A DNA stretch of 64,000 nucleotides, from NCBI GenBank assembly GCA_963812155.1, contig CAWETW010000003.1, positions 64,001-128,000 of the forward strand, in the 5' to 3' direction. The DNA comes from Vulcanimicrobiota bacterium. Its GTDB lineage: Bacteria > Vulcanimicrobiota > Vulcanimicrobiia > Vulcanimicrobiales > Vulcanimicrobiaceae. The notes below the pieces were generated by a model, which saw only the letters and a program-made list of their open reading frames with translations, searched no databases and was not told the DNA's origin. Positions 1 through 64,000 of the stretch are shown one piece after another. Numbering within the stretch: position 1 is the stretch's first letter; each line of letters starts with the position of its first letter. The translations under genes were made by a program, and so were the position numbers.

Positions 1-420
1 GGGCTGCCGTTCGGCGGATCGCCCACGGCCGATCTCAATACGACCGTCCCGCTGGCGCTGCTCGTCGTGTCGCTCACGTGGATCGTCGGAATCAAGATGA
101 CCGGAATGGCTCGGATCAAACACCTCTTCCAGCCCTTCCCCATTCTCTTTCCCATCAACGTCATCGACGAGGTCGTCCGCTTTCTCACGCTCGCGGCGCG
201 CCTGTTCTTCAATATTTTCGTCGGCGAGCTGCTGTTCGTGATCGTTGCTTCGGTGATCGTAGCGAAGGTGACGATTGGGCCGGTGAACCTTTCGCTGGCG
301 GCGGCGGTCGCGCCATTTTTCATTCAGTTCTTCAACTTCTTCGTGGGTACGGTGCAGGCGTTCGTCTTTACGCTGTTGGCGATCGTCTACTTGGCCTTAT
401 CCATCGGAGACGAACACTAG
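1..420 (+). CDS. atpB: F0F1 ATP synthase subunit a (5' truncated by window edge)
   Basis: PTADLNTT upstream, RFLTLAARLFFNIFVGE (conserved Arg), VQAFVFTLLAIVY; first gene of the atp operon. Confidence 0.95.
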   Translation, partial: GLPFGGSPTADLNTTVPLALLVVSLTWIVGIKMTGMARIKHLFQPFPILFPINVIDEVVRFLTLAARLFFNIFVGELLFVIVASVIVAKVTIGPVNLSLAAAVAPFFIQFFNFFVGTVQAFVFTLLAIVYLALSIGDEH

Positions 421-444
421 CGTTACTCAGGAAAGGTTAGCATC

Positions 445-729
445 TTGACTTCTCAAGCGTTGGTTGCCGCATTCACTCTGCTCGCGTTCGGAATCATCGT
501 CGCCGGCGTGGCGTTCGGTTCGGCCGTCGGCGACGGCATCGTTGCGAGCAAAGCCGTCGAGGCGATTGCGCGTCAGCCGGAGGCCCGTCCGAACATCTTC
601 ACGTTCCTCTTCCTTGGCGTCGGCGTGCTGGAGGCGTTTCCGATCATCGCGCTCGGACTCGCATTCTATATGCTGATCGTCGTCGTAGGTCTGCCCAACG
701 GCGTGTTTGCGAGCCTGGCGGGACACTAA
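445..729 (+). CDS. atpE: ATP synthase subunit c
   Basis: IARQPEA loop and proton-binding Glu in GVLEAFPII; TTG start after GGAAAGG. Confidence 0.96.
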   Translation: MTSQALVAAFTLLAFGIIVAGVAFGSAVGDGIVASKAVEAIARQPEARPNIFTFLFLGVGVLEAFPIIALGLAFYMLIVVVGLPNGVFASLAGH

Positions 730-737
730 GGCGCACG

Positions 738-1166
738 ATGTTCCTCAAGCTCGACGGCACGTTTTGGATACAACTGCTGAACTTCGCGGTCTTCTTCGCG
801 TTGCTCAACGTCGTGTTCTTGCGGCCCGTTGGGCAAGCGATTCGCAAGCGCCGGGAGTACATTAACGGCGTCGTTTCCGGCTACGCCGCGTATCAGGCCG
901 AAGCCAAGACGCTGCGTGAGCAGGCGGAGGGAATCCGCGCGCAAGCGCGCCGCGAAGCCGAGCAGCATCTCGCCAAGGCGCGCGCCGATGCGTCGAACGA
1001 AGCCGCCGCGGTCGCGGCAAAATACGCCACGCAAGCGCAGGCGATCGTCGAGGAAGCGCAGCGCAGCGCGGACGACGAGCTGGGCCGCGCTCGTGCGGGC
1101 GAAGATCGTTTGGTCAAACAGCTCGCCGATCTGATGGTCGAGCGCAGCCTGGGAGCCGGCGCGTGA
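738..1166 (+). CDS. ATP synthase subunit b' (first b-type subunit)
   Basis: LDGTFWIQLLNFAVFFALLNVVFLRP membrane anchor plus Ala/Glu coiled coil. Confidence 0.88.
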   Translation: MFLKLDGTFWIQLLNFAVFFALLNVVFLRPVGQAIRKRREYINGVVSGYAAYQAEAKTLREQAEGIRAQARREAEQHLAKARADASNEAAAVAAKYATQAQAIVEEAQRSADDELGRARAGEDRLVKQLADLMVERSLGAGA

Positions 1167-1663
1167 ACCAAAGCGATTTCTACGTAAGCGTGGCGATTTG
1201 GAGTCAGGTCGTTTCGGCCGTGCTCTTCATCGGCGTGCTCGTATGGCTCTGGGTCAAATTCATCACGCCGGCCATTTTGGCCGCGCAAGATCGCCAGAAC
1301 AAGCAGATTGCCGAAGCCGAGCGCCATCGCGACGAGGCCAAAGCGATGCTCGATCTTCTGCGTAACGATATCGAAAGCGCCGGGCGCGACGCCGAGGCGA
1401 TCAAAGGGCGCGTCGAATCGCAGGCGGTGCGCGAGTGCGAGGGCATCGCAGCCGACGCGCGCGAAGCCGGCGAACGCAGCATTCGCGGCGCGCAAGCGAG
1501 TTTCTCGGGGATGCTTGCGGCCGCTCGCGACCGATTCCGCGCCGAGATGCTGGAGAAGGCGCTCGCGCGCGCTCGTGAAGAAGCGGCCTCACGCGTCGAC
1601 GACGCGCTCGACGCGCGGCTGATCGACCGCTTCGCGGCGTCGCTGGAGCGCCGGAATGGTTAA
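1163..1663 (+). CDS. atpF: ATP synthase subunit b
   Basis: One TM helix plus coiled coil, between b' and delta. Confidence 0.85.
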   Translation: MNQSDFYVSVAIWSQVVSAVLFIGVLVWLWVKFITPAILAAQDRQNKQIAEAERHRDEAKAMLDLLRNDIESAGRDAEAIKGRVESQAVRECEGIAADAREAGERSIRGAQASFSGMLAAARDRFRAEMLEKALARAREEAASRVDDALDARLIDRFAASLERRNG

Positions 1664-2204
1664 CGAGAAGCTGGCGCGGCGCTACGCGCTCGCGGTCTTT
1701 TCGGTGGCCAACGACGCCGGCAAAGCCGTCGCGGTGGGAGACGATCTCGCCGCCGTCGCCTCGGCGATCGATACGAACCCCGCCGCGCGCGATTTTTTCG
1801 CGGCGCCCGTCGTCGACCGGCGCGCTAAGGCAAGCGTTCTCGTCGCCACGTTCGAGTCGCGCGTGAGCGACATCGCGCTGCACACGCTCCTGCTGCTCGT
1901 TCGCAAGCGCCGCGAGACGCTGCTTCCGGGGCTCGTCGCAGAGTATCGCAAACTGCAGCGCACCGCGCGCGGTGAGGAAGCGCTGACCGTTACCTCGGCG
2001 CGAGCGATGCCCGACGCGGAACTCGACGCGCTGGTTGCGCGGCTCGAGCAAGTCTTCGGCAAAAAATTCGACGTCACGCGGGTCGTGGATCCGCGGACGA
2101 TCGGCGGCGTACGCGTCCTGATGGGCGATCGCCGGATCGACGGCACGGTCGCCGGCCGTTTGGAGAACCTCGCCCGCAATCTCTTCGCACCTAGTGGCCT
2201 GTAA
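1656..2204 (+). CDS. atpH: ATP synthase subunit delta
   Basis: LARRYALAVF N-terminus; VDPRTIGGVRVLMGDRRIDGTV C-terminus. Confidence 0.95.
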   Translation: MVNEKLARRYALAVFSVANDAGKAVAVGDDLAAVASAIDTNPAARDFFAAPVVDRRAKASVLVATFESRVSDIALHTLLLLVRKRRETLLPGLVAEYRKLQRTARGEEALTVTSARAMPDAELDALVARLEQVFGKKFDVTRVVDPRTIGGVRVLMGDRRIDGTVAGRLENLARNLFAPSGL

Positions 2205-2229
2205 GAGCCACTTTCACTAGGATAAACGA

Positions 2230-3729
2230 ATGATCAACGCTGACGAAATCGCCGGTATTCTCAAGCAGCAAATCCAGAGTTTTAAGACCGACCTCCAGGA
2301 AGACGAAATCGGCACCGTCATCCAGGTCGGCGCCAATCTGGCGCGCGTCTACGGACTGCGCGGCGTACGCTCGTCGGAACTCGTCGAATTCTCCAACGGC
2401 TTGCAAGGCGTTGCGCTCAATCTCGAAGAGGACAACGTCGGCGTCGTCATCATGGGTCCCGACAAGGACATCAAAGAAGGCGACAAGGTTCGCCGCACCG
2501 GGCGCATCTCGTCGGTTCCGGTAGGCGAGGCGATGCTGGGGCGCGTCGTCAATCCGCTGGGCCAGCCCATCGACGGCAAGGGTCCCGTCGAGACCAACCG
2601 CTATCGCACCGTCGAAAACGTCGCTCCCGGCGTCGTGCAGCGCCAGTCGGTCAAACAGCCGCTGCAGACCGGCATACGCGCCATCGACGCGCTGATTCCG
2701 ATCGGAAAAGGCCAGCGCGAACTGATCATCGGCGACCGGTCGACCGGCAAAACCGCAATCGCGCTCGATACGATCATCAATCAAAAGGGCCGCAACGTCT
2801 TCTGCATCTACGTGGCGATCGGTCAAAAGAACTCGACCGTCTCCGCAATCGCACAGACGCTCGAACAGAAAGGCGCGATGGCCTACACCACGATCGTCGC
2901 GGTGAGCCCGTCGGAGGCCGCGGCATTGCGCTGGCTGGCACCCTTTGCCGGCTGCGCGATGGCAGAGGAGTTGATGTATCAGGGCAAAGACGTGTTGATC
3001 ATCTACGACGATCTCACCAAACACGCGCAGTCGTATCGCGAGATGTCGCTGCTGCTGCGGCGCCCGCCGGGTCGCGAGGCCTACCCCGGCGACGTCTTCT
3101 ATCTTCACTCCCGTCTGCTCGAACGCGCCTGCAAACTCTCCGACGAGCTTGGCGGGGGGTCGATGACGGCGCTGCCGGTCATCGAAACGCAGGCCGGCGA
3201 CTTCGCGGCCTACATTCCGACTAACGTGATCTCGATCACGGACGGACAGATCTATCTCACGCCGCAACTCTTCTTCCAAGGCATCCGTCCTGCGGTCGAC
3301 GTCGGTCTTTCGGTGTCGCGAGTCGGGGGCGCCGCTCAGACGAAGGCGATGAAGTCTGTCGCCGGCCAGCTCAAGCTCGAACTCGCGCAGTATCGCGATT
3401 TGGCGGCCTTCGCCAAACTCTCCAGCGATCTCGACAAGGCCACCCAGAATCAACTCATGCGCGGCGAGAAGATGACCGAACTGCTCAAGCAGCCGCAATA
3501 CCAGCCGCAGCCGATGGAAGATCAGGTCGCGATCATCTACGCCGCGACGAACGGTTACGTCAACGACGTCGCCACGCCGCGGCTGCAGAACTGGGCGCGC
3601 GGATTCGTTGCCTTCCTGCACGAGAAGCATCCGGAGATTCCGGCATCGATCGCCCAGAGCAATCAGCTCTCCGACGACGTCAAGAAACAGCTCGACGCGG
3701 CCGTAGCCGAGTTCAACAAGAGCTTCTAG
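2230..3729 (+). CDS. atpA: ATP synthase subunit alpha
   Basis: [38 protein letters not shown]. Confidence 0.99.
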
Positions 3730-3740
3730 GCTGACATCTC

Positions 3741-9678
<5,938 letters not shown>

Positions 9679-9682
<4 letters not shown>

Positions 9683-10446
9683 TTCGCTCGTTCTGGCCCC
9701 TGGTCGCAGCCGCGGCGCTCGCAGCGTCGCCGGCGTGGGCCGCCACGCCGCCGCCGCGCCCTCCGGCGCATGCGGCCCCACCGCATCCCGGAAAACCCGC
9801 ACCGTCGCCCGCCGCGGCGTCGGGAGCCGGAGCCGCTTTCGATTTAGGCGTCTGGACGGTGCACGCGAGTTCGGTCGACGCCAACTTCAAGACCGGCGAC
9901 TTCTCGACGCCCGCCAAAGTGGTCATGACGCGCACGGGCGGCGACGTGACCGCCGACCGCGCGAACGGCAACTACAAGACGCAAATCGTCAACCTCGTCG
10001 GACACGTCGTCATGCACGATTCGCAAGGCGATTACGGCGGAATCGGCGGACAGGGTGCCGGGTCGAACGGACCGTCGACGCTGACCGCAGACAAAGCTGC
10101 GATCGACGGCACTGCGAAAATTTACAAGGCGATCGGCAACGTGCACTACGTGCAGGCCGATACCGTCGTGGACGCCGATACGGGGACGCTCAACGACGCG
10201 ACGCACGATTTGCTTCTCAACGGAAACGTTCGCATCGTGCAAGGCCTTCGCAAGATCAACGCGGAGAGCGTCGTCTACAATACGATTACCGACAAGGCTC
10301 ACGCCCAAGGCAACGTCACGATGCAGTTCCCGGGACAACTGCATCGCGGCTTGGCCACGCCGAAGCCGCTGCACGTGCCCAAGAATCCGATCACGGAGCC
10401 GGCGGCAAGCGCGCCTGCGGCCTCACCGAAACCCCACCCGCGATAA
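9679..10446 (+). CDS. LptA/OstA family exported beta-jellyroll protein
   Basis: Signal peptide, Pro-rich linker, repeated ADxA...GNVH/GNVR strands. Confidence 0.7.
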
Positions 10447-10448
10447 AC

Positions 10449-11762
10449 GTGCGGTCGCTCTTCGAGTCGCCGGGTGCGATGCCGTTGGCGGCGCGAATGC
10501 GGCCGCGCACCTTCGAGGAGTTCGCCGGGCAGGAAGAGATTCTCGGCCCCGGCCGGCCGCTGCGCCGCGCCATCGAGCAAGACGCGTTGCCGTCGATGAT
10601 TCTGTGGGGGCCGCCGGGCACCGGGAAAACGACGATTGCGGAACTCGTTGCGCGCACGACCGGCGCGCATTTCGAACGCATCTCGGCGGTGAGCGCCGGC
10701 GTGGCGGATCTTCGCCGCATCGTTGCGGCCGCGCAGGTCCGACGGCGCACGGGTCTTCGGACCGTCCTGTTCATCGACGAGATTCATCGTTTCAATAAAG
10801 GCCAGCAAGATGCGGTGCTGCCCTATGTCGAGGACGGCACGATCACGCTCGTCGGAGCAACGACCGAGAACCCGTCGTTTGAAGTGAACTCGGCGTTGCT
10901 GTCGCGGGCGCGCGTCTTCGTATTGAAGCAGCTCTCCGACGAAGACGTTGCGCTCATCGTCGATCGCGCGCTCGCGGATTCCGAGCGCGGCCTGGGCGCA
11001 TCGAACGTGCGTCTCGACGGCCCGGCGCGAGACGCGCTCGTGGGGCTGGCCAACGGCGATGCGCGCACGGCGCTCAACGCCCTCGAGTTCGCAGCCGCCG
11101 CGGCGCCGGTTCGCGATGGCTTCGCGTCCGTCACGCGCGAGATCGTGGAGCAAGCGATGCAGCGGCGCGGCTCGCTCTACGACAAAGACGGAGAAGCGCA
11201 CTACGACACGATCAGCGCATTCATAAAATCGGTGCGCGCGAGCGACGCCGATGCGGCGCTCTACTGGCTGGCGCGCATGCTCGAAGGCGGCGAGGATCCG
11301 CTCTTCGTCGTGCGGCGGCTGGTCGTGCTGGCTTGCGAGGACGTCGGCTTGGCGGATTCGCGCGGCTTGGAAATCGCCGTCGCCGCGCAGCAGGCGGTTC
11401 ACTTCGTCGGGATGCCGGAGGGCTTCTACGCGCTGGCGCACGCCACGCTCTATTTGGCGACCGCGCCCAAGAGCAACAGCGTCGGCACCGCGTACGCGGC
11501 GGCGCTCGAAGACGTTCGCGAGACGCGTAACGGCCCGGTACCGCTGCATTTACGTAACGCTCCTACCGGCCTCATGCGAGCCCTCGGCTACGGCAAGGAG
11601 TATCATTACGCGCACGACGACTACGACGTCGTGCAGGGCAATCTTCCTGAGAATCTCGCCGGCCGGAGGTACTATCGGCCGGGCGAGCGCGGCGACGAGG
11701 CGCGCATCGCCGAATGGTTAAAAAATTCTAAAATGGGCGCGAAAAAAAAGCGGCCCGAGTGA
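10449..11762 (+). CDS. rarA: Replication-associated recombination protein A (AAA+)
   Basis: PLAARMRP, GPPGTGKTT, DEIHRFNKGQQD, GATTENPSF, ISAFIKSVR, PKSNS. Confidence 0.96.
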   Translation: MRSLFESPGAMPLAARMRPRTFEEFAGQEEILGPGRPLRRAIEQDALPSMILWGPPGTGKTTIAELVARTTGAHFERISAVSAGVADLRRIVAAAQVRRRTGLRTVLFIDEIHRFNKGQQDAVLPYVEDGTITLVGATTENPSFEVNSALLSRARVFVLKQLSDEDVALIVDRALADSERGLGASNVRLDGPARDALVGLANGDARTALNALEFAAAAAPVRDGFASVTREIVEQAMQRRGSLYDKDGEAHYDTISAFIKSVRASDADAALYWLARMLEGGEDPLFVVRRLVVLACEDVGLADSRGLEIAVAAQQAVHFVGMPEGFYALAHATLYLATAPKSNSVGTAYAAALEDVRETRNGPVPLHLRNAPTGLMRALGYGKEYHYAHDDYDVVQGNLPENLAGRRYYRPGERGDEARIAEWLKNSKMGAKKKRPE

Positions 11763-11773
11763 ACTCGAACCGC
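11742..11773 (-). terminator. Intrinsic terminator on the minus strand
   Basis: GCGGTTCGAG-TTCA-CTCGGGCCGC followed by 8 T; two G-U wobbles work only on the minus strand. Confidence 0.8.
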
Positions 11774-11821
11774 TTTTTCCCGTTGCTACTTCTCGGAGTT
11801 GTGCGTTGGAGCTTCGCACGA
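11742..11821 (-). ncRNA. Candidate ~80-nt small RNA antisense to the rarA/cysteine desulfurase junction
   Basis: TATCAT -10-like box (11827-11832, minus), 5' hairpin GTGCG-AAGCTCCAA-CGCAC, and an orphan minus-strand terminator. Confidence 0.5.
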
Positions 11822-11855
11822 GTAAAATGATAAAGCACGACTCTGGGAGCGCCCT

Positions 11856-13016
11856 GTGAGCGACAATCCGGCGCGCGTTTACCTCGATTATGCGGCGTCT
11901 GCCCCGGTGTCGGCCGAAGTGGCCGAGGCGATGCGCGCCGCCGCCGAAAACGCAGCGTTCAATCCCAGTTCGCTGCACGCCGAGGGACGCAGGGCGCGCG
12001 CGCTGCTCGACTCGGCGCGCGACAGCGTGGCGGCATCGCTGGGTGCCCGCCGAAGCGAGATTACGTTCACGGGAAGCGGCACCGAGGCCGATCATTTGGC
12101 GTTGACCGGCGTCATTCGTGCGGCCGGTTGGAAGGGCCGCGTCGTCGCGTCGGCCGTCGAACATCACGCCGTATTGCGCGCGCTCGACGAACTGCGCGAA
12201 GTCGGCTGCGACGTCGCGATACTGCCGGTCGACCGCGACGGACGCGTCGATCCCGACCGGTTTTCGGCGGCCCTGCGCGACGACACGGCGATCGCGTCGG
12301 TGATGTATGCCAACAACGAAATCGGCACCGTCCAGCCGATCGCCGAACTCGCGGCGATCGCCCGCGCGCGCGGCGTCCTCTTTCACACCGATGCCGTGCA
12401 GGCTGCCGCCTGGCTTCCCATCGATACCGGCACCCTCGGCGTCGATTTACTCTCGCTCTCGGCGCACAAGCTGCACGGGCCCAAAGGCGCCGGCGTCCTT
12501 TTCGTGCGGACGGGCACGCCCATTGCGGCCGCCGTTCCCGGCGGGGGCCAGGAGTTCGGACGCCGGTCGGGCACCGAGAACCTGGCGGGCATCGCCGGCA
12601 TGGCGGCAGCCCTCGAACGTGCGGCCGCCGGACGGGCCGGCAACGGCGCGCGCGTGGCAGGCCTTCGCGACCGTCTGGAGCGCGGCATCTTGGATTCCAT
12701 CCCGGGCGTCCGTATCAACGGCGCCGGAGCCGAGCGCCTCCCCGCGATCGTCAGCGCGACGTTCTCCGGGGTCGATTCCGAATCGTTGCTGGCCCGCCTC
12801 GACCTGGCCGGCATAGCCGTTTCCGCCGGAAGCGCCTGCACGTCGGGGACGCTCGAGCCGAGCCACGTCATCCGCGCGCTCGGCGGGAACACGTCGGATG
12901 CAACGATTCGATTTTCTTTGGGGGCGCCGACGACCCGGGCCGAGATCGACCGCGTCACGGCCATTCTGCCGCCCATCGTCGAGTCGTTGCGCCGGACGTC
13001 GCCCGCCCCGGCGTAG
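11856..13016 (+). CDS. iscS: Cysteine desulfurase (IscS/NifS class I)
   Basis: YLDYAAS, NPSSLH, HTDAVQA, SAHKLHGPKG (PLP Lys), SAGSACTS. Confidence 0.93.
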   Translation: MSDNPARVYLDYAASAPVSAEVAEAMRAAAENAAFNPSSLHAEGRRARALLDSARDSVAASLGARRSEITFTGSGTEADHLALTGVIRAAGWKGRVVASAVEHHAVLRALDELREVGCDVAILPVDRDGRVDPDRFSAALRDDTAIASVMYANNEIGTVQPIAELAAIARARGVLFHTDAVQAAAWLPIDTGTLGVDLLSLSAHKLHGPKGAGVLFVRTGTPIAAAVPGGGQEFGRRSGTENLAGIAGMAAALERAAAGRAGNGARVAGLRDRLERGILDSIPGVRINGAGAERLPAIVSATFSGVDSESLLARLDLAGIAVSAGSACTSGTLEPSHVIRALGGNTSDATIRFSLGAPTTRAEIDRVTAILPPIVESLRRTSPAPA

Positions 13017-13121
13017 AATGGGAGAGAACGGGGATTATGGAGAGAGCACCGAACGGGCTGCGCTCGCTAGGGCCTACGCTCGCTAGGGCTACGCACAACC
13101 GACCTGAGAAGGAGAAGACTG

Positions 13122-13529
13122 GTGACCTCGACCGAGATCGGCGTCCTCGTGCTCGACGTGCTGGCGGGCGTCGGCGTGCTGCTGGCAGGCGTCGGCGTGT
13201 TAATCGGCATGCTCGCCCTGGCCAAGACCCTGACCCGCGTAAACGTGACGCTCGACGGCGTCGACCATCAGCTCGAAAACCTCGGCGAGCCCGTCGCCAA
13301 GACGCTGGGGCACGTCGATGCCATCGCCGACACGGCGGACCGCACCGTCGCGCGGCTGAGCGGCGTAGCGCAGTCGCTCGAAGACGTGGCCGGCAGCGTT
13401 TCGGAAACGGCGGAGCTGGCAAAGAACGCGCTCACGCCGGCGATCGTGAACGTCGGCACGACGATCACCGGGATCACCAGTGGTTTGCGGCGCTTGGTTA
13501 CGGGAAAGAGTTCACCGGATCAATCCTAA
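13122..13529 (+). CDS. DUF948/YtxG-like membrane-anchored general stress protein
   Basis: N-terminal TM plus amphipathic helices, directly upstream of YtxH. Confidence 0.7.
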   Translation: MTSTEIGVLVLDVLAGVGVLLAGVGVLIGMLALAKTLTRVNVTLDGVDHQLENLGEPVAKTLGHVDAIADTADRTVARLSGVAQSLEDVAGSVSETAELAKNALTPAIVNVGTTITGITSGLRRLVTGKSSPDQS

Positions 13530-13542
13530 CGGGAGCATTTCT

Positions 13543-13881
13543 ATGGCTAACGGTAAAGGCGGCGGATTTTTCGCCGGGTTTCTCCTCGGTTCGATCGTGG
13601 GCGGGGCGGCGGCCGTTCTGTTGACGCAAGAAGAAACGCGCGATCTGCTGGCCGGCAAGGCGCGCGAGGCCGGCAATTTCGCCAAGGACGCAACCGACGA
13701 CTTGCGCGGCAAGGTCGGCGACGTCGCGAACCAGTGGCAGGCTAACGCCGCCGATCTCTACGAGCGTGGAAAGACCATCGTCGACAGCGCACGCGCCAAT
13801 GTGGACGCCGCGGTGGACGAAGGCAAGAGCAGTGCGGAGCAAGCGCGCGAAGATCTCACGCGCCAGAGCGAGGAGCAGTAA
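13543..13881 (+). CDS. YtxH domain general stress protein
   Basis: GGFFAGFLLGSIVGGAAAVLL followed by a charged helical tail. Confidence 0.8.
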   Translation: MANGKGGGFFAGFLLGSIVGGAAAVLLTQEETRDLLAGKAREAGNFAKDATDDLRGKVGDVANQWQANAADLYERGKTIVDSARANVDAAVDEGKSSAEQAREDLTRQSEEQ

Positions 13882-13883
13882 AC

Positions 13884-14228
13884 TTGGATATCAAGGTGGG
13901 GGTGCGCGAGGCGCCGGGAGATTGCTACGTGGTCGATCTCAGCGGCGAGATCGACGTGTACACGTCGCCGAAAGTGAAGGACGCGATCGGCGAGCTGATC
14001 GATCGGGGTGTCTATCATCTCGTCATCAACCTCGAAAAAGTCCGCTATATCGATTCGACCGGTTTAGGCGTACTCATCGGCGGATTGAAACGGGTGCGCG
14101 AGCACGGCGGTTCGGTAAACTTGGTCTGCACCAATCCGCAGATCAAGAAGATTTTCGACATTACCGGACTCGTCAAAATTTTCGGCATCTTCGAAGCTGA
14201 AGACGCCGCGATGAAAGCCTTGGCGTGA
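13884..14228 (+). CDS. rsbV: Anti-sigma factor antagonist (STAS domain)
   Basis: GEIDVYTSP, YIDSTGLGVL (phospho-Ser), IFDITGL. Confidence 0.9.
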   Translation: MDIKVGVREAPGDCYVVDLSGEIDVYTSPKVKDAIGELIDRGVYHLVINLEKVRYIDSTGLGVLIGGLKRVREHGGSVNLVCTNPQIKKIFDITGLVKIFGIFEAEDAAMKALA

Positions 14229-14662
14229 ACCCCGCCGCGGAACGCGACGGGGCGGCGGAGATCGTCGACCTTCGAGTTCCCTGCCGGCCCGAATGGGTCG
14301 CGCTCGTGCGCTTGGCGACGGCAGCCGTTGCAAACCGTCTGCAGTTTTCGATCGAAGACATCGAAGACGTAAAGCTCGCGGTTGCCGAAGCGTGCACGGC
14401 GGTGATTCAACACGCCGCTCACGGAGAGTTCATCGAGGTGACGTGCGAGGCGATGCCGGGAGCGTTGCAGGTGCGCGTTCGCGATTCCGGGCACGCGACC
14501 GGAGGGCAGTCGCTGCGCGCGCTCGATTTCGAGCAAGCACGCGCCGCCGGGCTCGGCGTTTTTCTGATACGTACGCTGATGGACGAAGTGAGTTACGACG
14601 TTCATCCCGACTCGGGCACGGATCTGCGGATGGTGAAGCGGTTCGCCGGTCGACCCGGCTGA
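14225..14662 (+). CDS. rsbW: Anti-sigma factor Ser kinase
   Basis: IEDVKLAVAEACT, VRDSG, GLGVFLIRTLMDEV. Confidence 0.88.
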   Translation: MNPAAERDGAAEIVDLRVPCRPEWVALVRLATAAVANRLQFSIEDIEDVKLAVAEACTAVIQHAAHGEFIEVTCEAMPGALQVRVRDSGHATGGQSLRALDFEQARAAGLGVFLIRTLMDEVSYDVHPDSGTDLRMVKRFAGRPG

Positions 14663-15466
14663 GTGCACGAGCGAAGCGAGTCGCGGCCGAGCCGCGAGCG
14701 AACCCGCGAACTCTTCGCGCACTTCATCGTGGCGCGTCAGCGCCGCGAGCACAACGTAAACGACGTCGATGCCGAATACGAAAGGCTGCGCGACGAACTC
14801 GCCGTCGCGCATCTGAATCTCGCGCGCTTTCTGGCGGGAAAGTTCGCGAACCGCGGCGAGCCGCTCGACGATCTCGTGCAAGTCGGCACCGTCGGTCTTC
14901 TCAAGGCGATCGACCGCTTCGATTTAGAACGAGGCGTAGAGTTTACGACCTACGCGACGCCGACGATCGTCGGAGAAATCAAGCGCTATTTTCGCGACAA
15001 AGGATGGGCGGTCAAAGTTCCGCGGCGGCTGCAGGAACTCAATCTCGCCGTCAATCGCGCGGGCGACAAGCTGGCCATCCAGTTGGGACGCAGTCCCACC
15101 GTTGCGGAGCTCGCGGCCCACTTGTCGGCGGGCGAAGAAGAAATTCTCGAAGCCCAGGAACTCGGCCAAGCGTACAACTTGCTCTCCCTCGACAGCGAAG
15201 TCTCCGGTGAAGGCGATCGTAAGAGCCAGACCCTCGCGGATACGGTGGGCATCTCCGATGCCGGGCTCGATCTGCTCGAAGACCGCGCCAACCTCGAGCG
15301 CGCGTTCACGGTGCTCAACGGCCGCGAACGCGTCATCATCTACCTGCGCTTCTACGAGTCGATTTCGCAGACGGAGATCGCCCGGCGGTTGAACGTTTCG
15401 CAGATGCACGTCTCCCGGCTCCAGGCGAAGGCGCTGGAGAAGTTGCGTTCGGTCCTCGCGGAATAG
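14663..15466 (+). CDS. sigB: SigB/SigF/SigG family RNA polymerase sigma factor
   Basis: DDLVQVGTVGLLKAIDRFD, PTIVGEIKRYFRDKGWAVKVPRRLQE, SQMHVSRL. Confidence 0.88.
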   Translation: MHERSESRPSRERTRELFAHFIVARQRREHNVNDVDAEYERLRDELAVAHLNLARFLAGKFANRGEPLDDLVQVGTVGLLKAIDRFDLERGVEFTTYATPTIVGEIKRYFRDKGWAVKVPRRLQELNLAVNRAGDKLAIQLGRSPTVAELAAHLSAGEEEILEAQELGQAYNLLSLDSEVSGEGDRKSQTLADTVGISDAGLDLLEDRANLERAFTVLNGRERVIIYLRFYESISQTEIARRLNVSQMHVSRLQAKALEKLRSVLAE

Positions 15467-15524
15467 GCGCAGCGCCTCCGGGCCGCAGGACGCGGGAGTT
15501 TCTTCGACGCAGTCGGTTGCGAGT

Positions 15525-18128
15525 ATGAAGAGCCAGGAGTTACGTAAGGCGTGGGTCGATTTTTTCACCGCGCGCGGTCACAAGCTGTTGCCGCCGGCGA
15601 GCCTCGTGCCGCACGAGATGTCGACGACGCTCTTTACGATCGCCGGTATGGAGCAGTTCGTGCCCGTCTTCCTCGGCGAGCAGCCGGCACCGGCGCCGCG
15701 AGCGGTCACGGTGCAGCGTTGCCTGCGGGTCGCCGGCGCCAAGAGCGACATCGAAAACGTCGGTCGCACGGGGCGTCACGGCACGTTTCTCGAGATGCTC
15801 GGCAACTTCAGTTTCGGCGACTATTACAAACGGGAAGCGATTGCCATGGCGTGGGAGTTCTGCACGGACGTGCTGCGACTCGATCCCGCGCGGCTGTACG
15901 TCACGGTGCATACCGGCGACGACGAAGCGGCCCGCATCTGGACCCAGGAAATCGGCCTCGAGGCCGCGCGCGTATCGCGTTTCGACGACGACAACTTTTG
16001 GACGATGGGACCGACCGGTCCGTGCGGACCGTGCACGGAGCTGTTTTACGATCTTGGCGAGGAGCACGCCGACGGTCCCGGCGACGATGGTCCCAATAAG
16101 GGTTCGCGCTTCGTCGAGTTTTGGAACGTCGTCTTCCAGCAATACAACCGCGCCGCCGACGGTACGATCTCGGAACTGCCGCGCAAAGCCATCGATACGG
16201 GTGCCGGTTTCGAGCGCATGCTCGCGATCTGCAACGGCAAGTCGTCCATGTACGATACCGATCTCTTCACGGACATCGTGGCCGCGCAGCCGAAGGCCGG
16301 GGCGTCTCTTTCTGCGCAGGAGCGGCGGATTCGCCGCGACATCGTCGCCGACCACGCGCGCGCCGCGACGTTTCTCGTCAACGACGGCGTGTATCCCTCG
16401 AACACCGAGCGCGGCTACGTGCTGCGCTTTCTCATCCGCCGTGCGATTCGCAACGGACGCCTTCTCGGCTATCCCGACGGCTTTCTCACCGATCTCGTAC
16501 CCGCGGTCGTCGCGACGCTGGAATCGGGATATCCGGAGTTGCGGCGAAATGCCGCGCGCATTGCGAACGTTTTGCAAACCGAGGAACGTACCTTTGATCG
16601 AACGCTCGAACGCGGCACGGCGATGCTCGAACGCTTGCTCGACGAAGCCGTAGACCAAAATGCTATCGTCGACGGAGCCGCAGCGTTCGCGCTTCACGAC
16701 ACGTACGGTTTTCCGATCGAACTGACGCGCGAGATCGCGGGCGAGCGCGGCGTCACCGTCGACACGATCGGCTTCGAACGGTTGATGGACGAGCAGCGCG
16801 AGCGTGCGCGCAGCGATGCGGCAGCGAAGCGGGCCGACGTGGGCGTCGCCGACGCGCCTGCGATCGCCAGCGAGTTCACCGGCTACGAGGGGCTCGAAGG
16901 TTCGGGCGCCGTCGTCGCGCTTTTGCGTGGCGACCGGCACGTCGAGTCGCTGCGCCAGGGCGAGGAAGGCACGCTGGTACTCGACTCGTCGTCGTTTTAC
17001 GCCGAACGCGGCGGGCAAATCGGCGACCGCGGAACCATCGCCGGCCCCTCCGGTACGTTCGAGGTGCGCGACACCCAATATCTCGGCGAGGCGATCGCGC
17101 ACGTTGGCGCGGTGATTTCCGGCGAGATTTCGACCGGCCAGCAGGTTCTCACCACCGTGCACGATTGGTGGCGTCGCGAGATTCGCCGCCACCATACGTC
17201 CGCGCATTTGCTGCAGCGCGCGCTCAAGGACGTGTTGGGCGAGGACGTCAATCAAGCCGGCTCGTGGGTGGGAATCGACCGCATGCGATTCGACTTTCGC
17301 TGGGGAGGCGGCGCGCTGAGCCCGGATCAAAAACGTGCGGTCGCGCATCGTGTCAACGAGATGATTCGCGCCGATTCGCATCTCGAGACGCGCGTGCTGC
17401 CGCTCGATGAGGCCAAACGCACCGGAGCGATCTGGATGGCCGGCGAGAAGTACGGCGAGATGATTCGAGTCGTCAGCGCCGGGCCGTCGGTAGAGTTTTG
17501 TGGTGGAACGCACTCACATTCGACCGGCGAACTCGGCATGTTCCTCATGCTCTCCGAATCGTCGATCGGTAGCGGCATTCGCCGCATCGAATCGTGCGTT
17601 TCGCAATCCGCCGAAGATCACGTCGCGCGTCAGACCGACCTGATTGGAAACCTTTCTTCGTCGCTGGCGACGTCGCCCGAAGAACTCGGCGAGCGCGTCG
17701 GCAAGCTACAGCGCGACGTGCGCGATTTGCAGACGGCGCTTGGGCAGCTTAAGGCGCGGCTGGCTGCCGCCGACGCGCAGACGTACCTCGAAAACGTCGA
17801 GCGCAAGGGCGAGCGCGCGTTCGTGGGCGCGATCGTAGGTGAAGCCGGCAACGACGCATTGCGTCAACTCGCGGCCGCACTGCGCAACGGGTTCGCGCAC
17901 GGGGTCATCGCGCTCGTCGGCGTCGACGGATCGAACGTCAGCGTTCTCGTGAGCGCCAGCGACGACCAGGTGCGCGACGGCATTCACGCCGGCAATCTCG
18001 TGAAACTGGCTGCGCCGCTGATCGACGGCAAGGGCGGCGGCCAAGCCGCGCAGGGGCAGGGAGGCGGCAAGAAGGCCGCCGGCGCCGAGGCCGCCTTACA
18101 GGCGATACGCGCCGCAGTGCTCGAGTGA
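15525..18128 (+). CDS. alaS: Alanine--tRNA ligase
   Basis: HGTFLEMLGNFSFGDYYK, IDTGAGFER, HTSAHLL and EFCGGTH editing motifs, DHHA1 tail. Confidence 0.98.
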   Translation: MKSQELRKAWVDFFTARGHKLLPPASLVPHEMSTTLFTIAGMEQFVPVFLGEQPAPAPRAVTVQRCLRVAGAKSDIENVGRTGRHGTFLEMLGNFSFGDYYKREAIAMAWEFCTDVLRLDPARLYVTVHTGDDEAARIWTQEIGLEAARVSRFDDDNFWTMGPTGPCGPCTELFYDLGEEHADGPGDDGPNKGSRFVEFWNVVFQQYNRAADGTISELPRKAIDTGAGFERMLAICNGKSSMYDTDLFTDIVAAQPKAGASLSAQERRIRRDIVADHARAATFLVNDGVYPSNTERGYVLRFLIRRAIRNGRLLGYPDGFLTDLVPAVVATLESGYPELRRNAARIANVLQTEERTFDRTLERGTAMLERLLDEAVDQNAIVDGAAAFALHDTYGFPIELTREIAGERGVTVDTIGFERLMDEQRERARSDAAAKRADVGVADAPAIASEFTGYEGLEGSGAVVALLRGDRHVESLRQGEEGTLVLDSSSFYAERGGQIGDRGTIAGPSGTFEVRDTQYLGEAIAHVGAVISGEISTGQQVLTTVHDWWRREIRRHHTSAHLLQRALKDVLGEDVNQAGSWVGIDRMRFDFRWGGGALSPDQKRAVAHRVNEMIRADSHLETRVLPLDEAKRTGAIWMAGEKYGEMIRVVSAGPSVEFCGGTHSHSTGELGMFLMLSESSIGSGIRRIESCVSQSAEDHVARQTDLIGNLSSSLATSPEELGERVGKLQRDVRDLQTALGQLKARLAAADAQTYLENVERKGERAFVGAIVGEAGNDALRQLAAALRNGFAHGVIALVGVDGSNVSVLVSASDDQVRDGIHAGNLVKLAAPLIDGKGGGQAAQGQGGGKKAAGAEAALQAIRAAVLE

Positions 18129-18850
18129 GTTTTCCGCCACGGCGAGGGTTGGCGGCACGTGCTTTGGCGCCGCTCGCGTTCGCCTGCGCATTTTTGGGGA
18201 TCGTCGCGCACGCGCCCGGCGAGCCGCTCGATTCGCAGTACGTGCTGTCGCGCTATGCGATGGCCATCGAAGCCGTGCCCGCCCCGAAGGACGTCGTCTT
18301 CACCTACACCGTTTCGCAACTCGGTCCGAGCAACGTCGAGCAGCGGCACACGATTTTTCGCAGCGGCTCGGACGTGCGCGACGAAACGCTCTCGGTCGAC
18401 GGCATCATGCTCTCGCGCAAACGCGTGCGCTTTTCGAGACACGACGACCCGTATGCGGTGAGCAAACTCGCGCCGCGAACGGTGTCGAATCAAATCTTAT
18501 TTCTCAGCGCGGCAAAAGACGGCGCGCACTACGACTACGCCTACGAAGTGACGCCGTTCGTCAAGCCGCTGGGTGCGGCGGTCGAACGCGTGACCATCGA
18601 CGGCGCGCGCTTTCTGCCGCGCGTCGTGCGCTTTCGAACGGCAAGCGCCAATGCGACCGGGGAGGGTGAAGTCGTCTACGCGCCGTTCGGACGCTATTGG
18701 ATGCCGGTGCTCGCGACGATCGATGCCGTCGTCAAAGGCAAACCGGCGCGCGAGCGGATCACGTGGGGCGATTACCGTTTCCCGGAGACGCTTCCGCCCT
18801 CGACGTTCGTGCCGCCGAAACCGTTGCGCCCGGCCGGGCCGCCGCCGTGA
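18125..18850 (+). CDS. Exported hypothetical protein
   Basis: Signal-like N-terminus, beta-rich body; overlaps alaS stop. Confidence 0.7.
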   Translation: MSFPPRRGLAARALAPLAFACAFLGIVAHAPGEPLDSQYVLSRYAMAIEAVPAPKDVVFTYTVSQLGPSNVEQRHTIFRSGSDVRDETLSVDGIMLSRKRVRFSRHDDPYAVSKLAPRTVSNQILFLSAAKDGAHYDYAYEVTPFVKPLGAAVERVTIDGARFLPRVVRFRTASANATGEGEVVYAPFGRYWMPVLATIDAVVKGKPARERITWGDYRFPETLPPSTFVPPKPLRPAGPPP

Positions 18851-20013
18851 CTCGGGTCAAGCCCGCGTACGTCGCGGGCTTCGTCGCGCTCGTCATGACG
18901 GCGATCGTTTCGCGCGGTCGCGCGACGCCCTACGACAACTACGTTCTGCTGGCGCAGGCCTTCTTACACGGCCATGCGTGGATCGATTGGCCCGGAGCCT
19001 ACATCGATGCGCTCGGCTACGGCGGAGCGCACTACGTCATTGAAGCGCCGTTGCCGGCGATCTTGCTGCTGCCGTACGTCGCGCTGGCCGGCATTGCGGC
19101 GAATCAAACGCTGCTCGCGATCGTGCTGGCCGCCGTCGCGATCGGCGCGGCGTGGGAACTCGGCGAGCGGTTCGGACTCCAAGCCGAAGGCAATGCATGG
19201 ATTTGCGCATTCCTCCTAGCCGGCACCGACCTGTTGTGGTGCGCGATGCTGGGCGACGTATGGTTTCTCGCGCACGTGTCGGCGGTCTGCTTCACGTTGC
19301 TTGCATTGGTCGAGCTCGCCGGAAAACGGCGCGCGTGGCTCGTCGCGCTCTTTGCGGCGTGCGCCTTCGAGTCGCGGTTTACGCTCGTGCTGGCGTTGCC
19401 GGCGTACGCCTATCTGTGCTTCACCGAACCTGAAAAACCGTTTGCCCTCGCGCCGTCGTGGCGACGCGCGCTGACGGGATTTGCCGCCGTCCTACTTCCG
19501 GTGGCAGTGCTGTGGCTGCTCTACAACCGCGCGCGTTGGGGCACGTGGACCGACATCGGCTACACCACGTGGTATCATCAAGACGAAGCCGGATTCCCAA
19601 CCGGATCTCCGTTCCGGCTCGCGTATCTCCCCGAACAACTCTGGTCGTTCTTCGTGCGCGCTCCAACGCGTCTGGGAGAGTTTCCGTATTTGCGTCCGGA
19701 GTTCACCGGCGTCGCGCTGACCTGGACGTCTCCGGCGCTCGTGCTCGCGTTTCTCGCGCGCGGTCCTGCGCGCTGGGTCGTCGCGCTCTGGGGCGCGACG
19801 ATTCTCACCGCCGTTCCGAACGTTCTCTATTACGTGAACGGCTTCGCGCAGTTCGGCATGCGGCACGCGCTCGATTTCGAGCCGTTTCTCGTCGCGCTAA
19901 TGATGCTCGCCGTGCGTAAACGCTTCCCCGCATGGGGCTACGTGGTGATCGCGTATTCGATCGCCGCCGGCTTATGGGGTTGCTGGTACTGGAACTCGTT
20001 CGTTCGAACGTAA
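18847..20013 (+). CDS. Multi-pass membrane protein, possibly GT-C type glycosyltransferase
   Basis: About 10 TM segments, YDNY loop after TM1, FGMRHALDF near C-terminus; function is inference. Confidence 0.65.
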   Translation: MTRVKPAYVAGFVALVMTAIVSRGRATPYDNYVLLAQAFLHGHAWIDWPGAYIDALGYGGAHYVIEAPLPAILLLPYVALAGIAANQTLLAIVLAAVAIGAAWELGERFGLQAEGNAWICAFLLAGTDLLWCAMLGDVWFLAHVSAVCFTLLALVELAGKRRAWLVALFAACAFESRFTLVLALPAYAYLCFTEPEKPFALAPSWRRALTGFAAVLLPVAVLWLLYNRARWGTWTDIGYTTWYHQDEAGFPTGSPFRLAYLPEQLWSFFVRAPTRLGEFPYLRPEFTGVALTWTSPALVLAFLARGPARWVVALWGATILTAVPNVLYYVNGFAQFGMRHALDFEPFLVALMMLAVRKRFPAWGYVVIAYSIAAGLWGCWYWNSFVRT

Positions 20014-20880
20014 TTTCAGCTCGACGTATTGAATCCACTCGCCCGCACCGGAGCCTTCGCCGGGAACGGCGTCATCCAAGCGTCGCGAGCGTAGGGCGAG
20101 CACCATTCCGCTTTTCGTCCAAGCATGCGGCCGAACGGCAATCCAATGGTCGGCCGCGAAGCGGCGGCCAAGCTCGCGATCGGCGGCCCCGAGTTCCGTA
20201 CGGCTCATCTTTTCGGGCGAAATGCCGACGTTGATCGCCACGATCTGTGCCGGATTGCGCGAGGAAGCCGTAATGTAATAGTAGCGGCACCGATGAAAAA
20301 CCGTTGCAGTCCCCGCGACGCGATAGTCGAAGATGGCGGCGCTGCCGAACTGCGCGCCGCTGAACAACTCGGACTTCGAGCCGCGCGCAATCGCGAGCGT
20401 CGACTCGGCGAACATCGCGGCGACCGCCATGCCGGGCGCGGCCACGAGCGTTCCTTGCGACGGCAGCTTCGCAATCGCTTCGGCTTGCGAGTCGCTTGCG
20501 GTCGCCCTCGGGCCGGCATCGGAGCCGAAGAAACCTGCGTGAATCGCTGCCGGCAGCGCCACGGCCAATCCCGCAGCCATCAGCAGCCACAACGGCCAGA
20601 CGATCCATCCCGGCCGTGCAATGAGCGGCGCGAACGGTTGGGCGTTCAAGCCGCGACCGATCGCCTCGAGTCCCGACAGCACCAACCGTACCATCAAAGG
20701 AATCAACGAAAAGCCCAAGGCGACGAACAGCGTGAAGAAGACGATCCTTGCCGGCGTCTGGTACTGTAGCGGGTTCTTTACGGCGCCCGTCTCGATCAGC
20801 GCGTTGCCCCCGACGATCGCCAGTATCATGATGGCGAAGATTCCGCCGGATATTATCGCGAGCGTTCCGATTCGCGGCAT
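19972..20880 (-). CDS. Hypothetical membrane protein (3 TM plus soluble domain)
   Basis: 302-aa ORF with hydrophobic N-terminal half; converges on previous gene. Confidence 0.65.
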   Translation of the reverse strand: MPRIGTLAIISGGIFAIMILAIVGGNALIETGAVKNPLQYQTPARIVFFTLFVALGFSLIPLMVRLVLSGLEAIGRGLNAQPFAPLIARPGWIVWPLWLLMAAGLAVALPAAIHAGFFGSDAGPRATASDSQAEAIAKLPSQGTLVAAPGMAVAAMFAESTLAIARGSKSELFSGAQFGSAAIFDYRVAGTATVFHRCRYYYITASSRNPAQIVAINVGISPEKMSRTELGAADRELGRRFAADHWIAVRPHAWTKSGMVLALRSRRLDDAVPGEGSGAGEWIQYVELKLRSNERVPVPATP

Positions 20881-21082
20881 CGAGCTTAGCAGTTGTAAGC
20901 GGCTAGAAACTGCCGCAGGTCATCGACCCGGCCGGCATGTAGAACGCGATCTAGCCGCGATGGATGTCGTGGACACGAAGTCTCACGTACGCGCTCGGGT
21001 CAAGCACGCCTTCCACGTGGACTCAACGAATGACCGCAGCTTCAGAGCCGTCCCTAGGTAGAATAAGAAAGGTCGAATCACC

Positions 21083-21424
21083 GTGAGGATAGAGGGCACC
21101 GCTAAGCTCGTCCGGATATTCCTCGGAGAGTCAGATCGCTGGAAAGGTCAGCCTCTATACATCGCCATCGTAGAAGAGATGCGAAAGTCGGGCTTGGCCG
21201 GTGCGACGGTATTCAAAGGCATCTTGGGTTTCGGTGCGCATTCGGTGGTCCATGCGGCTCGAATCGTTGACCTGTCATCCGACTTGCCGATCGTCATCGA
21301 ACTTGTAGATTCGGAAGAGAAGGTCGCTGCATTTCTTCCAACGCTCGACATCATGGTTGCCGAAGGTCTCGTAACGTTGGAAAAAATCGACGTCATCGCG
21401 TATAAGCCGGGGACGCTGAAATGA
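21083..21424 (+). CDS. DUF190 (PII-like) protein
   Basis: RIFLGESDRW, AGATVFKGILGFG, LSSDLPIVIELVD; adjacent to fluc. Confidence 0.9.
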   Translation: MRIEGTAKLVRIFLGESDRWKGQPLYIAIVEEMRKSGLAGATVFKGILGFGAHSVVHAARIVDLSSDLPIVIELVDSEEKVAAFLPTLDIMVAEGLVTLEKIDVIAYKPGTLK

Positions 21425-21822
21425 AGCCGGTCGTCGCATTTCTCGCCGTGGGCACCGGCGGCGCAATCGGTTCGATGCTTCGCTATGCCGTAGCGCTTTG
21501 GATGGTCGATAGGGTTGGGCCCGGGTTTCCCTGGCACACGGCGCTAATCAACGTGATCGGCTCCTTCTTGATCGGCGCAGTCGCTGCTTACGTGCAGTTC
21601 AGCTCGGGGGTTTCCCCGCTGATAAGCGTGTTCGTCGTGGTTGGGCTTTTGGGTGGCTTCACGACGTTTTCAACGTTCAGTTTTGACACCCTGACGCTCT
21701 TATCAGATGGGTCGGCCGGCATTGCGCTGGCATACTCCGCCGGGACCGTAATCTTGGGCATATCGGCGGCGGCGGCGGGAGTCGCGATCGCGCGCGTCGC
21801 TTTGCATGCGGTGTCGATCTGA
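21421..21822 (+). CDS. crcB: Fluoride efflux channel Fluc
   Basis: GGAIGSMLRY, NVIGSFLIG, GLLGGFTTFSTF. Confidence 0.93.
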   Translation: MKPVVAFLAVGTGGAIGSMLRYAVALWMVDRVGPGFPWHTALINVIGSFLIGAVAAYVQFSSGVSPLISVFVVVGLLGGFTTFSTFSFDTLTLLSDGSAGIALAYSAGTVILGISAAAAGVAIARVALHAVSI

Positions 21823-21837
21823 GACGGCGAAGGCCGT

Positions 21838-22272
21838 TTAGCGCGTGGTCATCGGGAGGCCGCCGATGCTCGGACGCGCACGCGCGGGCGCTTGCGGCGG
21901 CGCGGGCGGCTGTTCGTCGCTGCGCGCCTCGTACGGCCAATAACGAATCGCCAGCGAGTACGCGACGTAATCGTTGTAACCGTCGATTTCGTTTTGGATC
22001 GTGAAGCAGCGGCAGATCCACATCGGTACGGTCACGAACAGTCCGATTCCCGAGAAGAGCGCGAGCGACATGAGAATGCCGCGGACGTAGTTTCCGAGGT
22101 AGTACGACTCCCCGCCCACGACGCCGAGTACGAGCGTCAAAATGAATGCGACCGTGGGGTCCTTGGCATAGCGCTGGTACTCGTAGGCAAACGTCGCCTG
22201 GGCTTCGGGGCGCATCTGAACGGCGAGCATCTGAGTGTACGGGGTCAAGATCGTGTTCCTCCACCGTTCCAT
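21838..22272 (-). CDS. TM2 domain-containing protein
   Basis: KDPTVAFILTLVLGVVGGESYYLG; start uncertain. Confidence 0.75.
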   Translation of the reverse strand: MERWRNTILTPYTQMLAVQMRPEAQATFAYEYQRYAKDPTVAFILTLVLGVVGGESYYLGNYVRGILMSLALFSGIGLFVTVPMWICRCFTIQNEIDGYNDYVAYSLAIRYWPYEARSDEQPPAPPQAPARARPSIGGLPMTTR

Positions 22273-22294
22273 ACGGCTTCGGGAAGCCGGTGTT

Positions 22295-24046
22295 TCAACG
22301 CGGCTGGGCGGCTGCGAGGGCGTCATAGGCGTCCCGCAGCCGGGCCGCTTCGAGCACGGGCGCGCCGCAGGCCGTCCCGAGGCAAACGTAGGCGGCGGGA
22401 TGCGGTTGCGCGGGAAGCTGCGCCTCGGCCGCGCCGTCCGGAGGCAGCGTACGAATGGTGAACGCCGCCGGTAGGCGCAGGGCCGCCTCGCGAAAAGGGT
22501 CGGTCGCGAGCGGCGCCCCGACGATGCGAATCGAGAGTTCGGGCGAGAGCAAGCGGCGCAGCGCGCGCCCGAAGGTCGCGGCGAACGATCCCGCCGACGC
22601 GTAGGTACGGGCGTAGACCGCCAATGCCGCGGCCGCCCGTTCACGGTAGCGCGGTTCGAACGTGAGCGCGCTGAGCCGAAGCAGCCCGTCCGCCACCGTT
22701 GCGTTATCGACGATCGGGCGATCGCGCATCTCCAGCCGTCCAAGCGTATCCGCATGAACGCGGTCGTAAAAACCGCCGTCCTCCGCTTCAAAGCGTTCGA
22801 GGATGCGCTCGGCAAGCGCCCGCGCGCGTTCGAGAAAACGCGGTTCGCCCGAGATTTCGTGCGCGTCGAGCAATGCGCGCAGGTAGGCGGCTTGGTCGGT
22901 GAGGAGCCCGCGTACCTGCGGCGCCTCGCCGGGCACGACGTAGTGGTAGGCAAGGCCTTGCGCATCGGTGAGACGATCGTGCACGGCGTCGAGCGTCGCG
23001 GCAGCCTGCGCGATCGCCGTGTCGTCGTCGAGCGCGCGCCCCGCGTAAAACCACGCACCCGCCAAGCCGCACGTCCAGTTCGTATACGACGTCCGATCGA
23101 CGAACGGAGCCTCGCGCGCGGTGCGCTCTTCGAGCGGCAGCGCGAAGTACGCTTCGTCGGCGTCTTGACTGCCCGCGAACAGATGCGTTTGCGAATCGCG
23201 CAGCGTTTCACGTACGTAACGCATCGTCGAGACGAGAATGTCGCGGAAGCCGGCTCCCGGCCGCAAGAGCGTCAGGTGCGCGAGCACGCGGATGAGGCCG
23301 GCGTGATCTTCCGCCATCTTCTCGAAGTGCGGCACCGACCAATCGCGCGTGGTGGAATAGCGAAAAAATCCGCCCTCGACGTGATCGTAGGTTCCGCCGC
23401 GGGCCATCGCGAGCACCGTCTGGGCGACCATCGCGTAGAGGCGTTCCTCGCCGCCGCCGCGCCACTCGGATAGCAAAAATTCGAGCAGTTCCGGTTGCGG
23501 AAACTTCGGCGCATCGCCGAAACCGCCGTACTCGTCGTCGTACGACTCGGTCAACTGCTCGATCAGCCGAACGATCATCGTTTCGCGCAGCTCGCTCGGT
23601 GCGCCGTCGCGCGGTACGTGCGGGGGCGCCGCAGCGGCTCGCGCGGCAATCGCCGGTTTATTTCCGGCGTAGAACGAGGCGACGTCGTCGAGCGCGCGCC
23701 GCAGCGTCTCGGGCGGAAGATACGTTGCGCCGGTCAAGAGCGTGCCGTCGGGAGCGAGGAACGCGGTCGTCGGCCAGCCGCCCATGTTATAACGCGCGTT
23801 GACGTCGGGACGGCGATCGTTGTCGACGCGCACCGGTACGTAGCGCTCGTTGATCGAGGCGATGACGTCAGGATCCGAATACGTCGTTTCGTCCATGACG
23901 TGGCACCAGTGACACCACACCGCGGAAATCGCCAGCAGGATCGGCTTGTCTTGCGCGCGCGCTCGATCGAAGGCTTCCGGCCCCCACGCCGACCACTCGA
24001 TTTCGTTCGCGCGGTTGGCACGCGGCGAGAAACGGAACTCACTCAT
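22295..24046 (-). CDS. Thioredoxin-like DUF255/YyaL family protein
   Basis: WCHWCHVMDETTY, GGWPTTAFL, GGFGDAPKFP, PHFEKM. Confidence 0.9.
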   Translation of the reverse strand: MSEFRFSPRANRANEIEWSAWGPEAFDRARAQDKPILLAISAVWCHWCHVMDETTYSDPDVIASINERYVPVRVDNDRRPDVNARYNMGGWPTTAFLAPDGTLLTGATYLPPETLRRALDDVASFYAGNKPAIAARAAAAPPHVPRDGAPSELRETMIVRLIEQLTESYDDEYGGFGDAPKFPQPELLEFLLSEWRGGGEERLYAMVAQTVLAMARGGTYDHVEGGFFRYSTTRDWSVPHFEKMAEDHAGLIRVLAHLTLLRPGAGFRDILVSTMRYVRETLRDSQTHLFAGSQDADEAYFALPLEERTAREAPFVDRTSYTNWTCGLAGAWFYAGRALDDDTAIAQAAATLDAVHDRLTDAQGLAYHYVVPGEAPQVRGLLTDQAAYLRALLDAHEISGEPRFLERARALAERILERFEAEDGGFYDRVHADTLGRLEMRDRPIVDNATVADGLLRLSALTFEPRYRERAAAALAVYARTYASAGSFAATFGRALRRLLSPELSIRIVGAPLATDPFREAALRLPAAFTIRTLPPDGAAEAQLPAQPHPAAYVCLGTACGAPVLEAARLRDAYDALAAAQPR

Positions 24047-24317
24047 CTTCGGATGCTCCCCGCAGAAACGACGCGCCGTAGAACGTGGCGATGACGGCAT
24101 AGACGGCTAGTCCCACAATGGCTACCGATTCGGTTCGCAGCGCGAAGGTTGCGGCGAAGCATGCCGCAAACGCCAAGGCGGCGAGCGCAACGCCGCGGTG
24201 GGTGCGCGCCGTCATTGCGTAGACTTCCACATCGTAATAGCCGCCGGGCCGGCGGCTGCGAGACCACGCAAAGAGCGCCATCGCGAGCGCCGCAATCAAA
24301 CCGGCGAGACTCCACAC
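24039..24317 (-). CDS. Small hypothetical membrane protein (3 TM)
   Basis: Hydrophobic 92-aa ORF whose stop overlaps the DUF255 start. Confidence 0.6.
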   Translation of the reverse strand: MWSLAGLIAALAMALFAWSRSRRPGGYYDVEVYAMTARTHRGVALAALAFAACFAATFALRTESVAIVGLAVYAVIATFYGASFLRGASEDE

Positions 24318-24375
24318 GTCAATGCCTTCGCCGCGCACGCGGTAAGCCGCTGCCGAACGTCGAACGGCGCAGCCC

Positions 24376-25995
24376 ATGCCCTCGAAAAAGAACGCCGGCA
24401 GCCGGCCGGGCGAACTGCGGACGTATCGCAAGAAACGCGACTTCGGCATTACGCCGGAACCGAGCGGTAAGAAGGTCTCGGCCGCCAAGCGATTGCGTTT
24501 CGTCGTGCAGATGCATCGCGCAACGCGCCTGCACTACGATTTCCGGTTGGAAGCCGCGGGCGTGCTGGCGTCGTGGGCCGTTCCCAAAGGCCCGACGCTC
24601 AAACCGCTCGACCGGCGGCTAGCAATGCACGTCGAGGACCACCCGATGGACTATCGCGACTTCGAGGGCAATATTCCGGCCGGCCAGTACGGGGCGGGTA
24701 GCGTCATCGTGTGGGACGAGGGAACCTACACGGTGCTCGAAGGTGATGATCCTGCGGCCGAGATCGCCGGCGGAAAAATCAAGTTCGTTTTGCACGGCGA
24801 AAAACTGAAGGGCGAATTTACGCTCGTCCGCATCAAGGCGCGCGAGGGCGAACGCGGCGACCCGTGGTTGCTGCTGAAGGATCACGACGAATATGAGGAT
24901 CCGAAGTACGATCCGGCCGCGCATCCGGAATCGGTAAAGACCGGGAAGACGCTCGACGACGTCGCCCGCAATCCCCGTTCGAAAATCTGGAACTCCAAGC
25001 AAAAAGCCCGATCGGCCGCGGCACCGCGACTGCCGGAGCGCGTCAAGCGCGATCCGCTGCCGAAGTTGAAATCGGTCATGCTGGCAACCCTGGTCGACGC
25101 GCCGTTCGACGATGACGGATGGCTGTTCGAAATCAAGTGGGATGGGTACCGCGCGATATGCACGATCGACGGCAAAGGGCGGTTGTCGCTCGTCTCCCGC
25201 AACGACATCGATTTACTCGCGCGTTTTCCGGCGATGGACGGTTTGGCCGAGGCTTTTTCCAGCGTACCGGTCGTCGTCGACGGCGAGATCGTCAGCCTGG
25301 ACGCCAAGGGGCGTTCGGAGTTTCAACGACTGCAGGAGTACCAGCAATCGAAATCGTCGCTGACCTACGTTGCGTTCGATCTGCTCTACGCCGACGGCCG
25401 CGACCTGCGCAAGACGCCGCTGGAAGAACGCAAGGCGTTGCTCGAACGGACGATTGCCGACGAAAACCTCGTGCTGTACTCCAAACACGTCGTAGAGAAC
25501 GGTACGGCGTTTTTCGATGCCGCCAAGAAGCGTGGGCTCGAGGGCATCGTCGGCAAAAAGCGCAGCTCGTTATACCAAGAACGCCGCTCGCGGGACTGGG
25601 TGAAGATCAAGGCTCAACTCGAAGGCGAGTTCGTGGTGGGCGGCTGGACCGACCCGCGCGGCAGCCGCAAAGGCTTTGGAGCGCTGCTGCTGGGCGCGCG
25701 CGACGGCGGAAAGCTTCGCTACGTCGGATCGGTCGGAACCGGCTTCAACCATAAGACGCTCGCTGCGTTGCACGCGCGGTTGGTGCGAATCGCGCGCAAA
25801 ACGTCGCCGTTCGACACGCCGGTCGACGTGCGCGAAGCGACGCATTGGGTGAAACCCGAGCTCGTGGTGCAAGTGCGCTATACCGAACTGACGCGCGACC
25901 TGCAGTTGCGCCACCCCGCCTATCTCGGCGAACGGTTCGACAAACCGGCCGAAGACGTGACGCTCGAGCTGCCGGCGCACCGCGGGAAGGGCTGA
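24376..25995 (+). CDS. ligD: NHEJ DNA ligase LigD, 3'-phosphoesterase plus ATP-dependent ligase domains
   Basis: YRKKRDFGITPEP, HRATRLHYDFRLE, SWAVPKGP; EIKWDGYR, EGIVGK, WVKIK. Confidence 0.94.
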   Translation: MPSKKNAGSRPGELRTYRKKRDFGITPEPSGKKVSAAKRLRFVVQMHRATRLHYDFRLEAAGVLASWAVPKGPTLKPLDRRLAMHVEDHPMDYRDFEGNIPAGQYGAGSVIVWDEGTYTVLEGDDPAAEIAGGKIKFVLHGEKLKGEFTLVRIKAREGERGDPWLLLKDHDEYEDPKYDPAAHPESVKTGKTLDDVARNPRSKIWNSKQKARSAAAPRLPERVKRDPLPKLKSVMLATLVDAPFDDDGWLFEIKWDGYRAICTIDGKGRLSLVSRNDIDLLARFPAMDGLAEAFSSVPVVVDGEIVSLDAKGRSEFQRLQEYQQSKSSLTYVAFDLLYADGRDLRKTPLEERKALLERTIADENLVLYSKHVVENGTAFFDAAKKRGLEGIVGKKRSSLYQERRSRDWVKIKAQLEGEFVVGGWTDPRGSRKGFGALLLGARDGGKLRYVGSVGTGFNHKTLAALHARLVRIARKTSPFDTPVDVREATHWVKPELVVQVRYTELTRDLQLRHPAYLGERFDKPAEDVTLELPAHRGKG

Positions 25996-25996
25996 C

Positions 25997-26950
25997 GTGT
26001 CCGAGCGCATTCCGGTCACGGTTGGTTCGCGGCGGCTGTCGTTTTCGAATCTCGATAAGGTCCTGTGGCCGCGCGACGGTTACACGAAGGGCGACCTCAT
26101 CGAATACTACCGCGCAGTAGCCGGCGTCATCGTGCCGTATCTCGAGGAGCGTCCGTTGACGCTGCAGCGGTATCCCGACGGCATCGACGGTTTTTCGTTC
26201 TTCGAAAAACGTCTTCCCAAGGGCGTGCCGGATTGGGTCGATCGCGTCACCGCGTCGTCGGCGGAGGGTGGAAAGAAGGTCACGTACGTCGTGTGTAACG
26301 ACGAGCCGACGCTCGCGTACGTCGCCAATCTTGCATCGATCGTCCTGCACGCATGGACCTCCCGCGTGCAGACGCTCGACGATCCGGATTTCGTATTCTT
26401 CGACGTCGATCCGGGAGAGAAATGCACGCTCAAGACGCTCGCGACCGTTACGCTTGCAATCCGCGACACGCTCGAGGGCATCGGATTGAAGTCGCTGGTG
26501 AAAACGTCGGGCGGCATGGGATTGCACGTGTTCGTGCCGCTGGCTGCGGGCTACACCTACGAGACCGCCAAACTCTTCGCAGAACTCCTGGCGCGCCAGG
26601 TCGCGCAGAATCTGGGCAGTGCGGTGACGCTGGAACGAACGGTTTCCAAACGCGATCCCAAAGCCGTCTATCTCGATTACGTTCAGGTCGGCCGCGGGAA
26701 AACGTACGTCGTCGCGTACTCGGTGCGCGCGCGCGACGGAGCGCCGGTCTCTACGCCGCTGGAATGGGATGAGGTCGAAGCGTTTGCGCGCAAACGCGGC
26801 GCAACGATGCCCGCGGATGCGTTTGCCGCTTTTACGATGCGCACGGCCCCCAAGCGCCTCAAGAGCCGCGGCGATCCCTGGGCGGGAGCGGCTTGGAAGA
26901 AGCAGCGGCTCGAGGGAGCCATCTCCAGAGCCCAATCGACCTGGACGTAG
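25997..26950 (+). CDS. LigD polymerase (primase-polymerase) domain protein
   Basis: SNLDKVLWP, TKGDLIEYY, RYPDGI, FFDVDPG, KTSGGMGLHV, YSVRA. Confidence 0.92.
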   Translation: MSERIPVTVGSRRLSFSNLDKVLWPRDGYTKGDLIEYYRAVAGVIVPYLEERPLTLQRYPDGIDGFSFFEKRLPKGVPDWVDRVTASSAEGGKKVTYVVCNDEPTLAYVANLASIVLHAWTSRVQTLDDPDFVFFDVDPGEKCTLKTLATVTLAIRDTLEGIGLKSLVKTSGGMGLHVFVPLAAGYTYETAKLFAELLARQVAQNLGSAVTLERTVSKRDPKAVYLDYVQVGRGKTYVVAYSVRARDGAPVSTPLEWDEVEAFARKRGATMPADAFAAFTMRTAPKRLKSRGDPWAGAAWKKQRLEGAISRAQSTWT

Positions 26951-26954
26951 CCGG

Positions 26955-27035
26955 TGTCACCCTGAGCGGAGCGTGCGCAGCACGCGCAGTCGAAGGGCTG
27001 AGCGGAGCGCGGCGAAGCCGCGCGCAGTCGAAGGA
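26955..27035. repeat. Two tandem REP-like units (CTGAGCGGAG-hairpin-GCAGTCGAAGG)
   Basis: Same scaffold as 6577-6627 with different central hairpins. Confidence 0.7.
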
Positions 27036-27081
27036 CGAAGGGCGGGACTTGGCGCCGGAAATCGGGTAGAATGGCCAGACT

Positions 27082-27933
27082 ATGGCGCATGCAATTTGGT
27101 CCGGAGCCATTAACTTCGGGTTGGTCACGATACCGGTGAAGGTCTTTACGGCGGTCAAAACCGACGAGCTGTCGTTCAATCTGCTGCACAAGAAAGATGA
27201 GGGACGCATCAAATACGAACGCGTCTGCAGCGTCGACGGCAAGACGGTGCCGTGGGACGAAATCGTCAAAGGATATGAGTTCGAAAAGGGCCAGTACGTC
27301 CTCCTGACCGACGAGGATTTCAAGAAGGTCAATCCCGAGGCGACGCAGTCGGTCGACATTTTGGAGTTCGTCGAACTCGATAAAATCAATCCGATGTTCT
27401 TCGACAAGCCGTACTACCTCGAGCCGACCAAACAGGGACGCCATGCCTACGCGCTGCTGCGCGAGGCACTCGCAAAGAGCAATCGGGTCGCGATCGCCCG
27501 CGTCGTGATTCGCACCAAAGAGTACATCGCCGCCGTAAAACCGCTCGACGATGCGCTGGTGCTCGAACTGATGCACTGGGCGACCGAAATGGTCAGCCCG
27601 GGCACGCTGGAGCTGCCGGGTTCGGAGAAACTTCCGGAGGCGGAAATGAAGATGGCGAAGATGCTCATCGACACGATGAGCGTCGATGCGTTCGAACCCG
27701 ACAAGTTCGTCAACCGCTATCACGACGAAGTGCTCGCGATGATCGACGCTCGTGCCAAAGGCCAGGAGTTGCCCAAGGCCAAGAAGGCGCCCCCGCGCGC
27801 AAAGGTGGTCAATCTCATGGACGTTCTGGCTGCGAGCCTCGAAGAGAGCAAGAAGCGCAGGGCCTCTTCCAACGGACGCAGCGCGTCGCAAGACAAGCCG
27901 CACGCCAAGCGCCGCAAAAAAACCGCTGCCTGA
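27082..27933 (+). CDS. ku: NHEJ DNA end-binding protein Ku
   Basis: AIWSGAINFGLVTIPVK, IVKGYE, YALLREAL, VVNLMDVLAASL, basic tail. Confidence 0.96.
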   Translation: MAHAIWSGAINFGLVTIPVKVFTAVKTDELSFNLLHKKDEGRIKYERVCSVDGKTVPWDEIVKGYEFEKGQYVLLTDEDFKKVNPEATQSVDILEFVELDKINPMFFDKPYYLEPTKQGRHAYALLREALAKSNRVAIARVVIRTKEYIAAVKPLDDALVLELMHWATEMVSPGTLELPGSEKLPEAEMKMAKMLIDTMSVDAFEPDKFVNRYHDEVLAMIDARAKGQELPKAKKAPPRAKVVNLMDVLAASLEESKKRRASSNGRSASQDKPHAKRRKKTAA

Positions 27934-29200
27934 CCCGGCCGATCGCGAGTCGCTGCGCGCACGCATTCGCGTCGCCGTCGATCTCGCCATCGGTAACCAT
28001 GCCGCGCCGGCGCAAAGTGCACTGGCGAACGTTGCGCCGGCCGTCCAGGGCGGCGACGACGAAATGCTCGCGCTGTACTTCCAGGCGCGTGCCATTGCGG
28101 CGGTCAAGGCGCGGCGTATCGCCGAGGGCTTCGCAGCCTTCGAGTCCGCCTTAGCCGCCGCGCGACGATACGGCGTCGCCGCGCTCTGCGCGCGGATTCT
28201 GATCAACTATGGAACGGCGCTGATACAAGACGGCGATATCGCCCTTGCCGTCGCGCTGCTCGAAGAGTCGCTAGCCCTCTCGCGTTCGATCGAACGCACG
28301 ACCGCGCGCGGCACGCTCGAAAAACTGCGCGCGCTTGCGAGCACGAAACCGGTCGCGCTGACGAGTCTCGCGGAGGCGCGGTTTGCCGCGGGCGATCTCG
28401 ACGGATCGGCGGACGCCCTGCGCGAGTTCCACGCGATGCGCAGCGGTAACAGCGGCGATCTCGTCGTCGCTGCCGCGGTGGGCATTCCGCTCGCGACGCT
28501 GCGCGGCGACGACGTGCTGCTGCGTCAGAGTTGGGATCCGAGTCTGCTCGACCTTGCCTTTGCCCGCCGCGAGCAGTGGCTCTGCGGCCCGCTCGTCGAA
28601 GCTTTCTGCGCGCGCTTCGAGCACCTGGGACGGCGTCGCGAACACGACGCACTGCTGCTTCGAGCCGCGGCATCGCTCGAGTCGCTCGATAACAGCCTGC
28701 TGCTTGGTATTCGCCTCGGACGCCTCGGTTCGGCGGCGTGCTTGCCGCGCGTCAGCGCGCTCGTGTCGCGGCAGTGCGACGGTGACGGCGTCTTGCTGCC
28801 GGCTTACCGCGACCTTTTCGAGGCGTTCGTCGCGTCGCGGCGTCAGATCCCGGGACGGTCGCACGAGTTGGCGCTGCGGGCGCAGCGCGGCTTTGACGGC
28901 GCAGGGCGGCCGCATTTGCGGGCACTGGCGGCATCGGCGGCCGGAAAGGCGTCCGCGCTCCGCTGGAGCGGCGCGCCGGTGCCACGGCGTCTCGCCGCCC
29001 AGTTGACCGGCCGGGAACGGGAGGTCGCTGCACTGGCGGCCGACGGGATGCCGAACCGCGCCATTGCGCAGCGCCTGCGCCTTAGCGAACGTACGGTTCA
29101 TCACCACTGCGAGGCGATCTTCGGAAAGCTGGGCATCCGTTCGCGCTGGCAGCTTCCCTCGGCACTCAACGATGTGTTTGCCTCAACCGAAAATGCATAG
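27926..29200 (+). CDS. LuxR-family transcriptional regulator with N-terminal helical/TPR-like region
   Basis: C-terminal LTGREREVAALAADGMPNRAIAQRLRLSERTVHHH...KLGIRSR; start uncertain. Confidence 0.82.
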   Translation: MPDPADRESLRARIRVAVDLAIGNHAAPAQSALANVAPAVQGGDDEMLALYFQARAIAAVKARRIAEGFAAFESALAAARRYGVAALCARILINYGTALIQDGDIALAVALLEESLALSRSIERTTARGTLEKLRALASTKPVALTSLAEARFAAGDLDGSADALREFHAMRSGNSGDLVVAAAVGIPLATLRGDDVLLRQSWDPSLLDLAFARREQWLCGPLVEAFCARFEHLGRRREHDALLLRAAASLESLDNSLLLGIRLGRLGSAACLPRVSALVSRQCDGDGVLLPAYRDLFEAFVASRRQIPGRSHELALRAQRGFDGAGRPHLRALAASAAGKASALRWSGAPVPRRLAAQLTGREREVAALAADGMPNRAIAQRLRLSERTVHHHCEAIFGKLGIRSRWQLPSALNDVFASTENA

Positions 29201-29214
29201 GCAATTTACCCATG
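29196..29214. promoter_or_regulatory. Imperfect palindrome, candidate LuxR-type operator
   Basis: CATAGGCAATTTACCCATG, upstream of TATTAT and the 29275 gene. Confidence 0.4.
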
Positions 29215-29274
29215 ACCCCTGTCGGAGATGGGTCTATTATTGATTGAACAAACTCGCGGTGGAGGGACGGTACA

Positions 29275-30218
29275 TGACGGCTTCTCGTGGCTTCGTTCGG
29301 ATGCTTGGCTTTTTTCTTACGACGGTACTTCTTAGTGCGTGCGGTGACGGCATCGGCGCCTCACCGGCGACGCAATCCGTGCAGACTTCACCGCTGGCGC
29401 CGGCCGCACGTACCGGCAACCTGCTCTACGTTGCGGATTTGAATGCGGGCGACGTCTACGTCTTCTCCTATCCGGGAGGCAGGCTCAGAAGGAAGCTCAC
29501 CGGCTTTCAAGCCGTTCATTACCTGTGCGTTGACGGCGCCGGGCATATCTTCGTGGACGACACCGGCGCGAGCAAAGTGCTCGAGTACGACCGCACCGGC
29601 ACGCAGCCAATCCACACGTTTAAAACGCCGAATGCGACGCCGAATAGCTGTGCGATCGACCCCGCGACCGGGAATCTGGCGATTTCGTACAATCCGCTCG
29701 GCGATGGACCGGGCGCGGTCGACGTGTATAAACGTGCAACCGGCAAGCGGACGACGTATACCACTCCAAACGTCTTTCGCTACTATTTCATCGGTTACGA
29801 CAACGCGGGAAATCTCTTCATCGACGGCACCGATATGCACGTGACCTTCGAGCTTGCCGAACTGCCGGCCGGAGGCCAAACCACCCAAGCGATTACCATG
29901 GGCACCAGCGTGTCGTTGCCGGGCGCGATTGCGTGGGACGGACAGTACCTTGCAATCGGCGATCAAGTCTGCATCGAGTGCGCGTCGCAGATCGATCGCG
30001 TATCGGTGAGCGGCACGACGGCTACGCTCGTGGGAACGGTTGCGTTGCTTGACTCGTGCGACGTACTGCAGTACTGGATCGACAAGGGGCGCGTCATCGC
30101 CGCCGACGACTGCGGCAGCACGGTGAAGTATTTCAACTATCCCGCCGGCGGCAACTCGCTCAAGACGATTGCTTCTCCGCTCAACGAGCCCGTCGGCGTC
30201 ACGGTCAGTCCGAAGTAA
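29275..30218 (+). CDS. Secreted lipoprotein, beta-propeller (NHL/SMP-30-like)
   Basis: LLSAC lipobox, GGAGG RBS, repeated LYVAD / CVDGAG / YDNAGNLFID / WDGQYLAIGD blades. Confidence 0.75.
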
Positions 30219-30222
30219 CGCA

Positions 30223-31479
30223 CTAGCGAAGGTTTTCCGCCTTCATGGCTTCGACCTCACGGTCAAGCGGGAGCGCCGTATCGTCGCTCGCGCGTTCGTT
30301 CGACTCTCTTCGGGCGCCGAAGAGGCCCATGACGAGCGCGACCGACACGAACGAAAGCGATTCGGCGCCTGCAAACGCCGGCCCGAGGGCACCGAGCAAT
30401 CCCGTGGAGACCGGCGGCGCGAGAATTCCGGAGAGCGAGTCGAGCGAGGACGAGGTTCCAAGGACGACGCCCTGCTCGCGGTCGGATGCGGCGTTGCTGA
30501 TGAGCGCCGTGATACCGGTGTTGACCAGCGCCATTCCGAACGAGAAGAGGATCATCGTCACGGCCAAGCCGCCGATATTGTGCACGAACGGAACGTACGC
30601 AAACGCACCGAGCAGCGACACGAGGCCGACGTTCGACATACGGCGATCGCCCTGGCTGGCGTTGCTCATCGTGCGATCGCCGAGCAGCGACGAGATGCGT
30701 CCTACGAGAAAGACGTTGCAGAACACGTTGAAGACCGCAAAAATCGAAAAGAAATAATCGGTCTGCGTCAGCGAAAATCCGAGCTGCCGCTGCAAATAGA
30801 GCGAGATGACCGAGAACCATCCGTACAGGCCCATGGAGATCGCGAGCTTTTGCCAGAGAATCCGTCCCAAACGTGGTTTCTTGATAACGGCCAGGATTTC
30901 GCGCAGGCCGACGCGCGCTTCGTCGTCATCGCGTGCACGCGACTCGGGCAGCATCACGATCGTGACGAGCAGCGTCAGCAGCTGCAGGGCCGCGGCCGCT
31001 AAAAACGGCGCGGCGAAACCGAAGTGCGAGAAGAGCAGGCCGCCGGCGAAAGGCCCGAAGACCATGCCGGCGCCGAACATCGCGCCGATGAGTCCGAAGG
31101 CGCGGGAACGGTCTTTCGCCTCGATGAGGTCGGCGACGTAGGCCTGCGTGATGCTGATGTTGCCGCCCGAGACGCCCTCGATGATGCGGGCAACGAATAC
31201 CAGCGCGATGCCTGGCGCGAAGGCCAGCATCGCCCAGCCGATCGTGGCGCCGATTTGCGAGATGATCAGGACGCGCTTGCGCCCGAACCGATCCGAGACG
31301 TGTCCCCACAGCGGCGCGGTCACGAGTTGGCAGAGCGAAAAGGTTCCGAAGAGCACGCCGACGGTGAACGGCGAGGCGCCGAAGTGCGTCACGAAATAGG
31401 GCAGCATCGGAATCAGCATGCTGAAGCCGATGATGTCGATGAACGTCACGCCGAGAATCGGAAGAAGTTTACGAATCAT
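30223..31479 (-). CDS. MFS transporter (TetA/DHA1-like)
   Basis: [14 protein letters not shown] motif [12 protein letters not shown], 12 TM. Confidence 0.92.
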
Positions 31480-32419
31480 GAGGCGACTCGACCGGCAAGA
31501 TTATGGGCGTGAGCCGCTCGCTCTTGCGAAACAGCTCGAGTTTATACGATCGGCTGAGGTCGATGCTCGTAAGAATCTTATGAAGCGCGTCGAGTCCGTG
31601 GACACGCTGCCCTTCGAAGGCGACCAGCACGTCGCCGGCTCGTACGCGGGCGGTATCGGCAGGACTGCCCGGCTCGACCGAGGCCACCATCACGGCGCGC
31701 GGGTCGTCCAGTCCGAAACGGCGTGCCGCAGCCGTAGAAAGCACGACGTCTTGCCCGGCGATACCGAAATAGCCGCGGCGTACCTTCCCGTCGCGCACGA
31801 GTAATCCGGCGATGTGCTTTGCCGTGTTGATTGCGATCGCAAAGCACAGGCCTTGACCCGGAAGCACGGCGGTATTGACGCCGATGACCTCGCCGCCGGC
31901 CGTAACGAGCGGGCCGCCGGAGTTCCCCGGATTGAGCGCCGCGTCGGTTTGGATGATGTTGTCCATCAGCCGTCCCGATTGCGAACGCAGCGTGCGCCCG
32001 AGGGCACTGACGACGCCGGCCGTCACGGTATAGGCTAAACCGAACGGATTTCCCACGGCGACCACGAGTTGGCCCGGGCGCAGTGCCGCCGAATCGCCTA
32101 GAACGACATGCGCCAACTCCGGCGCGTTGACGCGCAAGATCGCGAGATCGGTGTGAGGATCGTCGCCGATCAGCGTCGCTCCTAGCTCGCGTCCGTCAAG
32201 GAGCGCGACGCCGATGCGTTGTGCGCCATGCACGACGTGGCTGTTCGTGAGCACGAAGCCGTCGGGCGTAAAGACGAATCCCGAGCCGTTGCCGCCGCTG
32301 CGACCGTTGCGGACTTCGATGCTCACGACGGCGGGGCTGACGCGCTCGGCGGCCGCCGTGACGGCCTCCGAATACGGATCGAGCGCCGGCGATTCCGCGC
32401 TGAGGAGGGAGAGGGTCAT
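31469..32419 (-). CDS. HtrA-like trypsin serine protease with PDZ domain, no signal peptide
   Basis: [28 protein letters not shown]-terminal PDZ. Confidence 0.92.
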
Positions 32420-32527
32420 GGTGCCTCCACAACCCACGGCTTCCAGCGGCCGGTTGCGACGCGCGTACGAAGCACCGCGCGGCGGGGAGGGTGCCAACCG
32501 GCCGGGACGAATCCCGTCCGGTCCCGC

Positions 32528-32614
32528 GCCCAGATGGCGGAATTGGTAGACGCGCTGGTTTCAGGTATCAGTGGTGGCAACATCGTGGGGGTTCGAGTCC
32601 CTTTCTGGGCACCA
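32528..32614 (+). tRNA. tRNA-Leu (anticodon CAG), encoded CCA
   Basis: Acceptor GCCCAGA/TCTGGGC, D-loop GGAATTGGTAGAC, anticodon loop TT-CAG-GT, long variable arm, GTTCGA T-loop. Confidence 0.96.
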
Positions 32615-32999
32615 AAACCAAAAGGCGCCATAAGGCGCCTTTTGGTTTTGGCCCGGAGAGTGTTCGTCCCACGATGTTGCCACCACAGCGAAGCGCGAAG
32701 CGCGGAGCGGTTTTTAAAACCTTGCTGCCGCGAAGCGGCTGCGAGCAACATCGTGGGGGTTCGAGTCCCTTTCTGGGCACCAAAACCAAAAGGCGCCATA
32801 AGGCGCTTTTGGTTTGGCCCGGAGAGTGTTCGTCCCACGATGTTGCCACCACAGCGAAGCGCGAAGCGCGGAGCGGTTTTTAAACCTTGCTGCCGCGAAG
32901 CGGCTGCGAGCAACATCGTGGGGGTTCGAGTCCCTTTCTGGGCACCAAAAGCCAAAGCGCCTATACGGCGCTTTGCTTTTGGTTGTTGCCACCACAGCG
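32577..32999 (+). repeat. Tandem array of tRNA-Leu-derived palindromic units (168 bp, 165 bp, ~90 bp partial)
   Basis: GCAACATCGTGGGGGTTCGAGTCCCTTTCTGGGCACCA starts at 32577, 32745 and 32910, each followed by a long hairpin. Confidence 0.95.
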
Positions 33000-33051
33000 C
33001 ATCGTCGATACTGCGGCCATTCAGCTATGCCGCATCGTAGATTTTTTTGCG

Positions 33052-33402
33052 CTAGTGCTGCGTGCGCTTCAAGTCTGCAACGAGTGCCTTTGCGGTCGAC
33101 TCCGGTACGCCCAACGCCGTAAACGCGGAACCGGTAAAGGTTCCGGACGTCATTTTGACGATCGTCCAACCGCTTTTGCTTTTTTTCGTCAATGCCTGGC
33201 CGGCGGCATAGTTTTTACCTGCGCTCCAGTACGCGACGATATACGGCTGCTCGGCCACCATTTTCACGTCGATGTCGGTGGCGTTAAGACGGTCCTGAAC
33301 CATTCCCGAAACGGCGACGGCGTCGTCGGGGCCGGGAATCTCCGCGACGGCCGGCGCCATGCACGCTACCGCCAGAACTATGGAAGCCAATATTTTTCGC
33401 AT
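33052..33402 (-). CDS. Small secreted hypothetical protein
   Basis: MRKILASIVLAVACMAPAVA signal peptide. Confidence 0.75.
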   Translation of the reverse strand: MRKILASIVLAVACMAPAVAEIPGPDDAVAVSGMVQDRLNATDIDVKMVAEQPYIVAYWSAGKNYAAGQALTKKSKSGWTIVKMTSGTFTGSAFTALGVPESTAKALVADLKRTQH

Positions 33403-33510
33403 CGGCGCCGTATTTGCATGCAAGCGACCGCCTACCTCCCATTGGGATGGGCATTCTGAGAGCGTAACCTCTGACATGAGCGATCGGACGCGAAGGCGAA
33501 CGCCAACCCT

Positions 33511-34902
33511 ATGATGGGACGTTGGTTAGCCATGTTCTTCGGCGTTGCGCTCATGGCCGGGTGTTCGCTCGATAACGCTGCACTCGGAGTTGGCCGGCAA
33601 GCGTCTCCAAACGTCGTGAGCGGGAAATACATCAAGCATATCGTGGTGATGGTTCAGGAGAACCGCAGCTTCGACGATTTCTTTGCCACGTATCCCGGCG
33701 CCGACGGAGCGACGTTCGGTTACACGTCCAAGGGCGTGAAGGTAACGCTCGTAAAGAGCGGCCTGCCGGCCCCCGACATCAACCACGATTGGAAGACGTT
33801 CCTTGCCGAATGTGATTTGCAGTCCGGCGGCATCTGCAAGATGGACGGATTCGACAAGGCTAAGGTCGGCGGCAACAATTTGTGTAAGTTGTGCGCGTAT
33901 CAGTACGTCGACCCCACCAAAATCGCGCCGTATTGGTCGATTGCACAGAACTACGTGCTGCTCGATCATATGTTCCAAACTCAGGGAAGCGGCAGCTTTA
34001 CAGCACACCAGGACCTCGTCGCCGGGGCAACGGCGATCAATGACACCGACAGCCTGATCGATTTTCCGAACGAGGCCAAGGTCTGGGGATGCGACGCCCC
34101 GACGCCGAGTCCGAGTAATCCGTACGGTTCGTGGGTGCCGTTGATTACGACGAACGACTTCTACGAAAACGATCCCTCCAAATATCAGTTGCCGTTTCCG
34201 TGCCTGACTTATGAAACGATGCGGGATCTTCTCGACGCGAAGAAAGTCGGCTGGAAGTACTACACGCCGACCTACGACATCAATAAGTCGAGGGGCGGCG
34301 CCGGTACCGAGTGGAATGCCTTTGCGGCGATTCATGCGGTGCGCTACGGCTCGGAGTGGGGCACGAAAGTGGTGTGGCCCGAGACCCTCGTTTGCAGCGA
34401 TATCGCGGGCGGGAAACTGCCATCGTTCTCCTGGGTAATTCCCGATCAAGTCGATTCCGACCATCCCCAGAGCAAGAACCAACAAGACGACGGTCCCGAT
34501 TGGATCGCGTCGGTCGTCAATGCGATCGGCAAGAGCCAGTACTGGAATTCGACGGCGATCGTCGTCGTGTGGGACGATTGGGGCGGCTTTTTCGATAACG
34601 TGCCGCCGAAGTTTTATTCGTCGGGGCAGCTCGGATTTCGCGTTCCGGCGCTCGTCATCTCGCCGTACGTCGCGCAGGGCAAAGTTTCGCACGTGCCGTT
34701 CGAGTTCGGCAGCATCCTGAAGTTTGCAGAGCAAACGTTCGGCCTCGGATCGTTGGGTACGACGGACGTGCGGGCTAAATCGATCGGCGACGTTTTCGAC
34801 TTCACCAAACCGCCGCGCAGCTTCGTTTCGGTGCCGACGCAGCGCACCTGCGGCGACTTTGAACGCCGCCGGCCGTCGAACTTGCCGGTCGATACGGAAT
34901 AG
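33511..34902 (+). CDS. Phosphoesterase/phospholipase C family lipoprotein
   Basis: IKHIVVMVQENRSFD, VVWDDWGGFFD, LGFRVPALVISPY; LMAGC lipobox. Confidence 0.9.
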   Translation: MMGRWLAMFFGVALMAGCSLDNAALGVGRQASPNVVSGKYIKHIVVMVQENRSFDDFFATYPGADGATFGYTSKGVKVTLVKSGLPAPDINHDWKTFLAECDLQSGGICKMDGFDKAKVGGNNLCKLCAYQYVDPTKIAPYWSIAQNYVLLDHMFQTQGSGSFTAHQDLVAGATAINDTDSLIDFPNEAKVWGCDAPTPSPSNPYGSWVPLITTNDFYENDPSKYQLPFPCLTYETMRDLLDAKKVGWKYYTPTYDINKSRGGAGTEWNAFAAIHAVRYGSEWGTKVVWPETLVCSDIAGGKLPSFSWVIPDQVDSDHPQSKNQQDDGPDWIASVVNAIGKSQYWNSTAIVVVWDDWGGFFDNVPPKFYSSGQLGFRVPALVISPYVAQGKVSHVPFEFGSILKFAEQTFGLGSLGTTDVRAKSIGDVFDFTKPPRSFVSVPTQRTCGDFERRRPSNLPVDTE

Positions 34903-35045
34903 ACGTCTAGACGAAGCTCCACACGACGGCGACGGCGGTGTATTGGGGGCGCGCGGCTTGCGGGCACCTGCTCGGGATGCCTGACTTAAAGGACTACGTC
35001 GCCTGCGGCGCCCTGCAAGCGCGATGCGCTAGGACGGTTCCCGAA

Positions 35046-36116
35046 TCAAGTGCGGCGTGGACGGCATACGAGGCCGCCGGCGGCTCGGCTCGTACTCCCC
35101 TGCACGAACACCGGTGCGTTCTTGACGAGCCACAGGCCGACGTTGGTCGTCGTGTTGACGACTGTATCGGGCCCCATAGCCTTCGCATCGTTGGCGTCGG
35201 TATTTTCGTAATCGTCTACAGCCCACTCGCTCGGCACGGCGTTGTGCAGCGCCAGCACGCCGACGAACTTCTGCGTATCGGCCGTGAACTCGCTGCTCCC
35301 GCCGTACGGAGAGATCAGCACGGTGGTTCGCAAGCCGTGGGCGTTTCCCCATCGAATGCCCTGCTCTATAAATCCTTGGTAGCCGCGACCGCTGCCGCCG
35401 GCAAGAAAAAACTTCGGCGGAGAATCAAACGCGATCCCTCCGCCGTATGCCGCTTCAAATCGAGAGAGTTCGTAGAACGGACTGTTGATATCGTAATACG
35501 CGGCACGCCTGCGGGGGAATATCGGATTACCACCCTCCCACGTCGCGTTGGGACCGACGATCGGCGCCATCGATTTGATGCCGGCCGATCTGCCGGCGAG
35601 CGTCCACATCTTCCAAGCCCGAACGTTTGCGGGCGTATAGCGGATCGCGGATGGCGGCTCGTACGGCACGTTAACGTTGGCCGCGTCAGGATTGAGAGCG
35701 CTTTCAACGTACTGATACCGGTAGTATTCGGGATAGCGGCTTGGCAAAAGCGTAAAGTAATTCGAACCAACCAAACCAAGCTCGGCTTCGCCCGGTCCGG
35801 TTCCGGCGAACACGCTCTCGATTGCATTGAGCACGGCGTAGGGCCTGGAGGACGGGCTCGCCGAGATCGCCGATGCAACCGCCACGGCGTGTTCGTAAAG
35901 CTTCACATGACCGGCTGCGAGAAGCTGGGTCGTGAAATCGGGGGCGATGAGAGTATTGAAGCCGGCCGTGCCGCCGACCGAAATGTACTCTCCCAAGTGC
36001 GAGCATGCGTTTGAAACGCTTGCCGCAGTATTCGCAGGTTCCACGATGCCGCCGCAACCGGTTCCGAGCGCGAGCATTACGCCGGCCAGCAGCCTGGTTG
36101 GGACGTTCACCCGCAT
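35046..36116 (-). CDS. Hypothetical lipoprotein
   Basis: LGTGC lipobox-like; aromatic-rich 356-aa ORF, no family recognised. Confidence 0.7.
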   Translation of the reverse strand: MRVNVPTRLLAGVMLALGTGCGGIVEPANTAASVSNACSHLGEYISVGGTAGFNTLIAPDFTTQLLAAGHVKLYEHAVAVASAISASPSSRPYAVLNAIESVFAGTGPGEAELGLVGSNYFTLLPSRYPEYYRYQYVESALNPDAANVNVPYEPPSAIRYTPANVRAWKMWTLAGRSAGIKSMAPIVGPNATWEGGNPIFPRRRAAYYDINSPFYELSRFEAAYGGGIAFDSPPKFFLAGGSGRGYQGFIEQGIRWGNAHGLRTTVLISPYGGSSEFTADTQKFVGVLALHNAVPSEWAVDDYENTDANDAKAMGPDTVVNTTTNVGLWLVKNAPVFVQGSTSRAAGGLVCRPRRT

Positions 36117-36167
36117 CCCAGTATCACCACAACGGGCCATACGTGAGATTGCGCTCCGTAAGACGAG

Positions 36168-37100
36168 TTATGTAGGCGGAAGGCTCGAGAGAAACGCAGC
36201 GATCGCGTTCGTCGTCGCTTGCGGTTGATCGTACATCGCAAAATGGCGCGAATGCTCGATGGAGACGATTCGCACGTTCGGCGCACCTTTGACGAGCTGG
36301 CCGTAGAAGGCTTGTTTGTCGGCGCTCGACGTCGCGCCGAAGCGCGGGTCGAAGCTCGCGTCAAACGGCGCGATCAAGAGAATGGGTACGGTGGCTTTCG
36401 CTAGATCGGGACGCAGATCGAGCAACAGGTCTTCTTGAAACCATCTTCCGCTGGCCGCAGGATCGCTCTTGCCGGACAGCGGCCCGATCGCGTCAATGTC
36501 GGACTGCGACGTCACGAGGTACGGAAGCGTTTTGGTGCGCTCGCTCTGCTCGAACTGCGCCGGAGTTTGCTTTGCCATCGCGTCAGCGACGCCGGCAGCC
36601 GTTGCCTTCACTTGCGCGGTAGACAGCATCACGTTGCCGGGATAAATGGGTAATCCGTCGAGCGCGATGACGGCGCGCAAGCGGTCGGGATGCTGCGTCG
36701 CGAGCATGAAGCCCATCGTCCCACCCAAACTATGTCCGATGACGACGGGTTTGACGATGTACTGCTTGTCGAGCAACGTCCAAAAATCGGCGGTCGTGGT
36801 CGCGAAGAGCGGTCCGTCAATCGGCGGCCGCCCGTCAAAGCCCGGAAGCGTTAACGCGTATACAGTGTATCGGGTCGCAAAGTGAAGTATTTGCCCGCTC
36901 CACTCCCACGGACCGCAGGTAAGGCCGGGAATGAAGACGAGCGCCTGCGCGCCGTTACCGTATCGGTCGACGTGCAGCGAACCGACGTCAAACGAGGCCG
37001 CGGGCGCCGGCAAGGGGGGCGGAACGGCCGCATTCGCGACCGCTGGATAGGTAAGCGTGAAAGCGACCGCGCACAGCGTGGCTCGAATCGTACGTTGCAT
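36168..37100 (-). CDS. Secreted alpha/beta hydrolase
   Basis: GHSLGG nucleophile elbow, SRHFAMYDQP; signal peptide. Confidence 0.9.
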   Translation of the reverse strand: MQRTIRATLCAVAFTLTYPAVANAAVPPPLPAPAASFDVGSLHVDRYGNGAQALVFIPGLTCGPWEWSGQILHFATRYTVYALTLPGFDGRPPIDGPLFATTTADFWTLLDKQYIVKPVVIGHSLGGTMGFMLATQHPDRLRAVIALDGLPIYPGNVMLSTAQVKATAAGVADAMAKQTPAQFEQSERTKTLPYLVTSQSDIDAIGPLSGKSDPAASGRWFQEDLLLDLRPDLAKATVPILLIAPFDASFDPRFGATSSADKQAFYGQLVKGAPNVRIVSIEHSRHFAMYDQPQATTNAIAAFLSSLPPT

Positions 37101-37164
37101 CGTGCACCGTTACGTCGGGCGCGCAGCGCGCCCCTCGGTGCGAGTTTATCGGATGCCGCGAAAT

Positions 37165-37192
37165 TGTCCGGATGCGGCCGGCTCGAACGTCT
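37165..37192 (+). promoter_or_regulatory. Candidate ECF42-type promoter
   Basis: TGTCCGGAT-N14-CGTCT upstream of yciI-ecf; resembles the TGTC.../CGTC motif of this ECF group. Confidence 0.55.
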
Positions 37193-37229
37193 AGCGGGCA
37201 GACACACACCACACCGAAGAGGAGAAGCT

Positions 37230-37568
37230 ATGAGTGAATATCTCTATATCTATCGCGGCGGCCGGCGCGGCCAGACGCCCGAAGAGTCGCAACAAATCAT
37301 GCAAAAGTGGCTGAACTGGATGAAGGATCTCACCGGTTCGGGCAACCTGAAAGATCCCGGCCAGCCGCTCGAGGAAGAGGGCAAGGTGGTCAACGGTAAA
37401 GGCGCCATCACCGACGGTCCGTACGCCGAGGCGAAGGATTTGGTCGGTGGCTTTACGCTCGTCGAAGCCGAGAGTCTGCAACGCGCCGCGCAGTTGGCCG
37501 GCGGATGTCCGATTCTCGACGTCGGCGGCAGCGTGGAGATCCGGCCGATCATGAAGATGGACATGTGA
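37230..37568 (+). CDS. YciI/DGPF family protein
   Basis: ITDGPYAEAKDLVGGF, CP...GGSVEIRP; GAGGAG RBS. Confidence 0.9.
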   Translation: MSEYLYIYRGGRRGQTPEESQQIMQKWLNWMKDLTGSGNLKDPGQPLEEEGKVVNGKGAITDGPYAEAKDLVGGFTLVEAESLQRAAQLAGGCPILDVGGSVEIRPIMKMDM

Positions 37569-38833
37569 CGAACGACCCGAGCGACCATCTCTTCCGCCAC
37601 GAGGCGGGGCGCATGGTCGCCGTCCTCACTCGGCTGTTCGGTCTTCACAACCTGGCATTGGCAGAAGACGTCGTGCAAGACGCCTTCTGCCGCGCCTTAG
37701 AAGTCTGGAAACTGCGCGGCGTTCCCGACAATCCGTCTGCATGGCTGATGAAAACGGCCAAAAATCGCGCGCTCGACGTGCTTCGGCGGGAGCGAACCGC
37801 GCGCACGTTCGCACCCGATCTCGGCCGTTTGCTCCACACCGAGTGGACAGTTGCCAATGCCGTCGAGGAAGTCTTCGACGCAACCGGCATCCCTGACGAC
37901 CGGCTGCGGATGATGTTCTCGTGCTGCCATCCGCGCCTTGCGGAAGCTGCGCAGACGATGCTCGTGCTGCAGCTCGTTGCGGGCTTCGGCGCGCGCGAGA
38001 TCGCGCAAGCATTCGTCAGCACGCACGCCGCCGTCGAAAAGCGTCTCACCCGTGCGAAAAGGACGCTCGCCGACTCGAGCGCGCTCTTCGATATCGCCGA
38101 CGCCGCCGATTTCGCGCAGCGCCTGCCCGCAGTCCAGCGCGCACTCTATTTGATCTTCAGCGAGGGTTACCACGGCGCATCCGCCGAGGCCGTCGTTCGC
38201 AGCGATCTCTGTCGCGAAGCGATCCGCCTCGCGCGCCTGCTGGCGGAGCATCCGCTCGGCGACACACCGTCGACCCGGGCGCTGTGCGCCTCGATGTATC
38301 TCAACGGTGCGCGTCTTGCGGCGCGTCTCGACGCGTCCGGAGCGCTCAGTCCCTTATACGAACAAGACCGGTCGCAGTGGAATCGCGCCATGATCGCGGC
38401 GGGACGCGAGTGGCTGGAGCGTTCGGCAACGGGAACCGCCGTGAGCCGGTATCACGTCGAGGCCGCGATCGCGTCGGAGCACGCATCGGCGCTTTCGTTC
38501 GAGGCCACCGATTGGCGGCAGATCGTTTCGCTCTACGACACGCTGATGCGGATTGCGCCTTCCCCGATCGTCGCGCTCAATCGCGCCATCGCCGTCGCGC
38601 AACTGGAAGGCCCTCAGCGCGGCCTCGAAGCTGTTGCGGCAATCGGCGATCGCGAGCGGCTCGAGCGATATCCGTTCTATCACGCGGCGCTCGGCGAACT
38701 GGAGCACCGGCGCGGGCGTTCGGACGTCGCGCGCGAGCACTTCACGCAGGCGGGCGCGCTGGCGCGCAACCACGCGGAGCGGCATTTTTTCGAGGGCCGC
38801 GTTGCCGCCTGCGCCGGTCTGTCAGCGTCGTGA
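37565..38833 (+). CDS. ECF42-like sigma-70 factor with C-terminal TPR extension
   Basis: AEDVVQDAF, RLRMMFSCCHP, YLIFSEGY, EQDRSQW, SPIVALNRAIA. Confidence 0.9.
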   Translation: MTNDPSDHLFRHEAGRMVAVLTRLFGLHNLALAEDVVQDAFCRALEVWKLRGVPDNPSAWLMKTAKNRALDVLRRERTARTFAPDLGRLLHTEWTVANAVEEVFDATGIPDDRLRMMFSCCHPRLAEAAQTMLVLQLVAGFGAREIAQAFVSTHAAVEKRLTRAKRTLADSSALFDIADAADFAQRLPAVQRALYLIFSEGYHGASAEAVVRSDLCREAIRLARLLAEHPLGDTPSTRALCASMYLNGARLAARLDASGALSPLYEQDRSQWNRAMIAAGREWLERSATGTAVSRYHVEAAIASEHASALSFEATDWRQIVSLYDTLMRIAPSPIVALNRAIAVAQLEGPQRGLEAVAAIGDRERLERYPFYHAALGELEHRRGRSDVAREHFTQAGALARNHAERHFFEGRVAACAGLSAS

Positions 38834-41083
38834 CGCGGAATCGCGTTCGAGTATGCGCGCCATTACGCCCGGCGGCGCGGCATCGGGTCGCGAGAAATCG
38901 ATGCGGGCGCTGAGCGCGGCGCCGTAGGCAACCTTGCCGTTGCGCCGCGTCACGTCGATGTTCGGCGGGAGTGCCGCATAGGGACGGAGATCGGGCGTAG
39001 CGCGGAAGGCTGCGTCCATCGGCACGGCCGTCGCATCGTAGAGCGAGAGCGGCTGCATGCCGAGGACGGTCTCGATCGTGCGCAAAATGCTCAGCGTCGA
39101 GTAGTGCTCGTGGCGAACGCCGCCGCGCGCGTACGGCGAAACGACCAGCATCGCCGTGCGCTGATCGCTGACGTGATCGGGACCGTCCTGCGAATCGTCC
39201 TCGATGACGAACATTGCCGACGATTTCCAGATCTGTGAGTGCGAGAGTGCGTCGATCATCTGTCCGAGCGCTTCGTCGTTGATCGCGACGTACGACTCCG
39301 GAGTGAGTTTCCCGGGCCTTGCGCCGTAGGTGTGATCGCCCGGCAGCCAGATGAACTCGAGTTGCGGCAGGTTCCCGGCTGCGAGGCGGGCTGCCAGATC
39401 ACGCCGCCATTCCTTTGCGCGTTCGAGATCGCTAACGTCGAGATTCCATCCGCCGTAGAAGCTGTCGATGCGGCCGGTCAGACTCGGCACGGCGGCCATC
39501 CAGCGGCCGGGATGTGATTTGTCTGGATTGGCGAGTTCACCGTAGTCGCGAAACGTCACGTGCGCGCGGCGCGCCGAATCCCAAAGATAACCGCCGGCCG
39601 GTACGCTGGGACTGCGGCCGCTGGTGATGTCGTCGATCGTGTAGCGTCCGGCATAGAGCGGCGGCCAAAACCGCTCGACGTAGTCGTCGGCAAACGCGGC
39701 GTCCGACCACATGTGGCCCGGCACGCTCACTTCGCCGCTCGTATACGCGTTGTCGAACAATCCGAAGCGTCGAACGAGCGCGTGTGCGTTCGGCGTGACG
39801 TTACGGCCGAACCGCGCCAACGACGCAGCGCCGTTACCCCCCGGTGCGTCGCCGAGCACTTGGTCGTACGTGCGATTCTCCCGGAGGACGAAAAAGACGT
39901 GCGTGATCGGGCCGTGCGCGCGCACGACCGGATGCGAAGCCGCAGCGTGCCAACCGGTCGCGCCCGGCGGATTTCCGCCCGGCATCGCGGCAGCGTCCGC
40001 AGGCAGCGGGTACGATCGAAGCGAGCCGAATTCGATCGCTCCGATGTAATCGCGATCGCCGCCGCGATAGAGCGGATTCGGTCGCGATCCCTCGCCTTTT
40101 CCGTCGAGAACGTAGAGCGTGCCACCGATCGCGAGCGCGGCAGTCGGATACCAGCCGGCCGGCATGCGCCCGGCCAAGCGATCGTCGCGAATGACGGCAA
40201 CCGAGTTTGCCGCGCCGAGGCTGACGAGAATGCCGGCCGGACCGACGCTGACGTCGTTCGGCGAGGAGCCGATGGCGCCCGCGGGGCCGCTTCCGACGCC
40301 GACGCTTGCGACCGCATGCAGATCGGAGGCGTCGTAAATGCCGACGCTGTCGGCATCGCTCTGCGCCACGTAAACGTTCCCGCTCGCGACGGCGAGCGCG
40401 CCGGGATGGAGTCCGGTTTTCCTGCGCGTGGTCGCGCCGGTCGCGACGACGATCCTTACGAGTTGGCTCGTCGCGCGCGAGGTTGCGAAGAGCGACGTAT
40501 CGCCCGCGCCGAACGCAAGGCCGCCCGGCTGCCCGCCGATTGCGATGCGGTGCGCCGCTCCGACGTTCGCGAGCGTTCCGATCCGTACCGCGCCGTCGCC
40601 GTCGGTTGCGACGGCAATCGTCGAACCATTCGCTGCGGCCGCAACGAGAATCGGATACGAGTGTGCCGGCATCGCAATGCGGTCGACGCGATGCGACGCG
40701 ACGTCGACCTCGAGCAGCGCGTCTGCGTTCGCGCCCGCAACCAGCACGCGATTGCCGTCGAGCCACACCGGTCGCCCGAAGGCGCCCGGTAGCGAGATGG
40801 AAACGATACGCGTGAGATCGGGCACGCGATACAGCGTAAGCGCCGGCGGATTATATCCGCCCTCGACGACGGCGATCGACGTGCCGTCGGGCGACGCCGC
40901 CATGCCTTGCGGCATCGTTCCGGTTTGCACCGCCGATGCGATTGGCCGCGCTATCGTCCAGCCGTTGGGGAGCACGATCGGAGCCAAGCCGGTTTGCGCG
41001 AGCGCAGCACCGGCGACCAGCGCCGCCGTGACGCACACGAACGAGCCCGTTCGGAACGCGCGCCGCGCACGCTTGCCGGTCAT
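38822..41083 (-). CDS. Secreted YncE beta-propeller/phosphoesterase fusion
   Basis: N-terminal propeller; RENRTYDQVLGD, IEDDSQDGPDHV, VVSPYA. Confidence 0.88.
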   Translation of the reverse strand: MTGKRARRAFRTGSFVCVTAALVAGAALAQTGLAPIVLPNGWTIARPIASAVQTGTMPQGMAASPDGTSIAVVEGGYNPPALTLYRVPDLTRIVSISLPGAFGRPVWLDGNRVLVAGANADALLEVDVASHRVDRIAMPAHSYPILVAAAANGSTIAVATDGDGAVRIGTLANVGAAHRIAIGGQPGGLAFGAGDTSLFATSRATSQLVRIVVATGATTRRKTGLHPGALAVASGNVYVAQSDADSVGIYDASDLHAVASVGVGSGPAGAIGSSPNDVSVGPAGILVSLGAANSVAVIRDDRLAGRMPAGWYPTAALAIGGTLYVLDGKGEGSRPNPLYRGGDRDYIGAIEFGSLRSYPLPADAAAMPGGNPPGATGWHAAASHPVVRAHGPITHVFFVLRENRTYDQVLGDAPGGNGAASLARFGRNVTPNAHALVRRFGLFDNAYTSGEVSVPGHMWSDAAFADDYVERFWPPLYAGRYTIDDITSGRSPSVPAGGYLWDSARRAHVTFRDYGELANPDKSHPGRWMAAVPSLTGRIDSFYGGWNLDVSDLERAKEWRRDLAARLAAGNLPQLEFIWLPGDHTYGARPGKLTPESYVAINDEALGQMIDALSHSQIWKSSAMFVIEDDSQDGPDHVSDQRTAMLVVSPYARGGVRHEHYSTLSILRTIETVLGMQPLSLYDATAVPMDAAFRATPDLRPYAALPPNIDVTRRNGKVAYGAALSARIDFSRPDAAPPGVMARILERDSASRR

Positions 41084-41562
41084 CACTCCTCGCCGTCGAA
41101 GTAATCGAGCGATTCGGAGCGCATAATTCGCCGTTGCGGCGATCGCACGAGCCATTTTTCGCTGTCGGGATAGTGGCACGATTCGCCGATCGGGTTATCG
41201 GCTACGCAGTAAAAGACCAGATCGTCCGCGCCGTCGTTCACGATTTGGTGCGCCTGACCCGGTTTGAAAAGAAACGCATCGCCGGCTTCGATCGCGGTGA
41301 CGCCGTCGTCGTGACGCACGGAGCCCGTTCCCGAGACGACGTGGTAAAACTCCCACTGGGCGCTGTGCGAGTGATACGGATACGGCACCTTTCCGGGGGG
41401 AACGCGTGCGAGCTCGACGTCGAACGGATGGCGCTGCTCGAGATCGGTCGACGTTGGATCGCGCCCGAGTGCGACGGAAATTTCGAGGCCCTCGCCTGCC
41501 ATCGTTCCCTTCGGCGACGACCACCGCTCGGGCGTCATCTCGTTGGTGTTAACCTTGCGCAT
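41083..41562 (-). CDS. Cupin domain protein
   Basis: PYHSHSAQWEFY, PGQAHQIVN, YPDSEK, LDYFDGEE. Confidence 0.9.
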   Translation of the reverse strand: MRKVNTNEMTPERWSSPKGTMAGEGLEISVALGRDPTSTDLEQRHPFDVELARVPPGKVPYPYHSHSAQWEFYHVVSGTGSVRHDDGVTAIEAGDAFLFKPGQAHQIVNDGADDLVFYCVADNPIGESCHYPDSEKWLVRSPQRRIMRSESLDYFDGEE

Positions 41563-42061
41563 TCCCTGATTGTGCGCGCGGCAAGCGCAAAGTCCTGTGC
41601 ACGACGAGCGCGACCGGCAGTCCGAAGAATATCGTGTGAGCTACGAGCGTATCGAGCAGTGAGATCGGATTGGTCGAAGCGCGTGCGGCGTGTCCCAGGG
41701 GGACGACGAGAAAGAGCATCACGCCCATGACGACGGCACCGAAGATGAGCCCGGCGATCGCGGGCGATCGCCGCACCGCCGGCACGTTTGCATACAGCAG
41801 CGTGAAGGCGGCGGCCCAGCACCACGAGACGATGAAATCGAAGAACAGTCCCAGGGCCGCGGCCGCCAGGCCGTGCGCGTACGCCCACGCGCCGGTGATA
41901 TTCGCCGCATCCCACTGGAAGAGCAGCAGCGGCGAGCGTTTGAAGAAGACCGGGAGCGCGACCGACAGGTAGAGGCTGATCGCGACGTTGCCGGCGATGC
42001 CGGCGAGGAGAACGGCGCGAACGGGGGCGGTTCGATCGGCGATGCGGAATGCCGATGCCAT
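41549..42061 (-). CDS. Hypothetical 4-TM membrane protein
   Basis: Four hydrophobic segments, AHTIFFGLPVA. Confidence 0.7.
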   Translation of the reverse strand: MASAFRIADRTAPVRAVLLAGIAGNVAISLYLSVALPVFFKRSPLLLFQWDAANITGAWAYAHGLAAAALGLFFDFIVSWCWAAAFTLLYANVPAVRRSPAIAGLIFGAVVMGVMLFLVVPLGHAARASTNPISLLDTLVAHTIFFGLPVALVVHRTLRLPRAQSGNAQG

Positions 42062-42092
42062 CGTGGAACGCAACGAAGACCGAAGCCGCAAC

Positions 42093-42917
42093 GTGACGGG
42101 CGTTCTCATGTGTCCGCCGGATTTTTTCACCGTGCGAGACGTCAAGAATCCGTTCATGCGCGTCGACGCGATCGTCGATCGCGACGCAGCGGCGCGTCAG
42201 TGGAAGGCGCTTGCCGATACGTTCGCGCGCTTAGGCGTGACGCCGCACGCCGTCGAGCCGGCGGCCGATCTCGAAGACATGGTCTTCGCCGCCAACCAAG
42301 CATTCATCGGAGCGGGAAAATTGCACGCGCGGTTCGCCGTACCGAGCCGCATGCGGTACGCGTCGCGGCAGCGCGAGGTTCCGCACTACGTCGCATGGCT
42401 CGCGCGCAACGGCTTCGCCATTCTCGACGCCGGACTCGGCGGCGAGTTCCTCGAGGGCCACGGCGATCTGCTGGCGCATCCCAAGCGTAATCTCGTGTGG
42501 GCCGGGCATGGCTTTCGTTCCTCGGAAGAAGGCGTGGCGCGGTTCGCGCGCGCCGTTGACGCCGAAGGCCTCACCGTCGCGCCGCTGCAGCTCGTCGACG
42601 AGGTCTTCTATCACCTCGATACGTGCTTCGCACCGTTGAGCGAAGATGCGGCAATCGTGTATCCCGGTGCGCTGTCTGCCGCGTCGCTCGATGCGTTGCG
42701 CCGTGGATGGACGCGGTTGCACGAGATTAGCCGCGACGACGCGCTGCGGTTCGTATGCAACGGCGTTGCCGTCAACGGACGTTTCATCGTTTCTCACCTG
42801 ACGCCGGCGCTGAAGCGCATTCTCGATCGCGAGGAGCTCACTGCGGAGATCGTCGACGTCTCCGAATTCGAAAAAGCCGGCGGCAGCGTCTTCTGCCTCA
42901 AAGTGCTGCTGCCCTAA
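42093..42917 (+). CDS. Amidinotransferase-superfamily hydrolase (arginine dihydrolase/citrullinase-like)
   Basis: LMCPPDFF, DMVFAAN, FLEGHGD, FYHLDTCF, EFEKAGGSVFCL. Confidence 0.85.
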   Translation: MTGVLMCPPDFFTVRDVKNPFMRVDAIVDRDAAARQWKALADTFARLGVTPHAVEPAADLEDMVFAANQAFIGAGKLHARFAVPSRMRYASRQREVPHYVAWLARNGFAILDAGLGGEFLEGHGDLLAHPKRNLVWAGHGFRSSEEGVARFARAVDAEGLTVAPLQLVDEVFYHLDTCFAPLSEDAAIVYPGALSAASLDALRRGWTRLHEISRDDALRFVCNGVAVNGRFIVSHLTPALKRILDREELTAEIVDVSEFEKAGGSVFCLKVLLP

Positions 42918-42948
42918 CTCCCGTGCCGTGCGCCGTAGTCGAAGGGCG

Positions 42949-43722
42949 TTAGAAGCGCAGCGAGAGGCAGCTGAGGCCGCCGTCCATCTTACGGAACTCC
43001 GAAACGTCGAGCGCGACGCTCGCGTACCCCGCTCCGGCGAGCGCCGCGCGAAGATGCGGATAGCCGGCGGCCACGAGGACGACGTCGTTCACGCGGACGC
43101 AATTCGCGGCGTACTCTTCACCGGGAGCGACGATCGTTACGCACGCCGGCGGCTCCCGCAGCAGCGGCGCGACTGCGGCCGTTGCGACGAAGCGTCCGTC
43201 GCCGAGATACGACATCGCACTCTTGAGATGCAGCGCATCGGCAACGTCGCGCACGTCGACGAGCACCGGCGTCTTTCCGGCGCGCCGCGCGATGGCGGCA
43301 AGTTGTGCGGCGCCGTCGCGGTTCGTGCGCTGGGAGATGCCGATGAAGATCCGCTCTCCGGCGTCGCACACGTCGCCTCCGTCGAGCGTTCCCGGCGCCG
43401 TGATTTCCTCGATTTCGCGAAAGTGCAGCCCGAGCGCGGGCCGAATGCTCCGCGGCTCGTCACGCCGCGCCGCCGCCCCGGGTCGCGCGAGCACCGCCGT
43501 CGTTCCGACGACCACCGCCGCGTCTTCGACGAAGTGCGCGTCGGGATGGCGCAGATCGGGATCGAGAACGGTCACGGCGGCGCCCGAGTGCCGCAGCGCG
43601 TCGCAGTAGGCCGCGTGTTGCCGGCACGCGCCGGCGTAGACCGGCGTGCCGAGTGAGGCGCTCGTGATGCCGTCGCCGAGATCGGGCGACGGCAATCGAA
43701 CGATTGCATGCGCGACGCGCAT
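42949..43722 (-). CDS. Dimethylarginine dimethylaminohydrolase-like protein
   Basis: PDAHFVED, LDGGD, RTN, LHLKS, EFRKMDGGLSCLSLRF. Confidence 0.9.
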   Translation of the reverse strand: MRVAHAIVRLPSPDLGDGITSASLGTPVYAGACRQHAAYCDALRHSGAAVTVLDPDLRHPDAHFVEDAAVVVGTTAVLARPGAAARRDEPRSIRPALGLHFREIEEITAPGTLDGGDVCDAGERIFIGISQRTNRDGAAQLAAIARRAGKTPVLVDVRDVADALHLKSAMSYLGDGRFVATAAVAPLLREPPACVTIVAPGEEYAANCVRVNDVVLVAAGYPHLRAALAGAGYASVALDVSEFRKMDGGLSCLSLRF

Positions 43723-43725
43723 TTG

Positions 43726-44967
43726 CTAGACGGCTTCGGCGGCGACGCGGGTGCGACGCATGGCGGCGCCGGCCAACAGCGCCGGCACGATACCGGCGAT
43801 CGAAAGCACCCCGAGCGCGCGCCACGCGAACGGATATCCGTGCGTATCGACCAGGGCGCCGAAGAGCGTTGGTGCGGCGAAGGCTGCGAAGAAAACCCAC
43901 GTCAGCGCGGCGCCGAGCGCGCTGCCGGCGTGTTCCTCGCCGCCGATCTCCGCAAACGCGATCGCCGCAACGCCGAACCAGCCTTCGGCCGCGAAACCGA
44001 GCGCGCCCGCAACGGCCGCCACGACCCAGAGCGGCGCCGCCGGCGAGAGAAGCGACGTTGCGTACGCCAGCAGCGCGGTGAGGACGCAGACGACCGCCAG
44101 CGGCTGCGCGCGGCGTCCGCCGAACACCCGGTCGCTGATGACGCCCCACGACACCCGGCCGGCAACGGCGCAAACTTGCGAGAACGTAAAGATACCGACC
44201 GCGATGCCGATCGAGAACTGGGCTTCGTGCACGATCGTCAGCGTCAGGAACGCCAGCAGCACCATTTGCACGCTGACGAGCGCCATCGACGCCAAGGTCA
44301 TCAGCACCAGACGAACGTCGCGCGAAACGTGCACCATTTCGGCGAACATGGCACGCAGGGAGACGTGTTCGCCGCGAAGTGCGGCGGGCTCGCGATAGAG
44401 CATTGCCGCAATCGAGCAGGCGGCAATCGTGACGATTCCCGCCACCACGAGCGCCCATTGATAGTTGAAGCGTATCGCAACGATCGGCAGAATCGCCGAG
44501 CCGATCACGCCGGCAATCGGTACGCCGCACTGCCGGACGCCCATCGCAAAGCCGCGATCTTCCTTTTTGAAAAAATAGACGATGGCGTGGCTGCCGGCGG
44601 GCGTTACCGACGCATAACCGATACCGTACAGCGCCAGCCAGCAGAAGAGCCAGCGTGCATCGCGCACCGCCGCCGCTGCCAGAAGTGCCGCTCCCATCAG
44701 CCAGCCGCTCCAGAACACGACGGCCTTATCGCCGAAACGATCGGTCAGCGCGCCGGAGGCTGCGGTCGCCAGCATCGAACCGATCATTTGAACGGAAAGA
44801 ACCAATCCGAGTTGCGACGGCGGCAGCGAAAGCGCGGTCTCGATGAACGGCACGAGCGTGCCGGTGGAAACGACGAACAGCGACGCTGCGATCATTGCGC
44901 CGGCGAAGAGTGCGAGTACTTCGTAGCGCGATTCGGGGAGCGCTTTGGACGATCGTTCGCCGTGCAT
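43726..44967 (-). CDS. MFS transporter
   Basis: GALTDRFG, RGFAMGVRQCGVP, WGVISDR; co-oriented upstream of DDAH. Confidence 0.9.
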   Translation of the reverse strand: MHGERSSKALPESRYEVLALFAGAMIAASLFVVSTGTLVPFIETALSLPPSQLGLVLSVQMIGSMLATAASGALTDRFGDKAVVFWSGWLMGAALLAAAAVRDARWLFCWLALYGIGYASVTPAGSHAIVYFFKKEDRGFAMGVRQCGVPIAGVIGSAILPIVAIRFNYQWALVVAGIVTIAACSIAAMLYREPAALRGEHVSLRAMFAEMVHVSRDVRLVLMTLASMALVSVQMVLLAFLTLTIVHEAQFSIGIAVGIFTFSQVCAVAGRVSWGVISDRVFGGRRAQPLAVVCVLTALLAYATSLLSPAAPLWVVAAVAGALGFAAEGWFGVAAIAFAEIGGEEHAGSALGAALTWVFFAAFAAPTLFGALVDTHGYPFAWRALGVLSIAGIVPALLAGAAMRRTRVAAEAV

Positions 44968-45031
44968 TGCGCGTGCATTCGGTTTTGCGCGCGCAACCCC
45001 CGCATGCGCGCGCAGGGTTGGCGGCGAACCC

Positions 45032-45325
45032 GTGCAAGTGGAGGTCCATGGGTCCGGCCCTGCGTTGACCTCCTTCCAACGATACGCGATCATCTTCGCG
45101 CTCGCGGCGCCGGCGAGCGTCGTTACGTGGCTCGTCTTCCATGGCGTCTTTGCGAAATTCTCGGCGACGGAAACGGCGATGGGCTACGTCGACCCACTGA
45201 CGCAAATGGGCATCGACCTCGGTTACGTCGCCATGTTCGGCGGGACGCTCGTGTTTGCGTCGATCGCATTATGGGCTGCGGTACGCGCCGTCATCGCGCG
45301 TTCGCGCGACGACGAAGAGGCTTAG
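45032..45325 (+). CDS. Small hypothetical 2-TM protein
   Basis: Two hydrophobic segments, fills the gap before the lipid kinase. Confidence 0.55.
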   Translation: MQVEVHGSGPALTSFQRYAIIFALAAPASVVTWLVFHGVFAKFSATETAMGYVDPLTQMGIDLGYVAMFGGTLVFASIALWAAVRAVIARSRDDEEA

Positions 45326-45345
45326 GGAGCTCCGTCGGAACGATC

Positions 45346-46188
45346 GTGCGCATCCTGCTCGACGTGAACCGGCGATCGCGCAGCGGCCGCCGCACCGGCG
45401 CCGTCGCCGCGCGCCAACTGGCCGAGGCCGGCGTCGAGATCGTACCGCTCTCGGCGCGCCATCGGGCGAGCGCCGTCGCGCCCTGCGACGCGATCGTCGC
45501 AGTCGGCGGCGACGGCACGCTCGTACGATTGATTCCCTATGCGATGCGTTGGAACGTGCCCCTCGGCATGATTCCGAGCGGAACGTTCAACGAACTCGCG
45601 CATACGCTCGGCATCCCGGTCGACGTCGCCGAAGCGTGCCGCGTCGTTGCCGCCGGACACACGCGCGAGGTCGACGTGGGCTGCGTCAACGGTACGCACT
45701 ATCTCAGCGAGGCCAGCATCGGCATCTCGAGCCGCGCCGCACGTATGCAGACTGCCGAACTCAAACAGCGTTTCGGTTACGTCGGGATCGTGACGACGGC
45801 GCTGCGCGCGCTGTGGTTTTCGCGCCCGATGTTCGCCGAGGTCTCATACGACGATACGGTCGTCCGGTTCAAAACGGTGCAGTTGACGATCGCCAACAGC
45901 CACCGGTTCGGCGGCGTCTTCGCCGTCACCGACGCCGCGATCGACGACGGCTGGCTCGATCTCTTTTCGGTCGAAATCGAAACCTTTGCGCAGGCGTTCG
46001 ACGTTGCGCGGACGATTCTCCGCGGGCGAAGGCAGTCGGTGCCGGGGCTGCGCACGTTGCGGGCCAAGCGTTTCAGCGTCCGCCAGCATCGCCGGCACCA
46101 CGTGACCGCCGACGGCGAGCCAGCAGGCAAGACGCCCGCGACGTTTACCGTGATGCCGAAGGCCTTACGCGTTTTCGTGCCGGAGTAG
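45346..46188 (+). CDS. Diacylglycerol/lipid kinase family (YegS/BmrU)
   Basis: VGGDGTL, IPSGTFNELA, DDGWLD, TADGE. Confidence 0.9.
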   Translation: MRILLDVNRRSRSGRRTGAVAARQLAEAGVEIVPLSARHRASAVAPCDAIVAVGGDGTLVRLIPYAMRWNVPLGMIPSGTFNELAHTLGIPVDVAEACRVVAAGHTREVDVGCVNGTHYLSEASIGISSRAARMQTAELKQRFGYVGIVTTALRALWFSRPMFAEVSYDDTVVRFKTVQLTIANSHRFGGVFAVTDAAIDDGWLDLFSVEIETFAQAFDVARTILRGRRQSVPGLRTLRAKRFSVRQHRRHHVTADGEPAGKTPATFTVMPKALRVFVPE

Positions 46189-46193
46189 CGGCG

Positions 46194-47169
46194 ATGCGAT
46201 ATCGAAACTTGGGACACTCCGGCCTGCGCCTCTCGGTCGTCGGACTGGGCTCGTGGCTGACCTTCGGAAGCACGGTCGATCGCGACGCGGCGCGCGCCTG
46301 CGTCCTGCGCGCCTGGGAGCGCGGCGTCAACTTTTTCGATACCGCGAACGTGTACGCGCACGGCGGTGCCGAGGAAGTGCTCGGGACCGATTCTCAAGGA
46401 ACTCGATCGCGACGCGCTCGTGGTCGCGACGAAGGTATATTTTCCGACCGGGGAAGCCGTAACGCGCCGCGGTCTTTCGCGCAAGCACATTCGGGACCAG
46501 GTCGAACGCTCGCTCGCGCGCCTGCAACTCGACTACATCGATCTCTACCAATGCCACCGTTACGATACGACGACGCCGCTCGAGGAAACGTGCTCCGCGA
46601 TGAACGATCTCGTACGGGGCGGCACGATTCTCTACTGGGGCGTTTCGGAATGGAACGCCGACCAAATCGCCTCGGCCGCAACCCTGTGCGCGGCACGCGG
46701 CTGGACGGCACCGATCTCGAATCAGCCGCAGTACAGCGCGTTATGGCGCCGCATCGAGGATCGCGTGCTGCCGGTGTGCCGGCACTACGGACTCGGCAAC
46801 GTGGTGTGGTCTCCGCTGGCGATGGGCATTCTTTCGGGCAAATACGCCGATGCCGGCAATCCGCCGGCCGGAACGCGCGCGGCCGGCGCTCAGAAAGAGA
46901 TGATGGAGGATTATTTCACGCAGCCGGTGCTGGATGCGGTGCAGCGTTTGCTCCCGCTCGCGCGCGAAGCCGGATGCTCGCTCGCGCAACTCGCGCTTGC
47001 ATGGTGCTTGCGCGAACGCGCCGTCACCAGCGCGATCGTCGGCGCCACCAAAGTCGAACATCTCGATGAGAACCTCGGCGCGGCCGACCTCGAGGTCGAC
47101 CCAAAAATCTTCGACGAGATGAACCGCATTCTCGCGCCGGTGCTCCCGCACGAACCATACCTCGCGTAG
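46194..47169 (+). CDS. Aldo/keto reductase (one apparent frameshift near 46385)
   Basis: MRYRNLGHSGL...GSWLTFG, FFDTANVY in one frame; ATKVY, DYIDLYQCHR, WSPLA in the next. Confidence 0.9.
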
Positions 47170-47179
47170 CGAAGCGTGC

Positions 47180-49426
47180 TTACGTGCCTTCGTCGGCGCC
47201 CAGGTGAAAGACGTATTTGATGATGGTGCGGTTGAGCGTGGTGTTTGCCGCCGGCGAGCCGTAGTTGACGTAGAGTTCGTTGCCGCCGCGAAAGCGCTCG
47301 TGAAAACCGACGGCGATATTGGTGCCGGGTTGCGTCGAGAAGCCGCCCAGACCGTTGATGTTGCGGAACGAGAAAGTCAGCGTGCTTTCGGGACCGAGGT
47401 TGTAGCCGATCGTCGCGCGGCGCAGCCACTGTGAATCGAGCCCGCCGGGCCCCGCGAGCGGGCGTTCGTACGTGCCGCTGTACTCGAGGCCGAGGGTCAT
47501 GCGCCGGCCGATCGGACGCGCGGCTGAAATGTCGAACAAGTGCGTTTGGTTGCCGCCGAACGGACCCCACGAGTACGACACGTCGATGGGGTGCGGCGTT
47601 CCGTCGCCGTAGCCGATCGGAATCGTGCTGAGGTTGAACTGCTGCGTGGTTCCGTCGAGGTAGCACGGGTAGCCGCTGTACGACGAGACCGCGACGATCG
47701 GCCCGCTGCAGTCGGGGCCTTGCGGAATGCCGTACGATCGCAGTTGCCCGATCGCCGCGCCGGCGCCGTTAATCGAGAGGCCGTTTTTGAAGGTTGCGTT
47801 CAAAAAGATTTGCGTGTCGGCTTGATGCACCGCGCCGGATTCGTCGAGGAACCGATCGCCGCCGATGAAGAGTCCCCAGTTCTTGATGCCGGAAGCCGAC
47901 CCCGTGAAGTTCACAAACCCTTGCGGTCCGCGGATGTCGGAGTTGGCGGTGAAGCCGTCGATCGGGTCGTACCACGGTGACACGTCGAGATATCCGGCAT
48001 TGACTTCGTAGTTCGGTTTGTGTACGTCGACGAATGCATCGCCGAGATTCGCGTGACCCGGCAGAATCCAACTGCCGTTTTCGAACGCGTAGTCGGCGAA
48101 CCACACGAGCCCGCTCTTGAGGTTGCGGCCTTCCATTCCCGTTTCGATCGTCGCGTCGTTGCCGGCGATGCTGTGGTGGGCGAGGACGCCGTCGCTCCAA
48201 TAGAGGAACGTTCCGTCTTGCAGCGCGTGCTCGTAGCCGTAGGCTTGATCGTCGAACGTGTCGCCCGTCGTTTGATCGAAGCCGCGGAATGAAAGCACGC
48301 CGAGGCTCTGGTTGCCGAAGGTGCCTTCGATCTTGGCGCCGCGGTCGAACGGACCGATATCCGGCGAATAGAAGATGAAGTTCGGCGCGGTCGAGATTGC
48401 CGACACCGGTGAGCGCGGTCCGGAGTTTGCGTTGATGTAGTTCGCGCCTTGCGCGAAGAACGGGCGATACTCGATGAGTTGGCGGCGGAACTCTTGCGGC
48501 GCAATCGTCTCCTGGTCGACCTCGACGTTCGAGAAATCCGGCGCAATCGTCCCGACGAAACTCAGCGTCGGGGTAATCGGATAACTCAAATCCATTCCGA
48601 AGTTGCGCACTTGCATCGGCAGAAATTGGCCGTCGGCTTGCTGGAAGAGATTGCGATCCTGTCCGATGCTCGCCAGCCCGAAGATGTCGGCCCGTCCCTT
48701 GGGCCGGTGGCCGCCGCCGGCGACCGAGATCCCCGTTCCCGCCGCCCACCAGCGCGTATCCGCAAACGTCGGCCAGTTTCCGGACGGCGCATCTTGCATC
48801 AGCCCGTCGTAGGCCCAGACGCAATGCTCGCCTTTGCCGGCGAGCTGCCGCACGAATTGGATCCGCCAGGTTTGGTTCTTGCCGCCGCGCAGCTTCAGCA
48901 CGTCGAGCGGGATGATCAGCACGGCGCTCCAGCCGTCCGGACCGATCGTCGCCGCCGCATCCCAGCGTGGGCGGTAGCGAACGTTCTCGAGGGCCTGCTC
49001 GTAGCGGACGCCGCGCGGCGTCGTCTCGAAGTAGTACGCTTGCGAGCCGGCGCCGCTCGTATCGATACCCACCCCGACGAAATCGTCGAGGCCGAATCCT
49101 ACGTCGTTGGTCGTCTGCGTGGCCACGATGGTGTGCGGATTCTGGACGGCTTTGAAGGCCACGTATAAGAAGCGATCGTCGTAGAGGAAGTAAGCGTCCG
49201 TTCGGTCGGTCGCAGGGGAGCGCGTTGTGACGTTGACCCACGCGCCGGAATCCGGAACGCGGCCCGGCTGCCAGCCCGCATCGGCCAGAGCCGGGTCGAG
49301 CGGAAGCGGATGGGCGGCCCGAATCACGGGAAACGAAAACTTCTGCGTTACTGCGGCGTATAGGGGAAGAGCGGGCAACGCGATCCCGCCCCAAAGAGCC
49401 AGGGCGAACCTGACGGCTTTGCGCAC
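47180..49426 (-). CDS. Exported CBM9/DUF5916-like probable outer-membrane protein
   Basis: YDDRFLYVAF, GWSAVLIIP, PDFSNVEVD, EYRPFF, beta-strand-rich C-terminal half; start uncertain. Confidence 0.7.
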   Translation of the reverse strand: MRKAVRFALALWGGIALPALPLYAAVTQKFSFPVIRAAHPLPLDPALADAGWQPGRVPDSGAWVNVTTRSPATDRTDAYFLYDDRFLYVAFKAVQNPHTIVATQTTNDVGFGLDDFVGVGIDTSGAGSQAYYFETTPRGVRYEQALENVRYRPRWDAAATIGPDGWSAVLIIPLDVLKLRGGKNQTWRIQFVRQLAGKGEHCVWAYDGLMQDAPSGNWPTFADTRWWAAGTGISVAGGGHRPKGRADIFGLASIGQDRNLFQQADGQFLPMQVRNFGMDLSYPITPTLSFVGTIAPDFSNVEVDQETIAPQEFRRQLIEYRPFFAQGANYINANSGPRSPVSAISTAPNFIFYSPDIGPFDRGAKIEGTFGNQSLGVLSFRGFDQTTGDTFDDQAYGYEHALQDGTFLYWSDGVLAHHSIAGNDATIETGMEGRNLKSGLVWFADYAFENGSWILPGHANLGDAFVDVHKPNYEVNAGYLDVSPWYDPIDGFTANSDIRGPQGFVNFTGSASGIKNWGLFIGGDRFLDESGAVHQADTQIFLNATFKNGLSINGAGAAIGQLRSYGIPQGPDCSGPIVAVSSYSGYPCYLDGTTQQFNLSTIPIGYGDGTPHPIDVSYSWGPFGGNQTHLFDISAARPIGRRMTLGLEYSGTYERPLAGPGGLDSQWLRRATIGYNLGPESTLTFSFRNINGLGGFSTQPGTNIAVGFHERFRGGNELYVNYGSPAANTTLNRTIIKYVFHLGADEGT

Positions 49427-49509
49427 GCGTACAGCGTCGCTCGGAGCCGTCGGGGGCGTCCTCAGAAAGCCATCAAAGATTCCGCAAGAGAATCTTCGGG
49501 GAGCGCGAC

Positions 49510-50931
49510 GTGAGCGTATACGAATTCGGACCCTTTCAACTGGATGCCGGACGCCTTTTATTGCTCGAGCGCGAAACGCCGGTCGCGCTCGGCCCGAAGG
49601 TCGTCGAGACCTTACTGGCGCTGATCGAGCACCCGGGCGACGTGCTGACGAAAACGGCACTCCTCGATCGCATCTGGCCCGAAGGCTACGTCGACGAAGC
49701 CAATCTCGCGCAAAACGTTTACGTGTTGCGCAAGACGCTGCGCTCGACGTGGAACGCCGAAGCGATCGAAACCATTCCGCGCCGAGGCTACCGCTTCACC
49801 GCCGAAGTTCGGCGGCGCGATGCGAGCGCGCTCGCAACGCCCTTAGAAGTGTCGACAGCGGCGCCGCGGCGGCGCCCGTGGGCGATTGCGGCAGCAGCGG
49901 CGTTTGCGTTGCTCCTCGTCGCCGGCGCCGGCTTGAAGATTCTTGCGGCTCGCGAGACGGCACCGCGTGCGCTCTCATTCGAAGGCGCGCGTCTCTACCA
50001 AATCGGCCGCTACTATTGGAACTTGCGGACCCCCGACGGCACCGCAAAGAGCCTGCAATATTTCACGCGCGTCGTCGACACCGACCCGGCCGATGCGCGC
50101 GGTTACGGTGCGCTGGCCGCCGCCAACGCCATCATGGGCGACTACAAATACGGGGCGTCGCAGCCGCGCGTCTATTTCGCGCGCGCTCGGGCGTACGCTG
50201 ACAAAGCGCTCGCGATCGATCCGAATTACGGAGAGGCCTACGCGGTGCTCGGCATGCTCGCGACCGAGAGTAACTCGATGTCGGACCAACAGATGGAGCG
50301 CGGACGCGCAGAGCTTCGCCGCGCGATCGCGCTCGATCCGTCGAGCGGCCCGGCGCACGAGTGGTACGGCGTCGCGCTCTTCGAACACGGCGAGTTTTCG
50401 CAGGCGTATGCAGAGCTGCGCCTGGCCGCCGATCTCGATCCCCTCTCCGTGGCAACCACGGCGTGGCTCGGCGATGCCGCGCGTCTGGAACGCCGCTACG
50501 ACGACGCCATCGCGTACGCGCGCGAAACGCTCGACCTTTCGCCGAAGCGCTTCGAAGTGTACGGAACGCTCGGATTGGCCTACGAGGCTCGCGGCGACGA
50601 CAATCGTGCCATCGAGGCATTCACGCGTCTGTCCGAGGCGGATCCGCACGCGCGACCCGAAGCATCCGCGTTGCTGGCAGAGGTCTTGGCAAAGTCGAAC
50701 CGCATGACGGAGGCGCGCGCGAAACTGGCGTACGCGCGCGCTCACGCACGCTACGTCGACCCCGGCGATCTCGCGATTGCGATGGCGGCCGTCGGGCAGC
50801 GCCATCTCGCGCTCTCGCTGTTGCGTCGCCAGCATGCCGAGCCGTATTTGAGGGCGGAAATCGCAAGCGACCCGCGCTTCAGCGTGCTGCGCAACGATCC
50901 GCAACTCGCCGAACTGCAAAAGCCCGCGTAA
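49510..50931 (+). CDS. Winged-helix (OmpR/CadC-type) transmembrane regulator with TPR domain
   Basis: YEFGPFQLD, NLAQNVYVLRKTL, IETIPRRGYRF; one TM; TPRs. Confidence 0.88.
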   Translation: MSVYEFGPFQLDAGRLLLLERETPVALGPKVVETLLALIEHPGDVLTKTALLDRIWPEGYVDEANLAQNVYVLRKTLRSTWNAEAIETIPRRGYRFTAEVRRRDASALATPLEVSTAAPRRRPWAIAAAAAFALLLVAGAGLKILAARETAPRALSFEGARLYQIGRYYWNLRTPDGTAKSLQYFTRVVDTDPADARGYGALAAANAIMGDYKYGASQPRVYFARARAYADKALAIDPNYGEAYAVLGMLATESNSMSDQQMERGRAELRRAIALDPSSGPAHEWYGVALFEHGEFSQAYAELRLAADLDPLSVATTAWLGDAARLERRYDDAIAYARETLDLSPKRFEVYGTLGLAYEARGDDNRAIEAFTRLSEADPHARPEASALLAEVLAKSNRMTEARAKLAYARAHARYVDPGDLAIAMAAVGQRHLALSLLRRQHAEPYLRAEIASDPRFSVLRNDPQLAELQKPA

Positions 50932-50947
50932 GGCCGGCGTCGCAGGC

Positions 50948-51376
50948 GTGGCCGATGTGTGGGAGTCGTTGGGCGCTCGCCCGCAACTCGCGCGAACGCT
51001 GGCGCGCCACGTCGCGGCGGTCGACGACGGCTCGGTTCCGCGTCGCACCAAGGAACTCGTCGCGCTCATGGTCGCCTGGCTGAATGCGTGCGAACGGTGT
51101 GCGCGCGCTCACGGCGAGATTGCCAGGGAACTCGGCGTATCCGGCGCCGCACTCGAGGCACTGGGCGATTTCGCGGAGAGTCCGCAGTTTACGCCGGCCG
51201 AACGCGCCGCGCTCTCTGCTGCCGTCGCGTTGACGCGCGAGCCGCGTGCCCTGCCTGCACCGGTGAGTGAAGAGCTCGAACGCTTTTACGACGCCGGCGA
51301 GATCGTCGAAATCGTCGCCGCGATCGGACTCCACAACTACCTGACGCGCGCCAGCAACGCCCTGCGCGGCCCCTAG
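50948..51376 (+). CDS. Carboxymuconolactone decarboxylase/AhpD family protein
   Basis: KELVALMVAWLNACERCARAH. Confidence 0.85.
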   Translation: MADVWESLGARPQLARTLARHVAAVDDGSVPRRTKELVALMVAWLNACERCARAHGEIARELGVSGAALEALGDFAESPQFTPAERAALSAAVALTREPRALPAPVSEELERFYDAGEIVEIVAAIGLHNYLTRASNALRGP

Positions 51377-52983
51377 TTCGTTCCGGTCATGCGGGCGACG
51401 ACGCGTTCGACCTTGACCAGGCGCGTCTTCGTCCAGCGATCGTGCAGCAGCACGCGCCGCCAAAAGAAACTCAGCACGATGATGAGCGGCCACAGGAGCA
51501 TCGCAAGCAAATAGCGCGCGGCCGATCGCCACACGCCCGGCCGGCGAAAATCGATGGTGACGACGCGCAGCCCGGCGATCATCATGCCGAAGGTCTGACC
51601 GGCCAACGTGACGAGCAGCGCCATGTAGACCGCAAACCAGAACGTCTTTCCCGTCGAGTTGTTGGGATCGACGAGCCTCGACGTGATTTTGAGCCCGCCG
51701 ATTTGAAAGACCGGTGCGTTACCGCTCGTGTCGATCGTGACCGGCCCAATGTCCACGTCCTCGCGTCCGGTTTTTGCTGCTGCCGACGCCGCCGTACTCG
51801 GACGGCTCGACGTGACCGATCGCGACTCGGCCGCGCCCGCGAGCGGATTGCGCCAACGGTAGCCCGGCGAGGGCTTCGTCTCCGGCGCCGCGGAGGGCGA
51901 AGGGGAGGATTCTTGGATTTGCACGGGGCTTGAAGCGTTCGTGCCGTTGCCGCTTCCGCCGGAAAACGAGTTGATGATGGCGAGCACCACCACGACGTCG
52001 ATCGCGCCAGCGGCGACACGCCGCCACCAGCCGGCGCAGTCGCGGGTGTCGACGGTACCCGAACCGGGTGCGGCCAGCGCCGGCGGTTCCTCGCCGCGCT
52101 CGCGCGCGAACCATTCCGTTCCGGCCGCATAGGCCGGCGTTGCGATGAACGCGCCCAGCGCGGCGATCCGCGTCGTGGCGTAGGGCTCGCTGCCGAGCCA
52201 GGTTCCCCAGCGCGAAACCGAGTCGGCTTGAATCTCGGCGTGCTGCTCGGCAAACGCCTGATAATCGACCTTGCGTCCGAACTCGTGAAATTCGGCGACG
52301 CCGATCGCGCGAATGGCCGCGTCGAGCGAACCGCAGCACAGCAGCCCGACTTTGTCGCACGTCATCGTGCAGCGCCGCAGCCATCCGCCGAAGATGAGCG
52401 ATATGAGCGGATTCTCCTTACCGTTGACGCTGAGCAGCGAGAGAAAACGCGTGTGCCCGGCCGCGATGTGCCCGAGTTCGCGGCCGATCATAAACGCCAG
52501 CTCGTCGTCGCGGAACACCTCGATCCAGTGGCTGCTGAGCACGAGCGCGTACGGCTCTCCGAATCCGAGCGCGGCAACCGGAACGTAGTTGTCCTCGCGC
52601 GCAAAAACCAGCGGCATCGGAATCTCGAGCGCCGCGCACGCACGTTTGACGATCGCAAAGACGCGCGGATATTGCGCGTCGTGCACGCGCACGCTCGAGC
52701 CGAGCAGCCGCCCTCGGGCCAGCGTCACGTACACCATCGCAATGACGATGAAGAGCGCGACCTGCGAGGCGCCGATCGACTCGTGCAGCACGTAACCGAT
52801 GAGCAGCGCAGCGGGCAGCGCGCAAATGGCGGTCAGCCAGAAGGCCACTCGTTCCGCTGGGTCCCGCAGCGAGAACGGGCCTTGGAAGAGCGATTGCTCC
52901 ATTTGGCTCTCGGGCTTGGCGGCCGCTGGCGCCGTCTCCGCCTCCAAGGCAATTTCAAACAAATGTGGCCGAGGGGTTGACAA
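51373..52983 (-). CDS. Peptidase M48-like domain fused to RDD domain
   Basis: ELAFMIGRELGHIAAGH; AGWWRRVAAGAID and GQTFGMMIAGLRVV...LHDRWTKT; true start may be 52902. Confidence 0.8.
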   Translation of the reverse strand: MSTPRPHLFEIALEAETAPAAAKPESQMEQSLFQGPFSLRDPAERVAFWLTAICALPAALLIGYVLHESIGASQVALFIVIAMVYVTLARGRLLGSSVRVHDAQYPRVFAIVKRACAALEIPMPLVFAREDNYVPVAALGFGEPYALVLSSHWIEVFRDDELAFMIGRELGHIAAGHTRFLSLLSVNGKENPLISLIFGGWLRRCTMTCDKVGLLCCGSLDAAIRAIGVAEFHEFGRKVDYQAFAEQHAEIQADSVSRWGTWLGSEPYATTRIAALGAFIATPAYAAGTEWFARERGEEPPALAAPGSGTVDTRDCAGWWRRVAAGAIDVVVVLAIINSFSGGSGNGTNASSPVQIQESSPSPSAAPETKPSPGYRWRNPLAGAAESRSVTSSRPSTAASAAAKTGREDVDIGPVTIDTSGNAPVFQIGGLKITSRLVDPNNSTGKTFWFAVYMALLVTLAGQTFGMMIAGLRVVTIDFRRPGVWRSAARYLLAMLLWPLIIVLSFFWRRVLLHDRWTKTRLVKVERVVARMTGTN

Positions 52984-53040
52984 GGGCGTCCGTCTTTCCT
53001 ATTATACTAGTGTACTAGTACAACAGTAGGTTGGTACTAG
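52977..53040 (+). promoter_or_regulatory. Sigma70 promoter with GntR/YtrA-type operator
   Basis: TTGACA(52977)-17-TATTAT(53000); perfect palindrome TGTACTAGTACA 53011-53022; TACTAG three times. Confidence 0.75.
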
Positions 53041-53060
53041 AGATGAAAGGACCAAACAAC

Positions 53061-53177
53061 ATGACGTATTTCGCAACCGATCCGGCCCAAAACGAAACCT
53101 CCCGCGAGCTTCGCACGACCGTGCGCCTGCCCGCCCAGGCCGGTCGCATCTTCCAAGGCTGGGGCCCGAAGTTCTAA
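53061..53177 (+). CDS. 38-aa small peptide leading the YtrA operon
   Basis: MTYFATDPAQNETSRELRTTVRLPAQAGRIFQGWGPKF with GAAAGGA RBS; below the ORF-track cutoff. Confidence 0.55.
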   Translation: MTYFATDPAQNETSRELRTTVRLPAQAGRIFQGWGPKF

Positions 53178-53195
53178 GAGGCTCGAGGCAAGGAA

Positions 53196-53594
53196 ATGCC
53201 GGCCGTACTGACGGTCGACTCGCGTAGCGGCGTTCCGATCTACCTTCAGATCGTCGAACAAGTCAAGCGCTCGGTCGCACTAGGAGTCCTGCGGGCGGGG
53301 GAACAGCTCCCCACCGTCAAGCAGCTCGCTCTCGACCTGACGATCAACCCGAATACCGTTGCGCGGGCCTATCGCGATCTCGAACGCGACAGCGTCATCG
53401 AGACCGCGCCGGGACGAGGGTCGTTCGTCCGGAGCGACGGAGCGGTCGACTCCGCACGAAGCGCCGCGGCCGACGTCGCGCGTGATGCCATCTCGGTCGC
53501 GCTGCGCGAAGCGAAATCCGTCGGGCTGTCGCGCGCCGAGGTTCGCAAACTCGTCGATGTGTCTATCGACCGGTGGTTTCCGGAGGAAGCATGA
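53196..53594 (+). CDS. GntR family regulator, YtrA subfamily
   Basis: PIYLQIVEQVK, LPTVKQLA, INPNTVARAYRDLE, GRGSFV. Confidence 0.93.
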   Translation: MPAVLTVDSRSGVPIYLQIVEQVKRSVALGVLRAGEQLPTVKQLALDLTINPNTVARAYRDLERDSVIETAPGRGSFVRSDGAVDSARSAAADVARDAISVALREAKSVGLSRAEVRKLVDVSIDRWFPEEA

Positions 53595-54502
53595 GTACGA
53601 TACAGATCTCTCATTTGAGTAAGAGTTACGGCAAGTTTCCGGCCGTCAGCGACCTCTCGCTCGAGGTGCCGTCCGGCAGCGTCTACGGCTTGCTCGGACC
53701 CAACGGCGCCGGTAAGACGACCGTTTTCAAATGCATTTTGGGCTTGTCGCGCGCCTCGGGCGGCGACGTGCTCTACGACGGCCGTCCACTCGCGCCCGAG
53801 ACGTTTGCGGAAATCGCGTACGTGCCCGAGCGCAGCGTGCTCTACGAATGGATGAGCGTGGCCGAACACGTGGAGATGAATCGACGCGCGTTCGCGGCAT
53901 TCGATCCGTCGCGCGCGTTGGATTTACTGGGTCAGTTCAACGTCGACCCGCGCAAACGGGTACGCACGCTCTCTAAAGGCATGCGCACCGCCGTGATGGT
54001 GGCGCTCGCGTTTGCGCGTAACGCGCGAATTTTGGTCCTCGACGAACCGACGAGCGGGCTCGATCCCGTCAACCAGCGCCACGTGCTGAGCCTGATCATC
54101 AACGAAGCCGCGCGCGGGAATTCGGTCGTCTTCTCGTCGCATCAAATCGGTCAGGTCGAGCGCGCCGCCGAGCGGATTGCGGTGATCGATCGCGGGCGTT
54201 TGGTGCTCGAAGGTTTGGTCGACGATCTCAAGGCCGATCGCAAGATCGTCGAAGGCATCGTCCCCGACGCAACGTCGTCGCTCGACGGCATTACCGGCGA
54301 TCCGCGCATCGCGCGCGTCGACCGCACCGAACGCATCGTGCGGCTGCTCGTGATGGCCGGTGCCGACGATATCGCCACGCGGCTCACGCACTTGGGCGCC
54401 AGCGGCGTGCGCGTGCTCGACTTGAACTTGGAAGACATTTTTCTCTACGCCGTTTCGCCGGCCGATGCAACGGCGGACGTCGTTTCTGGGAGTACCTCAT
54501 GA
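53591..54502 (+). CDS. ABC transporter ATP-binding protein (YtrB-like)
   Basis: GPNGAGKTT, LSKGM, LDEPTSGLD, SSH. Confidence 0.93.
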   Translation: MSTIQISHLSKSYGKFPAVSDLSLEVPSGSVYGLLGPNGAGKTTVFKCILGLSRASGGDVLYDGRPLAPETFAEIAYVPERSVLYEWMSVAEHVEMNRRAFAAFDPSRALDLLGQFNVDPRKRVRTLSKGMRTAVMVALAFARNARILVLDEPTSGLDPVNQRHVLSLIINEAARGNSVVFSSHQIGQVERAAERIAVIDRGRLVLEGLVDDLKADRKIVEGIVPDATSSLDGITGDPRIARVDRTERIVRLLVMAGADDIATRLTHLGASGVRVLDLNLEDIFLYAVSPADATADVVSGSTS

Positions 54503-55527
54503 CTTACGTGGAATGGCTGCGCGTTCGAGCAGCCCTCAAGTGGACGGCGATCGTTTTGGGTGGCCTTCTCGTGCTCGAGATCGTGCTGCGCCTCGTGCTG
54601 TCGGCGACCGGGCACGGCGATGCCCTCGCATTCGTGCACGGCATGCAGACCGACCCCGGTTCGCACGTCGTCACGACGACGCTTCCGGACGGAACCCAAC
54701 GCACCACCATCGAGAACGCAAAACACGACGTGAACGTCGTCATCGACGATAACGGGTATAGCGGTAAGCGAATCACGATTACGTCGGCGCACGGAGATTC
54801 CGACACGCCCAAGAGCGTTACGATGGGCAGCGTGGACGTTCGCTCGTCGCTGGACGGCCACAAGACGATTACGACGATCGAGACGGACCGGCCGGAGACG
54901 TTCTTTCTCCACGCTGCGATAGCGACCGCGATCACGCTGATCGTCGCGACGGTTCTCGCCGCACCGTTCGCGCGTGAAAACGACGGCCATTTGGAGATCG
55001 CGCTTACCAAGCCGATCGGCAGGGTCTCGCTGGCGTTGAAGCTCATCGGCGTGGATTTGCTCGGGTTGTTGGGGGTATGGGTGCTGTCGGCAATCTTCTT
55101 GATCGCCGCACACAGCATTTTCCAGCAGCCGCGATTCATCTTCGGTCCGAACGACGCGGCCGCGATACTGCTCGGTTGGCTGGGAGTTGCCGCGTGGTAC
55201 GCTTTCCTTTGCGCCGCAACCGCTTCGATGCGTCGCGGATTTGGACTCGTGCTCGGACTCGTACCGCTCGCGTCGTTCATCATCGTTCCGCTTGCAAAGG
55301 CGAAGCTCGGCGATTCTCAGGTCGCGCAGATGATCCACTGGATCGTCACGCCGCTGGCGGTGATCAATCCCTTTTATTACCTGCACTTCGGCGTGCCGGC
55401 CACGGTAGATGGCCGGCCCGTCGGCGCGGCCGCGGTGCTGCCGCAATACGAACTGCCCGCCCTAGCGATTCTCGCTGTGGTTTACCTAACGCTCGCCGTG
55501 CTGCAATGGCGCCGCGTGGAGGCCTGA
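54499..55527 (+). CDS. ABC-2 type permease
   Basis: 6 TM with extracytoplasmic domain, ENDGHLEIALTKPIGR. Confidence 0.8.
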   Translation: MTYVEWLRVRAALKWTAIVLGGLLVLEIVLRLVLSATGHGDALAFVHGMQTDPGSHVVTTTLPDGTQRTTIENAKHDVNVVIDDNGYSGKRITITSAHGDSDTPKSVTMGSVDVRSSLDGHKTITTIETDRPETFFLHAAIATAITLIVATVLAAPFARENDGHLEIALTKPIGRVSLALKLIGVDLLGLLGVWVLSAIFLIAAHSIFQQPRFIFGPNDAAAILLGWLGVAAWYAFLCAATASMRRGFGLVLGLVPLASFIIVPLAKAKLGDSQVAQMIHWIVTPLAVINPFYYLHFGVPATVDGRPVGAAAVLPQYELPALAILAVVYLTLAVLQWRRVEA

Positions 55528-55529
55528 AG

Positions 55530-55682
55530 ATGGAACTATTCGGAACGACCTTTACCCTGTCGCTGGGCGCGTGGCGCCTCCGTTTCCTGCTCGCACTCGA
55601 AGACTCCGACTCAACGCCTCCGCCGAAGGTGCCGCCGCCGCATCACGTGCGGATCGTTCCCGACAACGAATACGCCCGCTGA
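55530..55682 (+). CDS. 50-aa small protein
   Basis: ATG 2 nt after permease stop, GGAGG RBS; MELFGTTFTLSLGAWRLRFLLALED... Confidence 0.5.
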   Translation: MELFGTTFTLSLGAWRLRFLLALEDSDSTPPPKVPPPHHVRIVPDNEYAR

Positions 55683-55689
55683 CCGACGT

Positions 55690-56853
55690 TTAGTATATAA
55701 ACCCGTTGCGGACGGCGGGACGCGCAAACTTGAAGCCGCCGCCGCTGACGGTGTAGACGTAAATGTTCGGAATCAGCGGATCGCCGAATACGTTGAAGTT
55801 GTACTGGCCGACGAGCGTCGTAATCGTAGGGCTGCGCTGCATGGATGAGAGCAGCGAGACGCGCGTGTAGGCGGCGCTGCGGCGGGATGCGGAGATCAGC
55901 ACTTGCGCGGCGGCGTAGCCGTAGGCCGAGAAGGCCGTAATCGGACCGACTTCGCGTTGGAAGTCGGTCAGCAGCCCCACCGCGCTGGGGATACGCTCGA
56001 GCGGCGGAAGCGAGGATGCGACGTAGGCGCCGTCGAGCGTTTTGGAATACGTCGCCAGCGTGTCGCCGTTGTAGAAGCCGTCGCTGGCGCCGAAATCGCC
56101 GCGATAGCCGGCCAGCCGCAGCGCTTCGGCGAGCGGGCCGAGACCGGCCGTCGTTCCGCAGAGAAAAACATAGCCTGGGCTGTGTTGCAGCACCGTGCGC
56201 GCTGCCTGCGCCGGATCGAAGCCCTTGACCGGGAAAAGCAGTACGTCGGCATCGTGGCGTTCGGACTTCGCCTCCTGCACGAAGCCACGCGCCACGTCGT
56301 AGCCATAGTCGCCGTCGAGCGAGACGGCGAGCGCGGAGACGCCGCGCTTTTCCGGTAAGACCGTCGACGCGAACAGACGTCCCGAGGTGCTGTCCTTTGC
56401 CGGTAGGCGAAAGACGTTGTGATAGTTGCGATTCGTGACCGCGTCGGCGGTAACGGTCGGAACGACGAGCGCAAAGTTGACGTTAGCGTAGCGCGACAGC
56501 GCGGCGAGCGTCATGGGCGCGGTGAGGTTGCCGACGATGCCGATCACGGTGGAGTCGGCCGCGGCGACGCTGGCGTTGGTGGCCGCGAGTGCGACGTCGT
56601 TGCGATCGTCGTACGCGCGCATGCCCCAGACGCGCGAAATCGGTGCGGTAAACCGGTTCGTTTCGTCGACCGCGGCCTGCACGCCGCGCACGACCTCCGT
56701 GCCGTACTTCTCCAGCGGTCCCGAAAGCGTGACGTTGACGCCGATCGTGACCTGCTGCAGAAACGCCGGGTTGTTGTACTGCGCGCGCGCGGGCGCCGCG
56801 AGCGCGCTCGCGACGGCGCCGCCGGCTGCCGCGACGAACGCCGACCGCTTCAT
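55690..56853 (-). CDS. Branched-chain amino acid ABC substrate-binding (LivJ-like) protein
   Basis: Tat-like MKRSAFV signal, YDDRND, NVFRL, DYGYDVA, SAYGYAAAQV. Confidence 0.85.
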   Translation of the reverse strand: MKRSAFVAAAGGAVASALAAPARAQYNNPAFLQQVTIGVNVTLSGPLEKYGTEVVRGVQAAVDETNRFTAPISRVWGMRAYDDRNDVALAATNASVAAADSTVIGIVGNLTAPMTLAALSRYANVNFALVVPTVTADAVTNRNYHNVFRLPAKDSTSGRLFASTVLPEKRGVSALAVSLDGDYGYDVARGFVQEAKSERHDADVLLFPVKGFDPAQAARTVLQHSPGYVFLCGTTAGLGPLAEALRLAGYRGDFGASDGFYNGDTLATYSKTLDGAYVASSLPPLERIPSAVGLLTDFQREVGPITAFSAYGYAAAQVLISASRRSAAYTRVSLLSSMQRSPTITTLVGQYNFNVFGDPLIPNIYVYTVSGGGFKFARPAVRNGFIY

Positions 56854-57716
56854 GCCGGAGCTCCCGGCGCGTGCGCGTAGCTCGCAAAGGTCGTCGCAAG
56901 GAACACGACCGAAAACGTCATGTTGGCGATGAAGATGCGCTCGTTGAGCACGAAGACGTTTTCGGCGACGCGGAACGCGCGATCTTCGTAAACCACCAGC
57001 AGCGCGGCCGCGGCAACGCCGGCATAGTAGAGCGGCGCGGCGTGTGCGGCGGCGCCCGCCAGCGCGAGCAGCGCGGTCATCGCGACGTGGAGTGCGATCG
57101 GCAGCGTGCGGGCGCTGCGTTCGCCGAATCGCGCCGGAAGCGATCGGATGCCCTGCGCGCGATCGACGCGTAGATCCATCAGCGCGTAGACGATGTCGAA
57201 GCCGGCCACCCAGACGGTCACCGCCGCAAACAGCAGCAGCGCCGCCCAGCTCACGCGGCCTGCGATGCCGATGTAGGCGCCCAACGGAGCGAGTCCGTCG
57301 ACCGCCCCCAGCACGAAATGCGTGACCCAGGTGACGCGTTTGCAAAGCGGATAGAGCAGGACGCCGGCGCCGGCGATCGGCAGCAATCGAACGCAAAGCG
57401 GATTGAGCATCCACGCCGCCCACAGCAGCACCGCGAGTCCGGCAACGATTGCTGCGAGCATCGAAAGGGGCGAGAGCGTGCCGGCGGCAAGCGCGCGCCG
57501 CGCGGTGCGCGGATTGCGTGCGTCAATGTCGCGATCGAAATACCGGTTGGCGGCCATTGCCGCGGTGCGGGCACCCAAGACCGCGAGCGTGATCCAGCCG
57601 AGGGCCGGCAACGGCGGAAGACCGCGCGCGGCGATCAGCGCGCCGGCGTACGCGAACGGCAGCGCGAAGAGCGTGTGCTCGACGCGAATTTCCCGTAGGA
57701 AGAGCGCGGCTTTCAT
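56850..57716 (-). CDS. UbiA-family polyprenyltransferase (MqnP-like)
   Basis: EHTLFALPFAY, AMAANRYFDRDIDARNPRT, AGFDIVYALMD. Confidence 0.9.
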   Translation of the reverse strand: MKAALFLREIRVEHTLFALPFAYAGALIAARGLPPLPALGWITLAVLGARTAAMAANRYFDRDIDARNPRTARRALAAGTLSPLSMLAAIVAGLAVLLWAAWMLNPLCVRLLPIAGAGVLLYPLCKRVTWVTHFVLGAVDGLAPLGAYIGIAGRVSWAALLLFAAVTVWVAGFDIVYALMDLRVDRAQGIRSLPARFGERSARTLPIALHVAMTALLALAGAAAHAAPLYYAGVAAAALLVVYEDRAFRVAENVFVLNERIFIANMTFSVVFLATTFASYAHAPGAPA

Positions 57717-59242
57717 CACGGCGCGCCGTCCGGGCGTAAGAGCCGCGCGAGCGCCGGCGGTCCCTGCCCCGACCAATCGTCGGTGCGCAGCGCGCCGGCA
57801 AGGCCTTCGAGACCGTACTCGCGCCAACGTTTGCTCACGAGCGCGCGCACCTTCGCATCCATCACCATATCGGGCGGCCACTCGCGCGCGTACCCTTCGG
57901 CGGCATCCTTGCGGGTCGCATCGATGCCCATTTTGGTGCCGTAGGCGATGTCGTACGATCCGTGATCCAAATCGTCGACCGGTCCCGGCATCGTCACGAG
58001 GTCGCGATCCGGAGCGATATTGTTGAGCACGAACCAGGCGACGCTGCGCGTGTCCTGCACGTCGACGTCGGCGTCGACGACGATCAAGACGCGCGTCAAC
58101 ATCATCATGTGACCGAGTCCCCAAAGCGCGCTCATGACTTTTTTTGCATGGCCCGGATACGCTTTGCGGATCGAGACGATTGCGAGGTTGTGGAAGCCGC
58201 CTTCGACCGGCAGATTCATGTCGACCACTTCCGGCAGCACGAGTTGAAGCAGCGGCAGAAAGAGCCGTTCGGTCGCCTTCCCCAGCCACGCGTCCTCCAT
58301 CGGAGGTTTGCCGACCACCGTCGCCGCGTACACCGGGTCGCGCCGGTGCGTGATGCACGTGAGATGAAACGTCGGATAGCGGTCGGCGAGACTGTATACG
58401 CCGGTGTGATCGCCGAAGGGACCTTCGACGCGCAAGTCGCGATTGTCGACGTAGCCTTCGAGCACGAACTCCGCTTCCGCGGGAACGAGCAGATCGACGG
58501 TGCGAGCCGGCGTCAGTTCGACCGGCCGCCCGCGCAGCAAGCCGGCAAAAGCGAATTCGTCGAGCAGGGGCGGCAAGGGCGCCGTTGCGGCGTACGTCAG
58601 CACGGGTTCCGTTCCGATTGCAACCGCGACCGGCACCTTGTCGCCCCACGCGGCGGCGTGTGCGCGCCCTTGTTTGTGACGTTGCCAGTGCATGCCGGTT
58701 TCGCGTGCGTTGTACACCTGCATGCGATACATGCCGGCGTTGAAACGTCCGGTCTGCGGATGTTTGGTGATAACGAGCGGCAGCGTGATGAATGGGCCGG
58801 CATCGAGCGGCCACGTCGTAAGAATGGGCAGTTGGGTGAGATCCGGATTGCGCGTGACGACGTCGTGAACGGGAGCGTTGCGAACGATCTTCGGCGTCGC
58901 GTTTGCCAGCGGTGCGAGCCGCATCAAGGCGCCGATTTTTTCGCCCAGCGACGATCCGGGCGGCGCGATGTCGACGAGCCGCCGTATGCGCCCGGCGGCC
59001 TCGTCGAGATCGGCGGCATCGAGCGCCATCGCCATGCGTCGCCGCGTGCCGAACTGATTGGTGAGCACCGGGACCTTCGATCCGGCGGGGCGGGCGAACA
59101 GCAGCGCGGGTCCGCCGGCTTTGACCACGCGATCCGTGATCTCGGCAATCTCGAGATACGGATCGACGCGCGCTTGCACGGTGTGGAGTTCGCCGGCTTT
59201 GCGCAGCGCGCCGATGAAGTCGCGCAGGGACGAGAAGGGCAT
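57716..59242 (-). CDS. UbiD-family decarboxylase (MqnL-like, menaquinone biosynthesis)
   Basis: EGPFGDHTG, VVGKPPMED, YPGHAKKVM, KMGIDAT. Confidence 0.9.
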   Translation of the reverse strand: MPFSSLRDFIGALRKAGELHTVQARVDPYLEIAEITDRVVKAGGPALLFARPAGSKVPVLTNQFGTRRRMAMALDAADLDEAAGRIRRLVDIAPPGSSLGEKIGALMRLAPLANATPKIVRNAPVHDVVTRNPDLTQLPILTTWPLDAGPFITLPLVITKHPQTGRFNAGMYRMQVYNARETGMHWQRHKQGRAHAAAWGDKVPVAVAIGTEPVLTYAATAPLPPLLDEFAFAGLLRGRPVELTPARTVDLLVPAEAEFVLEGYVDNRDLRVEGPFGDHTGVYSLADRYPTFHLTCITHRRDPVYAATVVGKPPMEDAWLGKATERLFLPLLQLVLPEVVDMNLPVEGGFHNLAIVSIRKAYPGHAKKVMSALWGLGHMMMLTRVLIVVDADVDVQDTRSVAWFVLNNIAPDRDLVTMPGPVDDLDHGSYDIAYGTKMGIDATRKDAAEGYAREWPPDMVMDAKVRALVSKRWREYGLEGLAGALRTDDWSGQGPPALARLLRPDGAP

Positions 59243-59297
59243 GCCTGCTCCTTTACCTCGTCGCGGCGCGCCCCTCTCGGCAAGCTCCTAGGTTCCC

Positions 59298-60225
59298 TTA
59301 CGGCGTGGGCTCGTGCTCCGGAATGGATGCGACGAAGCGCGCACCTCCGCCGTTGGATGCCGTCAACCGCGACCGACCCGGCATGCGCCTGCGCGATCCA
59401 GCGGACGATTGCCAAGCCGAGGCCGGTTCCCGCGCCGTCATCGGATCGGCGGTAGAATCGTTCGAAGATGCGCTCCCGGTCGGCCGGCGGAATGCCGGCA
59501 CCGTCGTCCTCGACGACGATTTCGCAGCATCGCCCGTTGCGTTGCGATGCAATGATCACCGACGTGCGCGCATGGCGCACGGCGTTGTCGAGCAGATTGC
59601 GTGCGAGTTCGCGCAACCGCCGTTCGTCGCCGTCGACGATGGCGCTGACGGCGAGACTCTCGATGCGAACGCCGCGCTCGCGCGCGGACGAAGCGACGTC
59701 GCGCGCGCTGCGCGTTACGACGGCCGCCAGATCGACGGGTTCGCATTGCAGCACGCCTTGGCGCGGCTGGCGGGCCAGCGTCAGCAGGTCGCCGACGATC
59801 GCAGACGCCTCGAGCGCTTGCGCGGCAATCTCTTCGAAGGCGGCGCGCATTTCGGCGGGTTCGGCGCTGCCGGCCGCCTGCGCGACGCTGGCGATTGCCG
59901 CCAGCGGCGAACGCAGTTCGTGTGCCACGTCCGAAGCGAAGACGCGCTCGCGTTCGCGCGCCGCAAAGATCGGCGCGAGCGTCGCACGCGCGAGCGCGTA
60001 GGAGGCCGCGCCGACAGCGATGACGAGCGGCACGTCGAGCAACAGGATCGTGACCAGCACGCGCCGCATCGCGGTCGCCATGGCGGCGTGGCCTTCGGGC
60101 GTGTCCAGCGCCGGCTGCAGCAGCGACGCGTATTCCCGCATCACGAACGCGAACGCACCCGCGTCGAGAACCGCGAGGACGCAAATGAAAATGAGGAGAT
60201 AGAGAGCGGAAGTGCGCGCGATCAA
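59298..60225 (-). CDS. Sensor histidine kinase (one apparent frameshift near 59362)
   Basis: DVAHELRSPL, NLLDNAVRH, EDDGAGI, GTGLGLAI; removing one G gives VDASNGGGARF...* at 59298. Confidence 0.9.
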
Positions 60226-60890
60226 TTGCGCAAGCGGTACCCGACGCCCCAGACCGTCTCGATGAAGCCTTCGTCGCCGAGCTTGCGCAGCTTACGGCGG
60301 AGCTGGCTCACGTACACGTCGACGATATTGCTGGAACCCTCGAAGTCATAGTCCCAGACACGCTCGAGAATCTGCGCGCGCGAGAGCGCGATGCCGGCGT
60401 TCCGCGCCAGCAGTTCGAGCAGCCGGAATTCGGTGGCGCCGAGATCGAGTGCCTTGCCGTCGTAGGATGCGTTGCGTCCGCCGACGTCCACGCGCAGTTT
60501 TCCGACCTCGATCGACGAAACGACCGGACGGTCGCCGCGGCGCAGCAGCGCGCGCAGGCGAGCGATGAGTTCGTTCTCGACGAACGGCTTTACCAGGTAA
60601 TCGTCGGCGCCGCAGTCGAGTCCGGCGACGCGATCTTCGACCGCGTCGCGCGCGGTGAGCATCAGAATGGGCGTGCGCACGCCTTCGGCACGCGCGCCGC
60701 GCGCTACCGCGAACCCGTCGATGCCCGGAAGGCCGACGTCCACGATTGCGGCATCGTAGTTCTCGCCGACGAGGCGGTCCAATCCGGTGCGTCCGTCGGT
60801 CACGATGCTGGCGGCGAACTTCTGAGCTTCGAGCATCGAGCGCACGGCGCGCGCGATCGGGAGGTTATCTTCAACGACCAAGATTCGCAT
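60222..60890 (-). CDS. OmpR/CusR-family response regulator
   Basis: RILVVED, DVGLPGIDG, GADDYLVKPF, SNIVDVYVSQLRRKL, TVWGVGY. Confidence 0.95.
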   Translation of the reverse strand: MRILVVEDNLPIARAVRSMLEAQKFAASIVTDGRTGLDRLVGENYDAAIVDVGLPGIDGFAVARGARAEGVRTPILMLTARDAVEDRVAGLDCGADDYLVKPFVENELIARLRALLRRGDRPVVSSIEVGKLRVDVGGRNASYDGKALDLGATEFRLLELLARNAGIALSRAQILERVWDYDFEGSSNIVDVYVSQLRRKLRKLGDEGFIETVWGVGYRLRN

Positions 60891-60897
60891 GCTTCAC

Positions 60898-62052
60898 CTA
60901 ATACTTCCACGGGCCGGGGAAAGCTACTGTTACGGCGCCTCCGAGGGTGGGATGCTGATCGGGAGCGCCGATCGGGGCGACCTCCTGAAGCAGGAACCTA
61001 AACGGTGCGATCATCACGGCACCGTAGTAGACGAAATCGCGGGTGACGATCGGGTTCGCCTGCGCATCGTACCGAACGCCGAGATACGCGTGCGGAATGG
61101 GATAGACTTTGAAGCGCACGTAACCTCCGCTCGACGCTTGCCTCGTCCCGAAGCCGTCGGCGTTGCTGTCGTTGCCCCACCACTGCTCGGCTTGAAGATC
61201 GACCGGTCCGAGGGTCGCGTGCCCGAGCAATCCATACCGCGAGTACGTGTCGTTGAAAGCGGTGCTTCCGGTCGGCAAGATGTGTCGCACGCCTTCAAGC
61301 GCCTCACCGCCGCCGTCTAACTCGATGCTCCCCTTGGAAAAGAGGCCTTGATTGAGCCAGACGCCGACTTCCGGCGTCGAAACGTAGGTCGTCAAGCCCG
61401 TGTTCACCGGCTTGCCCCCGTAGGGCGCGCCCTGAAAGTCGCCGACGGCGAACGTCAGATTGGCGACGAGATTTCCAATCGTTCGCTGATCCCACACGCC
61501 CCATCGCGGCGACGACAACGGCAAATCGTTGAGTCCGACGTGCGCGCCGTAGTACCCGTACTGTTGCAGGTCGTCGAGGCGCTCGCCCGGCGACTGCGCG
61601 AGCGGCAGTTCGAACAACCCGAGCCGATATTCGGATTTCGTATGTGCATTGTAGTCGGTGAGAAATCCGAGATAGAGCGCGCTCGGACCGCCGCCCGCAC
61701 CGAGGCTGTAGTGCATGTAGAGCGAAATGTTGCCGACGTCGGTATTACCCAGCAAGATGCCGCCGGGCGTCCAACGCCGGGTTCCGGCAGCGGGATCCTG
61801 CGCGTACGACATTTGATAGCGAATCGCGAACATCGTCGTGCCGTGCTTTTCGATGGGAAGCCGGTACCCGTGCATGCGGAAGTAGTTGCCGAATCCGTTG
61901 AGCTCCGGCAAGACGCTGTGGCAGGCACCGCAGTGCAGCCGATAGCGCTGAGCGAAGACCGGAATCGCGCGAGCGGGCGCGGAGCAGAGGGCCGAAAACA
62001 ATATCGCCGCGACGAGCGCGGCGATCGCGAGGCGCGATTCTCTATTGTGCAA
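60898..62052 (-). CDS. Cyc2-like monoheme cytochrome c/outer-membrane beta-barrel fusion
   Basis: Signal peptide, then AIPVFAQRYRLHCGACHSVLPELNGFGNYFRMHGY, then Gly/aromatic-rich beta strands ending in Tyr; start uncertain (62052 or 62076). Confidence 0.72.
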   Translation of the reverse strand: MHNRESRLAIAALVAAILFSALCSAPARAIPVFAQRYRLHCGACHSVLPELNGFGNYFRMHGYRLPIEKHGTTMFAIRYQMSYAQDPAAGTRRWTPGGILLGNTDVGNISLYMHYSLGAGGGPSALYLGFLTDYNAHTKSEYRLGLFELPLAQSPGERLDDLQQYGYYGAHVGLNDLPLSSPRWGVWDQRTIGNLVANLTFAVGDFQGAPYGGKPVNTGLTTYVSTPEVGVWLNQGLFSKGSIELDGGGEALEGVRHILPTGSTAFNDTYSRYGLLGHATLGPVDLQAEQWWGNDSNADGFGTRQASSGGYVRFKVYPIPHAYLGVRYDAQANPIVTRDFVYYGAVMIAPFRFLLQEVAPIGAPDQHPTLGGAVTVAFPGPWKY

Positions 62053-62530
62053 CGATGGCTCCTCGCATGGGTGCACCGTAGTGGTAGAAGCAGCCGTAGA
62101 GATAGGTGCCGGGCTTATCGACCTTGACCGTTTGCGATGACTCCCCCGCCTGCATCGCGCCGCTGGTCCAGCCGCCCGACAGTGTCGTTCCGGTCTGGTT
62201 CAAAGCCTTACCGCTAAACGGGTAGGCGTTCGGGAATTGCGTCTCGTTTTTACTTTGCCCCGGCGTAATCGATGTGGAAGTATGAGCGAATCCGTCGCTG
62301 TTCATGAACGTCACCGTGTCGTCGACCTTGACGTCCAGGACGGGCGGCTTCATGCCGCCGCTTTGGCCGTAGGGCGTTTGAACCGGAGCGTTCAGCGTAA
62401 GGTTGACGTCGACCACGTGATTGACGCCGGAAGAGCCGCCGCCGCCTCCGCCCGAGACGCCGATGCCGTTGGGCGTGCAGCCCGCGGCCAGCACGGCTGC
62501 GACGAACGTTGCGAGCAACGTGCGCGTCAT
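62042..62530 (-). CDS. Cupredoxin (type-1 blue copper) lipoprotein
   Basis: LAAGC lipobox, AHT, YGCFYHYGAPMRG. Confidence 0.88.
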   Translation of the reverse strand: MTRTLLATFVAAVLAAGCTPNGIGVSGGGGGGSSGVNHVVDVNLTLNAPVQTPYGQSGGMKPPVLDVKVDDTVTFMNSDGFAHTSTSITPGQSKNETQFPNAYPFSGKALNQTGTTLSGGWTSGAMQAGESSQTVKVDKPGTYLYGCFYHYGAPMRGAIVAQ

Positions 62531-63093
62531 CGGCCCACTCTGTGCGGCGTCATCGCGTGCGCTTCGGCGAGAATATCGCTTGTGAGATTGTTGGATGCCA
62601 GCAGCGTTTTCGTCAGCGTGCCGCGCGCGTCGAAGACGTAGACGAACGTCGTGTGCGCTTCGCGATAACCGCTCTTCCCCGGTTTGGCGATCACGCCGAA
62701 CGCGTTGAGAACGTCGTTGACGTCGGGGCTATGCCCGCTGGCGACCAACCAATAGCGAGAATTTGCGGAGAAGCGTTGCGCCAACGCCCGCATGACGCTC
62801 GGCGGGTCGTGCTGCGGATCGAGCGTGATCGTTAACAGTCGCGTCGAGAGCGCCTGGTGCGCGATCTCCGACGCGGCTTGTGAGAACTCCGCGTTGACCA
62901 ACGGACACGCATCGCTGCAATGCGCCGACACGAACGTCACGATAAGCGGGCGCCCTTCGAGCGAGCGCAGCGTGAACGTCCTTCCGGTCTGGTCGACCAG
63001 TTGCGGCGTCGCCGGCGGCGCCGGCGCTGCCGTCGCCGGAGCGACGTGCAGCGCGGCAATAAACGCCAGCATTCCTAGGAGCATGGGACGCAT
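62527..63093 (-). CDS. SCO1/SenC copper chaperone
   Basis: LVDQTG, CSDAC (CxxxC), ITLDPQHD, AHTTFVYVFD. Confidence 0.92.
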   Translation of the reverse strand: MRPMLLGMLAFIAALHVAPATAAPAPPATPQLVDQTGRTFTLRSLEGRPLIVTFVSAHCSDACPLVNAEFSQAASEIAHQALSTRLLTITLDPQHDPPSVMRALAQRFSANSRYWLVASGHSPDVNDVLNAFGVIAKPGKSGYREAHTTFVYVFDARGTLTKTLLASNNLTSDILAEAHAMTPHRVGR

Positions 63094-63665
63094 CAGCGGA
63101 CGAACGTCGGCCCCGGCGTGGCCTTGGCGGCAACGCGGATGACGTCTTGCATTCCTTCGTGATAATGGAAGGCGCATCCGATGAGGTACGTTCCCTTATC
63201 CGAAAGCGTCACCGTCACCGATTTTCCGGGACCGATGGATCCGCTGGCGTAGCCGAGACCGAGGATCCCATTACCCATCGGCTGAGTCGAGAGCGTCGGA
63301 TTCTTCGGGAAATTCGCCGGCGGATGCTTCCGCTTGGCTACGACGTTGAGCGTATGCGAGTAGAGTTTGGAGAGGTTCTTGATCGTTACTACCGTGCCGG
63401 GTGGAAACGCGAGCACTTGCGCCGTCGTCGATTGCGTGAAACCGCCGACGAGTCCCCACGACGGGTCTTGCTTCGTCTTGACGCCTTCACTGGGCAGTTC
63501 TTCGCCGATCGTTTTGGCCGGCAGCGTGAAATGCAGTTCGGTTTGCGGGCCGAGCGATTGTACGAACGATGTTGCGGGAGTAGCGTTCGACGGCATGTTG
63601 CCGCCGCCGCACGCCGCCAGGGCGCACGCGATGACCGCCAACGCGGCGCCACCGGATTTTGTCAT
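63093..63665 (-). CDS. Cupredoxin lipoprotein
   Basis: LAAC lipobox, SHTLNV, IGCAFHYHEGMQD; GAGGAG RBS. Confidence 0.88.
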   Translation of the reverse strand: MTKSGGAALAVIACALAACGGGNMPSNATPATSFVQSLGPQTELHFTLPAKTIGEELPSEGVKTKQDPSWGLVGGFTQSTTAQVLAFPPGTVVTIKNLSKLYSHTLNVVAKRKHPPANFPKNPTLSTQPMGNGILGLGYASGSIGPGKSVTVTLSDKGTYLIGCAFHYHEGMQDVIRVAAKATPGPTFVR

Positions 63666-63751
63666 AGGATGATTCTCCTCGAGTAGTGAGGGTGCGTGAT
63701 TGAGCGACGGTAGCAAGCGTTCGTGAAGAAAGTCTAAACCGAGTACGCGTT

Positions 63752-64000
63752 TTAGTAACTGTAGCCGGTCGGATAACCGCTCGGGCTCGGTCCGGTCGAA
63801 GGCGTTGCCGTTCCCTTGGGCGGCGGCGACGCTTCTTTTCCTGGAACGGCACCTTTCTTCACGACGAGCACGTCCTTCATGCCCTCGGAGTAGTGGAACG
63901 CACAGCCGATCAGGTACGTGCCGGCGTCCTTGAGCGTAATCGTCACCGAATGGCCGGGTTGTATCACGCCGCTGCGATAACCGGTGCCCATGATGCCCTT
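63752..64000 (-). CDS. Cupredoxin paralogue (5' end outside window) with Pro/Ser/Thr tail
   Basis: GTYLIGCAFHYSEGMKDVLVV, similar to the 63093-63665 protein. Confidence 0.85.
   Translation of the reverse strand, partial: KGIMGTGYRSGVIQPGHSVTITLKDAGTYLIGCAFHYSEGMKDVLVVKKGAVPGKEASPPPKGTATPSTGPSPSGYPTGYSY

Follow-up and report, generated by a model that had tools for sequence, protein, structure and literature searches.

Distant homologues of the cytochrome-porin Cyc2 occur in organisms with no known iron oxidation, and whether they oxidise iron there has yet to be settled (10.1101/228056). Such homologues are present in Burkholderia, Ralstonia and Xanthomonas and are unverified (Keffer et al.). 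The window analysed here, a stretch of 64,000 nucleotides, raises the same question at its end, where a Cyc2-like porin gene lies among genes for blue-copper proteins. Do these genes encode a route for electrons into the cell and, if so, from which donor? We consider it probable that the operon is an electron conduit, and our confidence that the donor is Fe(II) and that electrons move inward is about even.

The original prediction described a minus-strand run of cupredoxin, cupredoxin, SCO, cupredoxin, CxxCH/beta-barrel protein, response regulator and kinase, and all seven genes are present in the sequence in that order (Table 1). They are tightly packed from position 63665 onward, as had been claimed, with intergenic gaps of −1, −4, −11, +7 and −4 nt. 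Cupredoxin 1 starts 405 nt past the end of the window and was completed from the genome. The oxidase or cytochrome genes suggested as a thing to look for past 64000 do not come next; a TPR gene, a gene for an 85-aa secreted protein and a gene for a divergent barrel-like protein are found there instead. The kinase gene as assembled here contains an additional base near 59363. This base is a clean one-base gap in five of the six relatives among the alignments listed, and also in the contig of the sequencing run that best covers this DNA. An assembly error is therefore the most likely cause, and the end first given for the kinase, 59298, is right.

Table 1. Coordinates of the operon genes and of the features upstream of cupredoxin 1
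Feature	Position	Strand	Description
Cupredoxin 1	63752-64405 (63752..64000, the 3' part, inside the window)	minus	217-aa lipoprotein, lipobox LAAC
Cupredoxin 2	63093-63665	minus	190-aa lipoprotein
SCO1/SenC copper chaperone	62527-63093	minus	CxxxC (CSDAC) and His, signal peptide
Cupredoxin 3	62042-62530	minus	162-aa lipoprotein with Gly-rich tether
Cyc2-like monoheme cytochrome-porin	60898-62052	minus	384 aa, TTG start, 11-nt overlap with cupredoxin 3
OmpR-family response regulator	60222-60890	minus	PF00072 and PF00486
Sensor kinase	59298-60225	minus	about 308 aa, PF00512 and PF02518, two membrane helices
TPR gene	G000:C3:128457-129263		upstream of cupredoxin 1, outside the window
85-aa secreted protein gene	C3:129273-129530		upstream of cupredoxin 1, outside the window
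Operon promoter box	C3:129539-129571		upstream of cupredoxin 1, outside the window

The porin has a signal peptide, judged by eye, and a lone N-terminal CxxCH, as do the fused cytochrome-porins A. ferrooxidans Cyc2, Mariprofundus Cyc2PV-1 and Leptospirillum Cyt572. Its N-terminus reads exactly as first quoted (AIPVFAQRY..CGACH). The proposed match to the Cyc2 signature holds for the CxxCH, its spacing from the upstream A-x-P-x-F-A and the downstream PxL, and fails at F-A-Q-R-Y, where the signature demands F-A-R. Only two of the genome's 27,186 stop-to-stop ORFs match a loose version of the pattern, both of them Cyc2-like genes, and C41, C44 and H45 are invariant in 80/80 and 41/41 aligned homologues; the motif is thus more than chance. 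The strict published motif AXPXFAR[Q/K][T/Y] (Keffer et al.) occurs in none of the 80 or 41 rows. QRY is found in all 80 rows of the first alignment, and QRY in 31 and ERY in 7 of the 41 in the second, giving FAQRY/FAERY against FAR[QK][TY] in Cyc2. Two of six proteobacterial homologues likewise depart from the strict motif (FAAQT), and the Tyr ending seems akin to that of Cyt572 (YPGFARKY). Compared with six plasmid Cyc2 homologues, themselves unvalidated, the heme domain aligned over 57 columns (hhalign 97.3 %, E 1.8e-11) and scored 39-45 bits in hmmsearch. The porin has no significant match in Pfam or NCBIfam. A CcsA maturation gene is present in the genome.

Structure prediction gives a 16-strand barrel like OprO/OprP that carries a heme c domain at its N-terminus; in the AlphaFold2 model the heme region has pLDDT <50. 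This predicted barrel, together with the heme-domain homology to homologues bearing the canonical motif (97 % probability, 57 columns), upholds the identification as a Cyc2-like cytochrome-porin. The protein is nevertheless divergent from Cyc2, with 384 aa versus 439-570 and a barrel sequence whose alignment with proteobacterial Cyc2 (probability 0.2) does not surpass that of a control barrel (0.1-0.2). In a quick tree built without validated Cyc2, the Eremiobacterota proteins form their own clade (SH-aLRT 96), which contains none of the strict-motif sequences.

The three lipoproteins have the ligands and fold of type-1 (blue) cupredoxins. PF00127 (cut-off 21.2) scores cupredoxin 3 at 27.8 bits and falls just short for the other two, at 20.7 for cupredoxin 1 and 19.9 for cupredoxin 2. 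The ligands H...C-x2-H-x4-M of cupredoxin 1 are invariant in 24 rows, and the lipid Cys, H, C, H and M of cupredoxin 3 in 38 rows. Cupredoxin 2 is a paralogue of cupredoxin 1 (53 % identity) and in many relatives is fused to SCO, which itself scores 75.3 bits against PF02630 (cut-off 22.8) and has the CxxxC, His and thioredoxin-like character of SCO1/SenC. The analogy with rusticyanin stands as to role and not as to sequence: the loop is C-x2-H-x4-M and not C-x4-H-x4-M (rusticyanin ligands C138-H143-M148), neither cupredoxin profile matched rusticyanin, and the closest relatives of known structure in the PDB profile search were plastocyanin, pseudoazurin and auracyanin. The Acidithiobacillus rus operon (cyc2-cyc1-cup/acoP-coxBACD-rus), as outlined in the accessible part of PMC10654088, similarly sets Cyc2 with blue-copper carriers leading to an aa3-type oxidase. 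It differs from the present operon, which has three lipoprotein cupredoxins, SCO, TPR and a two-component system but neither cytochrome c4 nor oxidase, in a host genus with no detectable RuBisCO.

The claimed close linkage of lipid-anchored cupredoxins to the porin is constant in relatives, with the cupredoxin 3 gene immediately upstream of the porin gene in 40/40 and 77/78 loci. SCO is present in 68 of the 73 loci with enough upstream DNA and absent from the loci of the two outer families, leaving porin and cupredoxin 3 as the conserved core. Docking of cupredoxin 3 on the porin is weakly predicted, one of three complex predictions having scored 0.01.

With four copper proteins in a single operon, the locus could alternatively serve to take up metal or to tolerate copper: the pore and its copper partners would oxidise or reduce Cu or Fe at the cell surface ahead of import or detoxification, with SCO and cupredoxins acting as copper buffers. 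In 28/41 loci there is also a divergent barrel-like protein about as large as a TonB receptor, which would suit this reading, and so would the two-component proteins, which score 192 and 127 bits against heavy-metal subfamilies. Both scores, however, lie far below the cut-offs of the CusRS/CopRS families (TIGR01387, 279; TIGR01386, 293), the response regulator reaches no NCBIfam cut-off among the best 25 of 94 families, and the outside loop of the kinase, about 25 aa, shows no conservation of His, Met or Cys across 29 aligned kinases. CopC, CopD-like and other SCO genes lie on a different contig and are not among the 10 best sites of the promoter box described below. The listed clusters of recurring neighbours (c0-c42), judged by eye, include nothing that resembles a metal pump or metal efflux system. 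The core does without SCO in the two outer families, and the co-regulated HiPIP is not a copper protein. The copper alternative, raised with the original prediction, has lost ground on the kinase loop and the location of these genes, and we judge it unlikely.

The box in question, TTCA-N7-YTYAG, is common to the operon and to a HiPIP gene that usually lies elsewhere in the genome. Nine sites score at least 18 and, beyond the operon and the HiPIP gene, most precede secreted proteins of unknown role. An outer-membrane conduit with a HiPIP carrier recalls Rhodopseudomonas PioABC and the HiPIP-cyc2-cytochrome c loci of Burkholderiaceae, except that PioA is a decaheme protein in PioB, whereas here a monoheme is fused to its porin and the constant partner is a cupredoxin. 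It is also conceivable that the porin-cupredoxin pair informs the membrane kinase of the outside redox state, and that the kinase controls surface lipoproteins with little energy gain. The kinase itself has next to nothing in the way of a sensing domain and accompanies the pair in 30/40 relatives' loci, the boxes stand before secreted lipoproteins, and two distant paralogues (P0255, P0258) lie in frame behind chemoreceptor signalling domains. Against this, one family (f3) has the pair without two-component genes in 7/7 loci, paralogues are linked with cytochromes c and with terminal oxidases, and HiPIP co-regulation suits bulk electron flow. We regard such a sensing role as quite improbable.

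The conduit role gains support from the carrier neighbours and fusions, and the porin and its lipid-anchored blue-copper protein likely pass electrons from Fe(II) or another outside donor to oxygen respiration. The explanation that best accounts for the genes and their motifs, the linkage, the fusions and the shared box, a putative outer-membrane electron-uptake conduit most likely oxidising dissolved Fe(II) for oxygen respiration, is one to which we give an even chance. We hypothesize that the donor passes into the pore, where it reduces the heme of the porin, that cupredoxin 3 on its flexible tether accepts the electron, and that cupredoxins 1 and 2 with the HiPIP carry it across the periplasm to a caa3 oxidase (CuA and fused cytochrome c). 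SCO would supply copper to the cupredoxins, and kinase and regulator would activate the unit via the box.

The porin gene is found in 164 of 243 genomes of one soil class (Eremiobacterota), two thirds of those sampled, with its cupredoxin partner in 162 of the 164. RuBisCO occurs in none of 11 congeners, in 3/69 genomes of the largest genus and in 14 of the 164 orthologue genomes with a full-length copy, counting those also in the RuBisCO survey. The porin gene does not track carbon fixation, and a heterotroph of this genus would gain additional energy (or iron handling) from it and would not grow autotrophically. The presence of the gene across the class, for the most part in genomes that lack RuBisCO, also fits an inward conduit fed by reduced humic quinones or phenolics, Mn(II), Cu(I) or mineral surfaces in organic soil, as do the divergent motif and barrel, the several paralogues with different partners (multicopper oxidases in 6/22 paralogue loci) and the listed holder runs, all soil metagenomes. 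Yet every Cyc2-type protein for which we found a published test oxidised Fe(II), and the acids E228, D268, D295 and D329, invariant in the barrel sequence, would fit a cation. The accessible part of PMC13594681 reports Baltobacteraceae, predicted iron oxidisers, at up to 89 % of some mine-tailings samples. A donor other than Fe(II) appears rather unlikely to us.

The original prediction placed such a conduit in a lineage not known for it, but Cyc2-like genes have been published from the same phylum and from the family named for close homologues (PMC8357290, MAG 15; PMC13594681, Baltobacteraceae). As far as their accessible parts go, both report gene presence; neither says which paralogue is meant, nor mentions a pairing with cupredoxins, a fusion to SCO, a promoter box or a link to HiPIP. 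The phylum also has a cultured Gram-negative aerobe, with no mention of cyc2 in the accessible main text (PMC9758169). The locus offers a defined test set comprising porin, near-constant partner, chaperone, candidate regulator box and HiPIP as second carrier. If the conduit is real, a widespread soil lineage would take part in the redox cycling of iron or organic matter while escaping a strict motif filter.

More tentatively, and at somewhat less than an even chance, most aerobic soil Eremiobacteria could be unrecognised lithoheterotrophs that use Fe(II) or reduced soil matter as a source of electrons, taken up via a lineage-specific Cyc2 branch, wired by a tethered blue-copper lipoprotein chain and HiPIP under one dedicated two-component regulon. 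The paralogues would then form a modular surface-redox toolkit missed by the strict Cyc2 motif, with the same pore connected to cytochromes c, to CuA, to multicopper and heme-copper oxidases and even to chemoreceptors. Other paralogues have no redox gene nearby, and one subfamily lies next to YceI (4/22 loci).

The seven minus-strand genes of the original prediction (cupredoxins 1 and 2, SCO, cupredoxin 3, a Cyc2-like porin, a response regulator and a sensor kinase) were found where it placed them; in the stretch running from cupredoxin 2 through the kinase, successive genes are spaced by -1, -4, -11, +7 and -4 nt. Upstream of cupredoxin 1 come the genes for a TPR protein, an 85-aa protein and a divergent barrel-like protein, and then pnp; we looked for oxidase and cytochrome genes between cupredoxin 1 and pnp and found none. 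One surplus base near 59363 in the kinase reading frame of the host assembly is missing in 5 of the 6 relatives' alignments shown and in the contig of the sequencing run that holds this DNA best, possibly the source sample itself, and is therefore most likely an assembly error.

Features of the operon, its flanks and related loci (C, contigs of the host genome G000; the window is C3:64001-128000; L, extracted loci; f3, a compared family)
Feature	Position	Strand	Remarks
Cupredoxin 1	C3:127752-128405	minus	completed outside the window
Secreted TPR protein	C3:128457-129263		beyond the window; 30/41 loci
85-aa secreted protein	C3:129273-129530	minus	beyond the window; one conserved Cys, no Pfam family; 22/41 loci
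Operon head	L001:9274-9572 (G000:C3:129273-129571)	minus	conserved TTCA-N7-YTYAG box, -10 element, 85-aa gene
Promoter box TTCA-N7-YTYA(G/C)	C3:129539-129571	minus	beyond the window, upstream of the first gene
Divergent 613-aa outer-membrane-like barrel protein	L001:9566-11407	+	beyond the window; carboxypeptidase-regulatory domain; called start touches the box; 28/41 loci
Menaquinone-pathway decarboxylase (TIGR03701 above cut-off) and UbiA gene	window 56850-59242	minus	55 nt past the kinase; 14/41 loci
Tat-type HiPIP gene	L171:3498-3770 (G000:C4:122497-122772)		under the operon's box
Second porin paralogue	L022:9248-12024 (G000:C3:717247-720023)		in one operon, between soluble CuA-type cupredoxin and triheme cytochrome c
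Third paralogue subfamily	L023:8671-10343; L153, L158, L167		paired with YceI, not a metal carrier; precedes YceI in the host genome
f3 counterparts of the L022 paralogue	L163:2402-6172; L164:4991-8759; L161:2676-6527		with COX2 and COX1
CopC, CopD-like/cytochrome c gene, two more SCO-like genes	G000:C1:786265-795411		away from the operon

A Cyc2-like porin match is present in 237 of 301 genomes of the phylum. Orthologues (E 1e-40 or better) occur in 164 genomes, all within the class's 243, and 162 of these 164 also have cupredoxin 3, which among the remaining 137 genomes has a match in 13 and a strong one in 1; the tallies take in six genomes marked unpublished (G036, G235, G239, G246, G248, G263), and related genomes are not independent. 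In a hand-picked set of 40 loci from various genera in three families, the gene immediately upstream of the porin is always cupredoxin 3: gene calling shows it at 38, and tblastn recovers it at the other 2, where it is poorly called or frameshifted. The arrangement holds for 77 of 78 named loci. SCO, TPR and two-component genes are common in the host's own family and absent at all seven f3 loci. The porin and cupredoxin 3 pair is the core of the module, and the operon is a real, conserved module with a predicted function. Named homologues are labelled Ca. Baltobacteraceae, Eremiobacteraeota and Cybelea, with Ca. Tumulicola among the nearest named loci (83-96 % identical). Cyc2-like genes in Eremiobacterota are already in print (PMC8357290) and Baltobacteraceae have been termed predicted iron oxidisers (PMC13594681). 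Among the titles and abstract openings listed, drawn from a collection with few subscription papers, we found none describing the operon, box or fusion.

Each of cupredoxins 1-3 combines a lipobox with a flexible tether and the motif H...C-x2-H-x4-M, and the copper ligands are fully conserved in alignments of 38 and 24 rows. Their PDB profile matches are plastocyanins, pseudoazurins, amicyanin and auracyanins; rusticyanin is absent from these matches. The SCO protein is a typical family member. It shares one reading frame with cupredoxin 2 in 53 of the 73 named loci with sufficient upstream DNA (mainly Cybelea where the genus is labelled), and the frames are continuous in all six loci checked. 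This ties SCO to these cupredoxins, into which it would load copper. At ten loci (L081, L084-L086, L092, L093, L096, L102, L113, L116) cupredoxin 3 is in tandem duplicate; some cases may be frameshift splits, and several genomes have two full copies.

For a complex of the porin with heme and cupredoxin 3, structure prediction scored 0.52 versus 0.01 for the best control; single runs gave 0.52, 0.61 and 0.01, with a contact agreement of 19 % or more and a partner pLDDT of 79 or more. Of 157 solved pairs, 116 reach the mark used, 18 with scores no higher than 0.60; of 215 mismatched pairs, 2 reach it, both with scores no higher than 0.60. The prediction weakly suggests that cupredoxin 3 may dock on the heme-porin.

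In the promoter, the box TTCA-N7-YTYA(G/C) is followed by 9-10 nt, TAnnnT and almost at once the start codon, and the 85-aa gene apparently starts leaderless. The pattern was matched at 25 of 30 relatives' loci, and in f3 an identical layout stands directly ahead of cupredoxin 3. An 11-bp tandem repeat at such a place is typical of OmpR-family sites, and we infer that the operon's response regulator binds this candidate box. Scored over the host genome with a matrix trained on relatives, the box ranked highest at the operon itself (38.3) and second at the HiPIP gene (24.6). Three sites scored at least 21 (0, 0 and 0 in shuffled sequence) and nine at least 18 (1, 0 and 3). The remaining sites lie mostly ahead of secreted proteins; one is intragenic and one has no close ORF behind it. 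Those at L172, L173, L174, L175 and L176 precede secreted proteins, mainly lipoproteins, one of them a PQQ-type beta-propeller and four without a Pfam match.

The HiPIP scores above the PF01355 cut-off and matches PioC, and all 15 genomes of the genus contain HiPIP matches. A strict box precedes its orthologue at 9 of 10 loci, host included; of all 18 HiPIP rows examined 9 carry it, and the further rows that lack it are a second paralogue and the copy adjoining the pair. At 4 of 121 loci (some genomes counted twice) a HiPIP gene stands directly ahead of cupredoxin 3.

The host genome holds two porin paralogues. An ECF sigma/anti-sigma pair, another cupredoxin and a metallophosphoesterase surround the one at L022. 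Across 22 paralogue loci, a multicopper oxidase stands no more than two genes away at 6, YceI (a lipid/quinone-binding family) is a neighbour at 4, and a COX2-COX1 pair is near at 3, on the same strand in 2; several have no redox gene within three genes. By eye, the f3 COX2 genes encode a small, ba3-like subunit II. The multicopper oxidases adjoin the paralogues at L154, L156, L157, L160, L169 and L170, and are lipoprotein-like in the first four. At annotated proteobacterial Cyc2-like loci a c-type cytochrome is nearby in 6 of 6, with a HiPIP too in one. What recurs beside these porins is either an electron-carrying protein or an enzyme that reduces oxygen, and this speaks more for a conduit than for copper handling. 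Metal acquisition or copper tolerance is an improbable role for the operon. The two-component system falls below CusS/CusR-type cut-offs. In the kinase, which has two membrane helices, we looked for conserved His, Met and Cys in the loop of ~25 residues and found none.

Of 17 library proteins chosen for unusual length and then domain-scanned, cytochrome c domains lie at the C-terminus of 5, a cupredoxin is present in 1, and a chemoreceptor domain lies at the N-terminus of 2. In the last two (P0255 and P0258, 1035-1043 aa) a HAMP and MCP signal chemoreceptor stands in frame ahead of a complete Cyc2-like porin, with an internal signal-like stretch between them; they are possibly polyproteins cleaved by signal peptidase, or stop codons may have been lost. 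That the operon itself serves redox sensing is the least probable of the roles considered.

The host genome (2.96 Mb, 84 % complete) encodes BamA, and a cultured member of the phylum is described as Gram-negative and aerobic with an outer membrane (PMC9758169). The host genome has a single heme-copper oxidase, with subunit II fused to cytochrome c, as well as a Rieske-b-c complex, CcsA and a bd oxidase. On observed genes, motifs, linkage, fusions and a shared box, and on a predicted barrel and weakly predicted docking, we propose that electrons would pass from an outside donor through the porin heme to cupredoxin 3, from there to cupredoxins 1 and 2 or the HiPIP, and then through caa3 to O2. 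Blue-copper and HiPIP centres are mostly of high potential, which fits electron flow to O2. We give Fe(II) uptake an even chance of being the operon's role; a donor other than Fe(II) is a less probable choice, though ahead of the metal-handling and sensing roles. Searches of the host genome for RuBisCO and NiFe hydrogenase found neither, and RuBisCO is present in 0 of 11 congeners, so autotrophic iron oxidation by the host genus is unlikely. Across the class RuBisCO occurs in 62 of 260 genomes, full-length in 34 of those 62, a tally that takes in G334 and G235, both marked unpublished.

Cyc2-like genes also occur on A. ferrooxidans and Acidiphilium plasmids (CP084173.1, our locus L149; NC_009469.1; NC_015179.1). 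Those on CP084173.1 and NC_009469.1 have equal score and identity against the query, which suggests plasmid spread.
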